From an uncultured bacterium (GTDB lineage: Bacteria; Patescibacteriota; Minisyncoccia; UBA6257; 2-01-FULL-56-20), in the NCBI GenBank assembly GCA_963719425.1, contig OY970382.1, forward strand, positions 7,888 to 71,887: DNA of 64,000 bases, written 5' to 3'. This document shows, one piece after another, positions 1 to 64,000 of the stretch. Both the position numbers and the translations under genes were made by a program. The notes below the pieces were generated by a model. It searched no databases. It worked only from the letters and a program-made list of their open reading frames with translations, and was not told the origin of the DNA. The first letter of the stretch is position 1, and each line of letters starts with the position of its first letter.

Positions 1-215
1 ACGTCCGGAAGACGTGCTCAATAGCCCTGCCTTCCAGGCGTTAAAGCCCCCGTCGTTCCCGTTGCCTGGTCCGCAGACCTCCTCTGCCACGGGCCGTCCG
101 AATCCCTTCCTCCCACTCTAGCGCGCCGTAGCAGTTTTTATTGGACGAGGCATCTATCCAGCCGCAGTTTCGCCAGGCGAAACTGCGGTTCCATGGATGT
201 GCTAAAATACAAGCA

Positions 216-1940
216 ATGACCTCCGACGAACTACTGACGCAACTGCAGGCGAAAGGGATCATTGATGCTGCGCTCGCGAACCGGATCAAGCGCGATGCGC
301 TCATAAGCGGAGAGCCCGTTGAAACGGTTATTGCGAAGCAACGGGCAGTTGACGACGTAAAAATCGCGGAGATTAAAAGTGAGCTGCTTAAGATTCCTTA
401 TAAGAAAGTTTTTCCCGCGGACGTTGATGCAAAGCTTTTTCAATTGATTTCAGAAGAGACCGCGAGGAGCTACGAGGTAATTCCCATTGCGCTCCAAGAT
501 AATCTTCTTGTGGTCGGCATGCTTCATCCCGATGATTCGAAATCCCAGGAAGTGCTAAAATTCATTGCGCGCCAGAATCATATGAATCTCGGCGCCTACC
601 TCGTCGCGTACGGCGATTGGGAAGCGGTGCTCCGAAGATATTCCCCGTATCGGACGGAGATCGCGAGGGCAGTTGAATCACTCACGGTGGGAGAAGAGGG
701 AAGCGTGCAGCGGACCGTGAGATTGGAAGATGCGGGAGGTAGCGAAGACGCCCCTGTCATTAAGATCGTGGCCGACACCTTCCGCGAGGCAGTCGAGAGC
801 AAGGCATCGGACATCCATATTGAACCGCAGCAGGGATTTCTTCGCATTCGCCTCCGCAATAACGGCGATCTTCATCAGGTGGCATCATTGCCGGTGCAGC
901 TTGCGCAGCCGATCGTTTCACGTGTCAAGGTCATTTCTAATTTAAAAATAGACGAGACAAGGATCCCGCAGGATGGCCGCTTCCGCGCGAAGATTTTTGA
1001 CCGCGACGTTGATTTCCGCGTGGCGACATTTCCCACGCCGCTCGGCGAGAAGGTCGCGATTCGGGTCCTCGACCCGACTACGGGACTCAAAAACTTTGAA
1101 AATCTTCCATTTCGCTACGGCAACCTGGAGGCAATAAAAGCGGGACTTGCAAAACCATTCGGGATGGTGCTCATCACGGGTCCGACTGGCTCGGGAAAAA
1201 CCACGACGCTCTACGCTTTCCTCCAGGCGCTGAACCAGGAAAATGTGAACATCGTAAGCTTGGAAGATCCGGTAGAATATTTCATTGCGGGCGTCAACCA
1301 ATCTCAAGTGCGCCCGGAGATCGGTTATGATTTCGCGTCGGGCTTGCGCCAGATCCTGCGGCAGGATCCGGACATCATTATGGTAGGCGAGATCCGCGAC
1401 AACGAGACCGCGGGGCTCGCGGTGCAGGCGGCGCTTACCGGCCACGTCGTACTCTCAACGCTCCACACGAACAATGCGGCGGGCGTGATTCCACGGCTTA
1501 TTGACATGAAGGTTGAGCCGTTCCTTCTCCCGGTTTCCCTCAATGTGATGATGGCGCAGCGCTTGGTGGGGGAACTCTGCCCCGATTGCAAGTTCCAGGA
1601 GGAAGCGTCGCCGGAGTTGCAGAAGGTTGTGAGAAGGACGTTGGAAAGCGTACGTCCGGAGTTCAAGGTGAAATATCCAGAGCCGTACAAGGTTTGGCAT
1701 ACGAAAGGGTGCGCCACCTGCAAGGGGAAGGGCATCGTGGGGCGTACCCCGATCTACGAGGTTTTCCGGATGACGCCGGCGCTGGAAGAAATCATTGCGA
1801 GCGGCAGCACTACTACCCAGAAGATTGTGAAGGAAGCGAAGAATCAGGGAATGGTCACGTTGCGCGAGGACGGCGTCATGAAGGCGCTTGACGGGATAGT
1901 GTCAATAGAAGAGGTGATACGGGAGACGGAGGAGGCATAG
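216..1940 (+). CDS. pilB: Type IV pilus assembly ATPase (PilB/GspE family)
   Basis: N-terminal GspII-like domain; Walker A GPTGSGKTTT; Asp/His boxes; C-terminal tetracysteine CPDC...CATCKGKG. The ATG at 216 is preferred over the ORF-track TTG at 141. Confidence 0.85.
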   Translation: MTSDELLTQLQAKGIIDAALANRIKRDALISGEPVETVIAKQRAVDDVKIAEIKSELLKIPYKKVFPADVDAKLFQLISEETARSYEVIPIALQDNLLVVGMLHPDDSKSQEVLKFIARQNHMNLGAYLVAYGDWEAVLRRYSPYRTEIARAVESLTVGEEGSVQRTVRLEDAGGSEDAPVIKIVADTFREAVESKASDIHIEPQQGFLRIRLRNNGDLHQVASLPVQLAQPIVSRVKVISNLKIDETRIPQDGRFRAKIFDRDVDFRVATFPTPLGEKVAIRVLDPTTGLKNFENLPFRYGNLEAIKAGLAKPFGMVLITGPTGSGKTTTLYAFLQALNQENVNIVSLEDPVEYFIAGVNQSQVRPEIGYDFASGLRQILRQDPDIIMVGEIRDNETAGLAVQAALTGHVVLSTLHTNNAAGVIPRLIDMKVEPFLLPVSLNVMMAQRLVGELCPDCKFQEEASPELQKVVRRTLESVRPEFKVKYPEPYKVWHTKGCATCKGKGIVGRTPIYEVFRMTPALEEIIASGSTTTQKIVKEAKNQGMVTLREDGVMKALDGIVSIEEVIRETEEA

Positions 1941-2117
1941 CCTGCCTGCAGCAGTGTTTTGAAAAACCCTCTCCGGCCTCGCAAAAATCCGGCTCGCTCG
2001 TAACGAAAAAATGCTGCCCTGGTCGCTGCTCCCGGGCACCCGGCATTTTTTCTATTCGCTCGCGGATTTTTTCGCTCGGCCTCCGCACGGTTCTTCAAAA
2101 CACTGCCGCAGGCAGGG
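1940..2117. repeat. ~180-bp imperfect palindrome directly after the pilB stop codon
   Basis: Outer arms GCCTGCCTGCAGCAGTGTTTTGAA and TTCAAAACACTGCCGCAGGCAGGGC; nested inner complementary blocks (CCGGCCTCGC..GCTCGCTCG, GAAAAAATGC..GCATTTTTTC). Confidence 0.6.
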
Positions 2118-2163
2118 CTACACCCACTTCCTCATTTTTATATTACAGTTTCGACGCACCCCG

Positions 2164-2189
2164 AATCGTTCGAATCCTGTCCTGCGCAC
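2164..2189 (+). promoter_or_regulatory. Degenerate copy of the conserved intergenic motif (AATCGTTCGAATCCTGTCCTGCGCAC)
   Basis: Aligns to the 33-nt motif found at 2491, 3221, 4127, 4746 and 13729; followed by TTGACA at 2192. Confidence 0.4.
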
Positions 2190-2490
2190 GTTTGACAGCG
2201 GCTTAGGATGGCGTTATTGTATTAGTGGCACAGGGAAGATCGTGCCGACGTTAACCTGGTGAACGAGGTGTTGTCATGAAGCGAAATCGTTGTGCTTTGA
2301 AGCGAAGCAAGCTGGTCCTGAATTCCGGTTCCTGACGTTCGCTCGGCACGTGATAAGTCTGGACGGGAGGGAGAAGGAAAGAAAGATCTCCTTCTTCCTC
2401 CCTACAGAATAATTTCCGCAAATAAACCTGAAAGGGCTTTTTTATTTTATACATGCCGTGAGCTCGGTTAAATAATTTGCCTTGGACCAT

Positions 2491-2523
2491 AAAATCGTTC
2501 GAAGATCGTCCAGGCCCGTGCGC
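2491..2523 (+). promoter_or_regulatory. Conserved 33-nt intergenic motif, copy 1 (AAAATCGTTCGAAGATCGTCCAGGCCCGTGCGC)
   Basis: 31/33 identical to the copy at 13729; internal direct repeat ATCGTYC-N4-ATCGTCC; 18 nt upstream of the pilin start. Confidence 0.6.
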
Positions 2524-2540
2524 TTTGGTACAATTAAATC

Positions 2541-3221
2541 GTGAACAATAGAGGGTTTGCATTGCTTGAAATCCTAATTGTGGTCATCGTGATTGGCCTA
2601 TTGGCTGGAGGAGGGTGGTATGTGGCTCATTTACAAAATCGGCAATCCGCGATTACTACAGGACTTAATGCGGAGCAGCAAGCGCAGAACGTAGTACGGC
2701 AAGCAAACCGGCAAACACAGCAGGAGCAAAATGCAGTGAATCAAACCACCGAGGTTACGAGTTCGATGACAACTCCAGTCATAACCCCTAGCCAGAATCG
2801 CAGTGGTCTAAGCCTCGCCTCAGGAGATAATGTAGGCATGATTCTTACCGATCCGCTAGGACGACGTACTGGATATGATGTGGTAAGTGGAAAAGAAGTA
2901 AGGCAGATTCCAAATAGCAGTTATTCTTCAGAAGCCATAAGCAGCAGCGAAAACCCTAGTTATATTCCTCCTACAGGTTACTTTATCGACATAAATCAGC
3001 CAATGGACGGCGACTACGAACTTACGTTAATTGGGAATCAAGGCATAATCGGCAGCACGAGTACGAATAATTACGACCTACAAATGAGCACCTTTTTTAG
3101 TGACGGCTTAGATCAATCAGACGACGAACTTACGGGAAGGCTCTTAAACAACCAAGCGACCTTCCATATTCATTTCGTTGCATCGCCGGATAGCAGTTCT
3201 ACCATCCAGGCCACGGAATAA
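2541..3221 (+). CDS. Type IV pilin (prepilin N-terminus MNNRG/FALLEILIVVIVIGLLA)
   Basis: Class III signal peptide with a G/F cleavage site and Glu at +5, followed by a hydrophobic helix; Ser/Thr-rich C-terminal part. GTG start. Confidence 0.75.
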   Translation: MNNRGFALLEILIVVIVIGLLAGGGWYVAHLQNRQSAITTGLNAEQQAQNVVRQANRQTQQEQNAVNQTTEVTSSMTTPVITPSQNRSGLSLASGDNVGMILTDPLGRRTGYDVVSGKEVRQIPNSSYSSEAISSSENPSYIPPTGYFIDINQPMDGDYELTLIGNQGIIGSTSTNNYDLQMSTFFSDGLDQSDDELTGRLLNNQATFHIHFVASPDSSSTIQATE

Positions 3222-3252
3222 TATCATTCGAAAATCGTCCACGCCCGCGCAC
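3221..3252 (+). promoter_or_regulatory. Conserved intergenic motif, copy 2 (ATATCATTCGAAAATCGTCCACGCCCGCGCAC)
   Basis: Same motif and same strand as the other copies; begins at the pilin stop codon. Confidence 0.55.
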
Positions 3253-3339
3253 GAGAAACAGTTAAAAAATAAGTGAGCCGTTGGACACGGAGGTATCCAA
3301 CGGCTCCACACAAAAATCCTACAACATTTCCCGAAATCG

Positions 3340-3990
3340 TTATCCCCTGGGCACTCGGAGCTGGTTGATAAGCCAAAGCACCTCCTGCGTCATACCATCA
3401 ATCCCACCCGGAGGGATGACGGGACCCTTTGTTGTCATGATCACGTACAGCGGCCGATCCATAATGAATGGCTCCATTGGGATGTTCGTGCCGTTGTCTT
3501 TTGAGAATCCCTCCCCGAGTTCGGCTGCCCCGAGCATCAGCAATCCCTCAAGCTTCTCCTTGGTGAGGCCATACCGTTCGGGCCCGCCAGTGAAAACGGC
3601 GTAGAAGTAAGCTCTCCGCACATCAGGCATGAGTATCTTCCATCCTTCCTTCGGACGTGCCGGATCAAGGAGGGGCTTTGCATAATGCCGAGCTTCGGCT
3701 TCCATGAGCGCAATAGCCACGCTATTCTCTAAAGCATCTTTCCCGAAGCTAACCCGTACCTGCGAGGTGCCATTCCTAAGTGAATCGTACTGGTGCGAGT
3801 AACCAACCACTTGATCGGCTAGAGTTAGATTGCCCTTCCTCATCTCGTTCACGAGAAATTGGACGTGGGCAACCCTTTGCTTGTCTTCTCTGGCCTTTTG
3901 GTATTTCAGCAAGGCGGGAAAGCCGATGATGTAGGTGGCAATGACGAAAATCACCAGGACAATACTTGCGACTACACCCTTCTTTCGCAT
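3340..3990 (-). CDS. Hypothetical membrane-anchored protein
   Basis: Start chosen at MRKKGVVASIVLVIFVIATYII (N-terminal TM anchor); no recognisable family. Confidence 0.5.
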   Translation of the reverse strand: MRKKGVVASIVLVIFVIATYIIGFPALLKYQKAREDKQRVAHVQFLVNEMRKGNLTLADQVVGYSHQYDSLRNGTSQVRVSFGKDALENSVAIALMEAEARHYAKPLLDPARPKEGWKILMPDVRRAYFYAVFTGGPERYGLTKEKLEGLLMLGAAELGEGFSKDNGTNIPMEPFIMDRPLYVIMTTKGPVIPPGGIDGMTQEVLWLINQLRVPRG

Positions 3991-4126
3991 GTTCTTTTTC
4001 TCCTCTCGGTTTAGTAGGTTTCCGATCCTGTGGGGTATTTTGAGCAACAAGGACCTTATACATAATAGCATTTATAATAACATATGTCAAGCCGGAATAA
4101 AACAGGCCTGTTTTTGGCTAAAAGCC

Positions 4127-4159
4127 AAAAGTGTTCGAAAATTGTCCAGGCTCGTGCAC
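4127..4159 (+). promoter_or_regulatory. Conserved intergenic motif, copy 3 (AAAAGTGTTCGAAAATTGTCCAGGCTCGTGCAC)
   Basis: Motif alignment; lies about 20 nt upstream of a TATTAT-like -10 and 70 nt upstream of the dCMP deaminase gene. Confidence 0.55.
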
Positions 4160-4230
4160 GAAACAATCGGCTCGGTAATTATTATTAAACGCCACTTGTT
4201 CCTTTGCTGCCGAAGGGATATTCTGAGCGA

Positions 4231-4719
4231 ATGACATTCGATTGGAAAAAGCTGTTCATAGTCGCATATTCCAAGGCACAAGAGAGCACGAATCCATCTA
4301 CGCAAAACGGGGCTGTTTTGGTCAATGAATCTGGAGATATTGTTATGGTCGCAGCGAATACTTTTCCCGAAGGTATCAAGGAAATTCCGGAGCGGCGGGT
4401 CAAACCGTTGCGATATGTATTCAGCGTGCACGCCGAAAGAAATGCGATTTATCAAGCCGCGAAAGTTGGTGTCAAAACAAATGGTCTTACTATGGTTTGT
4501 TGTTGGGGTGCATGTACCGACTGCGCTCAAGCAATAATTCAATCGGGCATCAAACGGTTAGTCGTGCACAAGCAAGCCCTTGATCGATCTGGGAGTTGGC
4601 AGGAGAACATACGTTTAGCCTTTGATATGCTACGCGAAGCGGGCGTGGAAATTGTTGTTTATGACGGAAAAATTGGCATAGGAAAAATCCTGCGCGACAG
4701 AGCGCATTGGGAACCTTGA
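4231..4719 (+). CDS. dCMP/cytidine deaminase family protein (ComEB-like)
   Basis: Zinc-binding motifs HAERNAI and CWGACTDCAQAI (H-A-E ... C-x2-C). Alternative TTG start at 4204. Confidence 0.7.
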   Translation: MTFDWKKLFIVAYSKAQESTNPSTQNGAVLVNESGDIVMVAANTFPEGIKEIPERRVKPLRYVFSVHAERNAIYQAAKVGVKTNGLTMVCCWGACTDCAQAIIQSGIKRLVVHKQALDRSGSWQENIRLAFDMLREAGVEIVVYDGKIGIGKILRDRAHWEP

Positions 4720-4745
4720 TAATTCAATAGTTTGTGATAACCGTC

Positions 4746-4778
4746 AAAATCGCTCAAAGATCGTCCAGGTCGGCGCGC
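4746..4778 (+). promoter_or_regulatory. Conserved intergenic motif, copy 4 (AAAATCGCTCAAAGATCGTCCAGGTCGGCGCGC)
   Basis: Motif alignment; a TATACT -10-like element lies about 20 nt downstream; pilT starts at 4821. Confidence 0.55.
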
Positions 4779-4820
4779 GGCCGTTTCCCTTTGTGGTATA
4801 CTTTAGAAAAAGAACCACCC

Positions 4821-5897
4821 ATGGCGGAAGATTATAAGACGAGATTGAATGAGCTTTTGACGACGTGCGCGAAGCAGAGCGCTTCCGATTTGCACCTCGC
4901 GGTCGGACGGCGGCCGACATTACGTATTGACGGCACCCTTGTGCCGCTTCAGAAGGAGCCTATTATGACGCCCGAGGTTGCGGAAGGCATCATTTCGGAG
5001 CTTACCACCACGGAGCAGAGGGAGAGACTTATTACCCAGCGGCAGCTTGACCTCGCCTATAGTTTTGAGGACAAAGCGCGGTTCCGTGTGAATGTCTATT
5101 ACCAGCGCGGCTACCTCGCGGCAGCGCTACGCCTCGTGCCCGCGCGCATCAGGACGATTGAGGAATTGAACCTCCCGCCCCTTCTCCACGATTTCAGCAA
5201 ACTGTCGCAGGGATTCGTCCTCGCCGTAGGTCCCGCAGGACACGGGAAGTCATCAACGCTCGCGGCAGTCCTTGACGAAGTGAACCACACCCGGGCCGAC
5301 CACATCATTACCATTGAGGATCCGGTTGAATATCTTTTTACGCAGGATAAATGCATCGTTTCACAGCGCGAAATAGGAAGCGATGCAGTGAGCTTTCATA
5401 GCGCCCTGCGCACCGTTCTGCGGCAGGACCCGGACGTCATCATGATCGGCGAAATGCGCGACACTGTTTCCATTTCTACCGCAATGACGGCAGCGGAAAC
5501 AGGGCACCTGGTATTTTCCACGCTGCACACGAACTCCGCGTCGCAGACGATCGATCGCATTATTGATTCTTTTCCGGCTGAGCAGCAGGGGCAGGTGACC
5601 TCCCAGCTCGCGGCGACCTTGGTCGCGATTGTTTCTGAGCGTCTCTTGCCGAGAATCTCCGGTGGCCGCATCCCATCCATGGAAATTATGATTGTGAATC
5701 CGGCCATTCGGAACCTTATCCGCGAGCGGAAAACGTATCAGGTTGATCTCGTGATTGAGACTTCGTTGCAGGAGGGCATGGTGACGCTGAACCGCTCGCT
5801 TGTGAATCTCATAAAAAACAAGGAAGTAACGCTCGAGAATGCCGAACTCTATTCATTGAATCCGGCGGAACTTCGGATTCTCCTTGAACGGACATAA
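4821..5897 (+). CDS. pilT: Twitching-motility / pilus retraction ATPase
   Basis: Walker A GPAGHGKSST; PilT-type Asp and His boxes; ~358 aa hexameric secretion ATPase architecture. Start at MAEDYK. Confidence 0.85.
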   Translation: MAEDYKTRLNELLTTCAKQSASDLHLAVGRRPTLRIDGTLVPLQKEPIMTPEVAEGIISELTTTEQRERLITQRQLDLAYSFEDKARFRVNVYYQRGYLAAALRLVPARIRTIEELNLPPLLHDFSKLSQGFVLAVGPAGHGKSSTLAAVLDEVNHTRADHIITIEDPVEYLFTQDKCIVSQREIGSDAVSFHSALRTVLRQDPDVIMIGEMRDTVSISTAMTAAETGHLVFSTLHTNSASQTIDRIIDSFPAEQQGQVTSQLAATLVAIVSERLLPRISGGRIPSMEIMIVNPAIRNLIRERKTYQVDLVIETSLQEGMVTLNRSLVNLIKNKEVTLENAELYSLNPAELRILLERT

Positions 5898-5899
5898 TA

Positions 5900-7111
5900 A
5901 TGAGATTTAAGTATCAGGCCAAAACTAAGGAAGGGGAGATGCAGGTCGGGCTCGTAGAGGCAGGGAACCGCGATGGTGCCGTGAGTATTCTCACAAGCCA
6001 CGATCTCTTCATTTTGAGCGTGGAACCTGAAGAAAAGATGGGCTTTCTTGACCGAATCTCCTCATTTTTGAACCGCGTTCGCCGCAAGGATATGATCGTC
6101 TTCACGCGCCAACTCGCGACGCTCCTTGAGGCAAGGGTTCCTTTGAATAATGCGTTGAAGACCCTGCGCGACCAGACGGCGAATAGAATTCTCCAAGATG
6201 TGGTTACGCGGGTTTCTGAAGATATTGACGCAGGCCTTGCATTTTCCCAGGCGATGGAGCGGCAGGAGGGAGTATTCCCCGATTTCTACATCGAGATGGT
6301 ACGGGCTGCGGAGGTGACCGGAAATATGAACGAAGTTGTGGAATTCCTTGCTGATTATAGCGAGAAGGAAGGGACCCTCATGAGCAAAGTGGTCTCGGCC
6401 CTCATTTATCCCGCGATCGTGATAGCACTTTTTCTCGTGGTTGCTTTCATCCTCGTCACCTTTGTGTTTCCGTCTATCGGGACGGTGTTCTCCCAGAATG
6501 ATGTGCAACTGCCATGGTTTACGCAGGCGCTCCTCTCGGTGGGGAGTTTCATGGCGCAATGGTGGATTGTCGTTGTGGTCGCCGCGATCGTTCTCGGGGT
6601 GGCCCTCGTCGATTATTTTGAGACTGTCGAGGGGAAAGCGCTCCTGGACGATCTGAAGATCCGGTTACCCATCGCGAAGAAGATATATATTCCCGTCATC
6701 ATGGCGCGCTTCGGGAATTCGGCGGCGCTTCTCGTCCACGGCGGCATTCCCATCGCGCAGTCGCTGGAGATCATCAGCCGTATGGTAGGGAACACGCTCT
6801 ATGAGGATATTATCCACGACATCGCCGGCGATGTGCGCCAAGGAAAACTCCTTTCCGAGAGCATCGCGAGCCATCCAAGATTTTTTCCAACGATCGTTTC
6901 CCAAATGGTTGCGGTGGGCGAGACGACCGGGAAAACCGAGGAAATGTTTGCTCGGCTTGCGAGCATTTATATGCGGGAGACCGACCTGGTTTCAAATAAT
7001 CTCGTCGAGCTCATTCAACCCATCTTGATGGTGGGGATGGGCGTTATGGTCGGACTCCTTTTTGCCTCCATTCTTGTTCCTATCTATAGCCTGTCGGCGA
7101 ATATCCACTAG
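5900..7111 (+). CDS. pilC: Type IV pilus inner-membrane platform protein (PilC/GspF)
   Basis: Two GspF-like repeats and three TM segments; ATG lies 2 nt after the pilT stop. Confidence 0.85.
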   Translation: MRFKYQAKTKEGEMQVGLVEAGNRDGAVSILTSHDLFILSVEPEEKMGFLDRISSFLNRVRRKDMIVFTRQLATLLEARVPLNNALKTLRDQTANRILQDVVTRVSEDIDAGLAFSQAMERQEGVFPDFYIEMVRAAEVTGNMNEVVEFLADYSEKEGTLMSKVVSALIYPAIVIALFLVVAFILVTFVFPSIGTVFSQNDVQLPWFTQALLSVGSFMAQWWIVVVVAAIVLGVALVDYFETVEGKALLDDLKIRLPIAKKIYIPVIMARFGNSAALLVHGGIPIAQSLEIISRMVGNTLYEDIIHDIAGDVRQGKLLSESIASHPRFFPTIVSQMVAVGETTGKTEEMFARLASIYMRETDLVSNNLVELIQPILMVGMGVMVGLLFASILVPIYSLSANIH

Positions 7112-7147
7112 CCTTTTCCCCCAGATTAGTTATCCACAGGGAGCGGC

Positions 7148-7175
7148 TTGCCACAGGTTCCCATATTGTTATAAT
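7148..7175 (+). promoter_or_regulatory. Sigma70-like promoter TTGCCA-N16-TATAAT 7 nt upstream of the pilA ATG (leaderless-type)
   Basis: TTGCCA at 7148-7153 and TATAAT at 7170-7175; the ATG is at 7183. Confidence 0.5.
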
Positions 7176-7182
7176 TGTTGTA

Positions 7183-7746
7183 ATGGAACTGATGGTTGGC
7201 AGAGAAAGCAGAGAAAAACGAGGCTTTACCCTCATCGAAATCCTGGTCGTTGTCGCCATTATTGCGGTTTTGGCATCAGTGGTTTTGGTCGGTTTGGGCC
7301 CGACCCAACAGACGGCGCGCGATGCGCGCAGGCTTTCCGACATCCGGGAAGTGCAGAACGCCCTTGAGCTTTACTACTATAAGTGCGGTTACTATCCTGG
7401 CAGCGCGTCCGGCGGTACTTGCGCGGCGGGCAGTCCCGGCAGCGATTGGAACGGCTTAGCGGGTACACTTGGGGGCGCGAACATTGGCGTTAGTGCGAGT
7501 TCTATACCGTCTGACCCTAGCGCAAATCGGACGTATGGGTATGCGTATAACACGGGCAATACTACGTACGTGCTCGGCGCGGCGCTTGAGAACCCGAACA
7601 ACAGCGTACTCACGAGTTACAGTGCGCCATCTACCAGTGGGTATACTTGGGTGCCGAGCGGCGGCAGTGCGATCGGCCCGAATGCGTCCTGCAGCGGGCA
7701 GCCTACGAATAGCGGCAGCGGAGCTACCTATTGCATCTCGCTCTGA
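7183..7746 (+). CDS. pilA: Type IV major pilin (PilA-like)
   Basis: Prepilin leader MELMVGRESREKRG/FTLIEILVVVAIIAVLASVV; Gly/Ser/Thr-rich C-terminal half ending in C...C. Confidence 0.8.
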   Translation: MELMVGRESREKRGFTLIEILVVVAIIAVLASVVLVGLGPTQQTARDARRLSDIREVQNALELYYYKCGYYPGSASGGTCAAGSPGSDWNGLAGTLGGANIGVSASSIPSDPSANRTYGYAYNTGNTTYVLGAALENPNNSVLTSYSAPSTSGYTWVPSGGSAIGPNASCSGQPTNSGSGATYCISL

Positions 7747-7796
7747 TAGTTTTTTAGGGATGCGGTTTTGCATCGCATGCGTGGTAGAATAGCATC

Positions 7797-8633
7797 ATGC
7801 TTTCCGCCACCATCCTTTTCCTCTGCGGCCTCGCGGTCGGAAGTTTTATGAATGTTCTCGCCTTGCGGTATGACGGCGGGCATTTTTTATTTGACCCGAA
7901 GGTGATCGGCGGCCGTTCGCACTGCCCCCACTGCGGGCGCACCCTCGGCTGGTCCGAGCTCATCCCCATCGCAAGCTTTTTCGTTCAACGGGGGAAATGC
8001 AAACACTGCGGGGTGCCCATCGGGCTTCACTACCCGCTCGTGGAATTACTTTCGGGACTTGTTTTTGTATTTGTGCCGCTTTGGCTTGGGGGAGATTTCT
8101 TCCTTTCGGTGCTTTGGATCGCGGCATTGGAAGCATTACTCCTCGTCGCCTACATTGATATCCGCCTCCAAATCGTGCCGGACGAACTGAATATCATGCT
8201 CGCGATCGTCGCCATTTTTGCAGCCATTTTTTCCGTCGGGTATCTCGGCCCGGCGAACCATTCCTTTCTCGGCCCCTATGCGGCACCGTTCGGTTTGCAG
8301 AATAATTTTTGGGCGAGCCATCTTATCGGCGCTCTCTTTGGCGGAGCATTTTTCGGCGCGTTGGTTCTCATAACCCATAGGAAGGGCATGGGGGTAGGCG
8401 ATGTGAAGCTTGGCCTCCCACTCGGCTTGCTTTTTGGCTGGCCGGACATTCTTCTTCTCTATGGATCGGCCTTTGTCATCGGCGCGCTCGTTGGCGCGGT
8501 GCTGCTTCTCGAAAAGAAGAAAACCATGAAAAGCGCCCTGCCCTTCGCACCATTTCTCGCGCTTGGGGCTGCCTTTGTTTTTTTCTTCGGTGCCGCCGCT
8601 CTTGGATGGTATTTTCGTATAATAGGTCTATGA
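7797..8633 (+). CDS. pilD: Prepilin peptidase (A24 family)
   Basis: N-terminal tetracysteine CPHCGR...CKHCGV; multiple TM helices; conserved D residues typical of PilD. Confidence 0.85.
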   Translation: MLSATILFLCGLAVGSFMNVLALRYDGGHFLFDPKVIGGRSHCPHCGRTLGWSELIPIASFFVQRGKCKHCGVPIGLHYPLVELLSGLVFVFVPLWLGGDFFLSVLWIAALEALLLVAYIDIRLQIVPDELNIMLAIVAIFAAIFSVGYLGPANHSFLGPYAAPFGLQNNFWASHLIGALFGGAFFGALVLITHRKGMGVGDVKLGLPLGLLFGWPDILLLYGSAFVIGALVGAVLLLEKKKTMKSALPFAPFLALGAAFVFFFGAAALGWYFRIIGL

Positions 8634-9223
8634 AGGGCTTTACCCTCCTTGAACTCCTTATCGTCATTGCAATCTCCGCAATGCTCTCAGCGATCGCCAT
8701 AACCTATACGAGCATCGCGAGAAATCAGGTGGCGCTTTCGGTTGAAACCGCGAAGGCCTCCCAGTTTATTCTTCGCGCAAAAAGTCTTGCTATCGCAACT
8801 TATAACAGTGCCCCCGGCACCTGCGGATACGGGGCATCGTTCAACATCGCGAATAATACCTATTCGCTCTTCGCCTACACCCCAGATCCCTCCAAATACA
8901 ACGGCACCGTTTCGCCCTGTCCAAGCGTAGCGTCTACCACCGCGTTGGGGATTTCTTCCGGCGAGATGGGACAATCTTCACAGAGTTCTTGGAATGTACC
9001 GCTCGCGAACGGCGTTCGCATGGAGTCGGGAGGGAATGGCGACGACCTTGCGCTTGTGCTCTTCTCTCCGCCTGATCCCGCAGTTTTGATCAGCCGCGAC
9101 GGCCAAAACTTTCTTGACCCCGCTGCGACCCAGAACATAACCTCAAAGGTCTATCTTATCACTGCCGACGGTAGCGCATCTGCTACGATTTCTGTGAGTG
9201 CCGCAGGGCAGATCAACTTTTGA
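8630..9223 (+). CDS. Minor (pseudo)pilin with prepilin N-terminus MKG/FTLLELLIVIAISAML
   Basis: Class III signal; ATGA overlap with the pilD stop. Confidence 0.7.
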   Translation: MKGFTLLELLIVIAISAMLSAIAITYTSIARNQVALSVETAKASQFILRAKSLAIATYNSAPGTCGYGASFNIANNTYSLFAYTPDPSKYNGTVSPCPSVASTTALGISSGEMGQSSQSSWNVPLANGVRMESGGNGDDLALVLFSPPDPAVLISRDGQNFLDPAATQNITSKVYLITADGSASATISVSAAGQINF

Positions 9224-9228
9224 ATCAC

Positions 9229-9765
9229 ATGAAAGCCCGGAACCGCAACGGTCAGTCACTTGTTGAAGCGATGATTGCCCTCAGTGTGCTCGTGACGGGT
9301 TTTTTGGGCATTATGACGCTTCTCTCGCAATCGTTTTTCTTGAGCCGCACCACCTCTGACAGGCTCATCGCAACCTATCTGGCTTCTGAGGGGATTGAGC
9401 TTGCAAAGAACCTCATTGACCACGATGTGTATGCGGGAAACGGCTGGGGAGTGTGTTTCGCCGTCCCCGTAGGCGGAAGCGGGGATTACGAGGTTGATTA
9501 TGCGACATTGACGCAGGGCCAAAATTGTCCTCCCGCCGTCTATAGCGGCAGGTATCTCATATTTGACCAAACAGCCCATCTCTATGGCTATAATTTCGCG
9601 AGCACGAGCACGGATGACCTCGCGGTGACCGATTTCACGCGGGATATTCGGGTAGCCGTGCCGGCGGCCTCACAAGGGAACGAGATCGTGGTTACCTCCA
9701 TCGTCGGGTGGTCCAATGGGCAAAATATCATACTGGAGGACCACTTTTATAATTGGCGTCCATGA
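9229..9765 (+). CDS. Minor pilin, PilV-like (MKARNRNG/QSLVEAMIALSVLV)
   Basis: Glu at +5 after Gly; hydrophobic helix. Alternative TTG start at 9220. Confidence 0.6.
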   Translation: MKARNRNGQSLVEAMIALSVLVTGFLGIMTLLSQSFFLSRTTSDRLIATYLASEGIELAKNLIDHDVYAGNGWGVCFAVPVGGSGDYEVDYATLTQGQNCPPAVYSGRYLIFDQTAHLYGYNFASTSTDDLAVTDFTRDIRVAVPAASQGNEIVVTSIVGWSNGQNIILEDHFYNWRP

Positions 9766-10316
9766 AATCATTGCCTATGAAAAAAGGATTCACCCTAATG
9801 GAATTGTTGGTTGCCATCGGCTTATTTTCCGTCGTCGTCGCGATCGCGGTGGGTGGGTTTACGAATGCGCTCCGCACGCAGCGTGAGGTCGCGGCGCTCA
9901 TCGCCGCCCAATCAAACGCGGGTCTCGCCCTGGAGCAGATAGCGCGCGAAGTGAGAACCGGGTATTTTTTCTGCCACGACTCCTCCGGCGCGTCAACGTG
10001 CTCTTGTTCGCTCAACGGGTTTGCGCTGACTTGCTCCAATCTCAGCTTTGAAAATGCGTCGGGCGCGGCGGTGGGGTATTCTCTTGCGAATAATGCCCTT
10101 GCGAGGAGCGAAAACGGCAGTCCGGCGCAGCCCATTACGAGCGATAACGTCGCCGTTAGGTATTTGATCTTCACGCTGTTCGGGAACGCCGAAGGCAGTC
10201 AATGGAATCCGCGCATTACGATCTCAATCGGCGTCGCGCCAAACTCTGCCGATCCGGCGCTGCAAAGCGACGTTCTCAATCTCCAGACGACCGTGAGCGC
10301 CCGCGGAGTGTTATAA
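9753..10316 (+). CDS. Minor (pseudo)pilin (MKKG/FTLMELLVAIGLFSVVVAI)
   Basis: Class III signal peptide; overlaps the upstream gene by 13 nt. Confidence 0.7.
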   Translation: MASMKSLPMKKGFTLMELLVAIGLFSVVVAIAVGGFTNALRTQREVAALIAAQSNAGLALEQIAREVRTGYFFCHDSSGASTCSCSLNGFALTCSNLSFENASGAAVGYSLANNALARSENGSPAQPITSDNVAVRYLIFTLFGNAEGSQWNPRITISIGVAPNSADPALQSDVLNLQTTVSARGVL

Positions 10317-10324
10317 TCACTAGG

Positions 10325-10759
10325 ATGAGAATGAAAACAGGGAGTAAGAGGAGTGGGCAAGCGATGCTCCTCTCGGTCTTGGCGCTCGGAGGGGCGATTT
10401 TAGGCGCGACCACGATCGCGGGTTTTTTAATGCTCTACCAAATTAGAGCGACGACGGACTCGGAGAATTCGGCGAAGGCAATCTTTGCGGCGGATTCGGG
10501 CATCGAATGGGCGCTTTTCAGTTTTTATTGCGGGCAAACCGCGCGGTGCACGGTTCCTCCCCCGCTTCCTGGGAATCCGCCGGGCACCTTGGGGGATGGT
10601 GCAGTGGTTGACGTAACCTGCTACGACAGTTCCGGCGTTGCCACGACGACCTGTTATGCCACGACGACCGCAGCCTCGGCCATCGCGATGGGTACCTCAT
10701 TTGATGCGACGCGCGCCTTTTTCCTGGGCCTTGGAAACGCTACCGCGACAGCGCCGTAG
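10325..10759 (+). CDS. Pilin-like protein (PilX-like; SG/QAMLLSVLALGGAILGA)
   Basis: Prepilin-like N-terminus but without Glu at +5; lies in the pilin cluster. Confidence 0.4.
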   Translation: MRMKTGSKRSGQAMLLSVLALGGAILGATTIAGFLMLYQIRATTDSENSAKAIFAADSGIEWALFSFYCGQTARCTVPPPLPGNPPGTLGDGAVVDVTCYDSSGVATTTCYATTTAASAIAMGTSFDATRAFFLGLGNATATAP

Positions 10760-12892
<2,133 letters not shown>

Positions 12893-12896
12893 TGTT

Positions 12897-12972
12897 GCGG
12901 GCGTAGAGGAGCCTGGTCGTCCTCGGATCCCTGTCACGGATCAAATCGTGGGTTCAAATCCCATCGCCCGCG
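12897..12972 (+). tRNA. tRNA-Asp (GTC)
   Basis: Acceptor GCGGGCG/CGCCCGC; anticodon loop CTGTCAC; G73; T-loop TTCAAAT; CCA not encoded. Confidence 0.8.
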
Positions 12973-13106
12973 CACCGATTTTTAACCTTGCAAATCAAAC
13001 TAATTTTTGTACAGGCGAACAGACGTTGAAGCGGGGTTGTTCGAATCCTAGCCTGTGCACAACACAGCCGTTCAGTTAATGGCTACTTTCAGCAGGTCAG
13101 AATATA

Positions 13107-13730
13107 ATGTCCGGTAAAGGTGCACTCATGCAAGACAATAACGCACTCCCTAAACCAGCAATCTTCATATTTGATATCTTTGGTGTACTTTCCGATTCTT
13201 TTAACAACAAGTGGAGAAAAGAAAATCTAAGGGAGAGGCCGGATTTGCAATTGGTTTTTGATGATTTATCTCGCGATATTGATCTTGGCAGGAAATCCCA
13301 GATCGATTTTTATCGTAAAGCGGCAGAAATTTCTGGGAAAAGCCCGGAACAAATCAAGAGTGAAATGGAAGGTGGATTCTTAGTAAACGAACGACTGTTC
13401 GATCTTATAAAAAGACTGAGAAAAAACTACAAGAGTGCGATACTTTCGAATTCTGAAGCTGTATTTGTACGGCAACTCTTTGCAAGTAGCGGTTTCCCCC
13501 TCGAACAGTATTTTGATTTCACCTTCATCTCTTCTGAAATTGGCCTTCTGAAGCCGGCTCCAGAAGCATTCGAATATTGCTTGAAGAAGATAAAGATGAA
13601 ACCCGAAAAATGTCTTTTCGTTGACGATTCCGAGCTTAATCTCTCCGGCGCATCTGAGGCGGGAATGCTTACCTATCACTTTATGACCCAGCAATTATTT
13701 GAGGACTGGGTGACCAAAAGAGGGTTTTAA
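13107..13730 (+). CDS. HAD-superfamily hydrolase
   Basis: Motif I-like IFDIFGVL and C-terminal motif LFVDDSELNLSGASEAG. Confidence 0.55.
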   Translation: MSGKGALMQDNNALPKPAIFIFDIFGVLSDSFNNKWRKENLRERPDLQLVFDDLSRDIDLGRKSQIDFYRKAAEISGKSPEQIKSEMEGGFLVNERLFDLIKRLRKNYKSAILSNSEAVFVRQLFASSGFPLEQYFDFTFISSEIGLLKPAPEAFEYCLKKIKMKPEKCLFVDDSELNLSGASEAGMLTYHFMTQQLFEDWVTKRGF

Positions 13731-13761
13731 AATCGTTCGAAGATCGTCCAGGCCCGTGCAC
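13729..13761 (+). promoter_or_regulatory. Conserved intergenic motif, copy 5 (AAAATCGTTCGAAGATCGTCCAGGCCCGTGCAC)
   Basis: Near-identical to copy 1; begins at the HAD stop codon. Confidence 0.6.
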
Positions 13762-13762
13762 A

Positions 13763-14821
13763 ATGTATGGCATTGTGACGACGCAGCAAGGTTTAGCGAC
13801 CCTGTGGATTGCGCATCTCCTTGTACGCATTTCGATGTTGTATAATGAAAGCATGGTTCAGGACCAGCTTGTTGAGTATATTTCGTCACAGATGAAGCTT
13901 GGGGTTTCACGCGAGACGATCAAGGCAACGCTCACTAGTGCCGGATGGGCAGTAGCGGATGTGGAGGATACCCTTAAAAAGGTAGAGGGCGGCGCGGCCA
14001 AGCCCGCCGTGATTGCGAGTACGACACCTGGGACCGCAACGCCATCAAGCGTGATGCCAATGGGTACTTCGCCAAAGCCGGCATCCACCCCGACCAGCTT
14101 TTCCCCGTCTGTGGCGGGCGGTGGTGCGGCGAAGGGTGCGGAGCCGCAGACCATACGGGTGAGCGATTTGGTTTCCGCGAGCGTCGTCGCAGGCCCCTTT
14201 GCGGATCCAACCAAAAGCGCTGTTAAGAAAAATTCTCCGATTGATCCCACGCGCATTGGAGGAGTGCCCCGAAGCGGCCGCGTTATGATGATCGTCGGGA
14301 TAATCATCATCGTTGTCCTCGGCGCTCTCGCGGGATATCTTTACTTCCAGAACAACGGTCTTGCGGCTCAAGTTGCATCGCTTGGCGCTCAAAGTGCCGA
14401 TGTAGCATCGCGCGTTTCTTCTTTAAATGCCCAGGTCCAAGCGTTTGACGCCTCAAATACCGCGCTTACGGCACAGGTGGCGTCGCTCACGGGAGAGAAC
14501 GCCGACCTTCTCACCAATCTTTCGTTCGCTGCGCTGCCGCCGCTTTCTTCCAGCACACCCGCGAGCGAGACCGTTTCAATAAGCGGCACGCTCACGGGAG
14601 GAAAATCGTCGTACGCCCTTACGACGCAGTACGGCGTTGTCGTCTATGTGAAAAACGCGATGGATGCCAATGTTGCCGCGGCGCTGAAGCCGCTCCTTGC
14701 AAGTACGAGCACCGTGTCACTCGTGGGAACCCATGTGCCTGGTTCGCAATATATAACAGTGACTGCTGTCAATGGTTCCGCCACGAAGAGCACTGCCACA
14801 AGCAGTTCCACCACCCCTTAG
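13763..14821 (+). CDS. Hypothetical membrane protein (one TM; Ala/Ser/Thr-rich; coiled-coil-like AQVASL repeats)
   Basis: ORF with TM segment MMIVGIIIIVVLGALAGYLYF. Alternative start ATG at 13852, directly after TATAAT at 13843. Confidence 0.45.
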   Translation: MYGIVTTQQGLATLWIAHLLVRISMLYNESMVQDQLVEYISSQMKLGVSRETIKATLTSAGWAVADVEDTLKKVEGGAAKPAVIASTTPGTATPSSVMPMGTSPKPASTPTSFSPSVAGGGAAKGAEPQTIRVSDLVSASVVAGPFADPTKSAVKKNSPIDPTRIGGVPRSGRVMMIVGIIIIVVLGALAGYLYFQNNGLAAQVASLGAQSADVASRVSSLNAQVQAFDASNTALTAQVASLTGENADLLTNLSFAALPPLSSSTPASETVSISGTLTGGKSSYALTTQYGVVVYVKNAMDANVAAALKPLLASTSTVSLVGTHVPGSQYITVTAVNGSATKSTATSSSTTP

Positions 14822-14823
14822 CG

Positions 14824-16263
14824 TTATTTTTCATAAAGCTGGCCGAGGCCAAGGATGTCTTCCTCGCGCCATTTTTTTCCAATAAGCTGGAAGCCGATCG
14901 GCAGTTCCTTCGGTGCGAGCGCCGAGACCGGCGTTGTGGGGATAGAGATTGCGGGAAGGCCGGCGAGTTTGACTTGGATCATGAAAATATCGGAGAGATA
15001 CATCGTGAGGGGATCGTCAACTTTTTCGCCGATTTTGAACGCTGGCGTTGGAGCAACCGGCGTAAGGATGACGTCCACTTTTCTGAACGCTTCATCAAAA
15101 TCCTGCTTGATGAGTGTCCGCACTCTTTGGGCTTTCTCGTAGTAGGCGTCGTAATATCCCGAGGAGAGCACGAAAGTTCCGAGAATGATCCGTCGTTTGG
15201 CTTCGGGCCCGAAGCCAGCACTCTTCTCACGGAAATAAAGTTCGCTCAAGGACTCTTCCTTTCCTTTCCCACTGGCGTCTTTTACGCTCCGTGCATAGCG
15301 GATGCCGTCAAACCGCGCGAGATTGGAGCTTACTTCCGCAGGCACGATGATATAATAGCAGGAAAGACCGTACTTCGTATGTGGCAAGGAAATTTTTTTA
15401 AATCGGAGACCCAAGTTTTTTAGTTTTTGTATTGCGGACTCCACGGCACGGCTCACTTCCCACGAGATACCATCAATAAAATACTCATCTGGTAGCCCGA
15501 TGGTAAGCGATTTCGTCGTCTCGCCGTAGTCGGCGGGGACGCTCGTGGCGTCAAGTGGGTCTTGTCCTGCGATCGCCTTGAAGAGGATTGTGGCGTCTTC
15601 TACGGTCTTTGTGAGCGGTCCGATTTGGTCCAAACTGGAGGTCATTGCCATAAGCCCGGAGCGGGAGACGGCGCCATAGGTAGGATTCAGGCCCACGACG
15701 CCGCAGAAGCTCGCGGGTAATCGGATAGAGCCCCCGGTGTCGGAGCCGAGCGCGGCTACGGTAAGATCTGCCGCGACCGCTGCGGCAGAACCGCCCGAGG
15801 AGCCGCCCGGGACGCGGTCAAGATCGCGTGGGTTGTGCGTGAGCTGAAATGCGGAATTTTCCGTGGATGATCCCATGGCAAACTCGTCCAGGTTCGTTTT
15901 CCCAAGGAAGACTGCCCTCTCCTTTTTTAATTTTTGAATGACGCCCGCGTCGTAAGAGGCTACGTAATTTTCAAGGATCTTTGACGCCGCGGTCGCCGGT
16001 TGGCCCTTGATCAAAATGACGTCTTTAATTGCGAGAGGAACGCCCGCAAGTGTCCCAATCTCCTCATTTCTTGCGAGCGCGATATCCACCTCTTCCGCCT
16101 GCCGTAGCGCCGATTCCTCCGCTAAGCTCAGATACGCGCCGATCTTTTTGTCCTGCGCCTTGATCTGCTCGAGATACGCTTGCGTGATCTCAAGCGCGGA
16201 GAATTTCTTGGCGAGCAATCCTTCGTGGAATTTTTTTATGGTGAGATTGCGGAGGAGCTCCAT
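14824..16263 (-). CDS. gatA: Glutamyl/aspartyl-tRNA amidotransferase subunit A
   Basis: Amidase signature GGSSGGSAAAVAA...GSDTGGSIRLPA. Start at MELLRN. Confidence 0.85.
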   Translation of the reverse strand: MELLRNLTIKKFHEGLLAKKFSALEITQAYLEQIKAQDKKIGAYLSLAEESALRQAEEVDIALARNEEIGTLAGVPLAIKDVILIKGQPATAASKILENYVASYDAGVIQKLKKERAVFLGKTNLDEFAMGSSTENSAFQLTHNPRDLDRVPGGSSGGSAAAVAADLTVAALGSDTGGSIRLPASFCGVVGLNPTYGAVSRSGLMAMTSSLDQIGPLTKTVEDATILFKAIAGQDPLDATSVPADYGETTKSLTIGLPDEYFIDGISWEVSRAVESAIQKLKNLGLRFKKISLPHTKYGLSCYYIIVPAEVSSNLARFDGIRYARSVKDASGKGKEESLSELYFREKSAGFGPEAKRRIILGTFVLSSGYYDAYYEKAQRVRTLIKQDFDEAFRKVDVILTPVAPTPAFKIGEKVDDPLTMYLSDIFMIQVKLAGLPAISIPTTPVSALAPKELPIGFQLIGKKWREEDILGLGQLYEK

Positions 16264-16279
16264 GGCGCAATTTGCTGTA

Positions 16280-16582
16280 TTATTCAAACACTGGCGGCAC
16301 TTTGAGGTAGCCGCCTTTTTTCTCGGGGAACGCTTCTGTGCCCGCACCGCGGTTCGTGTTCTCGCGCTCCGTGTCGTCGCGGAACACGTTGCGCAGATCT
16401 GTCCCGCCAGTCATCGGCGGAACGTTGGACGTGTCAAGCTCCTGCAGTTCTTTGAAATAATCCAGGATGCTGCCCAGATCTTTCAAAAGTTTTTCCTCTT
16501 CCTTCGGATCAAGCGATAGGCGCGCGAGCTTTGCCAAGTGCTCCAGTTCACGCTTGGTAATTGCGGATGCCATGCTTTGCAT
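16280..16582 (-). CDS. gatC: Glutamyl/aspartyl-tRNA amidotransferase subunit C
   Basis: ~97 aa; ITKRELEHLAKLARLSLDPKEEEKL pattern; immediately upstream of gatA. Confidence 0.75.
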   Translation of the reverse strand: MQSMASAITKRELEHLAKLARLSLDPKEEEKLLKDLGSILDYFKELQELDTSNVPPMTGGTDLRNVFRDDTERENTNRGAGTEAFPEKKGGYLKVPPVFE

Positions 16583-16600
16583 TCTAGCCCGAACGCAGGA

Positions 16601-17962
16601 TTATTTCAATTTTCGGACAAGCGTTTTGAATTGTTCGCCGCGGTCGGCGTAGTTCTTAAACTGATCAAAGCTCGCCGCGCCGGGAGAGAACAGCACGACC
16701 GGCCGCTTTGATGCGGTCAGCGCTTTTTTTGCGGTTGCTTCGGCGGCCCGGTAGGCGGCCTGCGCGGCAGCGCGAAGATCCGGGACAAGTTCAATAGCGC
16801 GATAATCTGGCGCGCGCCGGACCGGCGCCTCGCGCGTCGCCTTGATTGCGCGCCATATCTTTCTTCGGTTTTGTCCAAAAAGCACCACGCGAACCACGCG
16901 TGTTTTCTTGAGCGCACGCGCAAGCGGCGCATAGTCCAGATTTTTGTCCCTCCCGCCCGCAATGAGAACTATGGGATGATCGGGGAATGCTCGCACGGCG
17001 GCGGCGGTCGTCTGCGGGTTCGTTGAGGCGGAATCGTTATAGAACGCGATGCCATTGACCTTCCGCACGAATTCAAGGCGGTGCTCGTTGCCCGGGAACG
17101 ATTTTACAACGCGTGTGATCGCGCGGTTCGGGACGCCGAGGGCGTGTGCGACGGCCACTGCCATTACGGCGTTTTTGAAATTATGGTATCCGGGCATCGC
17201 AAGGTCTTCCGGTGCGAAAAGGCCGAAGCGCTTTTCGTCCACGGCGGTCTTTTTGCCGCGCCCATGGCGCGCCGTCCACGCGCTCCTACGGTTGTTCTTG
17301 AAGAAGAAAATTTTGTCGCGCGGCGACTGGAATCGTGCAATGTTCGTCTTTACCCCGTAATATTCCTTGAGATTTTTGTGCGCATCCTGGTGATCAGGGA
17401 ACGTATCAAGAACGACGGCGATCGGCGGGGAAGTTTTGAGGTCCTGGAGTTGGAAACTGGAAAGCTCGAGGATGACAAGCGAGTTTTTTTTAAGCTTCGG
17501 CAGGATCTCAAGCGCCGGCGTGCCCACGTTACCTGCAAGATAGACGTCGCGATGAGCGGCCTTCAATACCTTATAGAGGAGCGTCGCTGTTGTGCCTTTG
17601 CCTTTGGTCCCCGTGATGCCGATGATCTTCGCCGGGCAGTATTCAAAAAAGAGGGCCATCAAGCTGGAAAATGGCACGCCCCTTCGCCGCGCGCGCACGA
17701 GCGCGGGGAGCATATAGGGAACGCCCGGGGAGCGCAGCATAAGGTCAAAATCCTCAAGGCGTGCGAGATAATTTCTGCCGAGCCGCGCGCGAACCCCCTT
17801 CGGAACCTTTATGGCTTCGTTTTTGTCTAAGATCCAAATTTCCGCGCCACGGAACCCGCGCCTAGCTTTTATAAACTTCAAGAGCGATTGCCCCTCGCGA
17901 CCAAAACCAAGAAGCCCAACCTTCATTATTGTTATCATCACACCCTTCGTCTTTTTTGACAA
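16601..17962 (-). CDS. murD: UDP-N-acetylmuramoylalanine--D-glutamate ligase
   Basis: N-terminal Rossmann GLLGFGREG; Mur ligase P-loop GITGTKGKGTTATL; Mur ligase C-terminal domain. Confidence 0.75.
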   Translation of the reverse strand: MSKKTKGVMITIMKVGLLGFGREGQSLLKFIKARRGFRGAEIWILDKNEAIKVPKGVRARLGRNYLARLEDFDLMLRSPGVPYMLPALVRARRRGVPFSSLMALFFEYCPAKIIGITGTKGKGTTATLLYKVLKAAHRDVYLAGNVGTPALEILPKLKKNSLVILELSSFQLQDLKTSPPIAVVLDTFPDHQDAHKNLKEYYGVKTNIARFQSPRDKIFFFKNNRRSAWTARHGRGKKTAVDEKRFGLFAPEDLAMPGYHNFKNAVMAVAVAHALGVPNRAITRVVKSFPGNEHRLEFVRKVNGIAFYNDSASTNPQTTAAAVRAFPDHPIVLIAGGRDKNLDYAPLARALKKTRVVRVVLFGQNRRKIWRAIKATREAPVRRAPDYRAIELVPDLRAAAQAAYRAAEATAKKALTASKRPVVLFSPGAASFDQFKNYADRGEQFKTLVRKLK

Positions 17963-17985
17963 TGTATTAAAAAGTTATTTAGAAT
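17956..17985 (+). promoter_or_regulatory. Candidate promoter TTGACA-N18-TAGAAT facing the GC-rich structured region and tRNA-Met
   Basis: TTGACA at 17956-17961 and TAGAAT at 17980-17985; divergent from the murD start. Confidence 0.4.
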
Positions 17986-17994
17986 TGGTTGACG

Positions 17995-18240
17995 GGCGTT
18001 TTGTGTCAATCGCGCGGGAGGGTTGGGAATGGTTTTCCGGGGAGCCCCATAAGCTCCCGAAGCCGGTCCGATTCCGGCCCCCGCAACAAGCTTCGATCTT
18101 CCTCCCGAAAGGGACGGCGTCGCTCGCTCCGGCGGGCGAGCGCGCCTCGCTCTCGCCACGGCAGGCGACCTAGAGGTCGCCTCAAGCCGCCGTGGCTCCG
18201 AGGCGCCCTTTCGGAAGGAAGATCTCCGCTATGTTGTTCG
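17995..18240 (+). ncRNA. GC-rich highly structured region (candidate ncRNA or tRNA leader)
   Basis: Long-range 19-bp pairing of GATCTTCCTCCCGAAAGGG (18095-18113) with CCCTTTCGGAAGGAAGATC (18206-18224); internal hairpins GGAGC..GCTCC and GGCGACC-TAGA-GGTCGCC; no coding signal. Confidence 0.3.
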
Positions 18241-18279
18241 CTTTACGGGGAAGCGGGAAAATAATATAGTAGTGCTTGA

Positions 18280-18351
18280 GCCGGCGTAGCTCAGTGGCAG
18301 AGCAGGGCTTTCATAAGGCCAAGGTCACAGGTTCGAATCCTGTCGCCGGCA
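18280..18351 (+). tRNA. tRNA-Met (CAT) elongator type (or tRNA-Ile2 if lysidinylated)
   Basis: Acceptor GCCGGCG/CGCCGGC with G1:C72; D-arm GCTCAGTGGCAGAGC; anticodon loop TTCATAA; T-loop TTCGAAT; CCA not encoded. Confidence 0.75.
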
Positions 18352-18366
18352 CCCAATCCGTGCCCC

Positions 18367-18395
18367 TTGACACGGTTTTGATTGTTTGGTATACT
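18367..18395 (+). promoter_or_regulatory. Near-consensus promoter TTGACA-N17-TATACT
   Basis: TTGACA at 18367-18372 and TATACT at 18390-18395; shares CTTGACACGGTTTTG with the promoter at 23367. Confidence 0.55.
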
Positions 18396-18440
18396 TTAAG
18401 CATAAATGTCAGCGTTGTATGATAATAAGAAATAAGAAGT

Positions 18441-19253
18441 ATGAAACCAGAACAAATCCCGGGTCCCCGGGAGAAAACACCAGCCGTTCAGGGCGGAGAG
18501 AAAAGACCTGACCAGGAGCAGGTCATTGATGTCGGAGAACTGATGAAACAACCCGAGTATGCAAGGGCGGTAGCGGCTAGGAAACAGGAACAAAATTATA
18601 TCCCTCTGCGGGGCACCATGGAGATGTTGGGAGTGAACCCGGAGGATGCGCTAAAGAAGAATCAAGTTGAAGGACCCACATACCGTGAAATTGCCGGGCA
18701 GTACCTTGCGGCGGCTGCGGAAAGGGTTAGCAGTCTTAAGGGCAGGATTGGAGGTTTTATTAATAACGCGGGGCATAAGTTAGTGTCCTTCGGTTTGGAG
18801 ATGCAGGGGGGAACGTTGGGGGAAAGGCGTGAAAATCAGACCGGTAAAGAAACCGGAGAAAAACCGTCCACCAATGTCCGATTCTTCAGCAAAGCACAAA
18901 TTGATGTTGCGCTGGGGAGGACTAATCCTCAGCGCCCGGAGGTAGCAGCGGCTGGACAGCAGGGAGAACGGATGGGGGGACCAGCGGAGAAGGTGAGAGG
19001 AAGGTATGGCGAAGTAGTGGATGCCGGCATGGCCCAGTACGCTGCCCTTATGCAACGGGCGGACGGTGCGCAAACCGCGCTCCAAACGGCAGCTGAGTTA
19101 GCACGCCGAGGGCAAGAGCGAAAAGCGCGCGAAATGGGGAAGGCCGAGGCCCATAGAGAATATGGCAAACGACTGCTTGATATGATGATGGCTCGGGCTC
19201 GCCTTGCCGAGGTCAAGCTTCGGCTGCGGCAGCTGGAAGGAGCAGCTGCTTAA
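18441..19253 (+). CDS. Hypothetical protein (charged, coiled-coil-rich)
   Basis: 270-aa ORF downstream of a strong promoter; no recognisable motifs. Confidence 0.45.
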   Translation: MKPEQIPGPREKTPAVQGGEKRPDQEQVIDVGELMKQPEYARAVAARKQEQNYIPLRGTMEMLGVNPEDALKKNQVEGPTYREIAGQYLAAAAERVSSLKGRIGGFINNAGHKLVSFGLEMQGGTLGERRENQTGKETGEKPSTNVRFFSKAQIDVALGRTNPQRPEVAAAGQQGERMGGPAEKVRGRYGEVVDAGMAQYAALMQRADGAQTALQTAAELARRGQERKAREMGKAEAHREYGKRLLDMMMARARLAEVKLRLRQLEGAAA

Positions 19254-19271
19254 TTCTTAAATCTGCGCAAC

Positions 19272-19622
19272 ATGAGTAAAGAAGAAATGGAAAATCTTAT
19301 CGGGGGAATGCCACTTGACGATGGCGAGAAAGCGGCCCTGGTGAGCGACCTCAATAGCGGTATGCCCGCGCAGAAGATTATTGAGAAAATCGAATTGCTC
19401 CTTGCGGCAAAAGAAAAGGCATTGGACGATGCGGATCCCGAAGCCGCCGCGGCGCACGTTGCGATTAAACGTGAGTACCAAGAAGAGATTCAGAAAGCGG
19501 CAGCGGAGTTTGATGGGAAAATGAAGCAGATCTGGCAGGAGGCCGATGCCGTTGCAAAAGACGTTTCCCGGCAGCTGGACGGTGTCCGCGCCGACGAGAT
19601 CAAAGAGGGAATTCAGGGGTAG
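19272..19622 (+). CDS. Hypothetical small acidic protein
   Basis: 116-aa ORF immediately downstream of the previous gene. Confidence 0.4.
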   Translation: MSKEEMENLIGGMPLDDGEKAALVSDLNSGMPAQKIIEKIELLLAAKEKALDDADPEAAAAHVAIKREYQEEIQKAAAEFDGKMKQIWQEADAVAKDVSRQLDGVRADEIKEGIQG

Positions 19623-19721
19623 CCCGCTAGTTCTTTTTTCGTTCTCGCCATCTTGTTTCCGAGGTGGAATTTTGTTGCTGTTCGTCGTCACCCCTGTTAA
19701 ACTTAATGAAATAGTTGCCTT

Positions 19722-20864
19722 ATGACTGCCGAAATCGTTATCACATCACCGGAAGAGAAATCCCTCCAGGCGGAGATTGAGAGGAGAAGCGACGCGGAAG
19801 GGGCACGCATGCTGCGGTTCATGCGGATGCCGGACCTTTCGCGCACGAAAGGGAGCCCGATTTGCGAAATTGTGCAGCGTATCGTGGCACTCCCGGATTT
19901 CAAGACATTCGACGTTGTGCAGGTGCCGGAGATTGTGCCCGCGCGGGAGAGTTTTGATCTTTTTAATTTTCCGCCCGACCATCCCGCCCGCAGCCGCTCC
20001 GACACGTATTACGTGAACAACGACTACATTTTGCGCACGCACACCACGATCATGTGGTATTACTGGCTCGGCCTTTCCAAGGTGAAAGAGAAAATGCAGC
20101 GTGGGGAAGCAGTGGGCGCCTTGTGCTACGGCAAGGTATATCGCAAGGACGAGATAGACCGTGAGCACATGAACATATTCCACCAGATGGACGGTTGGTA
20201 TCTTTGTCGCCGAGAGGAAAAAGAGATAGGCCTGGAAGACCTGAAAGCCGTTTTGGTAAAGATCGCGCAGGCAATTTACGGGCCGGACATCAAGTATCGT
20301 TTCAATAAAGATACGTTTCCCTACACGGATCCGAGCTTGGAGATGGAAATAGAAGTGGGGGGGCGCTGGGTGGAGGTCTTGGGCAGTGGCGTCGTACAGC
20401 CGAAGGTTTTGGACAACTTCGGCGTTGATTCTCGCGTTTGGAATGGCTGGGCGTTTGGCTTCGGCCTGGAGCGGCTTGCCATCTTGAGCATGCAGCTTCC
20501 CGACATCCGGCTCTTGTGGTCGCGGGACCTGCGCGTCACGCGCCAGCTCCGCCTTGGGAATGCTTATAAAGAGGTAAGTAAATTCCCTCCCGTCAGCCGC
20601 GATATTTCGTTCGTCGTGGGCGCGGGCTTCGTGCCCAATAATTATTTTGATGTTATCCGCGACATCGGTGGCGACCTTGTGGAAGAGGTGGCATTGCTTG
20701 ATAAGTATGAAAATCCGGAAAAATTCGGCAAAGGGAAAACAAGCTATACCTTCCGCGTGGTCTATCGCGGGAACGACAGGACGCTCACAAACGCGGAGGT
20801 GGACGTGATACATCACGCGCTTGAAGGAAAGACTGCCGACGAGTTCGGCGGAACGGTACGGTAG
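19722..20864 (+). CDS. pheS: Phenylalanine--tRNA ligase alpha-type catalytic subunit fused to a C-terminal FDX-ACB anticodon-binding domain
   Basis: Class II motifs (FPYTDPSLEMEI; motif 3 GWAFGFGLERLAILSM); ~95-aa C-terminal extension KFPPVSRDISFVV...YRGNDRTLTNAEVD resembling the PheT / mitochondrial PheRS FDX-ACB domain. Confidence 0.75.
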   Translation: MTAEIVITSPEEKSLQAEIERRSDAEGARMLRFMRMPDLSRTKGSPICEIVQRIVALPDFKTFDVVQVPEIVPARESFDLFNFPPDHPARSRSDTYYVNNDYILRTHTTIMWYYWLGLSKVKEKMQRGEAVGALCYGKVYRKDEIDREHMNIFHQMDGWYLCRREEKEIGLEDLKAVLVKIAQAIYGPDIKYRFNKDTFPYTDPSLEMEIEVGGRWVEVLGSGVVQPKVLDNFGVDSRVWNGWAFGFGLERLAILSMQLPDIRLLWSRDLRVTRQLRLGNAYKEVSKFPPVSRDISFVVGAGFVPNNYFDVIRDIGGDLVEEVALLDKYENPEKFGKGKTSYTFRVVYRGNDRTLTNAEVDVIHHALEGKTADEFGGTVR

Positions 20865-20886
20865 TATTTCCGTTATAGTTAAGGAG

Positions 20887-22344
20887 ATGGCAAAACTTCT
20901 CGCACCGAAAGAAGTTTCTGAAATCGCCCTCACGCTCGCAAAGGCGGGATTTGAGGCGTATCTTGTCGGTGGCTGCGTGCGGGACATGCTCTTGGGCCGC
21001 GAGCCTAAGGATTGGGATGTGGCGACGAACGCGCGGCCGGAGGAGATCCAGAAACTTTTTCCGGAGAGCGTGTACGAGAATTCGTTCGGCACAGTGGGCG
21101 TGAAAACCGAATCGGAGGATCCAAAGCTCGCGGTGATTGAAGTGACGACCTATCGGATTGAGGGGAGATATACGGATAAGCGGCATCCGGATGAGGTAAA
21201 GTTCGCGAAGACGATTCAGGAAGATTTGGCCCGCCGCGATTTTACGGTGAATGCGCTCGCGATGAATTTGAAAGGAGAAGTGTACGATCCATTCGGAGGG
21301 AAGAATGATTTGAAGAGCAGGATAATTCGCACGGTGGGGAGTCCGGAGGAGCGGTTCAATGAAGACGCGCTACGCCTCATGCGCGCGGTGCGCTTTGCGG
21401 TGGAATTGGATTTTGAGATCGAGATGAACACGCGCCGCGCAATTGAGAAGCAATCGCCTGAGCTTGAGATGATTGCGAAGGAACGCGTCCGCGACGAACT
21501 CGTGAAGATAATGGAGACGCCGCAGGCGGCAAAGGGGATCATTCTTTTGGAAGAACTCGGTTTGCTGCAGTATGTTTTGCCGGAACTGCGCGAGGGGCTG
21601 GGCGTCGGGCAGAATCTGCACCATATCTATACGGTATTTGAGCATAGCGTCCGATCGCTGGATTACGCCGCGAAGCAGGATTATCCGCTCGTGATCCGGA
21701 TGGCGGCGCTCTTGCACGATGTCGGTAAACCGCGCGCGAAACAGGGCGAGGGCCGCAATGCTACTTTCTATCAGCACGAATTCATCAGTGCGAAAATGAC
21801 CGCAAAGGCGCTGGACCGCCTGCGGTTCTCAAAGGAATTTATAGAAGAGGTGACGCACCTTGTTCGTTACCACATGTTCTATTACAACGTGGGGGAGGTC
21901 TCCGAGCGGGGGGTGCGCAGGTTTCTTGCGCGCGTGGGGCCGGAAACCGTGCCAGACCTCTTCAAGGTGCGCGAGGCCGACCGCATTGGCTCCGGCGCGC
22001 CAAAGGCCACGCCATACAAGAATCGCCACCTGATGTTCATGATTGAAAAAGTGAAGAATGACCCGGTTTCGCCGAAGATGCTCAAAGTGAACGGCGATGA
22101 CGTGATGGAGATATTGCGTATCCCGCCGGGCCACCGCGTTGGGTGGGTGCTCGCCATATTGCTTGAAGAGGCGCTGGACGATCCTGAAAAGAACATTAAA
22201 GAAAACTTGACAGTGCGCGTCACGGAGCTGGGGAAACTCTCCGACGCGGAGTTAAAAAAGCTTGCCGAGAAAGCCCGCACTACGAAAGACGAATTTGAGG
22301 AAGGGCTGGAAGAAGAAATAAAAAAGAAGTATTTTGTAAAGTAA
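20887..22344 (+). CDS. cca: CCA-adding tRNA nucleotidyltransferase with HD domain
   Basis: Head motif GGCVRDMLLGREPKDWDVAT; HD motif HDVGK. Start at MAKLLAP, preceded by AAGGAG. Confidence 0.8.
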   Translation: MAKLLAPKEVSEIALTLAKAGFEAYLVGGCVRDMLLGREPKDWDVATNARPEEIQKLFPESVYENSFGTVGVKTESEDPKLAVIEVTTYRIEGRYTDKRHPDEVKFAKTIQEDLARRDFTVNALAMNLKGEVYDPFGGKNDLKSRIIRTVGSPEERFNEDALRLMRAVRFAVELDFEIEMNTRRAIEKQSPELEMIAKERVRDELVKIMETPQAAKGIILLEELGLLQYVLPELREGLGVGQNLHHIYTVFEHSVRSLDYAAKQDYPLVIRMAALLHDVGKPRAKQGEGRNATFYQHEFISAKMTAKALDRLRFSKEFIEEVTHLVRYHMFYYNVGEVSERGVRRFLARVGPETVPDLFKVREADRIGSGAPKATPYKNRHLMFMIEKVKNDPVSPKMLKVNGDDVMEILRIPPGHRVGWVLAILLEEALDDPEKNIKENLTVRVTELGKLSDAELKKLAEKARTTKDEFEEGLEEEIKKKYFVK

Positions 22345-22738
22345 TGAGATCTTTTCACGACGAGCAGCTGTGGAGCACCCTTTGCACTTTGTGGACCGTT
22401 GTCTTTATGATCTTCGTCGTCGCAAATTTTTTCTTATTCAACAGGTACGAGCCGCTTATTCTTCCGTTGAGCGCGGTGTACGCCGGCGTCCTCACGCTCT
22501 ATGCGGGCACAAAGGAGTTTGATCGTTGGTACGACATTCATGACAGCCGACACCCCGCGAGCTTTTCGTCATCGCATGGACCGTGCTCATCTTCACGCTT
22601 GCCGCCATCGCTTTTTTCTCCAGCGGCAGGGGCTATGTCCTCGATTCCGAGATCGTTGCGGATTACATCATGGTGCTTTCCATCTTTGCCATCACGCAAA
22701 AATCAAAACAGCTTCACCGGACGCGGCGGAGAGGGTAA
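22344..22738 (+). pseudogene. Small 4-TM membrane protein disrupted by a frameshift near 22555 (C-run caccccgcg)
   Basis: Frame 0 gives MRSFHDEQLWSTLCTLWTVVFMIFVVANFF...RHP; the hydrophobic continuation ELFVIAWTVLIFTLAAIAFF...IMVLSIFAITQKSK is in frame 2, ending at 22738. Confidence 0.4.
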
Positions 22739-22779
22739 GTTGAATTATTTTCCAAAAGAGGGTTAAATAGTTTAGATAA

Positions 22780-22853
22780 CGGGCCGTCGTATAGTGGTAG
22801 TATACACGCTTCGGGTGCGTGCGGTCTGGGTTCGATTCCCAGCGGCCCGACCA
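22780..22853 (+). tRNA. tRNA-Pro (CGG)
   Basis: Acceptor CGGGCCG/CGGCCCG; anticodon arm CACGC-TTCGGGT-GCGTG (matches the E. coli proK loop TTCGGGA); T-loop TTCGATT; A73 and CCA encoded. D-arm slightly irregular. Confidence 0.6.
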
Positions 22854-22947
22854 GGATCCCTTGTGTTTCTTTCGGGGGTGGCTATAATGGGCTCAGGAGG
22901 CGATTTGTTGGAAGCCTTTCAAATTTCGGAAGAGGGAGGTGAGGACA

Positions 22948-23301
22948 ATGCCGCAGGCGGTGATTGTGAAGTACTGTCGCTTGGACACCGAACTTACTGC
23001 AGCAATGGAAGACGCCGCAGCAAAGAAGGCGAAATTGGTACCGATCCTAGTCTGCAGCGTCTGTAACCCGCGGAATCACAACCGGGGACATCTCAATATC
23101 GATACCACATGGAAAGTTCTGGTGGAAAAGAAATTCCTGTGCCTTGGGCATTTCAGGCAACATGTTTCTGGGAATCGGGTGGAGTTCGGCATGAGCGAAA
23201 AAAGCGAAGTTAATAACCTTGCCGTTATGCCGTTATTGGTTCCTGCACAGCACATCGTGGGCCTCTACTTCCCCAAGGGGAAGTCACATCCCGATTTTTA
23301 G
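22948..23301 (+). CDS. Hypothetical small protein with CxxC and CLGH motifs
   Basis: RBS GAGGGAGG 8 nt upstream of the ATG; 117 aa. Confidence 0.4.
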   Translation: MPQAVIVKYCRLDTELTAAMEDAAAKKAKLVPILVCSVCNPRNHNRGHLNIDTTWKVLVEKKFLCLGHFRQHVSGNRVEFGMSEKSEVNNLAVMPLLVPAQHIVGLYFPKGKSHPDF

Positions 23302-23366
23302 CCCGCCACGCGAAGTGATACATTTGTTGGTATCCTCCTCGCGGCGGGCCGTTCTTTTACATATAC

Positions 23367-23394
23367 ACAAGGGTATTGACACGGTTTTGCGGCC
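23367..23394 (+). promoter_or_regulatory. Near-consensus promoter TTGACA-N16-TATAAT upstream of the rRNA locus
   Basis: TTGACA at 23367-23372 and TATAAT at 23389-23394. Confidence 0.6.
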
Positions 23395-23486
23395 GTGTAT
23401 AATTGACTTCGTACGGATGGACAAGAATTTCAACCTTCAAGATCACAGCGGCTGAACCGCGCGTTTTTGCGCACCGGATAAGCCGC

Positions 23487-23512
23487 CGTGTGCGGCTGGT
23501 TTTTTTCTTGGG
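23487..23512 (+). terminator. Intrinsic terminator-like hairpin AGCCGC-CGTGT-GCGGCT followed by a T7 run
   Basis: Perfect 6-bp stem, 5-nt loop and TGGTTTTTTT; lies about 100 nt downstream of the promoter at 23367. Confidence 0.5.
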
Positions 23513-24279
23513 ATTCGTGCAAACTTCGTAATTTCACAGAAGATTCATCAGTGATTGGTTTGTAACAACCAGTTGCTGGGAGAATCTCTCCGAATTGTAG
23601 AGTCGGGGAAGGAATAGTAGAAGCTCTGCATCATGTTTTTTGCCATCGCATTTTGGCAAATCCAATTTCTTACGATCGGCAGAGCAAAAAGTCAGCATTG
23701 GGATGGTTGGCATTTCCGTCGCAAGACGGATCTCAATAAGGGCGAATGGTGGATGCCTTGACTAGAAAAGGCGATGAAGGACGTGGCGTAGCGACGATAC
23801 GCCTCGGGGAGGTGCGTAGCAACCTGTGATCCGGGGATGTCCGAATGGGGAAACCTAATTACGTAAACCGTAATTGTTTCGGCGCAAGCCGATTCGCGTA
23901 CCTGGCGAAGTAAAACATTTCAGTAGCCAGAGGAACAGAGAACAAATCAGTTTATTCCCTTAGTATCGGCGAGAGAAAAGGGAAGGGCCCAAACTAAGGT
24001 TCTGATTTTTTCGGAATCTTGGGGTAATAAGAGAAAGACGCTGTTTTGCCGGTCGCCGAGCTTCCGTATAATCGGGACTTCGGCGATTGGTGAAATAAGG
24101 AGGAGTCAAAAAATCGTTGGTTAGCCAAAGCCGGCTGGAAAGCCGGGGCCAAAGCGGGTGATAGCCCCGTAGGCGAAAACTTACGATCTCCTTAGTTTTT
24201 CAACTTGAGTACTTCGGGGTAAATAAGTCCCGAAGGAATTTGCCTGTACTATCAGGCAAGGCTAAATACTTTTCTAGAT

Positions 24280-24316
<37 letters not shown>

Positions 24317-25100
24317 CAGGCCGGCGAGGCCGTTGAAATAGAACCTGAAACCATTTGTCTACAAGGAATTGAAGCTCCAAGTGCGGATGCAGCAATGCGT
24401 TCGCGCGGGGCGACAATGTGCCTATTGAAGAATGAGCCAACGACTTATCTTGTGTTGCTTGTCTAAACGCGCATAGCGTGCAGGCATAGCGAAAGCGAGT
24501 CTTAATAGGGCGTACATCCCACTCAATTTATTGGGTGGGATCGCAGCACAAGGTAGACCCGAAGCCAGATGAGCTTGCCTTGGCCAGGGTGAACCTCGGA
24601 GAAATCCGAGGGGAGGCCCGAACTGGTGAGTTGTTCAAAACTCTCGGATGAGCTGAGGTAAGGAGTGAAAAGCTAATCGAATTTGGTAATAGCTGGTTCT
24701 CTCCGAAATAGTTTTAGGACTAGCGGTGCGGAAAATCTTGCGGGGGTAGAGCACTGGATGATCTGTAAAGGCCGAAAGGCCGACAGATCAATCAAACTCC
24801 GAATACCGCAGGCGGATCCCGCACTAGTCAGACTGCGGGGGCTAAGCTCCGTGGTCGCGAGGGGAAGAGCCCAGACCGTTATCTAAGGTCCCCAAATCCA
24901 TGCTAAGTGTGAAAGGTAGTCATCACCCATAGACAGATAGGAGGTTGGCTTAGAGGTAGCCATCCTTTAAAGAGTGTGTAACAACTCACTATTCGACGGG
25001 TGGTGGCGCCGAAAATGTACCGGGGCTAAGCATGGTACCGAAGATACGGATTCGCTGACTTCATTGAGGAAAAATTTGTTCTTTGATTTGCGGCTTTGTG

Positions 25101-25173
25101 TGACGCGTAGCTCAGTTGGTAGAGCATCCGACTCTTAATCGGAAGGTCGCGGGTTCGAACCCCGTCGCGTCCA
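25101..25173 (+). tRNA. tRNA-Lys (CTT) embedded in the 23S IVS
   Basis: D-arm GCTCAGTTGGTAGAGC; anticodon arm TCCGA-CTCTTAA-TCGGA; T-loop TTCGAAC; acceptor has a T1:C72 mismatch; CCA not encoded. Confidence 0.6.
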
Positions 25174-25210
25174 CCCACCGTCTTTGATGGTGGAGAGAAA
25201 GCTCATGTGT

Positions 25211-25355
25211 CGGAGCGTAGCACAAGGGTAGTGCGCCTAGATGATCTTAAGTCTCCGGACCGTCAAAAGGATTTATGAATGACCTTTTGGCCCGCCGGCA
25301 GCGCGAGGTCTGTGCAACTAGGAGGTTGCAGGTTCAAGTCCTGTCGCTCCGACCA
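25211..25355 (+). tRNA. tRNA-Ile (GAT)-like gene interrupted by a ~70-nt insertion in the anticodon loop
   Basis: Acceptor CGGAGCG/CGCTCCG plus A73 and CCA; D-arm GCACAAGGGTAGTGC; anticodon stem CCTAG (25236-40) pairs with CTAGG (25318-22); loop ends ATGAT...AA would reconstitute ATGATAA; T-arm GCAGG-TTCAAGT-CCTGT. Confidence 0.4.
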
Positions 25356-26116
25356 AAAGTTTTGAGCGAGGCGTGTCGACACTATACTGTCGCGCGCCTC
25401 GCCTCCTCAATGAAGTCAGTGAGTGGTAGGAGAGCATTCGTACTGCAGTGAAGCCCGACCCGCGAGGGCGAGTGGAGCGATACGAAGAGAAAATGTTGGC
25501 ATGAGTAACCACAATCCCAATGAGAAATTGGAACCCCGAAAATCCAAGGTTTCCGTGGCACTGGCAATCAACCACGGGTTAGGCGATCCTAAGGCAATGG
25601 CGAAAGCCGCAGCTGATGGCATGCTGGTTAATATTCCAGCCCTCCTTTGTGATTATCCGTCGTGTGCGAAGGAAATAGGTGCGTATGCCTTATTGGTTTG
25701 GTATCGCTGGTCCGAAGTTCAACAAGGATCGGCGGAAGGTGAGGAATTTACCTCATCAACACGCATGAAGAGCCTTCCAAGAAAAGCGCGGCGGTTACGT
25801 TGCAGAGGATCCGTACCGTAAACCGACACAGGTGGATAGGGCGAGAAGCCCAAGGGGAACGAGTGATTTGCCTCTAAGGAACTCGGCAAAAAAGCGGCCG
25901 TACGTTTGCTATATGGCCTGATCTTCCTTAACCGGAAGATCCGCAGCGAAAGTTTCTCTGGCGACTGTTTACCAAAAACACAGCTCCCTGCTAACTCGCA
26001 AGAGGATGTATAGGGGGTGACGCCTGACCGATGCGAGAAGGTCAAGGTTGGGAGTGCCGTGCCGCAAGGTGCGGGACCCACTGACTCAAGCCCTCGTCAA
26101 TGTCAGCGATAACTAT

Positions 26117-26832
26117 AGACATAACGATTGTAGTTATAAAATCTGGCTATATGCTGGAAACTCTGTGTATCTGACATTACGGTATTTAATGAAAATTTTA
26201 TCCAAATTTAATTTTCATGTGGTACCGTGAAAATATGATCAGTGCAGACAATCAGCAGGAAAGGCTTTGTGGCATTGGTTGGTATCTTGCCGGCTTCGTT
26301 GATGGAGAGGGAAGTTTTAATACTTCTCTCCGAAAAGGAAATGGGCACCGCCTCGGATGGCAGGTGCAATTAACCTTCAATGTAGCCCAAAGGGATATCA
26401 GCAACCTGGAATTGTTAAAACAATATCTAGGATGCGGACGATTACAATATCGTAAAGATGGAGTACATTACTTCGTCGTGAGCGATTACCGTTCGATTAT
26501 TGATCGCGTAATACCGTTCTTTGAGAAATTCACGTTTTTCTCCGCTTCCAAGAAGAAGAATTTTTCTCTATTCAAGCAAATTGCATTTCTGATGGGTCAA
26601 GGAAAACATCTTGATCCGGCGGGATTGCAAGAAATTATTGCAATTAGGGAATATTTGAACGAGGGAAGAGGAAGGACGCGGAAATATAACAAAGACGATA
26701 TCACGATCGACCACAAAGAATCCTCAGAGACTATACGCCGGAGTTCATCAATGGTGATGGACAAGATATAGTCCGATCTCATGGGCGACCATGAGGATCC
26801 CGCTTAAAAACGAGCGAGTGATAACGTAAAAG
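26117..26832 (+). mobile_element. Group I intron at the 23S L1917-equivalent site, carrying a LAGLIDADG homing endonuclease gene
   Basis: 5' exon ends AACTAT(U); intron ends in G; the flanking exons AACTAT|AATCGTTCTAAGGT align to E. coli AACUAU|AACGGUCCUAAGGU. Confidence 0.6.
26235..26771 (+). CDS. LAGLIDADG homing endonuclease (single-motif, I-CreI/I-CeuI-like)
   Basis: Motif LAGFVDGEGSF; ~180 aa; lies inside the rRNA intron. Alternative start at 26217. Confidence 0.8.
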   Translation: MISADNQQERLCGIGWYLAGFVDGEGSFNTSLRKGNGHRLGWQVQLTFNVAQRDISNLELLKQYLGCGRLQYRKDGVHYFVVSDYRSIIDRVIPFFEKFTFFSASKKKNFSLFKQIAFLMGQGKHLDPAGLQEIIAIREYLNEGRGRTRKYNKDDITIDHKESSETIRRSSSMVMDKI

Positions 26833-26846
26833 AATCGTTCTAAGGT

Positions 26847-27083
26847 GGAATTGGTACTGCCTTAGTAAAACCTAACTATATGCTGGAACACCCGCGCATA
26901 TCAGAGTACCGAAAGGTGACAATCTCTGATCGAAGCGGACAATCAGCAGGAAACTTCACGGGAAGGATCCTCAGAGACTACACGTTAGGATCGCCGCAAG
27001 GCGATAAGATATAGTCCGAACTGCATAACGATATGCAGAGCCAAGCAGAAATGTTTTGGCCAACAAAAGTTGTAACACGTTCG
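26847..27083 (+). mobile_element. Short ORF-less group I intron at the L1931-equivalent site; a paralogue of the L1917 intron with the endonuclease gene deleted
   Basis: 5' exon ends TAAGGT(U); intron ends in G before AGCGCAATTCC (E. coli AGCGAAAUUCC). Shares blocks CTATATGCTGGAA, GACAATCAGCAGGAAA, ATCCTCAGAGACTAYACG and AGATATAGTCCGA with intron 1 in the same order. Confidence 0.5.
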
Positions 27084-27780
27084 AGCGCAATTCCTTTTCG
27101 GGTAAGTTCCGAAGCGCACGAAAGGCGTAACGACTGGAGAACTGTCTCGGAGGCAAGCTCGGTGAAAATGCGATTCCCGTGAAGACGCGGGATACCTGCA
27201 GCGGGACGAAAAGACCCCGGAAGCTTTACTGCAGCTTGGTATTGTCTTTAGGATCTTGATGCGTAGCGTAGTGGTGAGGATTTGAAGCCGCGCTCTCGGG
27301 TGCGGTGGATCCGACAATGAAACAGCCATCTTTAAGATTTTAAAGACTAACTGATGTGGAAGTGCGCAAGCATAAACCATATCAAGACAGTGCTTGGTAG
27401 GCAGTTTAAATGGGGCGTTTTCCTCCAAAAGAGTAACGGAGGAGTTTATTAAGGTCGGCTTAGCCCGGATGGAAATCGGGCAGGACGTGCAAACGCAAAA
27501 GCCGGCTTGACTGCGAGACCTACAAGTCGAGCAGGTGCGAAAGCAGAAGTTAGTGACCCGACGGCTATGTTCATGCGTGTTTTACTACGTGCATGAATTC
27601 TTGATAGAAAGGCCGGAGACACCGGATAAAAGCTACTCCGGGGATAACAGGCTGGTGAAGTCCGAGAGTTCCTATCGACGACTTCGCTCGGCACCTCGAT
27701 GTCGGCTCGCGACAGCGCCCGGGTGGAGAAGCTCGGAAGCGTTTGGCTGTTCGCCAATTAAAGTCGCACGTGAGCTGGGT

Positions 27781-28102
27781 GAGTGAACAACACTTCAAAT
27801 GAGCCCAGCAATCCTTTACACGAGGCTCGATTGTGTCCCAATCGAGAGAAAACAAAAAAGGAAAATAAATTGACTCATAACGGCGAAGTCCTCAGAAAGG
27901 ATAATGCCGTGGGAAGGTTGCGGTTTTTTTCCAGGCGCTCTTTTTGCGCCAAGAGAATCGTGAACCCCCGTAACGACTTGATCGTTTATGCGATCGGAGC
28001 GAAAAGATGGGAAGATCGTCTTCTCGCTAAAACGTCAGTCCTTGCGATTGGAATAGCAAGGAAAGGAATAGTCTAGTGCTCTTAGCAATAAGAGGAACAT
28101 TG
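27781..28102 (+). mobile_element. ORF-less group I intron at the L2593-equivalent (I-CreI target) site of 23S
   Basis: 5' exon ends GAGCTGGGT(U); intron ends in G; 3' exon resumes TCAGACCGTCGTGAGACAGG (E. coli UUAGAACGUCGUGAGACAG). Confidence 0.55.
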
Positions 28103-28134
<32 letters not shown>

Positions 28135-28252
28135 TGCTGCAGGCGTTTACACTTGAGGGGAGTTGGCATTAGTACGAGAGGACTTTGCTGAACCTACCTC
28201 TGGTCTACCGGCTTTGGTACCAACTGAACTGCCGGGTAGCTATGTAGGGAAG

Positions 28253-28286
<34 letters not shown>

Positions 28287-28508
28287 ACCCCAAGATTAGG
28301 TGTGTGTGATTTCGTGGAAGACTACCACGTTGATAGGCTCCAGGTGTAAGGCCCGCAAGGGTTTCAGCCGAGGAGTACTAATAATCCCGCCAACCATCCC
28401 AATGCTGACTTTGTTGTGTTCGTTTCGCCGTCAAAACTCTGAAGCGAACACTCTCTGCTAACAAAAAGGAGTGAGTGCGCTATAACTTATAGCGCGCGAA
28501 ACGACCTT

Positions 28509-28634
28509 TTGATGTCGGTGCTCTATCCGGGCGTGTCCCACCTCTTCCCATTCCGAACAGAGAAGTGAAAGCGCCCCGATCCCATGATACTTGCGGGTTC
28601 GCCTGCGGGGAAAGTAGGATGTGCCGACATCAAA
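28509..28634 (+). rRNA. rrf: 5S rRNA
   Basis: Terminal helix TTGATGTCGGTG / GCCGACATCAA; conserved CCCATTCCGAACAGAGAAGTGAAAGCGC. Confidence 0.8.
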
Positions 28635-28647
28635 GGGCCGTTTTTTT
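28609..28647 (+). terminator. Putative terminator: 5S terminal helix followed by a T7 run
   Basis: GGGCCGTTTTTTTG immediately after the 5S 3' end. Confidence 0.35.
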
Positions 28648-28684
28648 GTTCGCGGCATATTTGTAACCTTGGATAAGATTTGGT

Positions 28685-29470
28685 ATGTTGGAGTCAATGA
28701 GCAAAGAGGGACTGCCTGAACGCGTTCCGGGTGAGTCGGAGAACGTGGGCACGCCGGAAAAGAAAGAGATTAAAATGGTGGAAGCCGTAAGGATTCGGAC
28801 GGTTTTTACGGACCAGAAGGCGTTGGAGAAAATCGCTGACAAGTTGCATTCAGAAGGATTTGTCAGCGGGTTCAGCGTAGAACCCATTGAGGCCGGCTAC
28901 TTTCGCCATGGGGGGCGGGTCAAGGAGCACCAATACGCGTTGGATCTTTTGATCGATCCCAGCGGGACCAAAGAGCGCCGGCAGACCGTCATCCAGGTTA
29001 TAAACTCGGAGATAGGGAAAAAGTGGGAAACACCAGCTATCACCGAAGAAAAAGTTCAGATCAATAAGGATCTTCTGGGATTTATAAAAAGGGCTGAGAC
29101 CGAATACGGGAGGTATAGAAAAGAAAGACGCATGCGTCTTTCGCTCACCCTGGCCTTGCTTATGAGTATTTCTGGATTGATAGGTGCTGTTTCAAAAAGA
29201 TATGTCGAACGCAGAGAGGAAAAAGCGGTAGCCGCAGAACGTGAGAAAGAGTTTGAGCGCCTTAATAGGATCAATCAAAAGATTCAATTACAGATTTCTA
29301 ATATCGAGTTGAAATTACAAATAGGTCGACAGCTAGAAAAAAAATCAGAGATTGACGGGATCGATCATTATCCGGAGATTGATCAAATCGAAAATACGGT
29401 TGAAGAAGGAGTTGGTGAAATTATGAAACTGATGGAACTTGAAAAGGGGAAGGAGCGAGACAATCGCTGA
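28685..29470 (+). CDS. Hypothetical protein (N-terminal alpha/beta domain, central TM, C-terminal coiled coil)
   Basis: ORF with TM segment LSLTLALLMSISGLIGAV; no confident family assignment. Confidence 0.45.
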   Translation: MLESMSKEGLPERVPGESENVGTPEKKEIKMVEAVRIRTVFTDQKALEKIADKLHSEGFVSGFSVEPIEAGYFRHGGRVKEHQYALDLLIDPSGTKERRQTVIQVINSEIGKKWETPAITEEKVQINKDLLGFIKRAETEYGRYRKERRMRLSLTLALLMSISGLIGAVSKRYVERREEKAVAAEREKEFERLNRINQKIQLQISNIELKLQIGRQLEKKSEIDGIDHYPEIDQIENTVEEGVGEIMKLMELEKGKERDNR

Positions 29471-29517
29471 AGCTCATCCGCCTGCACGTAACAACCAAAA
29501 AGCGGTACAATGGATGC

Positions 29518-30291
29518 ATGGCCTCGCGGCGGACGAAGCAGGCGATTTACGGCATCGCATATCTCGTTGTTTTCATCGGCATCATCGCCGGCGTTTATTT
29601 TGCGTTTATACGGCAGGCACCTTCCTGCTTCGACGGCATTCAAAATGAAGGAGAGACCGGCGTTGATTGTGGCGGCCCGTGCGCGAAGGTATGCACTCCT
29701 GCGAGCACCGAAGGCCTTGTTGCAGACAATGTTTCCATATTCATCCCGGGCCCAGAGCGCTATACATTTCTTGCGCAGATAGAAAATCACAACACTGGCT
29801 TCGCGGCGGACTACTTTGACTACTCATTTGATCTTTACGATGCGTCGGGAACCCTTCTTCAATCGTTTCCGGACCATTCCTTCATCTATGCGGGCGAGGT
29901 GAAATATCTGCTGCTCGCCAATGTTGCGGAGACGACGACCGCGGACCACGCAGTACTTACGACGGCGAATCCGGACTGGGTGACCGCCTCGGCGATGGGT
30001 CTTGCGCCGCGGTTCGGGAATCCACTGCCGGTCACGGGGAGCATAATATCCTCAAGCACCATTACGGTCACGGGACGCATAACGAACGGAGAAGTGGCGT
30101 CGTTTACGCACGTGCTCGTCATCGCCGTTTTTTACGACGCCGCGGGGAAACCGGCGGGGGCTTCGCAGACCGTGATTGATACTATTGCTCCAAACCAGAC
30201 GGTCGATTTCTCCGTCATGTATCCCGCGGCGCCCGCCGCCACGATTGATCCATCCCTCACAAAAATGTTTGCCTACGCGCTTCGGTCATAG
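29518..30291 (+). CDS. Hypothetical membrane-anchored exported protein with the Cys motif CFDGIQNEGETGVDCGGPC
   Basis: N-terminal TM anchor (AIYGIAYLVVFIGIIAGVYFAFI); Cys-rich module; beta-rich remainder. Confidence 0.5.
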   Translation: MASRRTKQAIYGIAYLVVFIGIIAGVYFAFIRQAPSCFDGIQNEGETGVDCGGPCAKVCTPASTEGLVADNVSIFIPGPERYTFLAQIENHNTGFAADYFDYSFDLYDASGTLLQSFPDHSFIYAGEVKYLLLANVAETTTADHAVLTTANPDWVTASAMGLAPRFGNPLPVTGSIISSSTITVTGRITNGEVASFTHVLVIAVFYDAAGKPAGASQTVIDTIAPNQTVDFSVMYPAAPAATIDPSLTKMFAYALRS

Positions 30292-30311
30292 TCCGCGGCA
30301 CCCTTCTTGGT

Positions 30312-31358
30312 ATGCTTGCACTTTTCATTCCTCTCGGCATTTTGATCGTGGCGGGCCTCACGCTTCTTTCCGCCGTTTCGCCCCACCTTTTTTATACTCA
30401 AATCGCGTGGGTCGCGGTAGGCGCAGGACTTGTTGCGCTTTTTCTGTACGTGGATTGGCGGGCCGTGTTCAATGCGCGATGGGTCATGTGGGCGATTTAT
30501 CTCTTCGCGCTTCTCCTCATCATCATTGCGTACGGATACGGCCCTTCCATCAGAAACACAAAGAGTTGGATCGTCATAGGGCCGTTCAGCTTCCAACCGG
30601 TGGAGTTGATGAAGGTGGCGCTTATTTTCCTCTATGCACGGTACTTCAGCAGGAGGCACCTTGCGGTCGCGCGGTGGAGGTATATTATCACCTCTTTTGT
30701 GTTCTTTCTGATCCCCGCGGCCGTAGCGGTATACCTGCCGGACGTGGGTTCGGCGGTCATCTTTTTTGCAATCTGGTTCGGATTTCTCCTTCTCTCCGGC
30801 CTTCCGCTCCGGCGCCTCGCGGTCGCGGTGCTCGTGTTTGCGCTCGCCGCCGTCGCGGTGTGGTTCTACGTTCTCAAAGATTACCATCGAGCGCGGATCG
30901 TCGGATTCTTCTATCCCGCGCAGGACCTCTTGGGGATCAATTACAGTTCCACGCAAGCGAAGATTGCCATTGGTTCGTCGGGACTTTTCGGCAAGGGCTA
31001 CGGGCAGGGGACGCAGACAGAGCTTGGGTTCCTGCCGGAGCCCTCGCAGGATTTCATCTTTGCGGGAATTGTGGAGGAATGGGGGGTTGCGGGAGGGCTC
31101 GTCGTCATCGGTGCCATGTTCTTTTTGGTGTTCCAGATTTTGAAGGTCGGCTCGCTCGCGGACGAGAACTTTGAGAAATTCATTTGCCTTGGCACCGCGA
31201 TGGTGCTCGGGGTGCAGTTTCTCCTGAATGCGGGGTCGGCGACGGGGCTTACGCCGGTTGTGGGCGTCACGTTTCCTTTCGTAAGCTACGGCGGTTCCAG
31301 CATGCTCGCAAATTTTTTCCTTTTGGCGGTGGTGAATTCCATCCGCAAGCGGTCATAA
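30312..31358 (+). CDS. ftsW: SEDS-family peptidoglycan glycosyltransferase (FtsW/RodA)
   Basis: About 10 TM segments; conserved GSSGLFGKGYGQGTQ and SYGGSS motifs. Confidence 0.8.
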   Translation: MLALFIPLGILIVAGLTLLSAVSPHLFYTQIAWVAVGAGLVALFLYVDWRAVFNARWVMWAIYLFALLLIIIAYGYGPSIRNTKSWIVIGPFSFQPVELMKVALIFLYARYFSRRHLAVARWRYIITSFVFFLIPAAVAVYLPDVGSAVIFFAIWFGFLLLSGLPLRRLAVAVLVFALAAVAVWFYVLKDYHRARIVGFFYPAQDLLGINYSSTQAKIAIGSSGLFGKGYGQGTQTELGFLPEPSQDFIFAGIVEEWGVAGGLVVIGAMFFLVFQILKVGSLADENFEKFICLGTAMVLGVQFLLNAGSATGLTPVVGVTFPFVSYGGSSMLANFFLLAVVNSIRKRS

Positions 31359-31361
31359 ACA

Positions 31362-32330
31362 ATGCCGCCGTTTCTCACCAAAAAATTTCTTGTTGGTTCA
31401 CTTGCGCTTTTCTTCCTTGTCGCCGCGCTGGGATTCTTTTTGTACGAACTGCGGCCGGCGAGCACTGCTCACGATACAGTCGTTTTTGAAATAGAGCCCG
31501 GAGAAGGATTTCGCGTGATCATCGGGCGTCTTCACGAGGCAGGCGTCGTGCGGTCGGCGTTTGCGACTGAAGCATTCTCTCTCCTCAATGGTTCGGCGCT
31601 TTCCATGCAGCCGGGCTCGTATAAACTGGACGCGGAGATGTCGGCGCCGGAAATTCTTAATGAGATCGCGACTGGGTCGGGAAGGGAAACAACCGTTACC
31701 ATTCCCGAAGGATCAAATCTTTATCAAATTGATGCGCTCCTTAGCAACGCGCTTGTGATCCATCGTGGCGATCTCATTGCGTTCGCACGCGGGAAGGATT
31801 TGGAAGGAACATTGTTCCCCGACACCTACCGCTTTTATACCAATGGCGAGGTGAGCGATGTGGTGCAGAAAATGACTGATGATTTTAATGTGAAAGCCGC
31901 GCCGCTCCTCCAAGGGGGCAAAGCGAATGCAACGAGCGATCTTATTGTAGCGTCAATCGTAGAAAAAGAAGTGGCGGAACCCAATGATCAAAAGATTGTA
32001 GCGGGAATTCTTTGGAAGCGCCTTGAGGCCCACATGCCGCTCCAGGCCGACGCGGCGGTTTGCTATGCGATGCAGGTCGCAGAACCGCTTACTGCTCCGG
32101 ACTGCACTACCCTTGACTTGAAAATTGATTCCCCCTATAATACCTACTTATACAAGGGACTCCCCCCGAGCCCTATTGGAAATCCTGGCATTTCGGCGAT
32201 CCAAGCAGCTCTCACGCCCACAAGCTCTCCTTATTGGTTTTATATAAGCGATCCCAAGACAGGGAAAACCATCTTTGCGAGAACCATTGACGAACAACAC
32301 CAAAATACAGTTAAATACTTAGTACAGTGA
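31362..32330 (+). CDS. mltG: Endolytic murein transglycosylase (YceG/MltG family)
   Basis: N-terminal TM; C-terminal YNTY..GLPPSPIGNPG signature. Confidence 0.75.
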   Translation: MPPFLTKKFLVGSLALFFLVAALGFFLYELRPASTAHDTVVFEIEPGEGFRVIIGRLHEAGVVRSAFATEAFSLLNGSALSMQPGSYKLDAEMSAPEILNEIATGSGRETTVTIPEGSNLYQIDALLSNALVIHRGDLIAFARGKDLEGTLFPDTYRFYTNGEVSDVVQKMTDDFNVKAAPLLQGGKANATSDLIVASIVEKEVAEPNDQKIVAGILWKRLEAHMPLQADAAVCYAMQVAEPLTAPDCTTLDLKIDSPYNTYLYKGLPPSPIGNPGISAIQAALTPTSSPYWFYISDPKTGKTIFARTIDEQHQNTVKYLVQ

Positions 32331-32368
32331 TCCAACGGTACCTCTTGAAATAAAGAGTAGCGCCGTTT

Positions 32369-39109
<6,741 letters not shown>

Positions 39110-39148
39110 CTGGACAGGCCGCAGCGCTTCCCTTATACTGACCACACT

Positions 39149-39589
39149 ATGAACGACGTAGAAACGGAAAAGGATACAAAGACCTACGAACTTACGCTTC
39201 TCCTCAAAAGCGAGGACGACGCGGCGCGCATGATGGAGCTTGTCCGTCAACATAGCGGCGAGGTAGTCGCGGAGCCACGCGCAAAAAAAATCGCGCTTGC
39301 ATACAAGATTAAAGGAAACACAGAGGCCGTCTTTGTTTCCTGCGTATTTGCGGCGCGGGGAGAAGATGCAAAAAATCTTGAACGCGACCTCCGCACGCAG
39401 CCGGATGTGATTCGTTCAATGATTATCGTGGCATCTCCCGTCGCCGTACAACGGGAACCCACGGCTATGCCGTCGTTCCCGTTCCACGCGCCGAAACGCG
39501 GGAGGATATCTCCCGAATCCAGACCTTCGGCACCCCGTCCGCTTTCTAACGAAGCGCTGGAGAAGAAGATAGAAGAAATCTTGGGGTGA
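39149..39589 (+). CDS. rpsF: 30S ribosomal protein S6
   Basis: S6-like core (YELTLLL...DVIRSMII) with a C-terminal extension; followed by ssb. Confidence 0.7.
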   Translation: MNDVETEKDTKTYELTLLLKSEDDAARMMELVRQHSGEVVAEPRAKKIALAYKIKGNTEAVFVSCVFAARGEDAKNLERDLRTQPDVIRSMIIVASPVAVQREPTAMPSFPFHAPKRGRISPESRPSAPRPLSNEALEKKIEEILG

Positions 39590-39689
39590 CCCAGGGATGC
39601 ACTGCTCGTGTTTGGGCTCCTGCGAAGACGAAGTCGCCCAAGCCGCTGTCAAGTTTTCTTTAAGATGTTTTTAATGACTGATGTGCTAG

Positions 39690-40199
<510 letters not shown>

Positions 40200-40273
40200 G
40201 TGTGCTGCGGCACTTTGCCGTCATGGGTAAGACAAATGCCGTCAAAGTGCCGCAGCACACCTGGGCGTTTTTT
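40200..40273 (+). terminator. Strong intrinsic terminator after ssb
   Basis: ~19-bp stem GGTGTGCTGCGGCACTTTG / CAAAGTGCCGCAGCACACC followed by CTGGGCGTTTTTTTATT. Confidence 0.7.
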
Positions 40274-40323
40274 TATTACCCCATCTTGATTTTTGTTCGA
40301 CGTTTTGGTAGCCTTACCCTCAC

Positions 40324-40749
40324 ATGGCAAAGAAAGTAAAAACAACTTTGAAGTTGCAGCTTCCGGCGGGGGCGGCAAACCCAGCGCCTCCAGTGGGCAC
40401 GGTTCTGGGCCCGCAGGGCATCAACTTGCAGGAGTTCTGCAAGCAGTTCAACGACGCCACAAAGGATATGAAGGGGGATGTGGTACCGGCGCTTATTACT
40501 ATTTACGAAGATCGAAGTTTCAAATTTATTTTAAAGACCCCACCCGCCGCGGCGCTCTTGAAAAAAGCTGCTGGCATTGAAAAGGGCTCCGGGAATCCGC
40601 TCACAACGAAGGTGGGAAAGGTAACAAAGGCAGATGTGCGGCATATCGCGGAAAAGAAGCTGCCTGACTTAAACACCGACAATCTGGACGCGGCGGAAAA
40701 AATCATCCGCGGCACCGCGCGGAACATGGGGATAGAGGTGATGGATTAA
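40324..40749 (+). CDS. rplK: 50S ribosomal protein L11
   Basis: [34 protein letters not shown]...; 141 aa. Confidence 0.9.
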
Positions 40750-40791
40750 AGGCGGGTCAAGCCACCTTTCGAACTTTTTTCTCCAGCGCGC

Positions 40792-41088
40792 TCACGCGGA
40801 CCTGAAGGTCCAGCACATCGGCACGGGTACAATTTCTTTGATCTCCTCGCGTATCTCGCGAAGCTCAATGAAGAGCGCATCAAAGCGTTGGAAAACCCCA
40901 CGCATGTCCTTTTCAAGATTTTCCACGCGTTCCGTGAGGGCGTGGAGATCTTCTTTAAGCGAACCAAGTTCGTCTTTAGTGGCCATCCGCTTTTCTATAT
41001 CCACAAATCCCTTGTTCACTAAACAGGCAAGGTGATCCATGCCTTCCAGGAACATACTTTTTGTAACCATTTCGTTGCCGTTTTCCAT
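40792..41088 (-). CDS. Hypothetical small coiled-coil protein
   Basis: ORF MENGNEMVTKSMF...; no recognisable family. Confidence 0.35.
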   Translation of the reverse strand: MENGNEMVTKSMFLEGMDHLACLVNKGFVDIEKRMATKDELGSLKEDLHALTERVENLEKDMRGVFQRFDALFIELREIREEIKEIVPVPMCWTFRSA

Positions 41089-41188
41089 GCTTCCAGTTTG
41101 AGGCAAGCTACCGAAATGTCAAAGGTTCTTTAATAAAATTTTAATAAGCCGGTCCTCCGCAAAAAGGTATATAATGAGATAAATCGCC

Positions 41189-41878
41189 ATGGCGGCCAGG
41201 GGCAAGTTCATCGTGATAGAGGGAACGGACGGTTCGGGGAAGACCGTGCAGTTTGAGCGGCTGGTGCTCGCATTACCCGAAGGCACAAAAATGGGGACGC
41301 TGGACTTCCCGCAGTACGGCGAACCGTCTTCGTATTTCGTGGAGAAATATCTCACCGGGAAATATGGCGGCGACCTCGGGCCGCATGCGGCATCTATCCT
41401 TTTCGCCGTGGATCGCTTTGACGTCAAATTGAAAATCCTTCAGTGGTTGGGCGAGGAAAGGGTCGTTCTCGCGAACCGCTACGTCGCGTCCAGCATGGCG
41501 TATCAAGGGGCGAAGATCCCTCACGAAGACGAGCGCGAAGAATTTTATCGCTGGCTCCACGCGCTTGAATACGAAACTTTCGGCATACCGAAGCCGGATG
41601 TGAACATTGTGCTTCATGTGCCCGCGGAAATTTCTTACCAACATGCCGGGAAGAGCCACGCGCGGGGCCACTTAGGAAGTGGGAGCCAAACTGAAGCGCG
41701 TGACCTCCACGAGGCGGACTTTGCGTACCAGAAGCGCGCGGAGGAGGTATACCTGGAAATCGCCGCGCTTTTTCCGAGAGAATTTGAAGTGATTGAATGC
41801 GCGCCGAGAGGCGTCCTTCTTTCGCCGGACGAGATCCACGGCCTTGTGTGGCAAGTTGTCCAAAAAGTTTTAGGCTGA
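41189..41878 (+). CDS. tmk: Thymidylate kinase
   Basis: P-loop FIVIEGTDGSGKTVQ; DRF/DRY-type motif; TATATAAT lies 9 nt upstream of the ATG. Confidence 0.85.
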   Translation: MAARGKFIVIEGTDGSGKTVQFERLVLALPEGTKMGTLDFPQYGEPSSYFVEKYLTGKYGGDLGPHAASILFAVDRFDVKLKILQWLGEERVVLANRYVASSMAYQGAKIPHEDEREEFYRWLHALEYETFGIPKPDVNIVLHVPAEISYQHAGKSHARGHLGSGSQTEARDLHEADFAYQKRAEEVYLEIAALFPREFEVIECAPRGVLLSPDEIHGLVWQVVQKVLG

Positions 41879-41934
41879 CACGCATTAGCCGCGCAAACTT
41901 TACTTCGCTCTGCAAATCGTGGATAATCAAGCCA

Positions 41935-43356
41935 ATGGCAGGGCATCAACCGACCATCGGCTTGGAGATTCACGCGGAACTGAAAACGCGGACGAAGATG
42001 TTCTGTGATTCGTGCAATGTCTCGGAGGAAACGCGTCCCAACGTGAATGTTTGCCCGGTGTGTCTCGGGCATCCGGGAACGTTGCCCGTGCCGAACAAAC
42101 AGGCAATCACGTATGCGATGAAGACCGGGCTCGCGCTCGGCGGACACGCGAACGCGGTCACCAAGTTTGACCGCAAAAATTATTTCTATCCCGACCTCCC
42201 GAAGGGCTATCAGATTTCGCAGTACGACAAGCCGCTCATCCACGGCGGCGAATTAATGGGCGTTCGTATCCGGCGGGTCCACTTGGAAGAAGACACGGGA
42301 ACGCTCGTGCACGCGGACGATGCTTCGCTCGTGGATTACAATCGTTCCGGTGTGCCTCTGATGGAACTTGTGACAGAACCGGACTTGCATAGTGCGGATG
42401 ATACGGCTGCTTTCGCGCGCGAGCTTCAGCTCATATTGCGTTACCTCGGCGTTTCGGACGCCAACATGGAAAAAGGGGAGATGCGCATTGAGGCGAACGT
42501 GAGCCTGGACATGGGTACCAAGACGGAGCTCAAGAACATCAATTCGTTCAAGGCGGTGCACGATGCGGTGGGGTACGAACTCAAGCGGCAGGAAGAGGCT
42601 TTGGAGCGCGGCGAAAAGTTGGTGCAAGAAACGCGCGGCTGGGACGCAGCGAAGCAAAAAACCGTTTCACAGCGGTCAAAAGAAGAGGCGCATGATTACC
42701 GCTATTTCCCCGAGCCGGACATTCCGCCGTTTGAGGCCGCCGCATTCGAGCCCGAAAAGCTGCGCGAGACGTTGCCGGAACTTCCCGCGCAAAAGAGAGA
42801 ACGGTTTGCGCGGGAATACGGCCTCGCCGCGCCCCAGGTGGAAATTTTGGTCTCCGACCTTCTTGTCGCGGATTATTTTGAAGAAGCGGCGTCGGAGCTC
42901 CGCGAGCAATTGCCGGGCGAGCGTTTGCCCGCGAGCGCCGCTGCGACGCTTTATAACTATCTTACGAGCGACCTGCGCGGCCTGATGAACGAGGATGGTG
43001 TGACGTTCTCAGGGTTGAAAGTGAAGCCGGAACATCTCGCGCATCTTACGGCGCTCATTGAAGAAAAGAAAATAACGAGTCGCCAAGCGAAGGATATGCT
43101 TGCGAGGATGTTTGCGACCGGCGACGATCCGGAGGAGATTGTGAAGAGCGAAAGCATCAATGTTTTTGATGACGAAAAGGAAATCGGCGAAGTGGTTCGG
43201 GTTGTGATTGTAGAAAATCCTGCCGCCGCCGCTGATTACAAAAAAGGCAAGACCGCGAGCCTGCAATTCTTGATCGGCAAGGCAATGGGAAAATTGAAGG
43301 GCCGCGCGCAACCCGCGACGCTCAAAGAACTTTTTGAACGACACTTGGTGAAATAG
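41935..43356 (+). CDS. gatB: Aspartyl/glutamyl-tRNA amidotransferase subunit B
   Basis: N-terminus MAGHQPTIGLEIHAEL; Cys cluster CDSC..CPVCLGHPG; C-terminal YqeY-like domain. Confidence 0.85.
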   Translation: MAGHQPTIGLEIHAELKTRTKMFCDSCNVSEETRPNVNVCPVCLGHPGTLPVPNKQAITYAMKTGLALGGHANAVTKFDRKNYFYPDLPKGYQISQYDKPLIHGGELMGVRIRRVHLEEDTGTLVHADDASLVDYNRSGVPLMELVTEPDLHSADDTAAFARELQLILRYLGVSDANMEKGEMRIEANVSLDMGTKTELKNINSFKAVHDAVGYELKRQEEALERGEKLVQETRGWDAAKQKTVSQRSKEEAHDYRYFPEPDIPPFEAAAFEPEKLRETLPELPAQKRERFAREYGLAAPQVEILVSDLLVADYFEEAASELREQLPGERLPASAAATLYNYLTSDLRGLMNEDGVTFSGLKVKPEHLAHLTALIEEKKITSRQAKDMLARMFATGDDPEEIVKSESINVFDDEKEIGEVVRVVIVENPAAAADYKKGKTASLQFLIGKAMGKLKGRAQPATLKELFERHLVK

Positions 43357-43454
43357 GCAATGTTTGTGTGGGGTTTACAAAAAATCTCAAAAGGGGATAA
43401 TGGGATTAGGGTAGCCAGAGTTGCCTTATCCACTGTGGAAGGGAGAAGGCTAGT

Positions 43455-43694
43455 ATGGAGGAATGTTCAGAAAACTGTTCAAACTGTTCCTCAAGGGGAC
43501 CCAAAGCCTGCTATAATTGCGCGACGCAGCTGCTCGCGCGAGAAGGCTGCGGGCGAGATGGTCGGGCGGCGACATCGTCGCCGCAGGACCGTACAGAAGC
43601 GGAGGGGCAAAAGAGGTTCAACGCCACACTCCTGAGCTTCTCCAGCTTACCGCCTGAAACACGTGTATTCTCTTTCTTCGATAGCGTAAGCTAG
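43455..43694 (+). CDS. Small cysteine-rich protein (79 aa; MEECSENCSNCSSRGPKACYNCATQ...)
   Basis: Good RBS GGGAGAAGG upstream; six Cys in the first 32 residues (C-x3-C-x2-C ... C-x2-C). Confidence 0.4.
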   Translation: MEECSENCSNCSSRGPKACYNCATQLLAREGCGRDGRAATSSPQDRTEAEGQKRFNATLLSFSSLPPETRVFSFFDSVS

Positions 43695-43750
43695 TCAAAG
43701 GGAAGAGCCAGCGAGGGGGCGGGGATGTACGAGTACGTGTCCCCGCCTTT

Positions 43751-44635
43751 TCAATACCGCGGAAAATTTCTTGTCCAGTGGGTCTCGCGATCTTTCCTGA
43801 ACCACGTCATCTGGCGCTTGGCATAGCGCCACGTGTTGGTTTTGATCCGCGCCACCGCATCTTCGAGCGAGATCGTTCCGTGAAGGCAATCAATGATCTC
43901 ACGATAACCAATGGCGTTGAGTGCCTCGCAATTCACGCCATATTTTTTCACTAGCCGTTTGACTTCCTTGAGGAGTCCGGTGCGCATCATTCGGTCCACG
44001 CGGGCGTTAATGCGTTTGCGGAGCTCGTCCGGCGGGGGGTTGAGGCCGATTTTGAGCGCGTCAAAAAGTGGCGGGCGCGCTTTGCGCTGGGCGGTGAATG
44101 GTTTCCCGGTCGCGAGCGCAACCTCAAGCGCCCGCACGACGCGCCGCGGATTTTTCATGTCTACAATATTCGCCGCTTCAGGATCGAGCGCCACGAGCTT
44201 TTTTGCAACCGCGGCGAGACCTTTTTTCTTAATTTCGCTTTCAATTGCGGCGCGGAGCTTTGGATTCGCGCTTACTTTCGGAATGTCAAGATTGTCCAGT
44301 ACTGCTTTTACATACAATCCCGTGCCACCGACAAGAATAGGCAGTTTTTTTCTCCGCAAAATGTTTTTGATTGCGGCAATGGCATCCGCCTTATATTCCG
44401 CAACCGTGTAGTGCTCGTCCGGATTTTTTATATCAATAAGATGGTGGGGGATGGCGCGCCGCTCCGAACTCGTCGGTTTTGCCGTACCGATGTTCATCCC
44501 GCGATAGATCTGCCGCGAGTCGGCGGAAACAATTTCGCCATTGAACTTTTTGGCGACGGCGACCGCGAGCGCAGTTTTGCCGCTTGCGGTAGGGCCGAGG
44601 ATGGCGATAACGGTTCCACGGGCCTTGCTCGACAT
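43751..44635 (-). CDS. miaA: tRNA dimethylallyltransferase
   Basis: P-loop ILGPTASGKT; DSRQIYRGMNIGTAKP motif. Confidence 0.85.
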   Translation of the reverse strand: MSSKARGTVIAILGPTASGKTALAVAVAKKFNGEIVSADSRQIYRGMNIGTAKPTSSERRAIPHHLIDIKNPDEHYTVAEYKADAIAAIKNILRRKKLPILVGGTGLYVKAVLDNLDIPKVSANPKLRAAIESEIKKKGLAAVAKKLVALDPEAANIVDMKNPRRVVRALEVALATGKPFTAQRKARPPLFDALKIGLNPPPDELRKRINARVDRMMRTGLLKEVKRLVKKYGVNCEALNAIGYREIIDCLHGTISLEDAVARIKTNTWRYAKRQMTWFRKDRETHWTRNFPRY

Positions 44636-44823
44636 TAACTTCGTATGTACGGTAAAATTGATTTTAGAAGAAAGGGCGGGCTTTCTGTGGAAAATTCTAA
44701 TTCAGTTTTTTTCGTAATTCTAACCAGCTCGTCCTTACCCTCATGTGTTTTCCGTGGGCGAAAGCCCAAGCCCGGGATGGATCAGACAGTTGAGCATGAC
44801 TGTCTGCCCCCGGGCCTTTCCTT

Positions 44824-46590
44824 TTATAGAACCTTTTTTTCTATTTCATTTCCGATTTTCCTTACGAAAAGTTCAAGTTTTTGTGCGCCCTCGTCTCCTT
44901 TTCTCGTCCGTACGGCCACCGTGCCGTTTTTTTGTTCTTTTTCGCCGACCACAAGGACATAGGGGATTTTCATGAGTTCCGCTTCGCGGATGCGCTTGCC
45001 GAGCGATTCGTTCGCTTCGGAAAGTTCGGCGCGAATCCCTGCGGTCACGAGCGCTTTGCAAACCTTCCTCGCATACTCGGAAAATTTTTCGCTGACCGGG
45101 AGCACCGTCGCCTGCACGGGCGCAAGCCACACAGGGAAGACGCCTGCAAAGTGTTCAATGAGCACGCCGAGGAACCGTTCAATAGAACCCATGATGGCGG
45201 CGTGGATCATCACGATTCGCTCATGCTCGCCCTTTTCGTTTACGCAGAAAAGATCAAAACGCTCCGGCATGTTCATGTCCAACTGGATGGTCGCCACCTG
45301 GTGTTCGCGGCCAAGGGCATCCTTTGCCATGAAGTCCAACTTAGGGCCGTAGAACGCCGCTTCGCCCACGCCGTCAAATGCATCCGCTTTTTTCTCCGCG
45401 GCGATCTCACGGAGCATGGTTTCCGCCTGCTTCCATCGTTTCGCGTCGCCCAGATATTTTTCGGGATGCGCCGGGTCGTGGAGTGAGAGCCGCACGCGAA
45501 GCGAAAAACCGAAGGCGCCATAGAATTCGTGCACGATATCCCAGATTTTCCCAAATTCCTCTTTGGCCTGCGACTCGCGGCAGAAGACATGCGCATCGTC
45601 CTGCGTGATCGCGAGGACGCGCGTGAGCCCCGCGAGTTCACCCGATTGCTCGTCGCGATATACTTTGGTCGTCGTGGCATATCGCTGCGGGAGCTCTCGG
45701 TAGCTCCATTGCCGGCGCGCGTAGATCTGCACGTGGTGCGGGCAGTTCATCGGCTTCATAACGAAGAGGCGCCCCTCGCGCGTCGTTATTTTGAAAAGAT
45801 CATCTTTGAATTTTTCCCAATGGCCGCTTGTTTCATAAAGCTCTTTTTTGGCGAGATGAGGAATGTCCACTTGCACGTAGCCGCGCTTTTCGCGGAGTTC
45901 CCAAACGAAATCGTCCAAAAGATTGCGGAGGAGCGTGCCGCGCGGCGTCCAAAGGGGGAGCCCCGGCCCCACAAGGTCCGAAAACGTAAAAAGATCCAGT
46001 TGCTGGCCAAGCTTTTTGTGATCACGCTTCTCGGCTTCCTCGCGGAGGTTCAAGAAGTCCTCCAGCTCTTTTTTACTCCCGAACGCGAGGCCGTAGATGC
46101 GCTGGAGCATTGGGTTTTTCTCGCTCCCGCGCCAATAGGCGCCCGCAATCTTATCCAGCTTGAACCCGTCCAGCGGAATTTCTTTCGTGTTCGGGACGTG
46201 ACCTCCGCGGCACAAATCCAAAAAAATCTCGCCCGTGCGATAGACGGAAACCTTCCCGCGGGCATCCGCATGGGCATCTGCGAGTTCTTTGATAAGCTCC
46301 AGTTTGAACGGTTGTTTTGCAAATAGCTTTTTTGCATCGGCGGCAGAAATCTCCTCGCCCGTGAACAGCAGGTTCTTTTTCGCGAATTCGCGCATCGTTT
46401 TCTCAAGCGTCTTCAAATCCTCCGGCGCGAGCGTGTGTGGGAGGAGGAAGTCGTAATAAAAGCCGTTCTCGATCGTGGGGCCGATGCCGAGTTTCGCGTC
46501 CGGAAATTCTTTCAAAACCGCCGCCGCGAGCAAGTGTGCAAGCGAGTGGCGGATGGCATCCAAGGATGGTGCGGTTTCAGATTTCGGCAT
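44824..46590 (-). CDS. thrS: Threonine--tRNA ligase (lacks the N-terminal TGS domain)
   Basis: Editing-domain motif RHSLAHLL...GIGPTIENGFYYDF; class II catalytic core; C-terminal anticodon-binding domain. Confidence 0.8.
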   Translation of the reverse strand: MPKSETAPSLDAIRHSLAHLLAAAVLKEFPDAKLGIGPTIENGFYYDFLLPHTLAPEDLKTLEKTMREFAKKNLLFTGEEISAADAKKLFAKQPFKLELIKELADAHADARGKVSVYRTGEIFLDLCRGGHVPNTKEIPLDGFKLDKIAGAYWRGSEKNPMLQRIYGLAFGSKKELEDFLNLREEAEKRDHKKLGQQLDLFTFSDLVGPGLPLWTPRGTLLRNLLDDFVWELREKRGYVQVDIPHLAKKELYETSGHWEKFKDDLFKITTREGRLFVMKPMNCPHHVQIYARRQWSYRELPQRYATTTKVYRDEQSGELAGLTRVLAITQDDAHVFCRESQAKEEFGKIWDIVHEFYGAFGFSLRVRLSLHDPAHPEKYLGDAKRWKQAETMLREIAAEKKADAFDGVGEAAFYGPKLDFMAKDALGREHQVATIQLDMNMPERFDLFCVNEKGEHERIVMIHAAIMGSIERFLGVLIEHFAGVFPVWLAPVQATVLPVSEKFSEYARKVCKALVTAGIRAELSEANESLGKRIREAELMKIPYVLVVGEKEQKNGTVAVRTRKGDEGAQKLELFVRKIGNEIEKKVL

Positions 46591-46668
46591 GTATAGCCAT
46601 TGTAAGCCAGAAACCCAGCATCTTCAAGCTTCACCTTTCGCATTCAATGGTATAGAATGAAAATCAAT

Positions 46669-47943
46669 ATGTTGGATATCAAATTTATCCGCGAGAACGC
46701 AGAGCTCCTGAAGGACGTTGCGGCAAAAAAGAATTTGGATCCGAAGGTGATTGACGAGCTTCTCCGCGTGGACAAGGCGCGGCGGGAGCGCATCCAGGCC
46801 GCCGAGGGATTGCGCGCGAAGCAGAAAACAACAAAAGACCGCGAGGAGGCAAGGAAGTTGAAGGCGCAGTTCAAGAGCGAAGAGGAGGAACTAAAGACGC
46901 GAGAGCGGGAGTTTAATGAACTGATGGCGCTCGTGCCGAATATTATTTCGCCCGACACGCCGATCGGGAAGAGCGGCGAGGACAATCCCGAGATCTATCG
47001 CTGGGGGAAGCAAAGGGAATTTGATTTCACGCCAAAAGACCACATAGAGCTCGGCACGTCGTTGGATATTCTGGATTTTGAGCGGGGGACAAAAGTCGCG
47101 GGCTTTCGCGGCTATTACGTGAAGAACGACGGGGCGCTTTTGACCATGGGCATCATGATGTACGCCCTGCATAAGATGGTGGAAAAGGGATACAAGCCGA
47201 TGATCCCGCCGACGCTCGTGAAGGGCTTCGCGCTCTTCGGCAGCGGCTATTTCAAAGGATTTGAGTACGATCCGGCGGTTGATGAGATTTATCAGATAGC
47301 AACCTCGGACAGGGAAGCGAGCGGGGAATTGAGCCGCGAGAAGAAATTCCTCGTGGGGACTGCGGAGCCGTCGCTCCTCGCATACTTTGCCGACGAGACG
47401 CTCAAGGCGGAAGATCTGCCGATCAAAGTGTGCGGGTATAGCCAGTGCTATCGGAGCGAGATAGGCAGCTACGGAAAGGACGTGAAGGGGATGTACCGGG
47501 TCCATGAATTTATGAAAGTGGAACAGGTGGTGGTCGCCGAAGCCGACATTCCAAAAGCGAACAAGCTTCAGGACGAGATGACGACGATTTCCGGCGAGAT
47601 GCACGAAGAGCTCGGACTGCCCTATCGGCGCATACAGCTCTGCTCGGGCGACATGAGCCCGGGGAAATATCGCGCATTTGATCTGGAAGCATGGCTTCCC
47701 GCGAGCAAGCGCTGGGCGGAAACCGGTTCGGCGAGCGATTTTCTGGACTGGCAGGCGCGCCGGTTAAATGTGAAGTACGTCGACGCCGCGGGAAACAAAA
47801 AGTACGCGTACTTGCTCAACAACACGGCGCTTCCTAGTCCGCGGATTTTCATGGCAATCTTGGAAAATTATCAGACGAAAGACAGCAAGGTTGAGGTGCC
47901 GAAGGTGTTGCAGAAATACGTTGGAAAGAGCGTGATTGGATGA
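46669..47943 (+). CDS. serS: Serine--tRNA ligase
   Basis: N-terminal coiled coil MLDIKFIREN...; class II motifs. Alternative ATG at 46657. Confidence 0.85.
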   Translation: MLDIKFIRENAELLKDVAAKKNLDPKVIDELLRVDKARRERIQAAEGLRAKQKTTKDREEARKLKAQFKSEEEELKTREREFNELMALVPNIISPDTPIGKSGEDNPEIYRWGKQREFDFTPKDHIELGTSLDILDFERGTKVAGFRGYYVKNDGALLTMGIMMYALHKMVEKGYKPMIPPTLVKGFALFGSGYFKGFEYDPAVDEIYQIATSDREASGELSREKKFLVGTAEPSLLAYFADETLKAEDLPIKVCGYSQCYRSEIGSYGKDVKGMYRVHEFMKVEQVVVAEADIPKANKLQDEMTTISGEMHEELGLPYRRIQLCSGDMSPGKYRAFDLEAWLPASKRWAETGSASDFLDWQARRLNVKYVDAAGNKKYAYLLNNTALPSPRIFMAILENYQTKDSKVEVPKVLQKYVGKSVIG

Positions 47944-48776
47944 AGATCGGCGTATTTGATTCGGGCCTCGGCGGATTGTTCATCATGCGGGCTTTGGCGC
48001 GCGAACTTCCGCAATATGATTACGTTTATCTCGGCGACACGCAGCGGGTGCCGTACGGCAATCGCTCTCCCGAAACTGTACACCGTTTTTTGGAAGAGGC
48101 GGTGGGATATCTTTTCCGCGTGAAAAATTGCGGGCTTATTATCGTCGCATGCAACACGGCTTCCGCGGAGGCGCTTCGCAAAATCCAGCGGCAATATCTC
48201 CCCCGGCATTATCCCACGCGCAGGGTGCTCGGCGTGATCATCCCCACCGTGGAAGAGGCGCTCGCCCAGCACCATTTTTTGAAAGAAAATGGTGCTGGGC
48301 GAGCGGATCCACACGTAAAGCGGCTCGGCGTGCTCGCCACCGCGGGCACTGTCCGGTCGGGGACATATGTGCGCGAGGCGCGCAAGCTGAATCCGCGTGT
48401 GAAGGTTTTCCAAAACGCGGCGCCGTTGCTCGTTCCTTTGGTTGAAAACGACGGGCTGCGTTGGGCGGGACCGATTGTACACGCGTATCTCGCGCCGCTC
48501 ACGCGGAAAAAAGTAGAAAAGATCGTTTTAGGATGCACGCATTATCCGGCTCTCAAAAAAATGATCCAAAAGATAGCCGGCGTTCCTGTGATTTCCCAGG
48601 ACGAACTCATTCCGCGCAAGCTAAAAGATTATTTAAGACGCCATCCCGAGATAGATTCGCAGCTCGGCAAAAAGCGCAAAAGGGAACTCCTCGTTACCGA
48701 TATCACGCCGGCGTATGTGCGGTTGTCCCGCAAGTGGTTTGGGAAAGCCGCAAAACTGAAGCGTGTTGCGTTGTGA
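47940..48776 (+). CDS. murI: Glutamate racemase
   Basis: IGVFDSGLGGL; ACNTAS; GCTHYP motifs. Confidence 0.85.
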   Translation: MKIGVFDSGLGGLFIMRALARELPQYDYVYLGDTQRVPYGNRSPETVHRFLEEAVGYLFRVKNCGLIIVACNTASAEALRKIQRQYLPRHYPTRRVLGVIIPTVEEALAQHHFLKENGAGRADPHVKRLGVLATAGTVRSGTYVREARKLNPRVKVFQNAAPLLVPLVENDGLRWAGPIVHAYLAPLTRKKVEKIVLGCTHYPALKKMIQKIAGVPVISQDELIPRKLKDYLRRHPEIDSQLGKKRKRELLVTDITPAYVRLSRKWFGKAAKLKRVAL

Positions 48777-48864
48777 GATAAAACTCACCCGTCTGGATCA
48801 ATGGTTATGCGCGCGGGTATCGGGGGACGATAGGAAATGAGCTATAATCTACGTATCTGGAGAT

Positions 48865-49692
48865 ATGCCCGGCATGTACAAGTATGGTAGGGTGGTCGCA
48901 TTCTGCGCCACGGTATGCTGGCTGTTATTCATGTTCTCCGCCTTCCGGGGATTCCACTTTTGGTACGCGGGGTTTGTTTTCTTCTTCTGGTTGGCGCTCG
49001 CCTCGCTCAATTATCGGCATGATACGAGCTTATGGCTTTTCAGAAATAAATTCCGCTCATTTTTCTTTTTCTATCTTCAGATTGTCGTTCTTACCTTTTT
49101 CGTTGATTTTATCATTGGACAGCGGCTCACGGGTTTCTGGAGTTATCCATATTACAATTCAGTGTGGGATTGGCTAAGGTTGCTCCTCGTTATTTATCCT
49201 TTCGGCGGTCTCGCGGTTTTAGAGCTGGTTTATTTCCTCGCCGCGCTTTTTGGTGAGCGATTTCATTTCATCAGCAGACAGAAGACAACTGTGCACCGCG
49301 TGGTAGATGCGGTTGATATCCTTTGGGTTTATCTTCTTTACTTTCTTATCTTTACCTCGCCACTCCTTCTCCTTGTCAATGTTGGCCTTGGCTACAGAGT
49401 TTTCATGTTCGTAGTAGCCCTTGGTTGGCCGGTCGTTGCCACCATTAAGTTCTGGTACCATATTGCCCATTGGCTGCATTGGGTTCTGATTCTCGTTGCT
49501 ACCGCACTTCTTTCGGTTATGCTTCACGAATTTCCCAATGTCGGCGTTTTTGAGTGGAAATATCAGAACCTGCCGGTGCTTAACCAAAGCATCTTAGGGA
49601 TTCCCCTCGGCGTCATCTTTGGCTGGTATGTGCTTGTGATCGGTGTATTTCGGATCTGGCTCTACTTTGCGGTTGGGAAGAGACAGGATTGA
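48865..49692 (+). CDS. Hypothetical polytopic membrane protein (Trp/Phe/Tyr-rich)
   Basis: 7-8 predicted TM helices; no confident family. Confidence 0.5.
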   Translation: MPGMYKYGRVVAFCATVCWLLFMFSAFRGFHFWYAGFVFFFWLALASLNYRHDTSLWLFRNKFRSFFFFYLQIVVLTFFVDFIIGQRLTGFWSYPYYNSVWDWLRLLLVIYPFGGLAVLELVYFLAALFGERFHFISRQKTTVHRVVDAVDILWVYLLYFLIFTSPLLLLVNVGLGYRVFMFVVALGWPVVATIKFWYHIAHWLHWVLILVATALLSVMLHEFPNVGVFEWKYQNLPVLNQSILGIPLGVIFGWYVLVIGVFRIWLYFAVGKRQD

Positions 49693-49744
49693 CCGTCTGG
49701 ATACCGCACCTTTGAGCAGCCAGTTGAATTCAGACTGGAATCCG

Positions 49745-50881
49745 CTACGGGTAGACGATTCTCCGTATCTGCGCGGGAAGACGGATGAATATTTCGTACG
49801 GGATCGTCCCGCAGAGCTTTGCCATGTTTTCTACGGAGTTCGGCGCGCCGCGCTCGGCGCTCACGACGAGCACTTCGTCGTCTATCTGTGGATAGGGAAC
49901 TCGCGAGACGTTAATGGAAGTCATGTTCATATTGATGCGGCCGACATAGGGGCAGGGGACGCCGGCTACGGTGGCCGTGCCGCGATTTGAAAGCCGGCGG
50001 TCAATGCCTTCCGCGTAGCCGACGGGGATCGTGGCAACAGTCATCGCGCGTTTGGCTTTGAAGGCCGCGTTGTAGCCGACGCTCTCGCTGGCCGCGATCT
50101 TTCGCACCGATGTGATGCATGTTTTCATTTCAAGTGCGGGCAGGAGGTCCATGGTACGGTCCAAGCTCGTGTTTATGCCATAGAGGCCGATGCCGAGGCG
50201 CATCATATTCGCGTCAATCTCGCGGGCGTAGCGGCTTCCGGCGGTGTTCGCCAGATGGAAAAAGCGCACACTCGCTGCCTCGCGGACCTCGCGTACGGCG
50301 GCATTCCATCGCTTGATCTGTATCTTTGTGAGCGCGGATTTCGGAGTGTCGGCGTCGGCAAGGTGGGAATACACTCCCTCAAACGTGATGTGTTTGCTAC
50401 GGCCCACGATGCAGAGCGCTTCTCCCAGTTCTTCAGGGAGGACGCCCTGTCGGTGCATGCCGGTGTCAATTTTAAGGTGAATGGTGATGGGATGCCGCTG
50501 CACGAGGGAGAGCCGCTGCAGTTCGGGGAGGCTTGTGACGCTGAATAACACGTTCTTCAACGTGCTCCGCAGAATGTTCGGGAGCGGCGTGTAGCCGAGG
50601 ATGAGCAGCGGCGTGCGCACGCCCTCGTTTCTCAAAATGAGCGCTTCCACGTACGAATCCACACACAGAAAGGGGAGCGATTGGTCGTCAAGAATCTTTG
50701 CAACCTGGACAAGGCCGTGGCCATACGCATTGCTTTTGAGCACAGGAGCGATTGCGACGCCCGGATTTGCCACCTGAAATTGCCGGAGGTTGTGGAGAAT
50801 CCGGTCGCGATAGATGACGATAATGATGAGCGGCTCATAGCGGAACCGCAGGCCTCTTAATTTGCGGAACAAAGCTCTCAT
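49745..50881 (-). CDS. alr: Alanine racemase
   Basis: PLP-binding motif VLKSNAYGHG; ~378 aa with a C-terminal beta domain. Confidence 0.8.
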   Translation of the reverse strand: MRALFRKLRGLRFRYEPLIIIVIYRDRILHNLRQFQVANPGVAIAPVLKSNAYGHGLVQVAKILDDQSLPFLCVDSYVEALILRNEGVRTPLLILGYTPLPNILRSTLKNVLFSVTSLPELQRLSLVQRHPITIHLKIDTGMHRQGVLPEELGEALCIVGRSKHITFEGVYSHLADADTPKSALTKIQIKRWNAAVREVREAASVRFFHLANTAGSRYAREIDANMMRLGIGLYGINTSLDRTMDLLPALEMKTCITSVRKIAASESVGYNAAFKAKRAMTVATIPVGYAEGIDRRLSNRGTATVAGVPCPYVGRINMNMTSINVSRVPYPQIDDEVLVVSAERGAPNSVENMAKLCGTIPYEIFIRLPAQIRRIVYP

Positions 50882-50908
50882 AGAGTGTTATTATCATTAT
50901 ATAGGCAT

Positions 50909-51769
50909 ATGGAACTTGGCGCATACCTCTCCGACAAACAGAAAAAGCGCAAAAGGCGACGGCGGTACGCATACGCCATTCTTGCGTGCGCATTCGTTTT
51001 TTTTCTTGCGCTCGGCACAGCATGGGTTGCGTTCCGTTCGCCGTGGCTTCGTATAAAAAACATCACAATCACGGGAAATAACGCGGTATCTTCCGACAGC
51101 GTGACGACGTTGCTCCAGTCAAGCGTGCTCCGCGACCATAATTTTTTGAAGTCACTCCTCGGCATCAACAATATGCTCATCTGGCCGAGCACGCTCGCAA
51201 CGAGCGACCTTGTATTCATCCCGCAGCTTGCGTCGGTCGCGCTCGCAAAGGATTATTTTTCGCGTACGGTTACTATAGAGGTGGCAGAGCGCGCGCCGTT
51301 CGGGATATGGTGCTTCGTCTCCGGCATTTCCGGATCGCTCGCGCCCGCGGCGGTCGCATCTGGCACCGCGGCATTGGGAAACGAGAACTGTTATTGGTTT
51401 GATAGCCAGGGAGTTCTTTTTGCGAGGACGTTTGATACGCAGGGGAGCTTGATGTTCGCCATCCACGATTATTCCCAAAGCGGCCGCGGTCTCAATAACA
51501 AGGTCCTGCCGGACGAGTTCGTGCCGAATTTTGTCTCCATCATGAACGTGATTCGGGCGAGCGGCGTGCAGGTGGACGACGTGGCGCTCAAAGACATCGG
51601 CCTCCAGGAAATTGACGTCGCGACCTACGACGGCCCCACGCTCCATTTCAGTTTGCGCTTTCCGGCGGACGAAGACCTCGCGGTGCTCCAAAGCTTGATG
51701 GCAAAACCCGGCTTTGATAATTTAGCGTACATTGACTTCACGGTGGAGAACCGCGCGTATTATAAATGA
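50909..51769 (+). CDS. ftsQ: FtsQ/DivIB-like cell division protein (POTRA domain)
   Basis: Basic N-terminus, one TM (AILACAFVFFLALGTAWVAF), IKNITITGN POTRA start. Alternative GTG start at 50885. Confidence 0.6.
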   Translation: MELGAYLSDKQKKRKRRRRYAYAILACAFVFFLALGTAWVAFRSPWLRIKNITITGNNAVSSDSVTTLLQSSVLRDHNFLKSLLGINNMLIWPSTLATSDLVFIPQLASVALAKDYFSRTVTIEVAERAPFGIWCFVSGISGSLAPAAVASGTAALGNENCYWFDSQGVLFARTFDTQGSLMFAIHDYSQSGRGLNNKVLPDEFVPNFVSIMNVIRASGVQVDDVALKDIGLQEIDVATYDGPTLHFSLRFPADEDLAVLQSLMAKPGFDNLAYIDFTVENRAYYK

Positions 51770-51906
51770 GCTCATAATCCTCCTGTCTTCGGTGAGAACC
51801 AAGCACGTTTTTAAAAGTTGTTCGAATCCAGTTATGGAAAGATTTGCATGAGACGAAACCAAAGGTGAATTTTCTTTGGGAAAATCGGAAAAACTAAATC
51901 AACTTC

Positions 51907-53877
51907 TTATTGAAGATGGTAAATGAAGATTGAGGTACCGGCACGGAAGTCCGGGGCGGGGACGCTGCCCATACCGGACGCAGGAGGCCGTAGTGCCATG
52001 AGCCACGAATAGGTGTCGGAGGCGTTACGGGTTTGGTTAGGAGCGAGCGGCTGAATCGCGCCTTCAAGCGTATTTACGGAAATGGCGAGCCAGTGGATGC
52101 CCTGATCCGCGGGATTGCCCTTAGAGGAGGACCAATCCACTTCCTTGTTCCCCAAGTAATAGTGCGGGTTTCCGCCGCCGAAGTAGTCCACGGCAATCTT
52201 GTCCACTTCGGGATGCGCGGTAACCCATGTCTGCAATCGCAAAAGATCTTGCCCCCAATCGTAGTTTGAGTCGGTCACGTAGTGATAGCCGTTCCAAATG
52301 CCGCCACCGAGTTCGTTGAAATAGGAAAGGAAATATGGCGCAGCGAAAAGGGTTTCAAGGAAAAGCCAAACAACCAAAACGATAAGGATCAAATATTTGA
52401 TGCTTGCTCGCGCAAAGGATTTTGCCGCGGCACCGATGGATGCGCCGATTGAGGTGAGCGTCGCGTTGCCCGAGGGCGGGAAGCGGAAAGTGATATTCGT
52501 GATCCACTTTTTCCAGACGCCGGCGGCAAGGATATAGATGAAAGGAAGCGTGGGCATCAAATGGCGGAAGCCGATATTCAACGGGCTTTGCATGCTGTAG
52601 CCCCAATAGAGTACGATGAACGACACCATGGCGAATTCCGGAAGGTTCACGCCGATGTAATCCAAAATGCGTTGCCCCCGGCGTCGGCCAAGGTACGAAT
52701 CGCGCTTGATCATCCACCAGACGGCGAGCACGAGTGCCACGAGCACAATAATGAGCGTGGGGATGGGCTCTTTAAGGAGGAAGAGGAGAGGGAAATATTC
52801 TGGGCCGCCGGCACCGCGCACTTCGCCCCGGAAGTAGATAGTATTGCCGCCGGCGGATCGTTGGAACACCATAAGGATCCCAAGCATATATTGCGCGAGC
52901 GGCCGCAGTACGGGACTTTTGGCCATCCAGATATCAAGGTCGGCAAGACAGCGCAAGCCTGCGCAGTGCGCGCCCGCGGGCGTGGGACCGTTTGCGAAAG
53001 AACCAAGAATGAACTGCGTATCGGAGACTTGTTTTGCGATGGGATAATTGACAGTGAAAAGGAAATAGATCGGGTAGACGATGAACACGTAGCCGATCGC
53101 GAAGATGAGAATAAGGTGCCACAGCCACCGGAGATCACGCATAAGAAATGTTTTGAAACGCCGTGACTGCTCCATTGTGCCGTGTTCGGTGATGACGTTG
53201 CGGAGCCAGAGCACGAAGGCAAGAAAAATGAATAGCGGCACGAGGAACGGCGTGGAGAATTTCGTGATCTGCGCGACGCCGAAAGAAAGGCCGGCGTACC
53301 AAAGATGTTTCGTGGATGGTGATTCCACGAACTTCAAAAAGTAGTACGTGGCGAAGATAACGCCAAAGGCGGCGCCGACGTCCGTCGTCACGTAGTGTCC
53401 GTGCGCAAGGACAGTGGGATCAAGTCCGAAGAGTGCTGCGGGCAGAAGCGCCCACCAGTTGCCCATGAGTCCGCGCGCGAGAAGATAGATAAAGAGTATG
53501 ACGAGAAGCGTGATCAAAATCGGGATAATGCGCGCGGTTTGGATGATCGTGTTCGCATCATTGCCCATTTGATAGAGGAATTGCGCGCCGACATCCCATT
53601 GCGCGTTCACCTGATTCTGCCATGCGTCGCTTTGGACCGGGAAGGTGGGGTTTAAGAAAAGCGTGGGCAACATCGCGAGCGCCTTTATGAGCGGCGGATG
53701 CTCGGGATTCAGGCGGTAGTCAAGATTGTGCACGTAGCCGTAGCCTGCCGGAATGTGCGCGAGCTCGTCCATAATAGCCGAGTCGGTGCGCGAGGCCCAC
53801 AACATGAGCGAGAAAGAAGCGAGGCAAACGAGGGCGAGCGTCCACCACGCAAGACAAGAAGAAGTTTTCTTGAACAT
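51907..53877 (-). CDS. GT-C fold glycosyltransferase (ArnT/PMT-like family 39/83)
   Basis: N-terminal TM plus DELAH.PAGY motif (DE..H of the PMT/ArnT family); about 12 TM segments; 656 aa. Confidence 0.5.
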   Translation of the reverse strand: MFKKTSSCLAWWTLALVCLASFSLMLWASRTDSAIMDELAHIPAGYGYVHNLDYRLNPEHPPLIKALAMLPTLFLNPTFPVQSDAWQNQVNAQWDVGAQFLYQMGNDANTIIQTARIIPILITLLVILFIYLLARGLMGNWWALLPAALFGLDPTVLAHGHYVTTDVGAAFGVIFATYYFLKFVESPSTKHLWYAGLSFGVAQITKFSTPFLVPLFIFLAFVLWLRNVITEHGTMEQSRRFKTFLMRDLRWLWHLILIFAIGYVFIVYPIYFLFTVNYPIAKQVSDTQFILGSFANGPTPAGAHCAGLRCLADLDIWMAKSPVLRPLAQYMLGILMVFQRSAGGNTIYFRGEVRGAGGPEYFPLLFLLKEPIPTLIIVLVALVLAVWWMIKRDSYLGRRRGQRILDYIGVNLPEFAMVSFIVLYWGYSMQSPLNIGFRHLMPTLPFIYILAAGVWKKWITNITFRFPPSGNATLTSIGASIGAAAKSFARASIKYLILIVLVVWLFLETLFAAPYFLSYFNELGGGIWNGYHYVTDSNYDWGQDLLRLQTWVTAHPEVDKIAVDYFGGGNPHYYLGNKEVDWSSSKGNPADQGIHWLAISVNTLEGAIQPLAPNQTRNASDTYSWLMALRPPASGMGSVPAPDFRAGTSIFIYHLQ

Positions 53878-53896
53878 TGCTTATATTATAGCGTAG

Positions 53897-54059
53897 AACC
53901 CATCTCACATGTAGGATATTTGTCTCTTCCGGCCAGTTTCGGCTACGAAAAGCGAATTCCTCCTTGAAATACCAATAGGTATTCCTTCGTCGGAATTCGC
54001 TATTCTCGCACGAAACTGGCTCGGAACATACAAACACCTACATGTGAGATGGGTTCCAA
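53897..54059. repeat. 163-bp palindrome with perfect 20-bp terminal inverted repeats (GAACCCATCTCACATGTAGG) in a divergent intergenic region
   Basis: Additional nested perfect blocks (GCCAGTTTCG, AGCGAATTCC, GAARAATACC) placed symmetrically. Confidence 0.65.
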
Positions 54060-54082
54060 AGAGATGATGGTACAATACAATT

Positions 54083-56110
54083 ATGCCAGATATCGTTCCG
54101 CCGCCGCGCAAAGACGAGGAAATTCGTCCCAGCGACCTTGTGAAAGTTATCAAACAGGAACCTAAAGACGAGGCGTTGGAGAAAGAAAGTCTGCTGCCCC
54201 GCAGGCCTCGCCTCCCCAAAGGTATCGTATGGGGGATTGCGGGGCTTGTCGTGCTTTTTGTTGGCGGCTCAATTGTTTCTTTTTACCTCATCCGCGCCAA
54301 GGTGGCCTCTTCGTTTTCCACAAGCCTTGGGACGCTTCGCTTGGGAGTGGAAGATCTTCAAAATTTTGATCCCCAGTCTGCCGCACAGAAATTTTCTTCT
54401 TTGCGGGATCTTCCCTCGGGCAATCTTGGCGCCGCAGTGAAAACATTCGGGTCTCTTTTGGGGGGAGGAGGCGGCGCCATCACGTCGCTCGTCAATCTTT
54501 CCAATCAGCTCACGCTTTTTGCGCAAGAGGTGAGCGACGTGGCGTCAAGCTCGTACGGGTTTTTTACGACCGGTGAGGGAGGGCCTTTCGTTGCTGACCT
54601 TGGCCGTATACGCGATACGTTAGGTACGATTGATGCCGCAAGCGATCAACTAACGGGCACGGCATCGTTGTTCGGAGGGCTTTCCTCGTTCGGGGGCAAC
54701 GATTTTTATCTTTCGCTCAAGACGCAGGTTGAGAGTGCAAAGAACGCGCTGGACGTTCTTTTGCCTTGGCTCTCCGATCCGCGTCCCCATCATTTCCTTG
54801 TGCTTTTGGAAAATCCTTCGGAGATGCGTCCCGCGGGAGGATTTCTTGGAAGCTATGCGGATGTTACGATTGCGAGCGGCACCATAACCGACATCGCCGT
54901 TCATGATATTGCGGACGTTGACGCGGCATTCAATCGCAACATTATTCCTCCGAAGCCGCTGCAGCTTGAGGTGACAAGATGGCGGCCGGCAGATGCGAAC
55001 TGGTTTTTTGATTTCCCCACCTCTGCCTCAAAAACCATCGCTTTTTTTGAGGGATCGGCCCTTTACGCAAATACTTCCACGACGTTTGATGGCGCCGTTG
55101 CGATCTCGCCGAAGGTGATCGGGGATCTCTTGGCCGTCACGGGTCCGATTGTGACCGGGAAACCGACGACGACCTTCACGGCGGATAATTTCCTCATTCA
55201 GGTTCAAAAGATCGTTCAAAGCGGTCAGTCGTCGTCCGCCACCTATCCCAAGCAGGTCATCGGCGATCTTTCAAAAGCGATTTTCGCAGCGCTTGCTTCT
55301 TCAACTGCGGATGGGCACGATGCCTTGTTCGCTGCGGCGCTTGATTGGATAACAAAGAAAGACGTGATGGTGTATTTCAAAGATCCGGCGATGGAAGCCG
55401 TTGCGGACGCGAACGGCGCTTCGGGTGCGGTGTATGCACTGCCACAGAAATTCAACGGCGATTACCTTGCGGTCGTGGATGCAAACATAAACGGTGGGAA
55501 ATCGGACTTATATGTTTCAAGCACGGTCACCTATACTGCGCAAATCAATCCGGACGGCACGATGACAGGACACCTTGTCGTAACGCGGAAGCACAACGGT
55601 GTGAAAAGCCCGTATTCATGGTACCGGGCGACGAACCAGGATTACGTGCAGATTTTCGTTCCTGAGGGCACGACGCTCGCGAATGTTTCCGGCACCGTTT
55701 TGAAGAAAATTACGCCGCCGATCAACTACGCAAAAAAGGGGTACGAAGCCGATCCCACCGTTTCTACGATTGAATCAACGGAGCAGACTCTCTTTGCGTA
55801 TCCGGGCGTCGCGTGGCACGAGGAGTCCGGGAAGAAAGTGTTTACGACGTGGTCCGTCGTGAAGGCAGGGGCTTCCACGCAGTTCTCACTTGACTACGCG
55901 CACTCTTTGCCCCTTCCTCCCGCGGAGGGCGTGGCATACCAGTTTGTTTTTGAAAAACAGGCGGGCACGCATAGATCGTATGAGTATGATGTTGACGCGC
56001 CGCTTGGCTATGTCTTTGTTGAAAACGGCGGCCTTGCGACGTATTCGTATCAGTCCGGCGATCCGCCCGGGCGGCTCATCTTCAATTTGACGTTGCAGAA
56101 ACTTCAATAG
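54083..56110 (+). CDS. Membrane-anchored DUF4012-like protein
   Basis: N-terminal TM; motif LLENPSEMRPAGGFLGSYADVTI resembling the DUF4012 RxTGGF signature (from memory, not searched). Confidence 0.5.
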   Translation: MPDIVPPPRKDEEIRPSDLVKVIKQEPKDEALEKESLLPRRPRLPKGIVWGIAGLVVLFVGGSIVSFYLIRAKVASSFSTSLGTLRLGVEDLQNFDPQSAAQKFSSLRDLPSGNLGAAVKTFGSLLGGGGGAITSLVNLSNQLTLFAQEVSDVASSSYGFFTTGEGGPFVADLGRIRDTLGTIDAASDQLTGTASLFGGLSSFGGNDFYLSLKTQVESAKNALDVLLPWLSDPRPHHFLVLLENPSEMRPAGGFLGSYADVTIASGTITDIAVHDIADVDAAFNRNIIPPKPLQLEVTRWRPADANWFFDFPTSASKTIAFFEGSALYANTSTTFDGAVAISPKVIGDLLAVTGPIVTGKPTTTFTADNFLIQVQKIVQSGQSSSATYPKQVIGDLSKAIFAALASSTADGHDALFAAALDWITKKDVMVYFKDPAMEAVADANGASGAVYALPQKFNGDYLAVVDANINGGKSDLYVSSTVTYTAQINPDGTMTGHLVVTRKHNGVKSPYSWYRATNQDYVQIFVPEGTTLANVSGTVLKKITPPINYAKKGYEADPTVSTIESTEQTLFAYPGVAWHEESGKKVFTTWSVVKAGASTQFSLDYAHSLPLPPAEGVAYQFVFEKQAGTHRSYEYDVDAPLGYVFVENGGLATYSYQSGDPPGRLIFNLTLQKLQ

Positions 56111-56133
56111 GGAAACCGCGATGGCATAAATCT

Positions 56134-57996
56134 GTGAATAATATTCGAAACTTTGTTATCATCGCCCATATTGATGCCGGGAAGTCCACGCTTGCTGACC
56201 GTTTTTTGGAGATCACGGGGACGGTGCCCCTGCGCTCCATGCGCGCACAGTATCTGGATCGCTTGCCTTTGGAGCGCGAGCGGGGAATTACGATCAAGAT
56301 GGCGCCGGTGCGGATGCGGTACCAGCCCAGCACCACTTTTGCTGACGAAAGTGGTGCTGGGCGGATGGGCGGCGAGGAATATATTTTGAATCTGATTGAC
56401 ACGCCGGGACACTCGGATTTTTCGTATGAGGTTTCTCGCGCGCTCGCGGCGGTGGAAGGGGCGATACTTTTGATTGACGGTACCAGGGGAATCCAGGCGC
56501 AGACGCTGTCCAATTTGCGCGCGGCGCAGAACGCGGGACTCGCGATTATCCCCGCCGTGAACAAGATTGACCTCGCGTTGCCGCAGATTGAAAGGATAGT
56601 GGAATCGGTCGCCGAACTTTTGCATATGCCGAAGGAGGGCGTGCGCCGGGTTTCCGCAAAGACCGGCGAAGGCGTGAGGGAATTATTGGACACGGTAGTG
56701 CGGGAAGTGCCGCCCCCTCGCGACGTTCCCGCGGATGCAAAACCCTCTCTGAACGCGAACCGCGGTGCCCATGGCGTCGGAAAAGCTCTTATCTTTGATT
56801 CGCTCTATGATGATCACAAGGGCATCATCGCTTTCATACGCGTGTTCGGTGGCGAGTTCAAAACCGAGCATATGCGGTTTATGGCAACAGGCGTTGCATT
56901 CAAACCGAAGGAGGTGGGTTATTTTACGCCGGACCCCGTGGCATCGCCTGCGGTCATAAACGGCGAGATCGGCTATCTTGCGACGGGGCTCAAGGAGCCG
57001 TCGCGCGTGAAAATCGGGGACACGGTGCTTGCAACCCATCACGGAAAAGGGGAGGCCGTCGCTGATGCGTTGCCCGGCTATCGTGAACCGGCGCCTGTCG
57101 TTTTCATTTCGTTTTATCCCGACCATGACACGAAGTTTGACGATCTCAAACGCGCGTTTGAAAAGTTGCGACTGAACGATGCAGCGCTTTCTTTTGAGCC
57201 GGATGCCAACGAGGCGCTTGGCCGCGGCCTCAAGGTTGGTTTCCTTGGACAACTTCATTTTGAGATCATTGCGAGCCGCTTGGAACGGGAATATAACCTG
57301 CAATTTTTAACGAGTTTTCCTACGATTGCGTACCGCGTACAGGATCACGGCGTGGTGCGCGTGATCAAGCAACCGCAGGATTTTCCGGACAAGCCGGAGA
57401 AAGTGTGGGAGCCCTTCGTTCACTTGGAAATCCTCACGCCGCAGAAATATTTGAGTGCGGTTGTGAATTTACAAACTGTGTTTGATGTTGAAATTTCCCA
57501 GGTCAAAAATATCGGTGAGAATCTTTTGATTGAGGGGAAAATTCCGCTTCGCGAGCTGATTCGCGACTTTGATGACCGCCTGAAATCAGCCTCGCAGGGA
57601 TATGCATCGTTCACCTACGAGCTTGCCGGGGAACAGGAAGCAGAGGTGGAGAAATTGGAAATTTTAGTTGTGGACGAAGTGGTGCCTGCACTCACGCGCC
57701 TCGTTCCCAAGAAAGATCTTGAGCGCGAAGGAAGACAGACCGTGGAGCGGCTGAAGGAACTTTTGCCGAAGGAGCAGTTCGCGCAGGCGATCCAGGCAAA
57801 GGCGCTCGGCCGCATCATCGCGCGCGAAACGATTCCGGCGATGAAGAAATTATTGGGCAATTTCGGGAAGACTGGCGGCGACCGCACGCGGAAGATGAAG
57901 CTGTGGCGGAAACAGCGGCGCGGGAAGGAAAAACTGCAGAGCATGGCCCGGGTGGAGCTCGCGCCGGAGGTGTTTCGGGAGATACTAAAAAAGTAA
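56134..57996 (+). CDS. lepA: Elongation factor 4
   Basis: G1 motif NFVIIAHIDAGKST; DTPGH; LepA-specific C-terminal domain. GTG start. Confidence 0.85.
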   Translation: MNNIRNFVIIAHIDAGKSTLADRFLEITGTVPLRSMRAQYLDRLPLERERGITIKMAPVRMRYQPSTTFADESGAGRMGGEEYILNLIDTPGHSDFSYEVSRALAAVEGAILLIDGTRGIQAQTLSNLRAAQNAGLAIIPAVNKIDLALPQIERIVESVAELLHMPKEGVRRVSAKTGEGVRELLDTVVREVPPPRDVPADAKPSLNANRGAHGVGKALIFDSLYDDHKGIIAFIRVFGGEFKTEHMRFMATGVAFKPKEVGYFTPDPVASPAVINGEIGYLATGLKEPSRVKIGDTVLATHHGKGEAVADALPGYREPAPVVFISFYPDHDTKFDDLKRAFEKLRLNDAALSFEPDANEALGRGLKVGFLGQLHFEIIASRLEREYNLQFLTSFPTIAYRVQDHGVVRVIKQPQDFPDKPEKVWEPFVHLEILTPQKYLSAVVNLQTVFDVEISQVKNIGENLLIEGKIPLRELIRDFDDRLKSASQGYASFTYELAGEQEAEVEKLEILVVDEVVPALTRLVPKKDLEREGRQTVERLKELLPKEQFAQAIQAKALGRIIARETIPAMKKLLGNFGKTGGDRTRKMKLWRKQRRGKEKLQSMARVELAPEVFREILKK

Positions 57997-58049
57997 CACA
58001 AGACGGCAGCTGTCTTGTATGTTTCTTTTTGAGAATCTAAACTGAAGCT

Positions 58050-58343
58050 ATGAAGATTGCAGGCGCCGTCGTGCTCCTCGTTGTTCTTGTGCTTGTGGGC
58101 GTACGGGTGTACTCGTTTTTTGCGCAAGAGAAGCAGTTGGGCCAGGAGCTCGCCGACATAGAAACGCGGCTTACAAAGGCGCAATACGACGAGGCAAGCT
58201 TACAGTCGGAGGTGCAGTACCTTGCAAATCCACTCAATTTGGAAAAGGAATTGCGCGCGCGGTTCAACTATAAAAAACCGGGCGAGACGATGATCATCAT
58301 CGTGCCCGCGCAAACTTCCACTGCGGCCACAACCACAGATTAA
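58050..58343 (+). CDS. ftsB: Septum formation initiator (FtsB/DivIC-like)
   Basis: Single N-terminal TM followed by a coiled coil; 97 aa. Confidence 0.55.
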   Translation: MKIAGAVVLLVVLVLVGVRVYSFFAQEKQLGQELADIETRLTKAQYDEASLQSEVQYLANPLNLEKELRARFNYKKPGETMIIIVPAQTSTAATTTD

Positions 58344-58352
58344 AAAAAGAGT

Positions 58353-58994
58353 ATGAAGGTTGATGCCGAAGAACTTATACGCGATCTGATTGTGGAAGGA
58401 TATTTGAAAACGCCGGCGCTCATCAAGGCGTTCCGGGCGATTGACCGCAAGGATTTCGTGTTGCCGGAATATGCCGGGGAGGCGTACGGAAATTATCCGT
58501 TGCCGATTGGATTCGGACAGACAATTTCCCAACCGCTCACAGTCGCGTTCATGCTGGAACTCCTCGCATCGCGCGCGGGAGAAAGTATTTTGGACATCGG
58601 CTCGGGCTCGGGGTGGCAGACCGCGCTTTTGGCGTACGTGGTGAGCGGGGGAGGAAATGCGCGTGGCCGCGTGGTGGCAATAGAGCGGATCCCCGAGCTC
58701 CAAGCGATGACCGAGCGCAACGTGGAGAAATACGGTTTCGTAACGCACGGCATTGTGCGTGCGGTACTCGGCGACGGTTCAAAGGGATATGCCGCGGACG
58801 CGCCGTATGATAAGATCATTGCCGCGGCGGCGGGGGAGGAAATTCCTGCCGCGTGGAGAGAGCAACTCCGGCCGGGCGGGAGGATTGTGGCGCCCGTAAG
58901 GGATAGCGTCGTCGCGGTGGATAAGGCCGCCAAGGGAGATTTCAAAATACGGGAATATCACGGATTCAGCTTCGTGCCGCTCGTTGAAGATTGA
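58353..58994 (+). CDS. pcm: Protein-L-isoaspartate O-methyltransferase
   Basis: SQP motif TISQPLTVAFMLELL; SAM motif ILDIGSGSGW. Confidence 0.85.
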   Translation: MKVDAEELIRDLIVEGYLKTPALIKAFRAIDRKDFVLPEYAGEAYGNYPLPIGFGQTISQPLTVAFMLELLASRAGESILDIGSGSGWQTALLAYVVSGGGNARGRVVAIERIPELQAMTERNVEKYGFVTHGIVRAVLGDGSKGYAADAPYDKIIAAAAGEEIPAAWREQLRPGGRIVAPVRDSVVAVDKAAKGDFKIREYHGFSFVPLVED

Positions 58995-59024
58995 GCGTTC
59001 GCGATGGTACAATGCTTACGTCGC

Positions 59025-59095
59025 GGGTGTAGTACAGTGGCAGTACGGTAGCTTCCCAAGCTATAGACGAGGGTTCGATTCCCTTCACCCGCTCC
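59025..59095 (+). tRNA. tRNA-Gly (CCC)
   Basis: Acceptor GCGGGTG/CACCCGC; anticodon loop TTCCCAA; U73; T-loop TTCGATT; CCA not encoded. Confidence 0.75.
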
Positions 59096-59132
59096 GGCGA
59101 CTGAGCGATGTTAGAATCTGTCTGGTGTGGGA

Positions 59133-60809
59133 TTAGACTACCTCTGCCTGATAGCACTGCTCGCAGTAGACGATTTCGGGTCTCTCCGGCGCAAAGTTTG
59201 TTTTGACATCTTTTCCGCACCGACTGCACCGACGACCATAGAGGGTAAACGGTCCCCGTTTCTTGATTCTCGCCATATGACGGCAGTTGAAACATTTTCG
59301 TGGTATTGGGATAAAAAGCCGCTTATAGAGGAGTAGCTCCTGCGGAATGATGCGGTAGTTTCTACCACACTCCGCACACGCAAAAACTTCTTTGGTGATA
59401 GATTCGGAAACATCACGGATATGGTCCGGGATTTTTTCGAGTAGCATAGTCTCCTTTCCCTTTGTCGTTTGCACATCGTCCTGCCACCCAAGTCCCTGTG
59501 CGAGCGTTTCTTCTTTAGTCATAGGTAAATTGTCTTGCCCGATCGTTTCGTTATAGGCGAAGAGACCAACCTGCGGAGGCAACGGGAGGCCATAGCCATT
59601 CTTTTCTTTTAACTCTTTAATAATGTGTTCTCTGATGCGCTTATATTCCGTCTCTGGATATTTCTTGTTTAGTACGCAAAATTCTGCATTTTTGAGCCCG
59701 TCGCAACCGATGCAGTTATTGCATGTATTTAGTCCGAGTGAGTAGTCAATATCGTGACTAGCAGAGATGAGGGCAGATCCAATAACGCGATTGGAATATC
59801 CTACCGCCGCATCGGCGAGCAACAATTCGCTGTTGAATCCATATCCGGTGGTATCGTAGGAACCCTTCGTATTTTTGTTGAAAAAGGCATATTTGCAATC
59901 TTCGCAGTTCGCATCCTCAAATGAATACTTCACGTTTTTTGATTCGGTAAGATAATCGCCGATGCAGTTGACCGATTTCAAATTCTGATTCTCGCGCTGC
60001 GGAAATTGTAGCGCGAATTGCTCAAAGCGCCGCTCAGCTTCTTTCATCTTGGAGTAACTTCCCAAGATCCCATGTACCCTCCTTTCGTATTCTTCCTTGG
60101 AAAGTTGTTCGTTGAAGAAGCGGTATTTTTGATTGCGTAAATTCATACACCCGAAGCAATAGGTGCACCCGCTACAGTTCGCAATATAGGCGCAGTCAAT
60201 GTTTCCGCTTATGTTTTGCCCGTGATACACGCGCGAGGAATGATGGCCGTTGATGCATTCGTAGCAATCCTCCAAAAACGTTGCGTAGTAGAGGTCCGAA
60301 ACATATTTGCAATGCCGCATACCGCGAGAGTAGAGCACCTCTTCTCCTTCGCCGGAGTTAAAGACGAGGTAGCAGTTTTTTTCATATGGCCCGGCGTAAT
60401 TGATGTACTCGCTGTTTACGTTAGTGGGGCTGTGGGTGATGTAGAGGGCTTGCTTCGGAGTTTTTCTGAAAAGTTCTCCGAGCTGCTCAAAGAATGGCTT
60501 TTTGAGATCGAAATCGACGTTGAATGAGAATCGGTCCCAGTTGTCTGAATCAAAGCACTTCGTGCAGTAAGCCGTATATGGTGATCGGGGGTTATACGCG
60601 GAAACGATGGTTTTCCCGCATAGGCCGCATTTGGAGTTGTATAAAGTACGTTCGTTGCGATAGAGCGCTCGCCATTTGAAGCGACAGTTCGGACAGATGC
60701 TTGGAGGTTGAGCCCCCATCTTCTTGTAAAAATCAAAATCTTCCGGTTCAATCGTGAACTGGTTTTTGCAATTCCGGCATGCCCGCGTTTCTTGCTCCAT
60801 TACTCTCAT
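59133..60809 (-). CDS. Large cysteine-rich protein with zinc-ribbon-like modules at both termini and internal C-x2-C repeats
   Basis: N-terminus CRNCKNQF..FYKK..CPNCR...CGLCGK...CTKCF and C-terminus CAECGRNY..LYKR..CFNCR...CSRCGK...CEQCY are internal repeats; the central region has >20 additional Cys, mostly in C-x2-C spacing. Confidence 0.6.
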   Translation of the reverse strand: MRVMEQETRACRNCKNQFTIEPEDFDFYKKMGAQPPSICPNCRFKWRALYRNERTLYNSKCGLCGKTIVSAYNPRSPYTAYCTKCFDSDNWDRFSFNVDFDLKKPFFEQLGELFRKTPKQALYITHSPTNVNSEYINYAGPYEKNCYLVFNSGEGEEVLYSRGMRHCKYVSDLYYATFLEDCYECINGHHSSRVYHGQNISGNIDCAYIANCSGCTYCFGCMNLRNQKYRFFNEQLSKEEYERRVHGILGSYSKMKEAERRFEQFALQFPQRENQNLKSVNCIGDYLTESKNVKYSFEDANCEDCKYAFFNKNTKGSYDTTGYGFNSELLLADAAVGYSNRVIGSALISASHDIDYSLGLNTCNNCIGCDGLKNAEFCVLNKKYPETEYKRIREHIIKELKEKNGYGLPLPPQVGLFAYNETIGQDNLPMTKEETLAQGLGWQDDVQTTKGKETMLLEKIPDHIRDVSESITKEVFACAECGRNYRIIPQELLLYKRLFIPIPRKCFNCRHMARIKKRGPFTLYGRRCSRCGKDVKTNFAPERPEIVYCEQCYQAEVV

Positions 60810-60894
60810 TCTATCAGAACGAGAAAGGCTACACGTCTCTCGGTCTGTCCGATACTAAAAACGGTTGTTCCGCGCCCCGCTCCAGCAGTCGTTG

Positions 60895-61665
60895 CTACTC
60901 CTTCTTCTTGAACAAGCTCACTACGAAAAGCGCGGCAGCCGTGACGACGATCGTGGGTCCTTGGTCAAGGCCGTACTGGGCGGAGATGTAAAATCCGATG
61001 AGCATTGCGGTGATGGAAAGCGCCATGGAGGTCAGAAGGAACATGCCGAGCGAATGGGTAAACTGGCGTGCGGCGGAGGCGGGAATGATGATGAGGGAGC
61101 CCACAAGCAGTGCGCCGAGGAAGCGCAGCGAAACGAGGATGGCAAGGCCGAAGATGAGCAAGAACCAAAGATTCACGGTATTCACGTTGATGCCGGCGGA
61201 GGCGGCGAGCTCCGGGGAAAAGAGGGCGATGATCAGTTTATTGCGCAGCACCCAGAGCGTCCCGATGACGATTATGCTCACTGCCATCCCGAAGATAAAT
61301 CCGCCAGTCGTGAGATTTCCGAATCCACCAAAGAGCGCGTCCACAAGGTCTTCGGTGGAATGGATAAGAAGCGCGCCGAGCGCAACGGAGGAAGCGAAAA
61401 TGACGCCGATCGCGGCCTCAGCGGAAAGTTCGGTGGATTTTTGAAGATGCCAGATAAGGAGGATGCCTATGAGGAGCGTGAGGCCGCCGCCCGCGAGCGG
61501 ATTGATTTTCCAGACGATGGCAAGGCCGAGACCGGGAATTGCGATGTGCGACATCACGTCGCCCGCGAGGATTGTCCGCTTCATCAGTGCGAAGGCGCCG
61601 ACGAGGCCTGCGGCTGCTGCAGCAAAAATGGCGAGCGTGACGGAGTAGATATCAGTGAGGGTCAT
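60895..61665 (-). CDS. ABC transporter permease, ABC-3 (Zn/Mn ZnuB/MntB-like)
   Basis: 8-TM ABC-3 architecture. Start at MTLTDIYSV. Confidence 0.7.
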   Translation of the reverse strand: MTLTDIYSVTLAIFAAAAAGLVGAFALMKRTILAGDVMSHIAIPGLGLAIVWKINPLAGGGLTLLIGILLIWHLQKSTELSAEAAIGVIFASSVALGALLIHSTEDLVDALFGGFGNLTTGGFIFGMAVSIIVIGTLWVLRNKLIIALFSPELAASAGINVNTVNLWFLLIFGLAILVSLRFLGALLVGSLIIIPASAARQFTHSLGMFLLTSMALSITAMLIGFYISAQYGLDQGPTIVVTAAALFVVSLFKKKE

Positions 61666-62362
61666 GGAGGTGATGGAAGTGGTGGAAATATTTGTGCGGC
61701 CCATAAAGTTTTTCCAAAACATCTTTAGTAAGCGCTTCGTCGGGCGGGCCGAAACAGAGGGCGGAGGTGTGGAGGCAAAGCACTTTCGTGGCGTATTGAT
61801 ACACGAAGTTGAGGTCATGCGAAACGAGAATGGTCGTCATGTCATATTGGTCCTGAAGGCGGTGGACGAGTTCGTAAACTTGCTCTTCGCCGGCTTCGTC
61901 AATACTCGCGGTCGGTTCGTCCAAGAGCAGCACGCTCGGCTTTCCCAAAAGCGCGAAGGCGATAAGCGCGCGCTGGAACTGTCCGCCCGAAAGGTGCCCC
62001 ACGGGCGTTTCAAGTATTTTTTTTGTGATGCCGACGGCATCCGCAACGGCGCCCGCTTCGGTTTTTGCGAGCCGAAGCGTTGCCGATTTTGCTGCAAGGA
62101 GATTGTGAAAGTTGATTGGGAGGTGGCGATCAGCATCTATTTTTTGCGGCACATAGCCCACATGCGTCTCATTGGTCCAAGAGATTTCACCGCGATAAGG
62201 AATCATGCCAAGAAGCGCGCGTAGAAGCACGCTTTTGCCCGCCCCGTTAAGGCCGATGACCGCGAGCGCATCCCCCTTTTCAAGTTTAAAACTGACATCC
62301 CGCAGCGCGGTTTTCCCGCCAAACGTTACGCTCAAGTCGGAAACGGTAAGCATATCTGCCAT
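61652..62362 (-). CDS. ABC transporter ATP-binding protein (ZnuC-like) with a His-rich C-terminal tail
   Basis: Walker A GLNGAGKS; signature LSGGQ; Walker B LLLDEP; tail HHFHHLHDPH. Start at MADMLTV. Confidence 0.8.
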   Translation of the reverse strand: MADMLTVSDLSVTFGGKTALRDVSFKLEKGDALAVIGLNGAGKSVLLRALLGMIPYRGEISWTNETHVGYVPQKIDADRHLPINFHNLLAAKSATLRLAKTEAGAVADAVGITKKILETPVGHLSGGQFQRALIAFALLGKPSVLLLDEPTASIDEAGEEQVYELVHRLQDQYDMTTILVSHDLNFVYQYATKVLCLHTSALCFGPPDEALTKDVLEKLYGPHKYFHHFHHLHDPH

Positions 62363-62428
62363 TGTGAGTATTGTAGCGTAGCGGCGGCGGACGGGGAAGA
62401 GACCAGACCGGAATGATAGAATGAAGGT

Positions 62429-64000
62429 ATGCGGCGGCCGTCTAAAGGAAAACTTCAGAACCGGATTTTCCTCGTGATCTTGATCGGGCTTGTTCCTATC
62501 GCGGTCGCGGTGGGGCTGGGTATCTATGCCGTGCAGAGTTCGCACCGAGAGGATGTGGCGCGGCTTGAATCGGCAGTGCTTACGGAAAAAGCACAGGAAG
62601 TAGAGAATTATGTAAACGAGGACATCTTGAGCCATCCGCGGATCATATCGCCCCAAGGGACGAACATTGAACAATCAACGGCGACGCAGGAATTCGCCCT
62701 CAGCCAAACCATGAATGTGCTCACCTTTTTGAACGCGGAATCTTTTGTCAATTTGAACGGAGAGGAATCGGTGCGCCTTGATCGTACGCATCCCGACGGC
62801 TATCCCGCGGATGCGTTGCGCGATATGAGCGCCACGCCGGAGTTCCATGCCGCCCGCGCTGGCAACTACTATATTGGTCCCGTTTCGTACGCTTCGTCCA
62901 CGCCCGTGGTCACTTTTTCGTCTCCTGTGGAAGATGACGCAAAGAATGTAACGGGGGTGATAGTGGGAGAAGCGAACCTTATGGAGCTGCAGACGATCGT
63001 GGCGGGAGCAAAGATTGGGACCACCGGATACCTATATCTTGTAGATGGACAAGGGAACATAATCGGCGGGGGAGGGCCGATGAGCGGAACAATAGGGCAA
63101 GAGCCGGCCGCGAACGGAATCATTTTCCCGACGGTTCAAGCGGCGCTCGCCAAGGAAGATCTCCTTACCGCCGCTACACAAGCGACCTATAAAAACATTA
63201 CAGGAGAAACAGTGGTCGCCGCGGAGAAATATATTCCGGAATTCGGCTGGGGGCTCGTCGTGGAGTGGCCGACAAGCGAGGCGAACGCCGTGATCAACAC
63301 GCTTTTCTTCCGCAACGCCATCACGTTTGCCATCGTACTGCTCATCGCATTCGCCGCGTCGCTCTTCCTCGCCGCATACGTGGTGCGTCCGGTGCGGAAG
63401 TTGCAGGAGGGCGCGGCGCGGGTGGCGCAGGGAAAATTTGATGAGGGGGTTTACATCGCAACTGGCGACGAATTGGAAGCTCTCGGCGACTCGTTCAATA
63501 ACATGGTGCAAGGACTGAAGCAGTTGGAACAGTTGAAAGATGAGTTCGTTTTCGTTGCGGCGCACGAGCTGCGGACCCCGGTGGCCGCTATGAAGGGATA
63601 TCTGTCCCTTATTCTTGATGGGACGACGGGCGCCATCACCGACGGGACCAAAGCATATGTGGAGAAAGTGATCGCATCAGACAACCGCCTCGTCCAGTTG
63701 GTGAACGACCTTCTTGAAGTTGCCCGTTCAGAGGCGGGCCGGCTCACGATCAAGGTGTCGCCAATTGACGTGGCACCGCTCGTCCGCGCCGTGCTTGATG
63801 AGCTGAAGTCCCTCGCCGACGAGAAGTCGGTGAAGATGGTCTACGAACCGCCCGCAGACCTGCCGAAGGCGATGGGCGACGCGGACCACGTGAAGGAGGT
63901 GATGGTCAATCTCGTAGGCAATGCGATCAAATACATGGGCGGTGCGGGGACGGTGACCGTCTCGCATGAGGCGAAGGATGGCAGGCTTATAACGCACGTC
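62429..64000 (+). CDS. Sensor histidine kinase (extracytoplasmic Cache-like domain, HAMP, HisKA, HATPase), 3'-truncated by the window end
   Basis: Open frame to the window end, absent from the supplied ORF track; TM1, periplasmic domain, TM2, HAMP; H-box FVAAHELRTPVAAMKGY; N-box VNLVGNAIKY. Confidence 0.75.
   Translation, partial: MRRPSKGKLQNRIFLVILIGLVPIAVAVGLGIYAVQSSHREDVARLESAVLTEKAQEVENYVNEDILSHPRIISPQGTNIEQSTATQEFALSQTMNVLTFLNAESFVNLNGEESVRLDRTHPDGYPADALRDMSATPEFHAARAGNYYIGPVSYASSTPVVTFSSPVEDDAKNVTGVIVGEANLMELQTIVAGAKIGTTGYLYLVDGQGNIIGGGGPMSGTIGQEPAANGIIFPTVQAALAKEDLLTAATQATYKNITGETVVAAEKYIPEFGWGLVVEWPTSEANAVINTLFFRNAITFAIVLLIAFAASLFLAAYVVRPVRKLQEGAARVAQGKFDEGVYIATGDELEALGDSFNNMVQGLKQLEQLKDEFVFVAAHELRTPVAAMKGYLSLILDGTTGAITDGTKAYVEKVIASDNRLVQLVNDLLEVARSEAGRLTIKVSPIDVAPLVRAVLDELKSLADEKSVKMVYEPPADLPKAMGDADHVKEVMVNLVGNAIKYMGGAGTVTVSHEAKDGRLITHV

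Follow-up and report, generated by a model that had tools for sequence, protein, structure and literature searches.

Tandem group I introns at sites 1917 and 1931 of a Patescibacteria 23S rRNA gene are most probably independent introns of one ribozyme family

The window, a stretch of 64,000 nt of DNA from a Patescibacteria (CPR, Paceibacterota/Minisyncoccia-like) bacterium, carries a single 23S rRNA gene of 4.7 kb that holds three introns and an insertion in helix 45. Two of the introns lie in tandem, separated by a 14-nt mini-exon, and the third sits after U2584. The features of the tandem region are the following:

23728..28401, + strand: 23S rRNA gene hosting the introns (Rfam LSU_rRNA_bacteria, 2029.8 bits, model positions 1-2925)
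26117..26832, + strand: intron 1, group I, site L1917, 716 nt, with an endonuclease gene inside (LSU insertion; follows U and ends in G)
26217..26771, + strand: LAGLIDADG homing endonuclease ORF, 184 aa (Pfam LAGLIDADG_1, E = 4.5e-21, residues 24-122)
26833..26846, + strand: mini-exon AATCGTTCTAAGGT, 14 nt, corresponding to 23S 1918-1931, the 3' strand of helix 69 plus linker (LSU alignment)
26847..27083, + strand: intron 2, group I, site L1931, ORF-less, 237 nt (Rfam Intron_gpI, 64.5 bits; LSU insertion)

The helix-45 insertion of the same gene is of the RNase III type, with a 21-bp closing stem, and tRNA genes are nested inside it, an oddity unrelated to the tandem introns; a literature search on tRNA genes within 23S insertions returned no relevant precedent. 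In GTDB genomes 492 related loci were found and 80 were kept, most of them labelled Patescibacteria/CPR and about a dozen labelled otherwise (e.g. Gammaproteobacteria, Bdellovibrionales).

A first, sequence-only reading had placed a 716-nt insert after U1917 and a 237-nt insert after the next 14 nt, and both the LSU alignment and direct reading agree with it. The Rfam bacterial LSU alignment gave a 717-nt insertion after ...UAACUAU and a 241-nt insertion after ...AUCGUUCU, and the exact boundaries were set by reading the sequence with the rule of a preceding U and a final G, which each insert obeys as had been claimed (G at 26832 and at 27083). The boundaries of intron 2 are fixed and do not slide because the bases on either side differ, and the exon restarts at 27084 with AGCGCAATTCC, directly 3' of the intron. 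The boundary of intron 1 can be slid by one base, a terminal G being obtained only in the L1917 reading. Since the fetched copy of E. coli rrl is offset by 12 nt, the site numbers 1917 and 1931 were taken from the standard numbering of helix 69 (psi1911/1915/1917); with this numbering and the LSU model alignment the insertions fall exactly after E. coli 23S U1917 and U1931.

The mini-exon differs from E. coli at positions 1920 (C to U), 1921 (G to C) and 1924 (C to U), and direct reading of the 5' exon revealed counter-changes at 1910 (G to A), 1909 (C to G) and 1906 (G to A). The mini-exon pairs with exon AGCGAU as the helix-69 stem, which is therefore preserved across intron 1, and these compensatory changes support the proposal that the 14 nt belong to mature 23S rRNA. 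The same mini-exon separates tandem introns in relatives. A single intron with an internal duplication was ruled out, the mini-exon being homologous to 1918-1931 and covarying with the 5' exon, and each insert having a separate complete core and its own guide. An assembly artefact was likewise discarded because the tandem layout is found in 25 independent assemblies.

Both inserts belong to a single structural family of group I introns that is devoid of P2, and their ribozymes are homologous; that they are two separate introns, at L1917 and L1931, holds as originally proposed, and each has its own core, guide and terminal G. P1 is directly followed by UAAAA and P3, and P5, P5a and P5b are present. 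Analysis with RNAalifold of 11 ORF-less relatives of both sites recovered P3, P4, P5, P5b, P6, P8 and P9, with both-sided compensatory changes in 25 of the 41 consensus pairs, and P3 differs between the window introns in a compensated manner (CCUAAC/GUUAGG versus UCUGGC/GCCGGA). A covariance model, R1, was built from 11 ORF-less relatives, leaving intron 1 out and including intron 2; its scan of the 64 kb gave no match beyond the two halves of intron 1 and intron 2. The terminal G is present in 42/53 L1917 inserts and 21/28 L1931 inserts.

Intron 1 reaches just 28.6 bits with Rfam Intron_gpI (RF00028), over its 3' half only, and remains below the gathering score of 50 because the ORF of ~470 nt splits the model. 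R1 detected it as two halves at 70.1 and 61.4 bits. Its ribozyme elements are located as follows:

26130..26135, + strand: internal guide GUAGUU, P1 3' strand, pairing with exon AACUAU, with U1917 opposite G
26247..26262, + strand: core block GACAATCAGCAGGAAA, P4' and start of P6, nearly invariant in alignment A2
26265..26272, + strand: 5' strand of the P6 extension, CUUUGUGG, which closes the ORF-bearing loop; perfect complement of 26711-26718
26711..26718, + strand: 3' strand of the P6 extension, CCACAAAG, complement of 26265-26272
26720..26737, + strand: core block ATCCTCAGAGACTATACG, P6', J6/7 and P7, invariant core in A2 and match to the Rfam consensus
26764..26776, + strand: core block AGATATAGTCCGA, P7' (A2, Rfam), which includes the ORF stop TAG at 26769-26771

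A GTAGTT guide occurs within the first 40 nt of 53/53 L1917 introns and of 0/28 L1931 inserts. The block at 26247-26262, whose Rfam counterpart is AAuCCGCAGCCAA, is translated as ADNQQER, and the two strands of the P6 extension enclose a loop of 438 nt. The ORF sits in this P6 loop but extends from upstream of P4' to P7', its frame running through P7, P3' and P8. A second in-frame ATG at 26235 would give a protein of 178 aa. The Pfam match confirms the endonuclease that had been recognized from its motif (LAGFVDGEGSF): the protein has one LAGLIDADG_1 domain (PF00961) with the acidic motif residue present, it retains 37/37 family-invariant residues in alignment A1, and its gene looks intact. 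Its homologues number 2400, the best ones being 81% identical, and the closest solved structures are the I-SmaMI and I-OnuI domains and single-motif rRNA-intron enzymes. The window protein lacks a stretch of about 10 residues that most homologues have immediately before the LAGLIDADG helix, and it could be impaired.

Intron 2 exceeds the gathering score of 50 in Rfam Intron_gpI (E = 4.5e-14 for the whole window). The Rfam span, 26796-27038, was rejected, as it arises from a local misalignment of P1/P2 onto the 3' end of intron 1 and ends short of the true 3' end; the LSU and custom models give 26847-27083. R1 scored 226 bits over 26840-27083, intron 2 being one of its training sequences. The corresponding elements are:

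26859..26865, + strand: internal guide GCCUUAG, P1 3' strand, pairing with mini-exon CUAAGGU, with U1931 opposite G
26938..26953, + strand: core block GACAATCAGCAGGAAA, P4' and start of P6 (A2 alignment)
26967..26984, + strand: core block ATCCTCAGAGACTACACG, P6', J6/7 and P7 (A2 alignment)
27007..27019, + strand: core block AGATATAGTCCGA, P7' (A2 alignment)

Guides of the GYYTTAG type are present in 20/28 L1931 inserts and in 0/53 L1917 introns. In intron 2 the P6 loop forms a clean hairpin, GGAAACUUCACGGGAAGGAUCC, and a tblastn search for an endonuclease remnant in this intron found none, the matches being limited to peptides that overlap the core.

The sequence-only reading had noticed four blocks shared by both introns and had seen among them the first and last codons of the endonuclease. 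The blocks do occur in both introns and in the same order; they are not, however, vestiges of a coding sequence but parts of the family-wide core. GACAATCAGCAGGAAA, ATCCTCAGAGACTAYACG and AGATATAGTCCGA, plus CTATATGCTGGAA, constitute the P4/P4', J6/7-P7 and P7' core, are invariant or nearly so in 11/11 aligned relatives of both sites and match the Rfam consensus. They resemble codons only because the ORF of the P6 loop reads into the core, where its translation gives ADNQQER, SSETIRQ and KI*; the start of several endonuclease homologues lies downstream of the first shared block. The variable parts, namely the P1 guide, P3, P5, P8 and P9, are unlike between the two introns. The proposed length arithmetic needs a small correction, as 716 - 456 gives 260 and not 237, and part of the difference is the P5 extension, 41 nt longer in intron 1 than in intron 2 and outside the ORF.

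The relationship between the introns was studied with a bootstrapped tree of 218 well-aligned columns, from which the guide sequence and the P6 loop were excluded; a first NJ tree, made with the raw 854-column core alignment, was dropped as too noisy. Outside the conserved blocks intron 1 did not turn out to be the closest relative of its neighbour. Core identity between both introns is 0.653, which ranks 26/50 among L1917 introns (median 0.654), and their JC distance of 0.56 ranks 16/48. Hence, guide and P6 loop aside, intron 2 is no nearer to intron 1 than to the L1917 introns of unrelated Patescibacteria. Intron 2 and the L1931 introns of L006, L007 and L008 formed a clade in 100% of the bootstraps, as did intron 1 and the L1917 introns of L006 and L007, while a clade uniting both sets appeared in 0/200 and intron 1 was among the five L1917 introns nearest to intron 2 in 2/200. 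Support is weak for the deep branches of the intron tree; the clade that joins intron 2 to endonuclease-bearing L1931 introns reached 37-41% and includes the L1917 intron of L066, so that the L1931 lineage may ultimately have come from an L1917-type ancestor or the other way round. The L1931 orthologues of intron 2 in three related genomes are 90-94% identical to it, and those of L007 and L008 measure exactly 237 nt. Comparison with L008 gave 93.7% identity for intron 2, 87.8% and 91.3% for the flanking exons and only 78.4% for intron 1. The conservation of intron 2 about equals that of the flanking rRNA, and therefore the ORF-less intron tracks the rRNA gene whereas the endonuclease-bearing intron has a different history, a pattern that points to vertical inheritance of intron 2. 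Tandem L1917 and L1931 introns were found in 25/50 parsed relatives, a frequency that is biased because the loci were sampled through the endonuclease.

It is very probable that the two group I introns are independent, intron 1 being mobile and intron 2 an old resident of L1931, transmitted vertically and not derived from intron 1. With boundaries, fold family, covariation, guide-exon complementarity, protein family and phylogenetic placement established, the following course of events can be proposed. The guide of each intron would select its own 5' splice site (GUAGUU-AACUAU and GCCUUAG-CUAAGGU), and removal would follow the standard two-step self-splicing initiated by guanosine. Both introns are presumably spliced with ligation of the exons, as their sequences suggest; both events must finish with ligation because one strand of helix 69, the 3' one, is provided by the mini-exon, and the double reaction would generate the junction AACUAU-AAUCGUUCUAAGGU-AGCGCAAUUCC. 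The enzyme of intron 1, presumably a homodimer, would cleave 23S rDNA that lacks the intron, close to position 1917, and thereby promote homing, an activity and a target predicted from its family and location. Intron 2 would be under purifying selection for splicing and be passed on with the rRNA gene, and any former cargo of its P6 would have been lost before the lineage of the window split from those of L007 and L008.

Removal of the inserts without exon ligation, or their retention, leading to a fragmented or insert-bearing 23S rRNA like that produced by RNase III intervening sequences, is very improbable. The RNase III-type helix-45 insertion with its 21-bp stem implies that the organism tolerates 23S fragmentation, and an unspliced L1931 intron in Simkania was reportedly described by Everett et al. 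in 1999. However, a free 14-nt mini-exon would need to stay in place in helix 69 with no covalent link, both introns retain a full catalytic core, a matching guide and the terminal G, and intron 2 is conserved like rRNA, as expected if its splicing is required. The earlier proposal was that intron 1 had transposed ectopically to a site 14 nt downstream, in this gene or in its recent ancestors, and had then lost an endonuclease core of ~456 nt, giving intron 2. It finds some accord in the homology of the ribozymes, with their common architecture and core blocks, in the endonuclease of intron 1 occupying exactly the place of the short P6 hairpin of intron 2, and in site exchange elsewhere in the family, as the L1931 introns of L014 and L025 carry an L1917-type endonuclease and the two introns of L025 are mutual best matches (0.774, rank 1/50). 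In the window, by contrast, the identity and distance ranks are ordinary, the bootstraps separate the two introns, tblastn gave no endonuclease remnant in intron 2 and the shared blocks are family-wide invariants; besides, L007 and L008, whose exons differ by 9-15% from those of the window, already have both introns in tandem, the one at L1931 measuring 237 nt. A transposed, endonuclease-deleted copy of intron 1 is thus not what intron 2 appears to be, and this origin is extremely improbable.

The independence of intron 2 is compatible with more than one history of its P6 loop. A tentative possibility is that the ORF-less ribozyme is ancestral at L1931, that intron 2 never had an endonuclease and that P6 served as a landing pad for independent cargoes. 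The variety of P6 contents at this site agrees with it: there is no cargo in the window, L007 and L008; a highly structured non-coding insert of 213 nt in L006, whose core is ~5 bases from that of L007; a non-coding stretch of about 300 nt in L002; a 106-aa ORF devoid of a LAGLIDADG motif in L004; a second LAGLIDADG clade in L011, L062 and L054, which shares only 28-30% identity with the window enzyme; and the L1917-type enzyme in L014 and L025. The P6 insert of L006 showed no homology to that of L002. Against it, L060 conserves the C-terminal 22 codons of an L054-type enzyme (68% identity, E = 2e-5) and L042 also keeps a C-terminal endonuclease remnant, so that both are deletion derivatives and endonuclease loss at L1931 is a demonstrated route; moreover, the tree is unable to polarise gain versus loss. 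In the tblastn search of all ORF-less or mid-size introns, remnants were detected in L060 and L042 only, and none in intron 2, L002 or L006. [quoted passage not shown] Such exchange may proceed by recombination at the invariant core blocks of 13-18 nt that flank P6, and one endonuclease could maintain both introns: the mini-exon being just 14 bp, a double-strand break at one site or the other would co-convert the adjacent intron and the ORF-less partner would therefore hitchhike. The window, with the endonuclease at L1917 and an ORF-less L1931 intron, may represent one state of this exchange, and L014/L025, with an ORF-less L1917 intron, the same endonuclease family at L1931 and a mosaic core, may represent the other.

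The idea of a parent intron standing beside its decayed daughter fails against the relatives, and what the comparative data provide is a clearer view of how the homing cycle has run at a single site in different lineages. In the cycle of Goddard and Burt, invasion is followed by fixation, endonuclease decay and intron loss. Among the relatives the L1931 site displays all of its stages, with endonuclease-bearing introns (L011, L062, L054), truncated remnants (L060, L042), ORF-less introns (the window, L007, L008) and empty sites (L003, L010 and 23 others). These stages are scattered over lineages and not united as parent and daughter copies in one gene, so the life cycle is not captured within this gene, as had been suggested. 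Movement of endonucleases between the two neighbouring introns is hinted at and merits a focused study. The main practical value of the finding lies in annotation, since naive rRNA and ORF callers will mis-annotate a 23S gene that measures 4.7 kb and contains three introns plus an insertion in helix 45. Insertions in the 23S rRNA of CPR/Patescibacteria are said to have been reported by Brown et al. in 2015.

Among the closest known systems is that of Synechococcus C9, in which introns at L1917, L1931 and L2593 occupy one LSU gene (Haugen et al. 2007, PMC1995217). In both cases a bacterial 23S gene has group I introns in tandem at L1917 and L1931, a single-motif LAGLIDADG gene is present, the L1917 ORF extends from P6 into the core, and both introns lack P2 and have a complex P5 (PMC1995217). 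They differ in that the two introns of Synechococcus (743 and 666 nt) have full endonuclease genes while the window L1931 intron is ORF-less and of 237 nt, in the position of the third intron, at 2593 there and after U2584 here, and in the host, which is of Patescibacteria type in the window. In Thermotoga the L1931 intron is reported to be vertically inherited within a clade (Nesbo and Doolittle 2003, cited in PMC1995217). Its self-splicing 23S introns use the same sites and carry single-motif LAGLIDADG genes, but in the species listed in Table 1 of that paper one of the two sites is occupied per species and all the introns have an ORF. In CPR bacteria the 23S sites 23IS6-8 correspond to 1917, 1931 and 1952, with endonucleases of the LAGLIDADG_1 family, and the group I introns of these 23S genes comprise 211 with an ORF and 222 that are ORF-less, according to the survey by Tsurumaki et al. 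2024 (PMC11270868). Host phylum, sites and endonuclease family are thus those of the window, whereas the CPR endonuclease assayed there is a different enzyme, I-ShaI, and the available part of the survey does not analyse how the L1917 and L1931 ribozymes are related or how endonucleases pass between them. With the tandem layout already documented in Synechococcus C9 and both sites published for CPR bacteria, the arrangement in the window is an ordinary one, a further case of the known pattern of multiple group I introns, with or without LAGLIDADG genes, in CPR 23S genes.

The 23S rRNA gene of the window has an excess length of about 1.75 kb, and its alignment to the Rfam bacterial LSU model shows, near the introns, insertions of 717 nt (after ...UAACUAU) and 241 nt (after ...AUCGUUCU). 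The intron boundaries were set by sequence reading and the group I rule, by which the 5' exon ends in U and the intron in G. By standard helix-69 numbering the insertion sites are L1917 and L1931; the E. coli rrl copy compared carries a 12-nt offset and was hence left out of the numbering. The features of the gene are the following.

23728-28401: 23S rRNA gene, aligned over its full length to the Rfam bacterial LSU model
25101-25175: canonical tRNA-Lys(CUU) inside an insertion in helix 45 (ARAGORN; Rfam tRNA, 67.9 bits)
25211-25355: tRNA-like element inside the same insertion, read by ARAGORN with the intron option as tRNA-Ala(UGC) whose anticodon loop holds a 70-nt insert
26117-26832: intron 1, 716 nt, by the U...G rule
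26217-26771: LAGLIDADG ORF of intron 1, second in-frame ATG at 26235, single-motif LAGLIDADG_1 (E = 4.5e-21)
26265-26272 with 26711-26718: 8-bp stem closing the ORF-bearing P6 loop
26833-26846: mini-exon AATCGTTCTAAGGT
26847-27083: intron 2, 237 nt, by the U...G rule
27084: restart of the exon after intron 2, at AGCGCAATTCC
27781-28102: third insert, ORF-less, 322 nt, after U2584 (between GGGU and UCAGACC) in the peptidyl-transferase region

Model alignment and sequence reading thus confirm two inserts at L1917 and L1931 split by a mini-exon, as the sequence-only reading had described. The mini-exon is true rRNA; it differs from E. coli at three positions (1920, 1921 and 1924), compensated at 1910, 1909 and 1906 of the upstream exon. 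These compensating changes indicate that the helix-69 stem is formed across intron 1, so that ligation would have to conclude both splicing events.

The Rfam Intron_gpI model, named at the outset as a check on both inserts, placed intron 2 above threshold (64.5 versus 50 bits; E = 4.5e-14 for the whole window) and recognized intron 1 in its 3' half only (28.6 bits), a low score because the long ORF splits the core. The Rfam ends of intron 2 (26796-27038) are misplaced, P1/P2 being aligned to a hairpin that belongs to the 3' end of intron 1 and the alignment halting at P9. RNAalifold analysis of an alignment of 11 ORF-less relatives (seven L1931 and four L1917 introns) found P3, P4, P5, P5b, P6, P8 and P9, with both-sided compensatory changes in 25 of 41 pairs. 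A covariance model built from this alignment, with intron 2 in the training set and intron 1 absent, matched the two halves of intron 1 with 70.1 bits (E = 1.4e-14) and 61.4 bits (E = 1.4e-12), and beyond these and intron 2 had no other match in the 64 kb. The guide sequences are site-matched: GUAGUU of intron 1 fits exon AACUAU and occurs as GTAGTT in 53/53 L1917 introns and in no L1931 insert, and GCCUUAG of intron 2 fits exon CUAAGGU, the GYYTTAG type being found in 20 of 28 L1931 inserts and in no L1917 intron. P3 is compensated between the two window introns (UCUGGC/GCCGGA versus CCUAAC/GUUAGG), and P2 is absent from both, as in published L1917 and L1931 introns (PMC1995217). The structural reading is supported: two group I introns in tandem at L1917 and L1931, of which one carries a LAGLIDADG gene.

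The endonuclease has 2400 database homologues, with a top identity of 81%, and its relatives include the domains of I-SmaMI and I-OnuI and solved single-motif rRNA-intron enzymes. In a 27-sequence alignment it retains 37/37 invariant positions, but a gap of about 10 residues precedes its LAGLIDADG helix. The gene is located in the P6 loop, and its frame runs through core RNA elements, which yields the conserved peptides ADNQQER (P4'/P6), SSETIRQ (J6/7-P7) and KI-stop (P7'); several homologues begin downstream of ADNQQER. The same overlap of ORF and core has been described for the Synechococcus L1917 intron (PMC1995217).

The origin of intron 2 was addressed with related loci collected via the endonuclease. 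GTDB genomes gave 492, and of the 80 kept most are labelled Patescibacteria/CPR and about a dozen otherwise; metagenome contigs supplied more loci. Exon-intron boundaries were parsed, and 50 non-duplicate loci served for layout counts. The four blocks common to both introns, from which intron 2 had been read as an endonuclease-deletion derivative of intron 1, are real and correspond to the Rfam consensus, but they are invariant core, identical or nearly so in 11/11 relatives at both sites, and hence uninformative on a special tie between the two. In the core, intron 2 shares 0.653 identity with intron 1, which ranks 26/50 among all L1917 introns (median 0.654). The JC distance, calculated over 218 well-aligned columns leaving out guide sequence and P6 loop, is 0.56 and ranks 16/48 (median 0.60). 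In bootstraps over the same columns, intron 2 grouped with the L1931 introns of the related loci L006, L007 and L008 in 100% of replicates and intron 1 with the L1917 introns of L006 and L007 in 100%; a clade joining both groups appeared in 0/200, and intron 1 was within the five L1917 introns closest to intron 2 in only 2/200. A tblastn search of intron 2 detected no remnant of an endonuclease. Local descent from intron 1 is therefore unsupported. The L1931 introns of L007 and L008 are exactly 237 nt long, and identity to L008 amounts to 93.7% for intron 2, 87.8% and 91.3% for the exons on either side, and 78.4% for intron 1. These values point to an ORF-less intron 2 that follows the rRNA gene, at least equally constrained, and to a different history for the mobile intron 1.

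The P6 loop at L1931 is empty of cargo in the window, L007 and L008. In L006 (4162-4611) it holds a non-coding insert of 213 nt with a strong fold (MFE -93.7 kcal/mol) in a core otherwise nearly identical to that of L007, in L002 about 300 nt of non-coding sequence, and in L004 (4745-5065) a 106-aa ORF (MMGEVTDVLIFPHEPG...) without the LAGLIDADG motif. P6 loops of L1931 introns can thus carry non-endonuclease cargo. Three further L1931 introns (L011, L062, L054) encode LAGLIDADG enzymes of a separate clade, with 28-30% identity to that of the window; L060 and L042 keep truncated remnants of this clade. Since these close L1931 relatives differ in their cargo, the homing cycle, which the sequence-only reading placed within one gene, is seen instead as stages spread across lineages at L1931. 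Loss of a P6 cargo by intron 2 and its never having had one are both compatible with the present data.

Among the 50 parsed loci, 18 combine an endonuclease-bearing L1917 intron with an L1931 insert, 25 have the L1917 intron only and 7 show the mirror layout, an ORF-less L1917 with an endonuclease-bearing L1931 intron. In two mirror loci, L014 (3425-4199) and L025 (416-1164), the L1917 introns are ORF-less (237 and 245 nt) and the L1931 introns combine an endonuclease of the L1917 family with a mosaic ribozyme. The L1931 intron of L025 keeps an L1931-type guide; in the 5' core it most resembles L1917 introns from elsewhere (L011 0.82, L002 0.80), and in the 3' part its own L1917 neighbour (0.82). 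Overall the two L025 introns are reciprocal best matches (0.774, rank 1/50), within a four-member clade of only 40% bootstrap support. Exchange between the sites thus does take place in relatives; it is the kind of event pictured for the window, but in another lineage and with opposite polarity, and it motivates a relay-and-hitchhiking reading. At positions that are Trp in every homologue (IGWY, KWQV), the endonuclease genes of L014 and L025 read TGA, suggestive of a UGA=Trp code in host or donor. Five inserts after U1931 (L017, L018, L019, L021, L024) combine a complete core with an L1917-type endonuclease, yet start with TTCGC..., lack the GCCUUAG guide and end in T, not G, and 11/53 L1917 inserts end in A; the true splice sites of all these inserts may lie a few bases away or be degenerate.

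Outside the introns, the most unusual feature is the nesting of tRNA genes in the helix-45 loop, of which no report emerged from literature searches. The insertion (25057-25416, about 360 nt; fold z = -6.7) resembles an RNase III intervening sequence in its closing stem of 21 bp, and its tRNA-like element has no G3:U70 pair expected of tRNA-Ala. Nested tRNAs recur sporadically among relatives: L002 (2532-2871) has the same closing stem but tRNA-Val(CAC) inside, and L078, from a Doudnabacteria genome, has tRNA-Lys(CUU) (2792-2864) in a different, 515-nt insertion equivalent to window position ~25930. In L006 and L008, the closest relatives, helix 45 is plain (about 34 nt), and in the larger helix-45 insertion of L007 no tRNA was detected. 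The 322-nt insert ends in G, has a guide-like GCCCAG (27805-27810) complementary to exon CUGGGU, scores only 19.2 bits with Rfam Intron_gpI (E = 0.016) and has no match to the L1917/L1931 covariance model; by these features it probably belongs to a different lineage of group I introns. An additional 23S insertion carries GIY-YIG ORFs in L002 (3399-3746) and L004 (2524-2778); the L002 site corresponds to window 25919-25943, where the window gene has no insertion. As in L006 and L008, the 23S gene is preceded, at a distance of about 870 nt, by a tRNA-Pro(CGG) gene. The 23.7 kb before and the 35 kb after the 23S-5S pair contain no 16S gene, hence the rRNA genes are unlinked.

Tandem introns of this kind are already documented. 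In Synechococcus sp. C9 a single LSU gene contains introns at L1917, L1931 and L2593 (PMC1995217). A survey of 348 CPR 23S genes (PMC11270868) reports insertions in 82%, LAGLIDADG_1 concentrated at positions 1917, 1931, 1952, 2593, 2604 and 2657, and group I introns both with an ORF (211) and without (222); group I introns of rRNA and tRNA genes have been reported to be conserved throughout Patescibacteria (PMC13011429). The window pair is a further example of this documented arrangement.

Follow-up and report, generated by a model that had tools for sequence, protein, structure and literature searches.

A conserved cysteine-rich protein family of Patescibacteria with duplicated terminal zinc-ribbon modules and genetic linkage to VirD4/TraD-like ATPases

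The stretch of DNA analysed here (64,000 nucleotides from an uncultured member of the Patescibacteriota, hereafter the window) carries on its minus strand an unusually cysteine-rich open reading frame, and the question that this locus raises is what kind of protein it encodes and with which partners such a protein might work. A sequence-only reading had described a 558-aa protein with mirrored terminal zinc-ribbon modules and had suggested metal binding or storage, a redox function or a nucleic-acid-binding scaffold. The frame itself was confirmed (ATG-initiated, positions 59133-60809), and it is not an artefact, since it has more than 1,500 homologues, and a clustered search gave 2,051 representatives at E<=1e-30. 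The true start is likely to be Met4 (ATG at 60800), giving a protein of 555 aa, rather than the first ATG, because a GAGAG lies 3 nt upstream of the Met4 ATG and the homologues start with MxxETxxC; the N-terminus of the 91% identical orthologue (P0001, locus L005) likewise falls at the equivalent of Met4. The whole protein holds 32 cysteines, and CxxC occurs in it 15 times where chance would give 1.8±1.3 (15 was reached in 0 of 20,000 sequence shuffles), which bears out the C-x2-C repeats noticed earlier. No transmembrane segment or signal peptide was found in it. Its parts, together with the neighbouring tRNA gene, are the following:

59133..60809, minus strand: family open reading frame, core-type member (ATG start, 558 aa, stop codon included)
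60684..60779, minus strand: putative zinc unit 1, type A, CxxC-x24-CxxC (C11, C14, C39, C42), cysteines 99-100% conserved
60555..60629, minus strand: putative zinc unit 2, type B, CxxC-x17-CxxC (C61, C64, C82, C85), cysteines at least 95% conserved in core-type copies
60006..60455, minus strand: central half 1, residues 119-268, a period-3 repeat or solenoid-like stretch (predicted) and a helical hairpin
59598..60005, minus strand: central half 2, residues 269-404, a repeat or solenoid-like stretch (predicted) and a helix
59400..59597, minus strand: acidic connector, residues 405-470, net charge -6, pLDDT 90-97
59283..59378, minus strand: putative zinc unit 3, type A, CxxC-x24-CxxC (C478, C481, C506, C509), assigned by conservation and spacing
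59154..59228, minus strand: putative zinc unit 4, type B, CxxC-x17-CxxC (C528, C531, C549, C552), best match to PF23477 / TIGR04272
59023-59095: tRNA-Gly(CCC), beside the family gene

BLASTP aligns the N-terminal double zinc-ribbon module (residues 4-89) with the C-terminal one (residues 470-556) over 86 residues without a gap, at 31% identity and E=1e-17. The two are thus homologous, and the internal duplication proposed for the mirrored ends is thereby upheld; the knuckle spacing of x19 given for them throughout was mistaken, the actual spacing being x24 in units 1 and 3 and x17 in units 2 and 4 (the exact 17-residue gap is found at residues 61-85 and 528-552). Unit 1, with a complete Cys set in 203 of 205 family members, precedes a basic helix and the invariant R51-N52-E53 ... 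Y57, and unit 4 is complete in 201 of the 205. In about one third of the paralogues three or four ligands of unit 2 are missing together, and this joint disappearance argues for a true metal site. The region of unit 3 (residues 471-520) is strongly basic (net +9; family median +6). Among known profiles, PF23477 matches the target marginally (27.5 bits against a cut-off of 27, the best stretch being 527-555) and 41 of 45 homologues (best E=4e-9); the target misses the curated cut-off of TIGR04272 (22.2 bits against 36); and PF13451, a probable treble-clef domain that corresponds to units 1 and 3, matches 23 of the 45 homologues (best E=7.8e-7) and the target itself not at all at E<=10. The earlier statement that no family could be recognised consequently stands for the centre and the protein as a whole, and falls for units 2 and 4 (through PF23477) and, in about half of the homologues, for units 1 and 3 (through PF13451). 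By homology, the two terminal modules would hold four structural Zn(Cys)4 sites, two in each. The CxxC-x17-CxxC domain of small proteins from M. mazei binds zinc by ICP-MS (PMC12704099) and this, together with the joint loss of terminal ligands in paralogues, argues for zinc rather than an Fe-S cluster. Only the 16 terminal cysteines behave as ligand sets, and one family member (P0258) keeps the scaffold with the second Cys of every terminal knuckle missing.

Between the two modules lies a further internal duplication, absent from the sequence-only reading. The central halves 1 and 2 are related at E=4e-7 and stand in register at conserved residues (K144/K291, E156/E303, D172/D319, C218/C369, N233/N381 and Y241/Y389); both contain the motif L-[KR]-N-x2-Y-x3-N...EY and a Cys-loop (C212-C215-C218-C221 in half 1; C363-C366-C369, plus C378, in half 2). 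Half 1 is the most variable part of the protein among paralogues, in which conservation is 0.40 for the solenoid stretches against 0.54-0.64 elsewhere, and the connector at residues 405-470 is the most conserved part in core-type copies, with Y419-N420-E421, G439 and W442 invariant. The further cysteines between the modules number 16 by our count, and not more than 20 as had been stated. They are well conserved only at C146, C218, C221, C366 and C369 (the others are Cys in 22-69% of sequences) and are swapped singly for Ser, Gly, Ala, Leu or Val. Autocorrelation finds a period of 3 in both the hydrophobicity and the C/S/G/A fraction, with preferred lags of 12, 15 and 18, of which 12 and 15 are the strongest. 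Because of the single replacements and of this period-3 ladder of small residues, the central cysteines, as judged from the sequences, appear to be small core-packing residues at every third position and not metal or redox sites. No model in Pfam or NCBIfam covers the centre, and the PDB gave no significant match for the family; for the target as a whole, searches of Pfam, NCBIfam, PHROGs, PADLOC and PDB sequences returned terminal zinc-ribbon matches only.

Three other identities were considered and set aside. An obligatory central Cys4 metal site (C218/C221/C366/C369) is rejected, C366 alone being replaced by L/V/I/M in homologues while C218 and C369 persist; a metallothionein-like storage protein is rejected on the incomplete conservation and single replacement of the central cysteines and on the existence of the knuckle-deficient P0258; and a radical-SAM or Fe-S maturase is rejected, since Pfam and NCBIfam gave no radical-SAM/SPASM, Fe-S or thioredoxin-like match in the target and the CxxxCxxC spacing is absent.

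The full-length protein is modelled confidently by AF2 (pLDDT 87.5, pTM 0.90), including the C-terminus, which forms a confidently folded Cys4 unit (pLDDT 85-93) of net charge +1 (family median -1). The model of the isolated centre is weaker (pLDDT 69.3, pTM 0.58), so that the zinc modules are apparently integral to the fold. Foldseek gave no match at E<1e-3 (full-length protein against PDB, centre only against PDB, full-length protein against BFVD) and returned weak beta-solenoid resemblances alone (best E=3e-3, TM <=0.14). These resemblances, together with the periodicity of the sequence, suggest that the centre may be solenoid-like; as in beta-solenoids, it has a regular repeat with small Cys, Ser, Gly or Ala residues at fixed core positions. 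For the left-handed beta-helix of LpxA, LpxD and GlmU the best Foldseek match has E=6e-3 (probability <=0.10, TM <=0.10), the hexapeptide-repeat profile is absent from the Pfam matches of the target and the 45 homologues, the period of the target is 3 and not 6, and catalytic residues of the LpxA/GlmU acyltransferase kind are not evident in it. Pentapeptide-repeat proteins (Qnr/MfpA) give no Pfam match and would demand a period of 5 instead of 3, with EfsQnr found by Foldseek at E=4e-3 and TM 0.10. The narrow, Cys-rich beta-helices of insect antifreeze proteins are built from coils of 12 or 15 residues; a disulfide-stabilised core of their type is unlikely here, since the target is cytoplasmic.

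The family, whose members are of uniform length, is represented at E≤1e-30 by 2,051 clusters (50% identity). It is real, strongly conserved and unnamed, and belongs to the ultra-small CPR/Patescibacteria bacteria: all informatively named sources are Patescibacteria, except for one MAG labelled 'Burkholderiales', a label that is probably wrong. Its members are soluble cytoplasmic proteins, mostly from Parcubacteria/Paceibacteria, and the target is a conserved core-type member. The core copy is approximately 50-55% identical across lineages, like a housekeeping gene. Family genes form tandem co-directional arrays of up to 18 copies in 32 kb and stand as a single copy in 31 of 81 loci; in the window, no paralogue or other part of the module was found within the 64 kb. 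In genomes that typically measure less than 1 Mb, such arrays can take up as much as about 30 kb. A description of the family was not found in the literature on PF13451/PF23477/TIGR04272, on CPR zinc-ribbon paralogues or on Patescibacteria dnaK and coupling proteins. Phage, plasmid and viral (IMG/VR) collections lack the family except for a zinc-ribbon-only match and one fragment; a mobile-element origin is accordingly rejected.

What the genes of this family have beside them is, recurrently, a VirD4/TraD-like ATPase. The 81 family-anchored loci contain 50 such ATPase genes in 31 loci, all on the same strand and at a median gap of 94 bp, and in 8 loci the long ATPase ends 2-5 bp ahead of the core copy. 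This corresponds to 5.4 ATPase genes per 100 kb, against an expectation of approximately 0.2-0.33 derived from roughly 2 per genome (PMC12102498), and when the core copies are clustered at 70% identity, 17 of the 34 groups show the linkage. A reciprocal sample of 80 ATPase-anchored metagenome loci is drawn from a single ATPase type, whose members are closely related (77-92% identity), and mostly from one gene layout, so that its phylogenetic independence is limited; within it, 26 of the 27 loci with at least 6 kb on both sides include a family gene (32 of 36 with at least 3 kb), at a median gap of 122 bp and on the same strand in 59 of 59 cases. Usually the genes run in the order dnaK – long ATPase – core copy – paralogues – short ATPase – dnaJ, in which dnaJ starts a median of 61 bp past the short ATPase (55 of 57 cases), dnaK lies approximately 4.3 kb upstream (21 of 21), and grpE and further paralogues are also found upstream. 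The neighbouring DnaJ matches PF00684 at E=1.8e-14. Another layout that recurs (TM453 - c13 - short ATPase - array) has neither dnaK nor dnaJ. The ATPases form a long/short pair of soluble proteins of the FtsK-HerA superfamily, lack N-terminal transmembrane anchors and resemble the coupling proteins TraD, VirD4 and CedD, not Clp/Hsp100, with scores far below the cut-offs of the curated TraD/VirD4 models. The long ATPase carries a CxxC-x17-CxxC domain of its own (PF23477 E=8e-11; TIGR04272 43.8 bits, cut-off 36). The linkage is thus present at the level of the family and absent from the window, where VirD4/TraD-like ATPase, dnaK and dnaJ are all missing within 64 kb, and from the locus of the 91% orthologue, where none of the three occurs within 10 kb.

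ATPases of this kind are abundant in the phylum: a 2025 survey of 2,918 Patescibacteria genomes counted 5,713 homologues of VirD4-like coupling proteins, almost all of them distant from the T4SS genes (most of them from virB4) and without a known role, with relaxases rare (PMC12102498). From the linkage described above, we infer that the protein is an adaptor or a client of these orphan coupling-protein-like ATPases, a reading that we put forward tentatively and rate somewhat below an even chance. In this mechanism the family would partner two soluble ATPases of VirD4/TraD-like type (FtsK-HerA superfamily): the pseudo-symmetric protein would dock with its two zinc-ribbon ends on the two paralogous ATPases, or on whatever ligand these handle, and different specificities would come from the solenoid surfaces, which vary between the tandem paralogues. 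Physical contact with the ATPases, the adaptor or client role and the nature of any cargo are all, in this sense, presumptive. Both the missing ATPase around the target and its orthologue and the 31 of 81 single-copy loci speak against the adaptor; the housekeeping-like conservation of the core copy is more in keeping with a partner that stays fixed than with an adaptor that diversifies; and the dnaK-dnaJ embedding could signal a different function, in proteostasis. A broader picture, improbable as a whole, is that of a hitherto unrecognised ATP-driven Paceibacteria machine formed by the family and the two orphan ATPases and co-expressed with Hsp70, in which the core copy would be the fixed adaptor and the arrays would provide cargo or effectors for episymbiosis.

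The window itself had pointed elsewhere. An ABC-3 family metal permease and an ABC ATPase lie directly upstream of the family gene, on the same strand, 85 bp away and with no terminator-like site between, which, with 32 cysteines and with CutA1 recurring near family genes, would suit a metal-binding, storage or redox protein tied to the adjoining transporter. The adjacency to this transporter and to tRNA-Gly, reported earlier, is real but not conserved: none of 83 related loci has the permease, and the 91% orthologue lies among different neighbours, at a locus that shares nothing with the window beyond the family gene. The adjacency is coincidental, and a functional link to either gene is rejected. 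As the central cysteines are weakly conserved, singly replaced and arranged in a packing ladder, the 16 terminal ones alone form ligand sets, P0258 keeps its scaffold without the second Cys of each terminal knuckle and the redox-type profiles find nothing, the storage or redox role is largely refuted and must be held extremely unlikely. The nucleic-acid-binding scaffold has fared better, although the informative context proved to be the ATPase pair and dnaK-dnaJ, invisible from the window. Zinc ribbon and treble-clef units are common nucleic-acid binders, and four of them, with the basic third unit, could make a free-standing DNA- or RNA-binding scaffold for which the ATPase link is not obligatory; solitary copies exist, some contexts are related to nucleic acids (Pif1 helicase, rpoC-dnaG-rpoD, thyA/DHFR), and the relationship of coupling-type ATPases to CedD-like DNA translocases means that DNA could be a common ligand. 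Nevertheless, the family is slightly negative overall (median net charge -3) with an acidic centre and connector, Pfam and NCBIfam give no match to a known model for binding DNA or RNA, and none of these contexts is recurrent whereas the ATPase link is, which leaves the free-standing scaffold viable and quite unlikely.

The same recurrent context admits three further readings. Embedding on one strand between dnaK and dnaJ, at the regular distances given above, would be expected if long ATPase, core protein and short ATPase were part of Hsp70 proteostasis, with the ring ATPases as unfoldases or disaggregases that assist DnaK/DnaJ and the zinc-ribbon protein as co-factor or substrate selector; this is quite improbable, given that the TM453 layout, pure arrays and solitary copies (including that of the window) lack dnaK and dnaJ, that the ATPases are not of the Clp/Hsp100 type and that ten or more paralogues are hard to fit to a chaperone co-factor, and insertion into the operon may mean mere co-expression. 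A very unlikely reading is that of an anti-phage or conflict system made up of the arrays and HerA/FtsK-type ATPases, in which the paralogues would be diversified sensors: the ATPases match the PADLOC models mad8 (E=4e-15) and HerA, tandem diversification is typical of conflict systems and one array includes an AAA_14/DUF4143 ATPase, but the target has no PADLOC match, the recurrent neighbourhood yielded neither a nuclease nor a toxin nor any other effector domain, very high conservation, uncharacteristic of defence genes, marks the core copy and the short ATPase (77-92% identity for the ATPase), and the family lies in a housekeeping operon and is nearly absent from phage, plasmid and viral collections. 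Lastly, family members could be cargo of the VirD4-like ATPases, exported (possibly via the Patescibacteria T4SS) into host cells or onto their surface, with the arrays as a diversified effector repertoire. Tandem, co-directional and diverged arrays do adjoin coupling-protein homologues, as in the Bartonella virD4-bep locus, where effectors are tandemly duplicated beside virD4; the central surfaces vary and the termini stay conserved, and zinc unit 3 is basic. The Patescibacteria homologues, mostly away from virB4, are suspected of a non-conjugative role, and VirB2 pilins are tandemly diversified in this phylum (PMC12102498). Against export, the C-terminus is a folded Cys4 unit of nearly zero charge, whereas T4SS signals are typically unstructured, positively charged tails, export that depends on unfolding would be impeded by four tightly folded zinc sites, the ATPases lack N-terminal membrane anchors, a general survey of the recurrent neighbours, not aimed at virB4 in particular, brought up no T4SS channel gene, the core copy is too conserved for a typical effector, and in Ca. 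Southlakia epibiotic growth requires the T4SS and not the T4CP (PMC12102498). Cargo is therefore a credible but unlikely role, and an adaptor or client of the ATPases remains the preferred one.

Since the genes of the family usually adjoin orphan ATPases inside a dnaK–dnaJ operon, it is the first candidate partner for these unexplained proteins of Patescibacteria, and the VirD4-like homologues gain a definite genetic partner that can be put to the test and that has a zinc-ribbon domain in common with the long ATPase. Should the partnership hold, it would open a way to learn what these motors transport or build in episymbionts that have not been cultivated. The new domain architecture and the unmodelled central domain also merit a profile model of their own and structure determination.

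Compared with known systems, the family shares with VirD4/TraD coupling proteins and their substrates a tight, same-strand, reciprocal linkage and diverged tandem paralogues, and differs in the soluble long/short ATPase pair and in having no recognised T4SS channel neighbour. The family has no BID-like domain and no C-terminal signal of the disordered, basic kind, and its translocation is hypothetical. The DnaJ zinc finger (PF00684, CxxCxGxG x4) is likewise a Cys-rich zinc module in a dnaK operon, and the central loops contain C-x2-C-x-G-C; PF00684 matches neither the target nor the 45 homologues, and the cysteines of the central motif are not conserved as a ligand set. The zf_Tbcl proteins are also alike in part: units 2 and 4 have the same CxxC-x17-CxxC spacing as the TIGR04272/PF23477 zf_Tbcl_2 proteins (e.g. 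M. mazei A00184/A01980). Whereas these and the PF13451 zf_Tbcl proteins are small, single- or multi-domain and of unknown function, the present family fixes four such units at the ends of a 555-aa protein, around an unmodelled and duplicated centre.

The cysteine-rich open reading frame proposed in the sequence-only reading was borne out (window 59133-60809, minus strand, ATG start, 558 aa); since homologues start with MxxETxxC and a GAGAG motif lies 3 nt upstream of Met4, the true product is probably a 555-aa protein beginning at this methionine. Of the 32 cysteines in the query, 16 lie in the centre (where more than 20 had been counted, an overestimate) and the two ends have eight each. CxxC motifs number 15, versus 1.8±1.3 expected by composition, a count that was matched in none of 20,000 shuffles; seven of them are central, versus 0.6 expected there. 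The protein lacks hydrophobic segments (Kyte-Doolittle maximum of 1.09 over 19-residue windows) and its charge is polarised, with +9 in residues 471-520 and -6 in the 405-470 connector. The ends hold four zinc units of two types, A and B:

Terminal zinc units of the query protein (residue numbering of the 558-aa frame)
C11/14/39/42 and C478/481/506/509: type A units, CxxC-x24-CxxC
C61/64/82/85 and C528/531/549/552: type B units, CxxC-x17-CxxC

The N- and C-terminal A+B modules are homologous, as had been claimed (BLASTP E=1e-17, 31% identity, 86 ungapped residues), and the two central halves are internal duplicates too (E=4e-7), with conserved pairs some 147-151 residues apart (K144/K291, E156/E303, D172/D319, C218/C369, N233/N381 and Y241/Y389). 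Given that both the end modules and the central halves are duplicated, the actual order is [A-B]-[half 1]-[half 2]-[A-B], and the term "mirrored", used for the modules in the earlier description, holds for their layout only.

Model matches in the query are confined to the terminal units: PF23477 (zf_Tbcl_2) scores 27.5 bits (cut-off 27) and matches 41 of 45 homologues, PF13451 (zf_Tbcl) matches 23 of these 45, and TIGR04272 stays below its cut-off in the query. Searches of Pfam, NCBIfam, PHROGs, PADLOC and PDB sequences gave no match for the centre. The architecture is new, zinc-ribbon domains of a known kind being joined to a central domain that has no model. Each of the 16 terminal cysteines is conserved in at least 95% of 121 close homologues, and the only well-conserved central ones are C146 (91%), C218 (100%), C221 (96%), C366 (95%) and C369 (99%), the remaining central positions being cysteine in 22-69% of cases and alternating with Ser, Gly or Ala. 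In a wider set of 205 family members (diverged paralogues included), the Cys4 set is complete in 203, 140, 184 and 201 members for units 1 to 4, respectively, and degenerate terminal units lack three or four ligands jointly. The terminal units behave as true metal sites and, because the CxxC-x17-CxxC domain binds zinc in small proteins of Methanosarcina mazei (by ICP-MS; PMC12704099), the analogy supports four putative structural Zn(Cys)4 sites in the query. An apparent central cysteine "site" was rejected as an obligatory one, C366 alone being swapped for Leu, Val, Ile or Met among the 205 members, with C218 and C369 retained. In the family alignment, hydrophobicity and the C/S/G/A fraction both have a clean period of 3: up to lag 27, the autocorrelation is positive whenever the lag is divisible by 3 and otherwise negative, and in half 1 it peaks at lags of 12 and 15 (r = 0.47-0.59); on account of this period, the central "C-x2-C repeats" are a small-residue packing ladder of a repeat structure, and neither metal nor redox centres. 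One 731-aa homologue (P0258, a family member at E=2.7e-146 in the search of 50%-cluster representatives) has the second Cys of every terminal knuckle replaced (C-x-x-S/E/T), leaving all four zinc sites degenerate, and carries about 150 residues, GNAT-like by eye, ahead of the family region.

AlphaFold2, with a 121-sequence alignment, returned a confident single-body model (pLDDT 87.5, pTM 0.90), with confidence falling to 64-78 in both Cys-loops. The zinc modules seem integral to this predicted fold, since the centre modelled in isolation was poorer (pLDDT 69.3, pTM 0.58). Foldseek gave no significant PDB or viral match; its weak resemblances (TM-scores ≤0.14) were all beta-solenoids, namely LpxA/GlmU for the full model and PfbA, Qnr, pectate-lyase-like proteins and tailspikes for the centre. 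These matches, together with the periodicity, lend weak support to calling the centre "solenoid-like", a label that implies no particular known class.

The family is real, large, uniform in length and lineage-restricted. A 90%-clustered database gave 1,573 matches at E≤1e-3, the top 120 of which are all 528-575 aa long (nearly all 553-569), with 51-91% identity. When a profile was run exhaustively against 1.84 billion representatives of 50% clusters, 4,916 matched at E≤1e-3, 3,474 at ≤1e-10 and 2,051 at ≤1e-30, and nearly all of the 150 best have 540-600 aa. Every source with an informative name belongs to the Patescibacteria, mostly to lineages of the Parcubacteria/Paceibacteria (Nomura-, Jorgensen-, Lipton-, Staskawicz-, Azam-, Ryan- and Sungbacteria, Minisyncoccia); a few MAGs carry generic or doubtful labels. 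Phage, plasmid and IMG/VR collections have practically no members of the family, and the literature searches turned up no description of it. Within 81 non-redundant loci of at most 21.7 kb each, 51 carry two or more family genes (maximum 12), with uniform strand within each locus, and in positions 1-32413 of contig JALLOO010000001.1 (overlapping loci L071 and L006) 18 family genes on one strand fill about 95% of the 32.4 kb, interrupted solely by one AAA_14/DUF4143 ATPase gene. Core-type copies, to which the query belongs, number 45, at most one per locus, and are 47-55% identical to the query; the other array members are paralogues with 28-41% identity. Paralogues differ most in the two solenoid stretches, where column conservation averages 0.40, and less in the second helix, the Cys-loops and the zinc units (0.54-0.64); in core-type copies the most conserved part is the 405-470 connector (0.76). 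The cutA gene recurs inside the arrays.

The local context of the query gene is not informative. An ABC-3 family permease and an ABC ATPase lie directly upstream, and a convergent tRNA-Gly 37 bp downstream; the permease was discarded as a meaningful neighbour, as it occurs in none of 83 related loci. Neither a family paralogue nor any of the partner genes treated below (ATPases, dnaK/dnaJ module) is present in the window. The closest orthologue (91% aa identity; L005, from Minisyncoccia SPRUCE 501, 9948-11687, versus window 59129-60872) shares with the window only the query gene itself (87.7% DNA identity over 1,745 bp), no neighbour gene of either locus being recovered in the other, which points either to heavy genome rearrangement or to a gene that moves, or is conserved, independently. 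GC content dips over the gene (window 59100-60900, 46.7%, versus 53.6% in the window as a whole and 54-59% on either side), as it does over the L005 orthologue (48.3% versus 53.4%), and the median across other family loci is 38.9%; the dip could reflect conserved Asn/Lys/Tyr/Phe-rich sequence or acquisition from a low-GC relative. The vicinity otherwise holds housekeeping genes (LepA, a DivIC-like protein and protein-L-isoaspartate methyltransferase) and a 675-aa DUF4012 protein upstream of lepA (54083-56110, plus strand); a 2,246-aa ORF with a TTG start lies at 32369-39109 (plus strand).

The commonest recurrent non-family neighbour across the related loci is a P-loop ATPase. Its matches to Pfam (TrwB_AAD_bind, T4SS-DNA_transf, TraG-D_C, DUF87) and, all far below curated cut-offs, to NCBIfam (TraD, VirD4-like CD1115 family, CedD) therefore mark it as a divergent VirD4/TraD-like member of the FtsK-HerA superfamily; no N-terminal membrane anchor is evident. 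Fifty such genes occur in 31 of the 81 loci, all on the family strand (median gap 94 bp), at 5.4 per 100 kb of non-family DNA, versus about 0.2-0.33 expected from some two per genome (PMC12102498), and when the core copies are clustered at 70% identity the linkage shows in 17 of the 34 groups. [quoted passage not shown] In the long form (L016 7911-9998, L023 1958-4438, L036 7735-10011, L056 16131-18431) this domain is followed by a Pro/Lys/Glu-rich low-complexity linker of 150-300 aa and a conserved terminal peptide, [KE]-[EV]-[IV]-P-E-D-V-L-[KR]-[KR]-[IV]-L (…IPEDVLKKIL), which looks like a tethered docking motif. The peptide weakly resembles the 'E-x-IP-D-H-I-[KR]-D-V' of the family connector. 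In eight loci the long ATPase ends 2-5 bp ahead of the core copy.

Two gene orders recur: rpsI – grpE – (paralogues) – paaX-like (opposite strand) – dnaK – long ATPase – core copy – (paralogues) – short ATPase – dnaJ – TM197, and TM453 – c13 – short ATPase – array – cutA – core copy – array. For a reciprocal test, 80 independent metagenome loci (L085-L164) were retrieved with the ATPase domain as the starting point; these are close relatives of one ATPase type, mostly with one layout, and are not phylogenetically independent. A family gene is found in 59 of the 80, in 32 of the 36 flanked on each side by at least 3 kb and in 26 of the 27 flanked by at least 6 kb, always on the same strand (59/59; median gap 122 bp). 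Of the 58 loci with dnaJ, 57 have it 3' of the short ATPase (median +61 bp, 55 of these 57 within 400 bp), dnaK lies upstream in 21/21 (median -4.3 kb), and the long-ATPase zinc-ribbon segment is upstream in 38/44 (median -2.3 kb, equal to one family gene plus the ATPase tail). The family is, at the operon level and reciprocally, strongly linked to two coupling-protein-like ATPases, one of them with the family's own zinc-ribbon domain, inside an Hsp70 operon. The 80 best-matching short ATPases, chosen for their closeness to the query ATPase, have 77-92% identity to it across many samples, a higher conservation than that of the core zinc-ribbon protein (~50-55%). The recurrent membrane proteins TM453, c13 and TM197 (L034 1604-2965, L067 26-565, L051 8907-9500 and equivalents), which have no Pfam or NCBIfam matches, may be membrane parts of the module; the first two stand ahead of the short ATPase in the second order and TM197 follows dnaJ in the first (33 of the 80 metagenome loci, always downstream). 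A divergently oriented PaaX-like regulator (PF20803) sits beside dnaK, on its upstream side, at the position expected for hrcA (L016, L026, L031, L036, L038).

We tentatively favour a protein acting together with these ATPases, as their pseudo-symmetric adaptor or client: its two equivalent zinc-ribbon ends would engage the two paralogous ATPases, or the ATPases' ligand, and the variable solenoid faces of the paralogues would be the source of specificity. One main weakness of this reading is that the query copy is solitary, with no ATPase in view, in the window and in the L005 locus alike. That the family products are themselves exported cargo or effectors is a less likely reading, and it is rather improbable that they form a DnaK-linked proteostasis factor, or, to the same degree, an independent nucleic-acid binder. 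A role in a defence system is more doubtful still. Least credible is the metal-storage or redox idea of the sequence-only reading, whose observation of the protein largely stood and whose functional side (metal, redox, transporter context) failed, both on the packing-ladder nature of the central cysteines and on the missing permease in related loci.

In comparison with known systems, the adaptor or client reading touches on the coupling proteins of type IV secretion (T4CPs), for which Quiñonero-Coronel et al. described 5,713 VirD4-like homologues in 2,918 Patescibacteria genomes, only 148 of them near virB4 and with relaxases rare (PMC12102498). Zinc-ribbon or cysteine-rich T4CP neighbours go unmentioned in that work, whose authors suggest that these T4CPs may be exapted for another function; the genomic context of the present family is a previously undescribed lead on such orphan coupling-protein ATPases of Patescibacteria.
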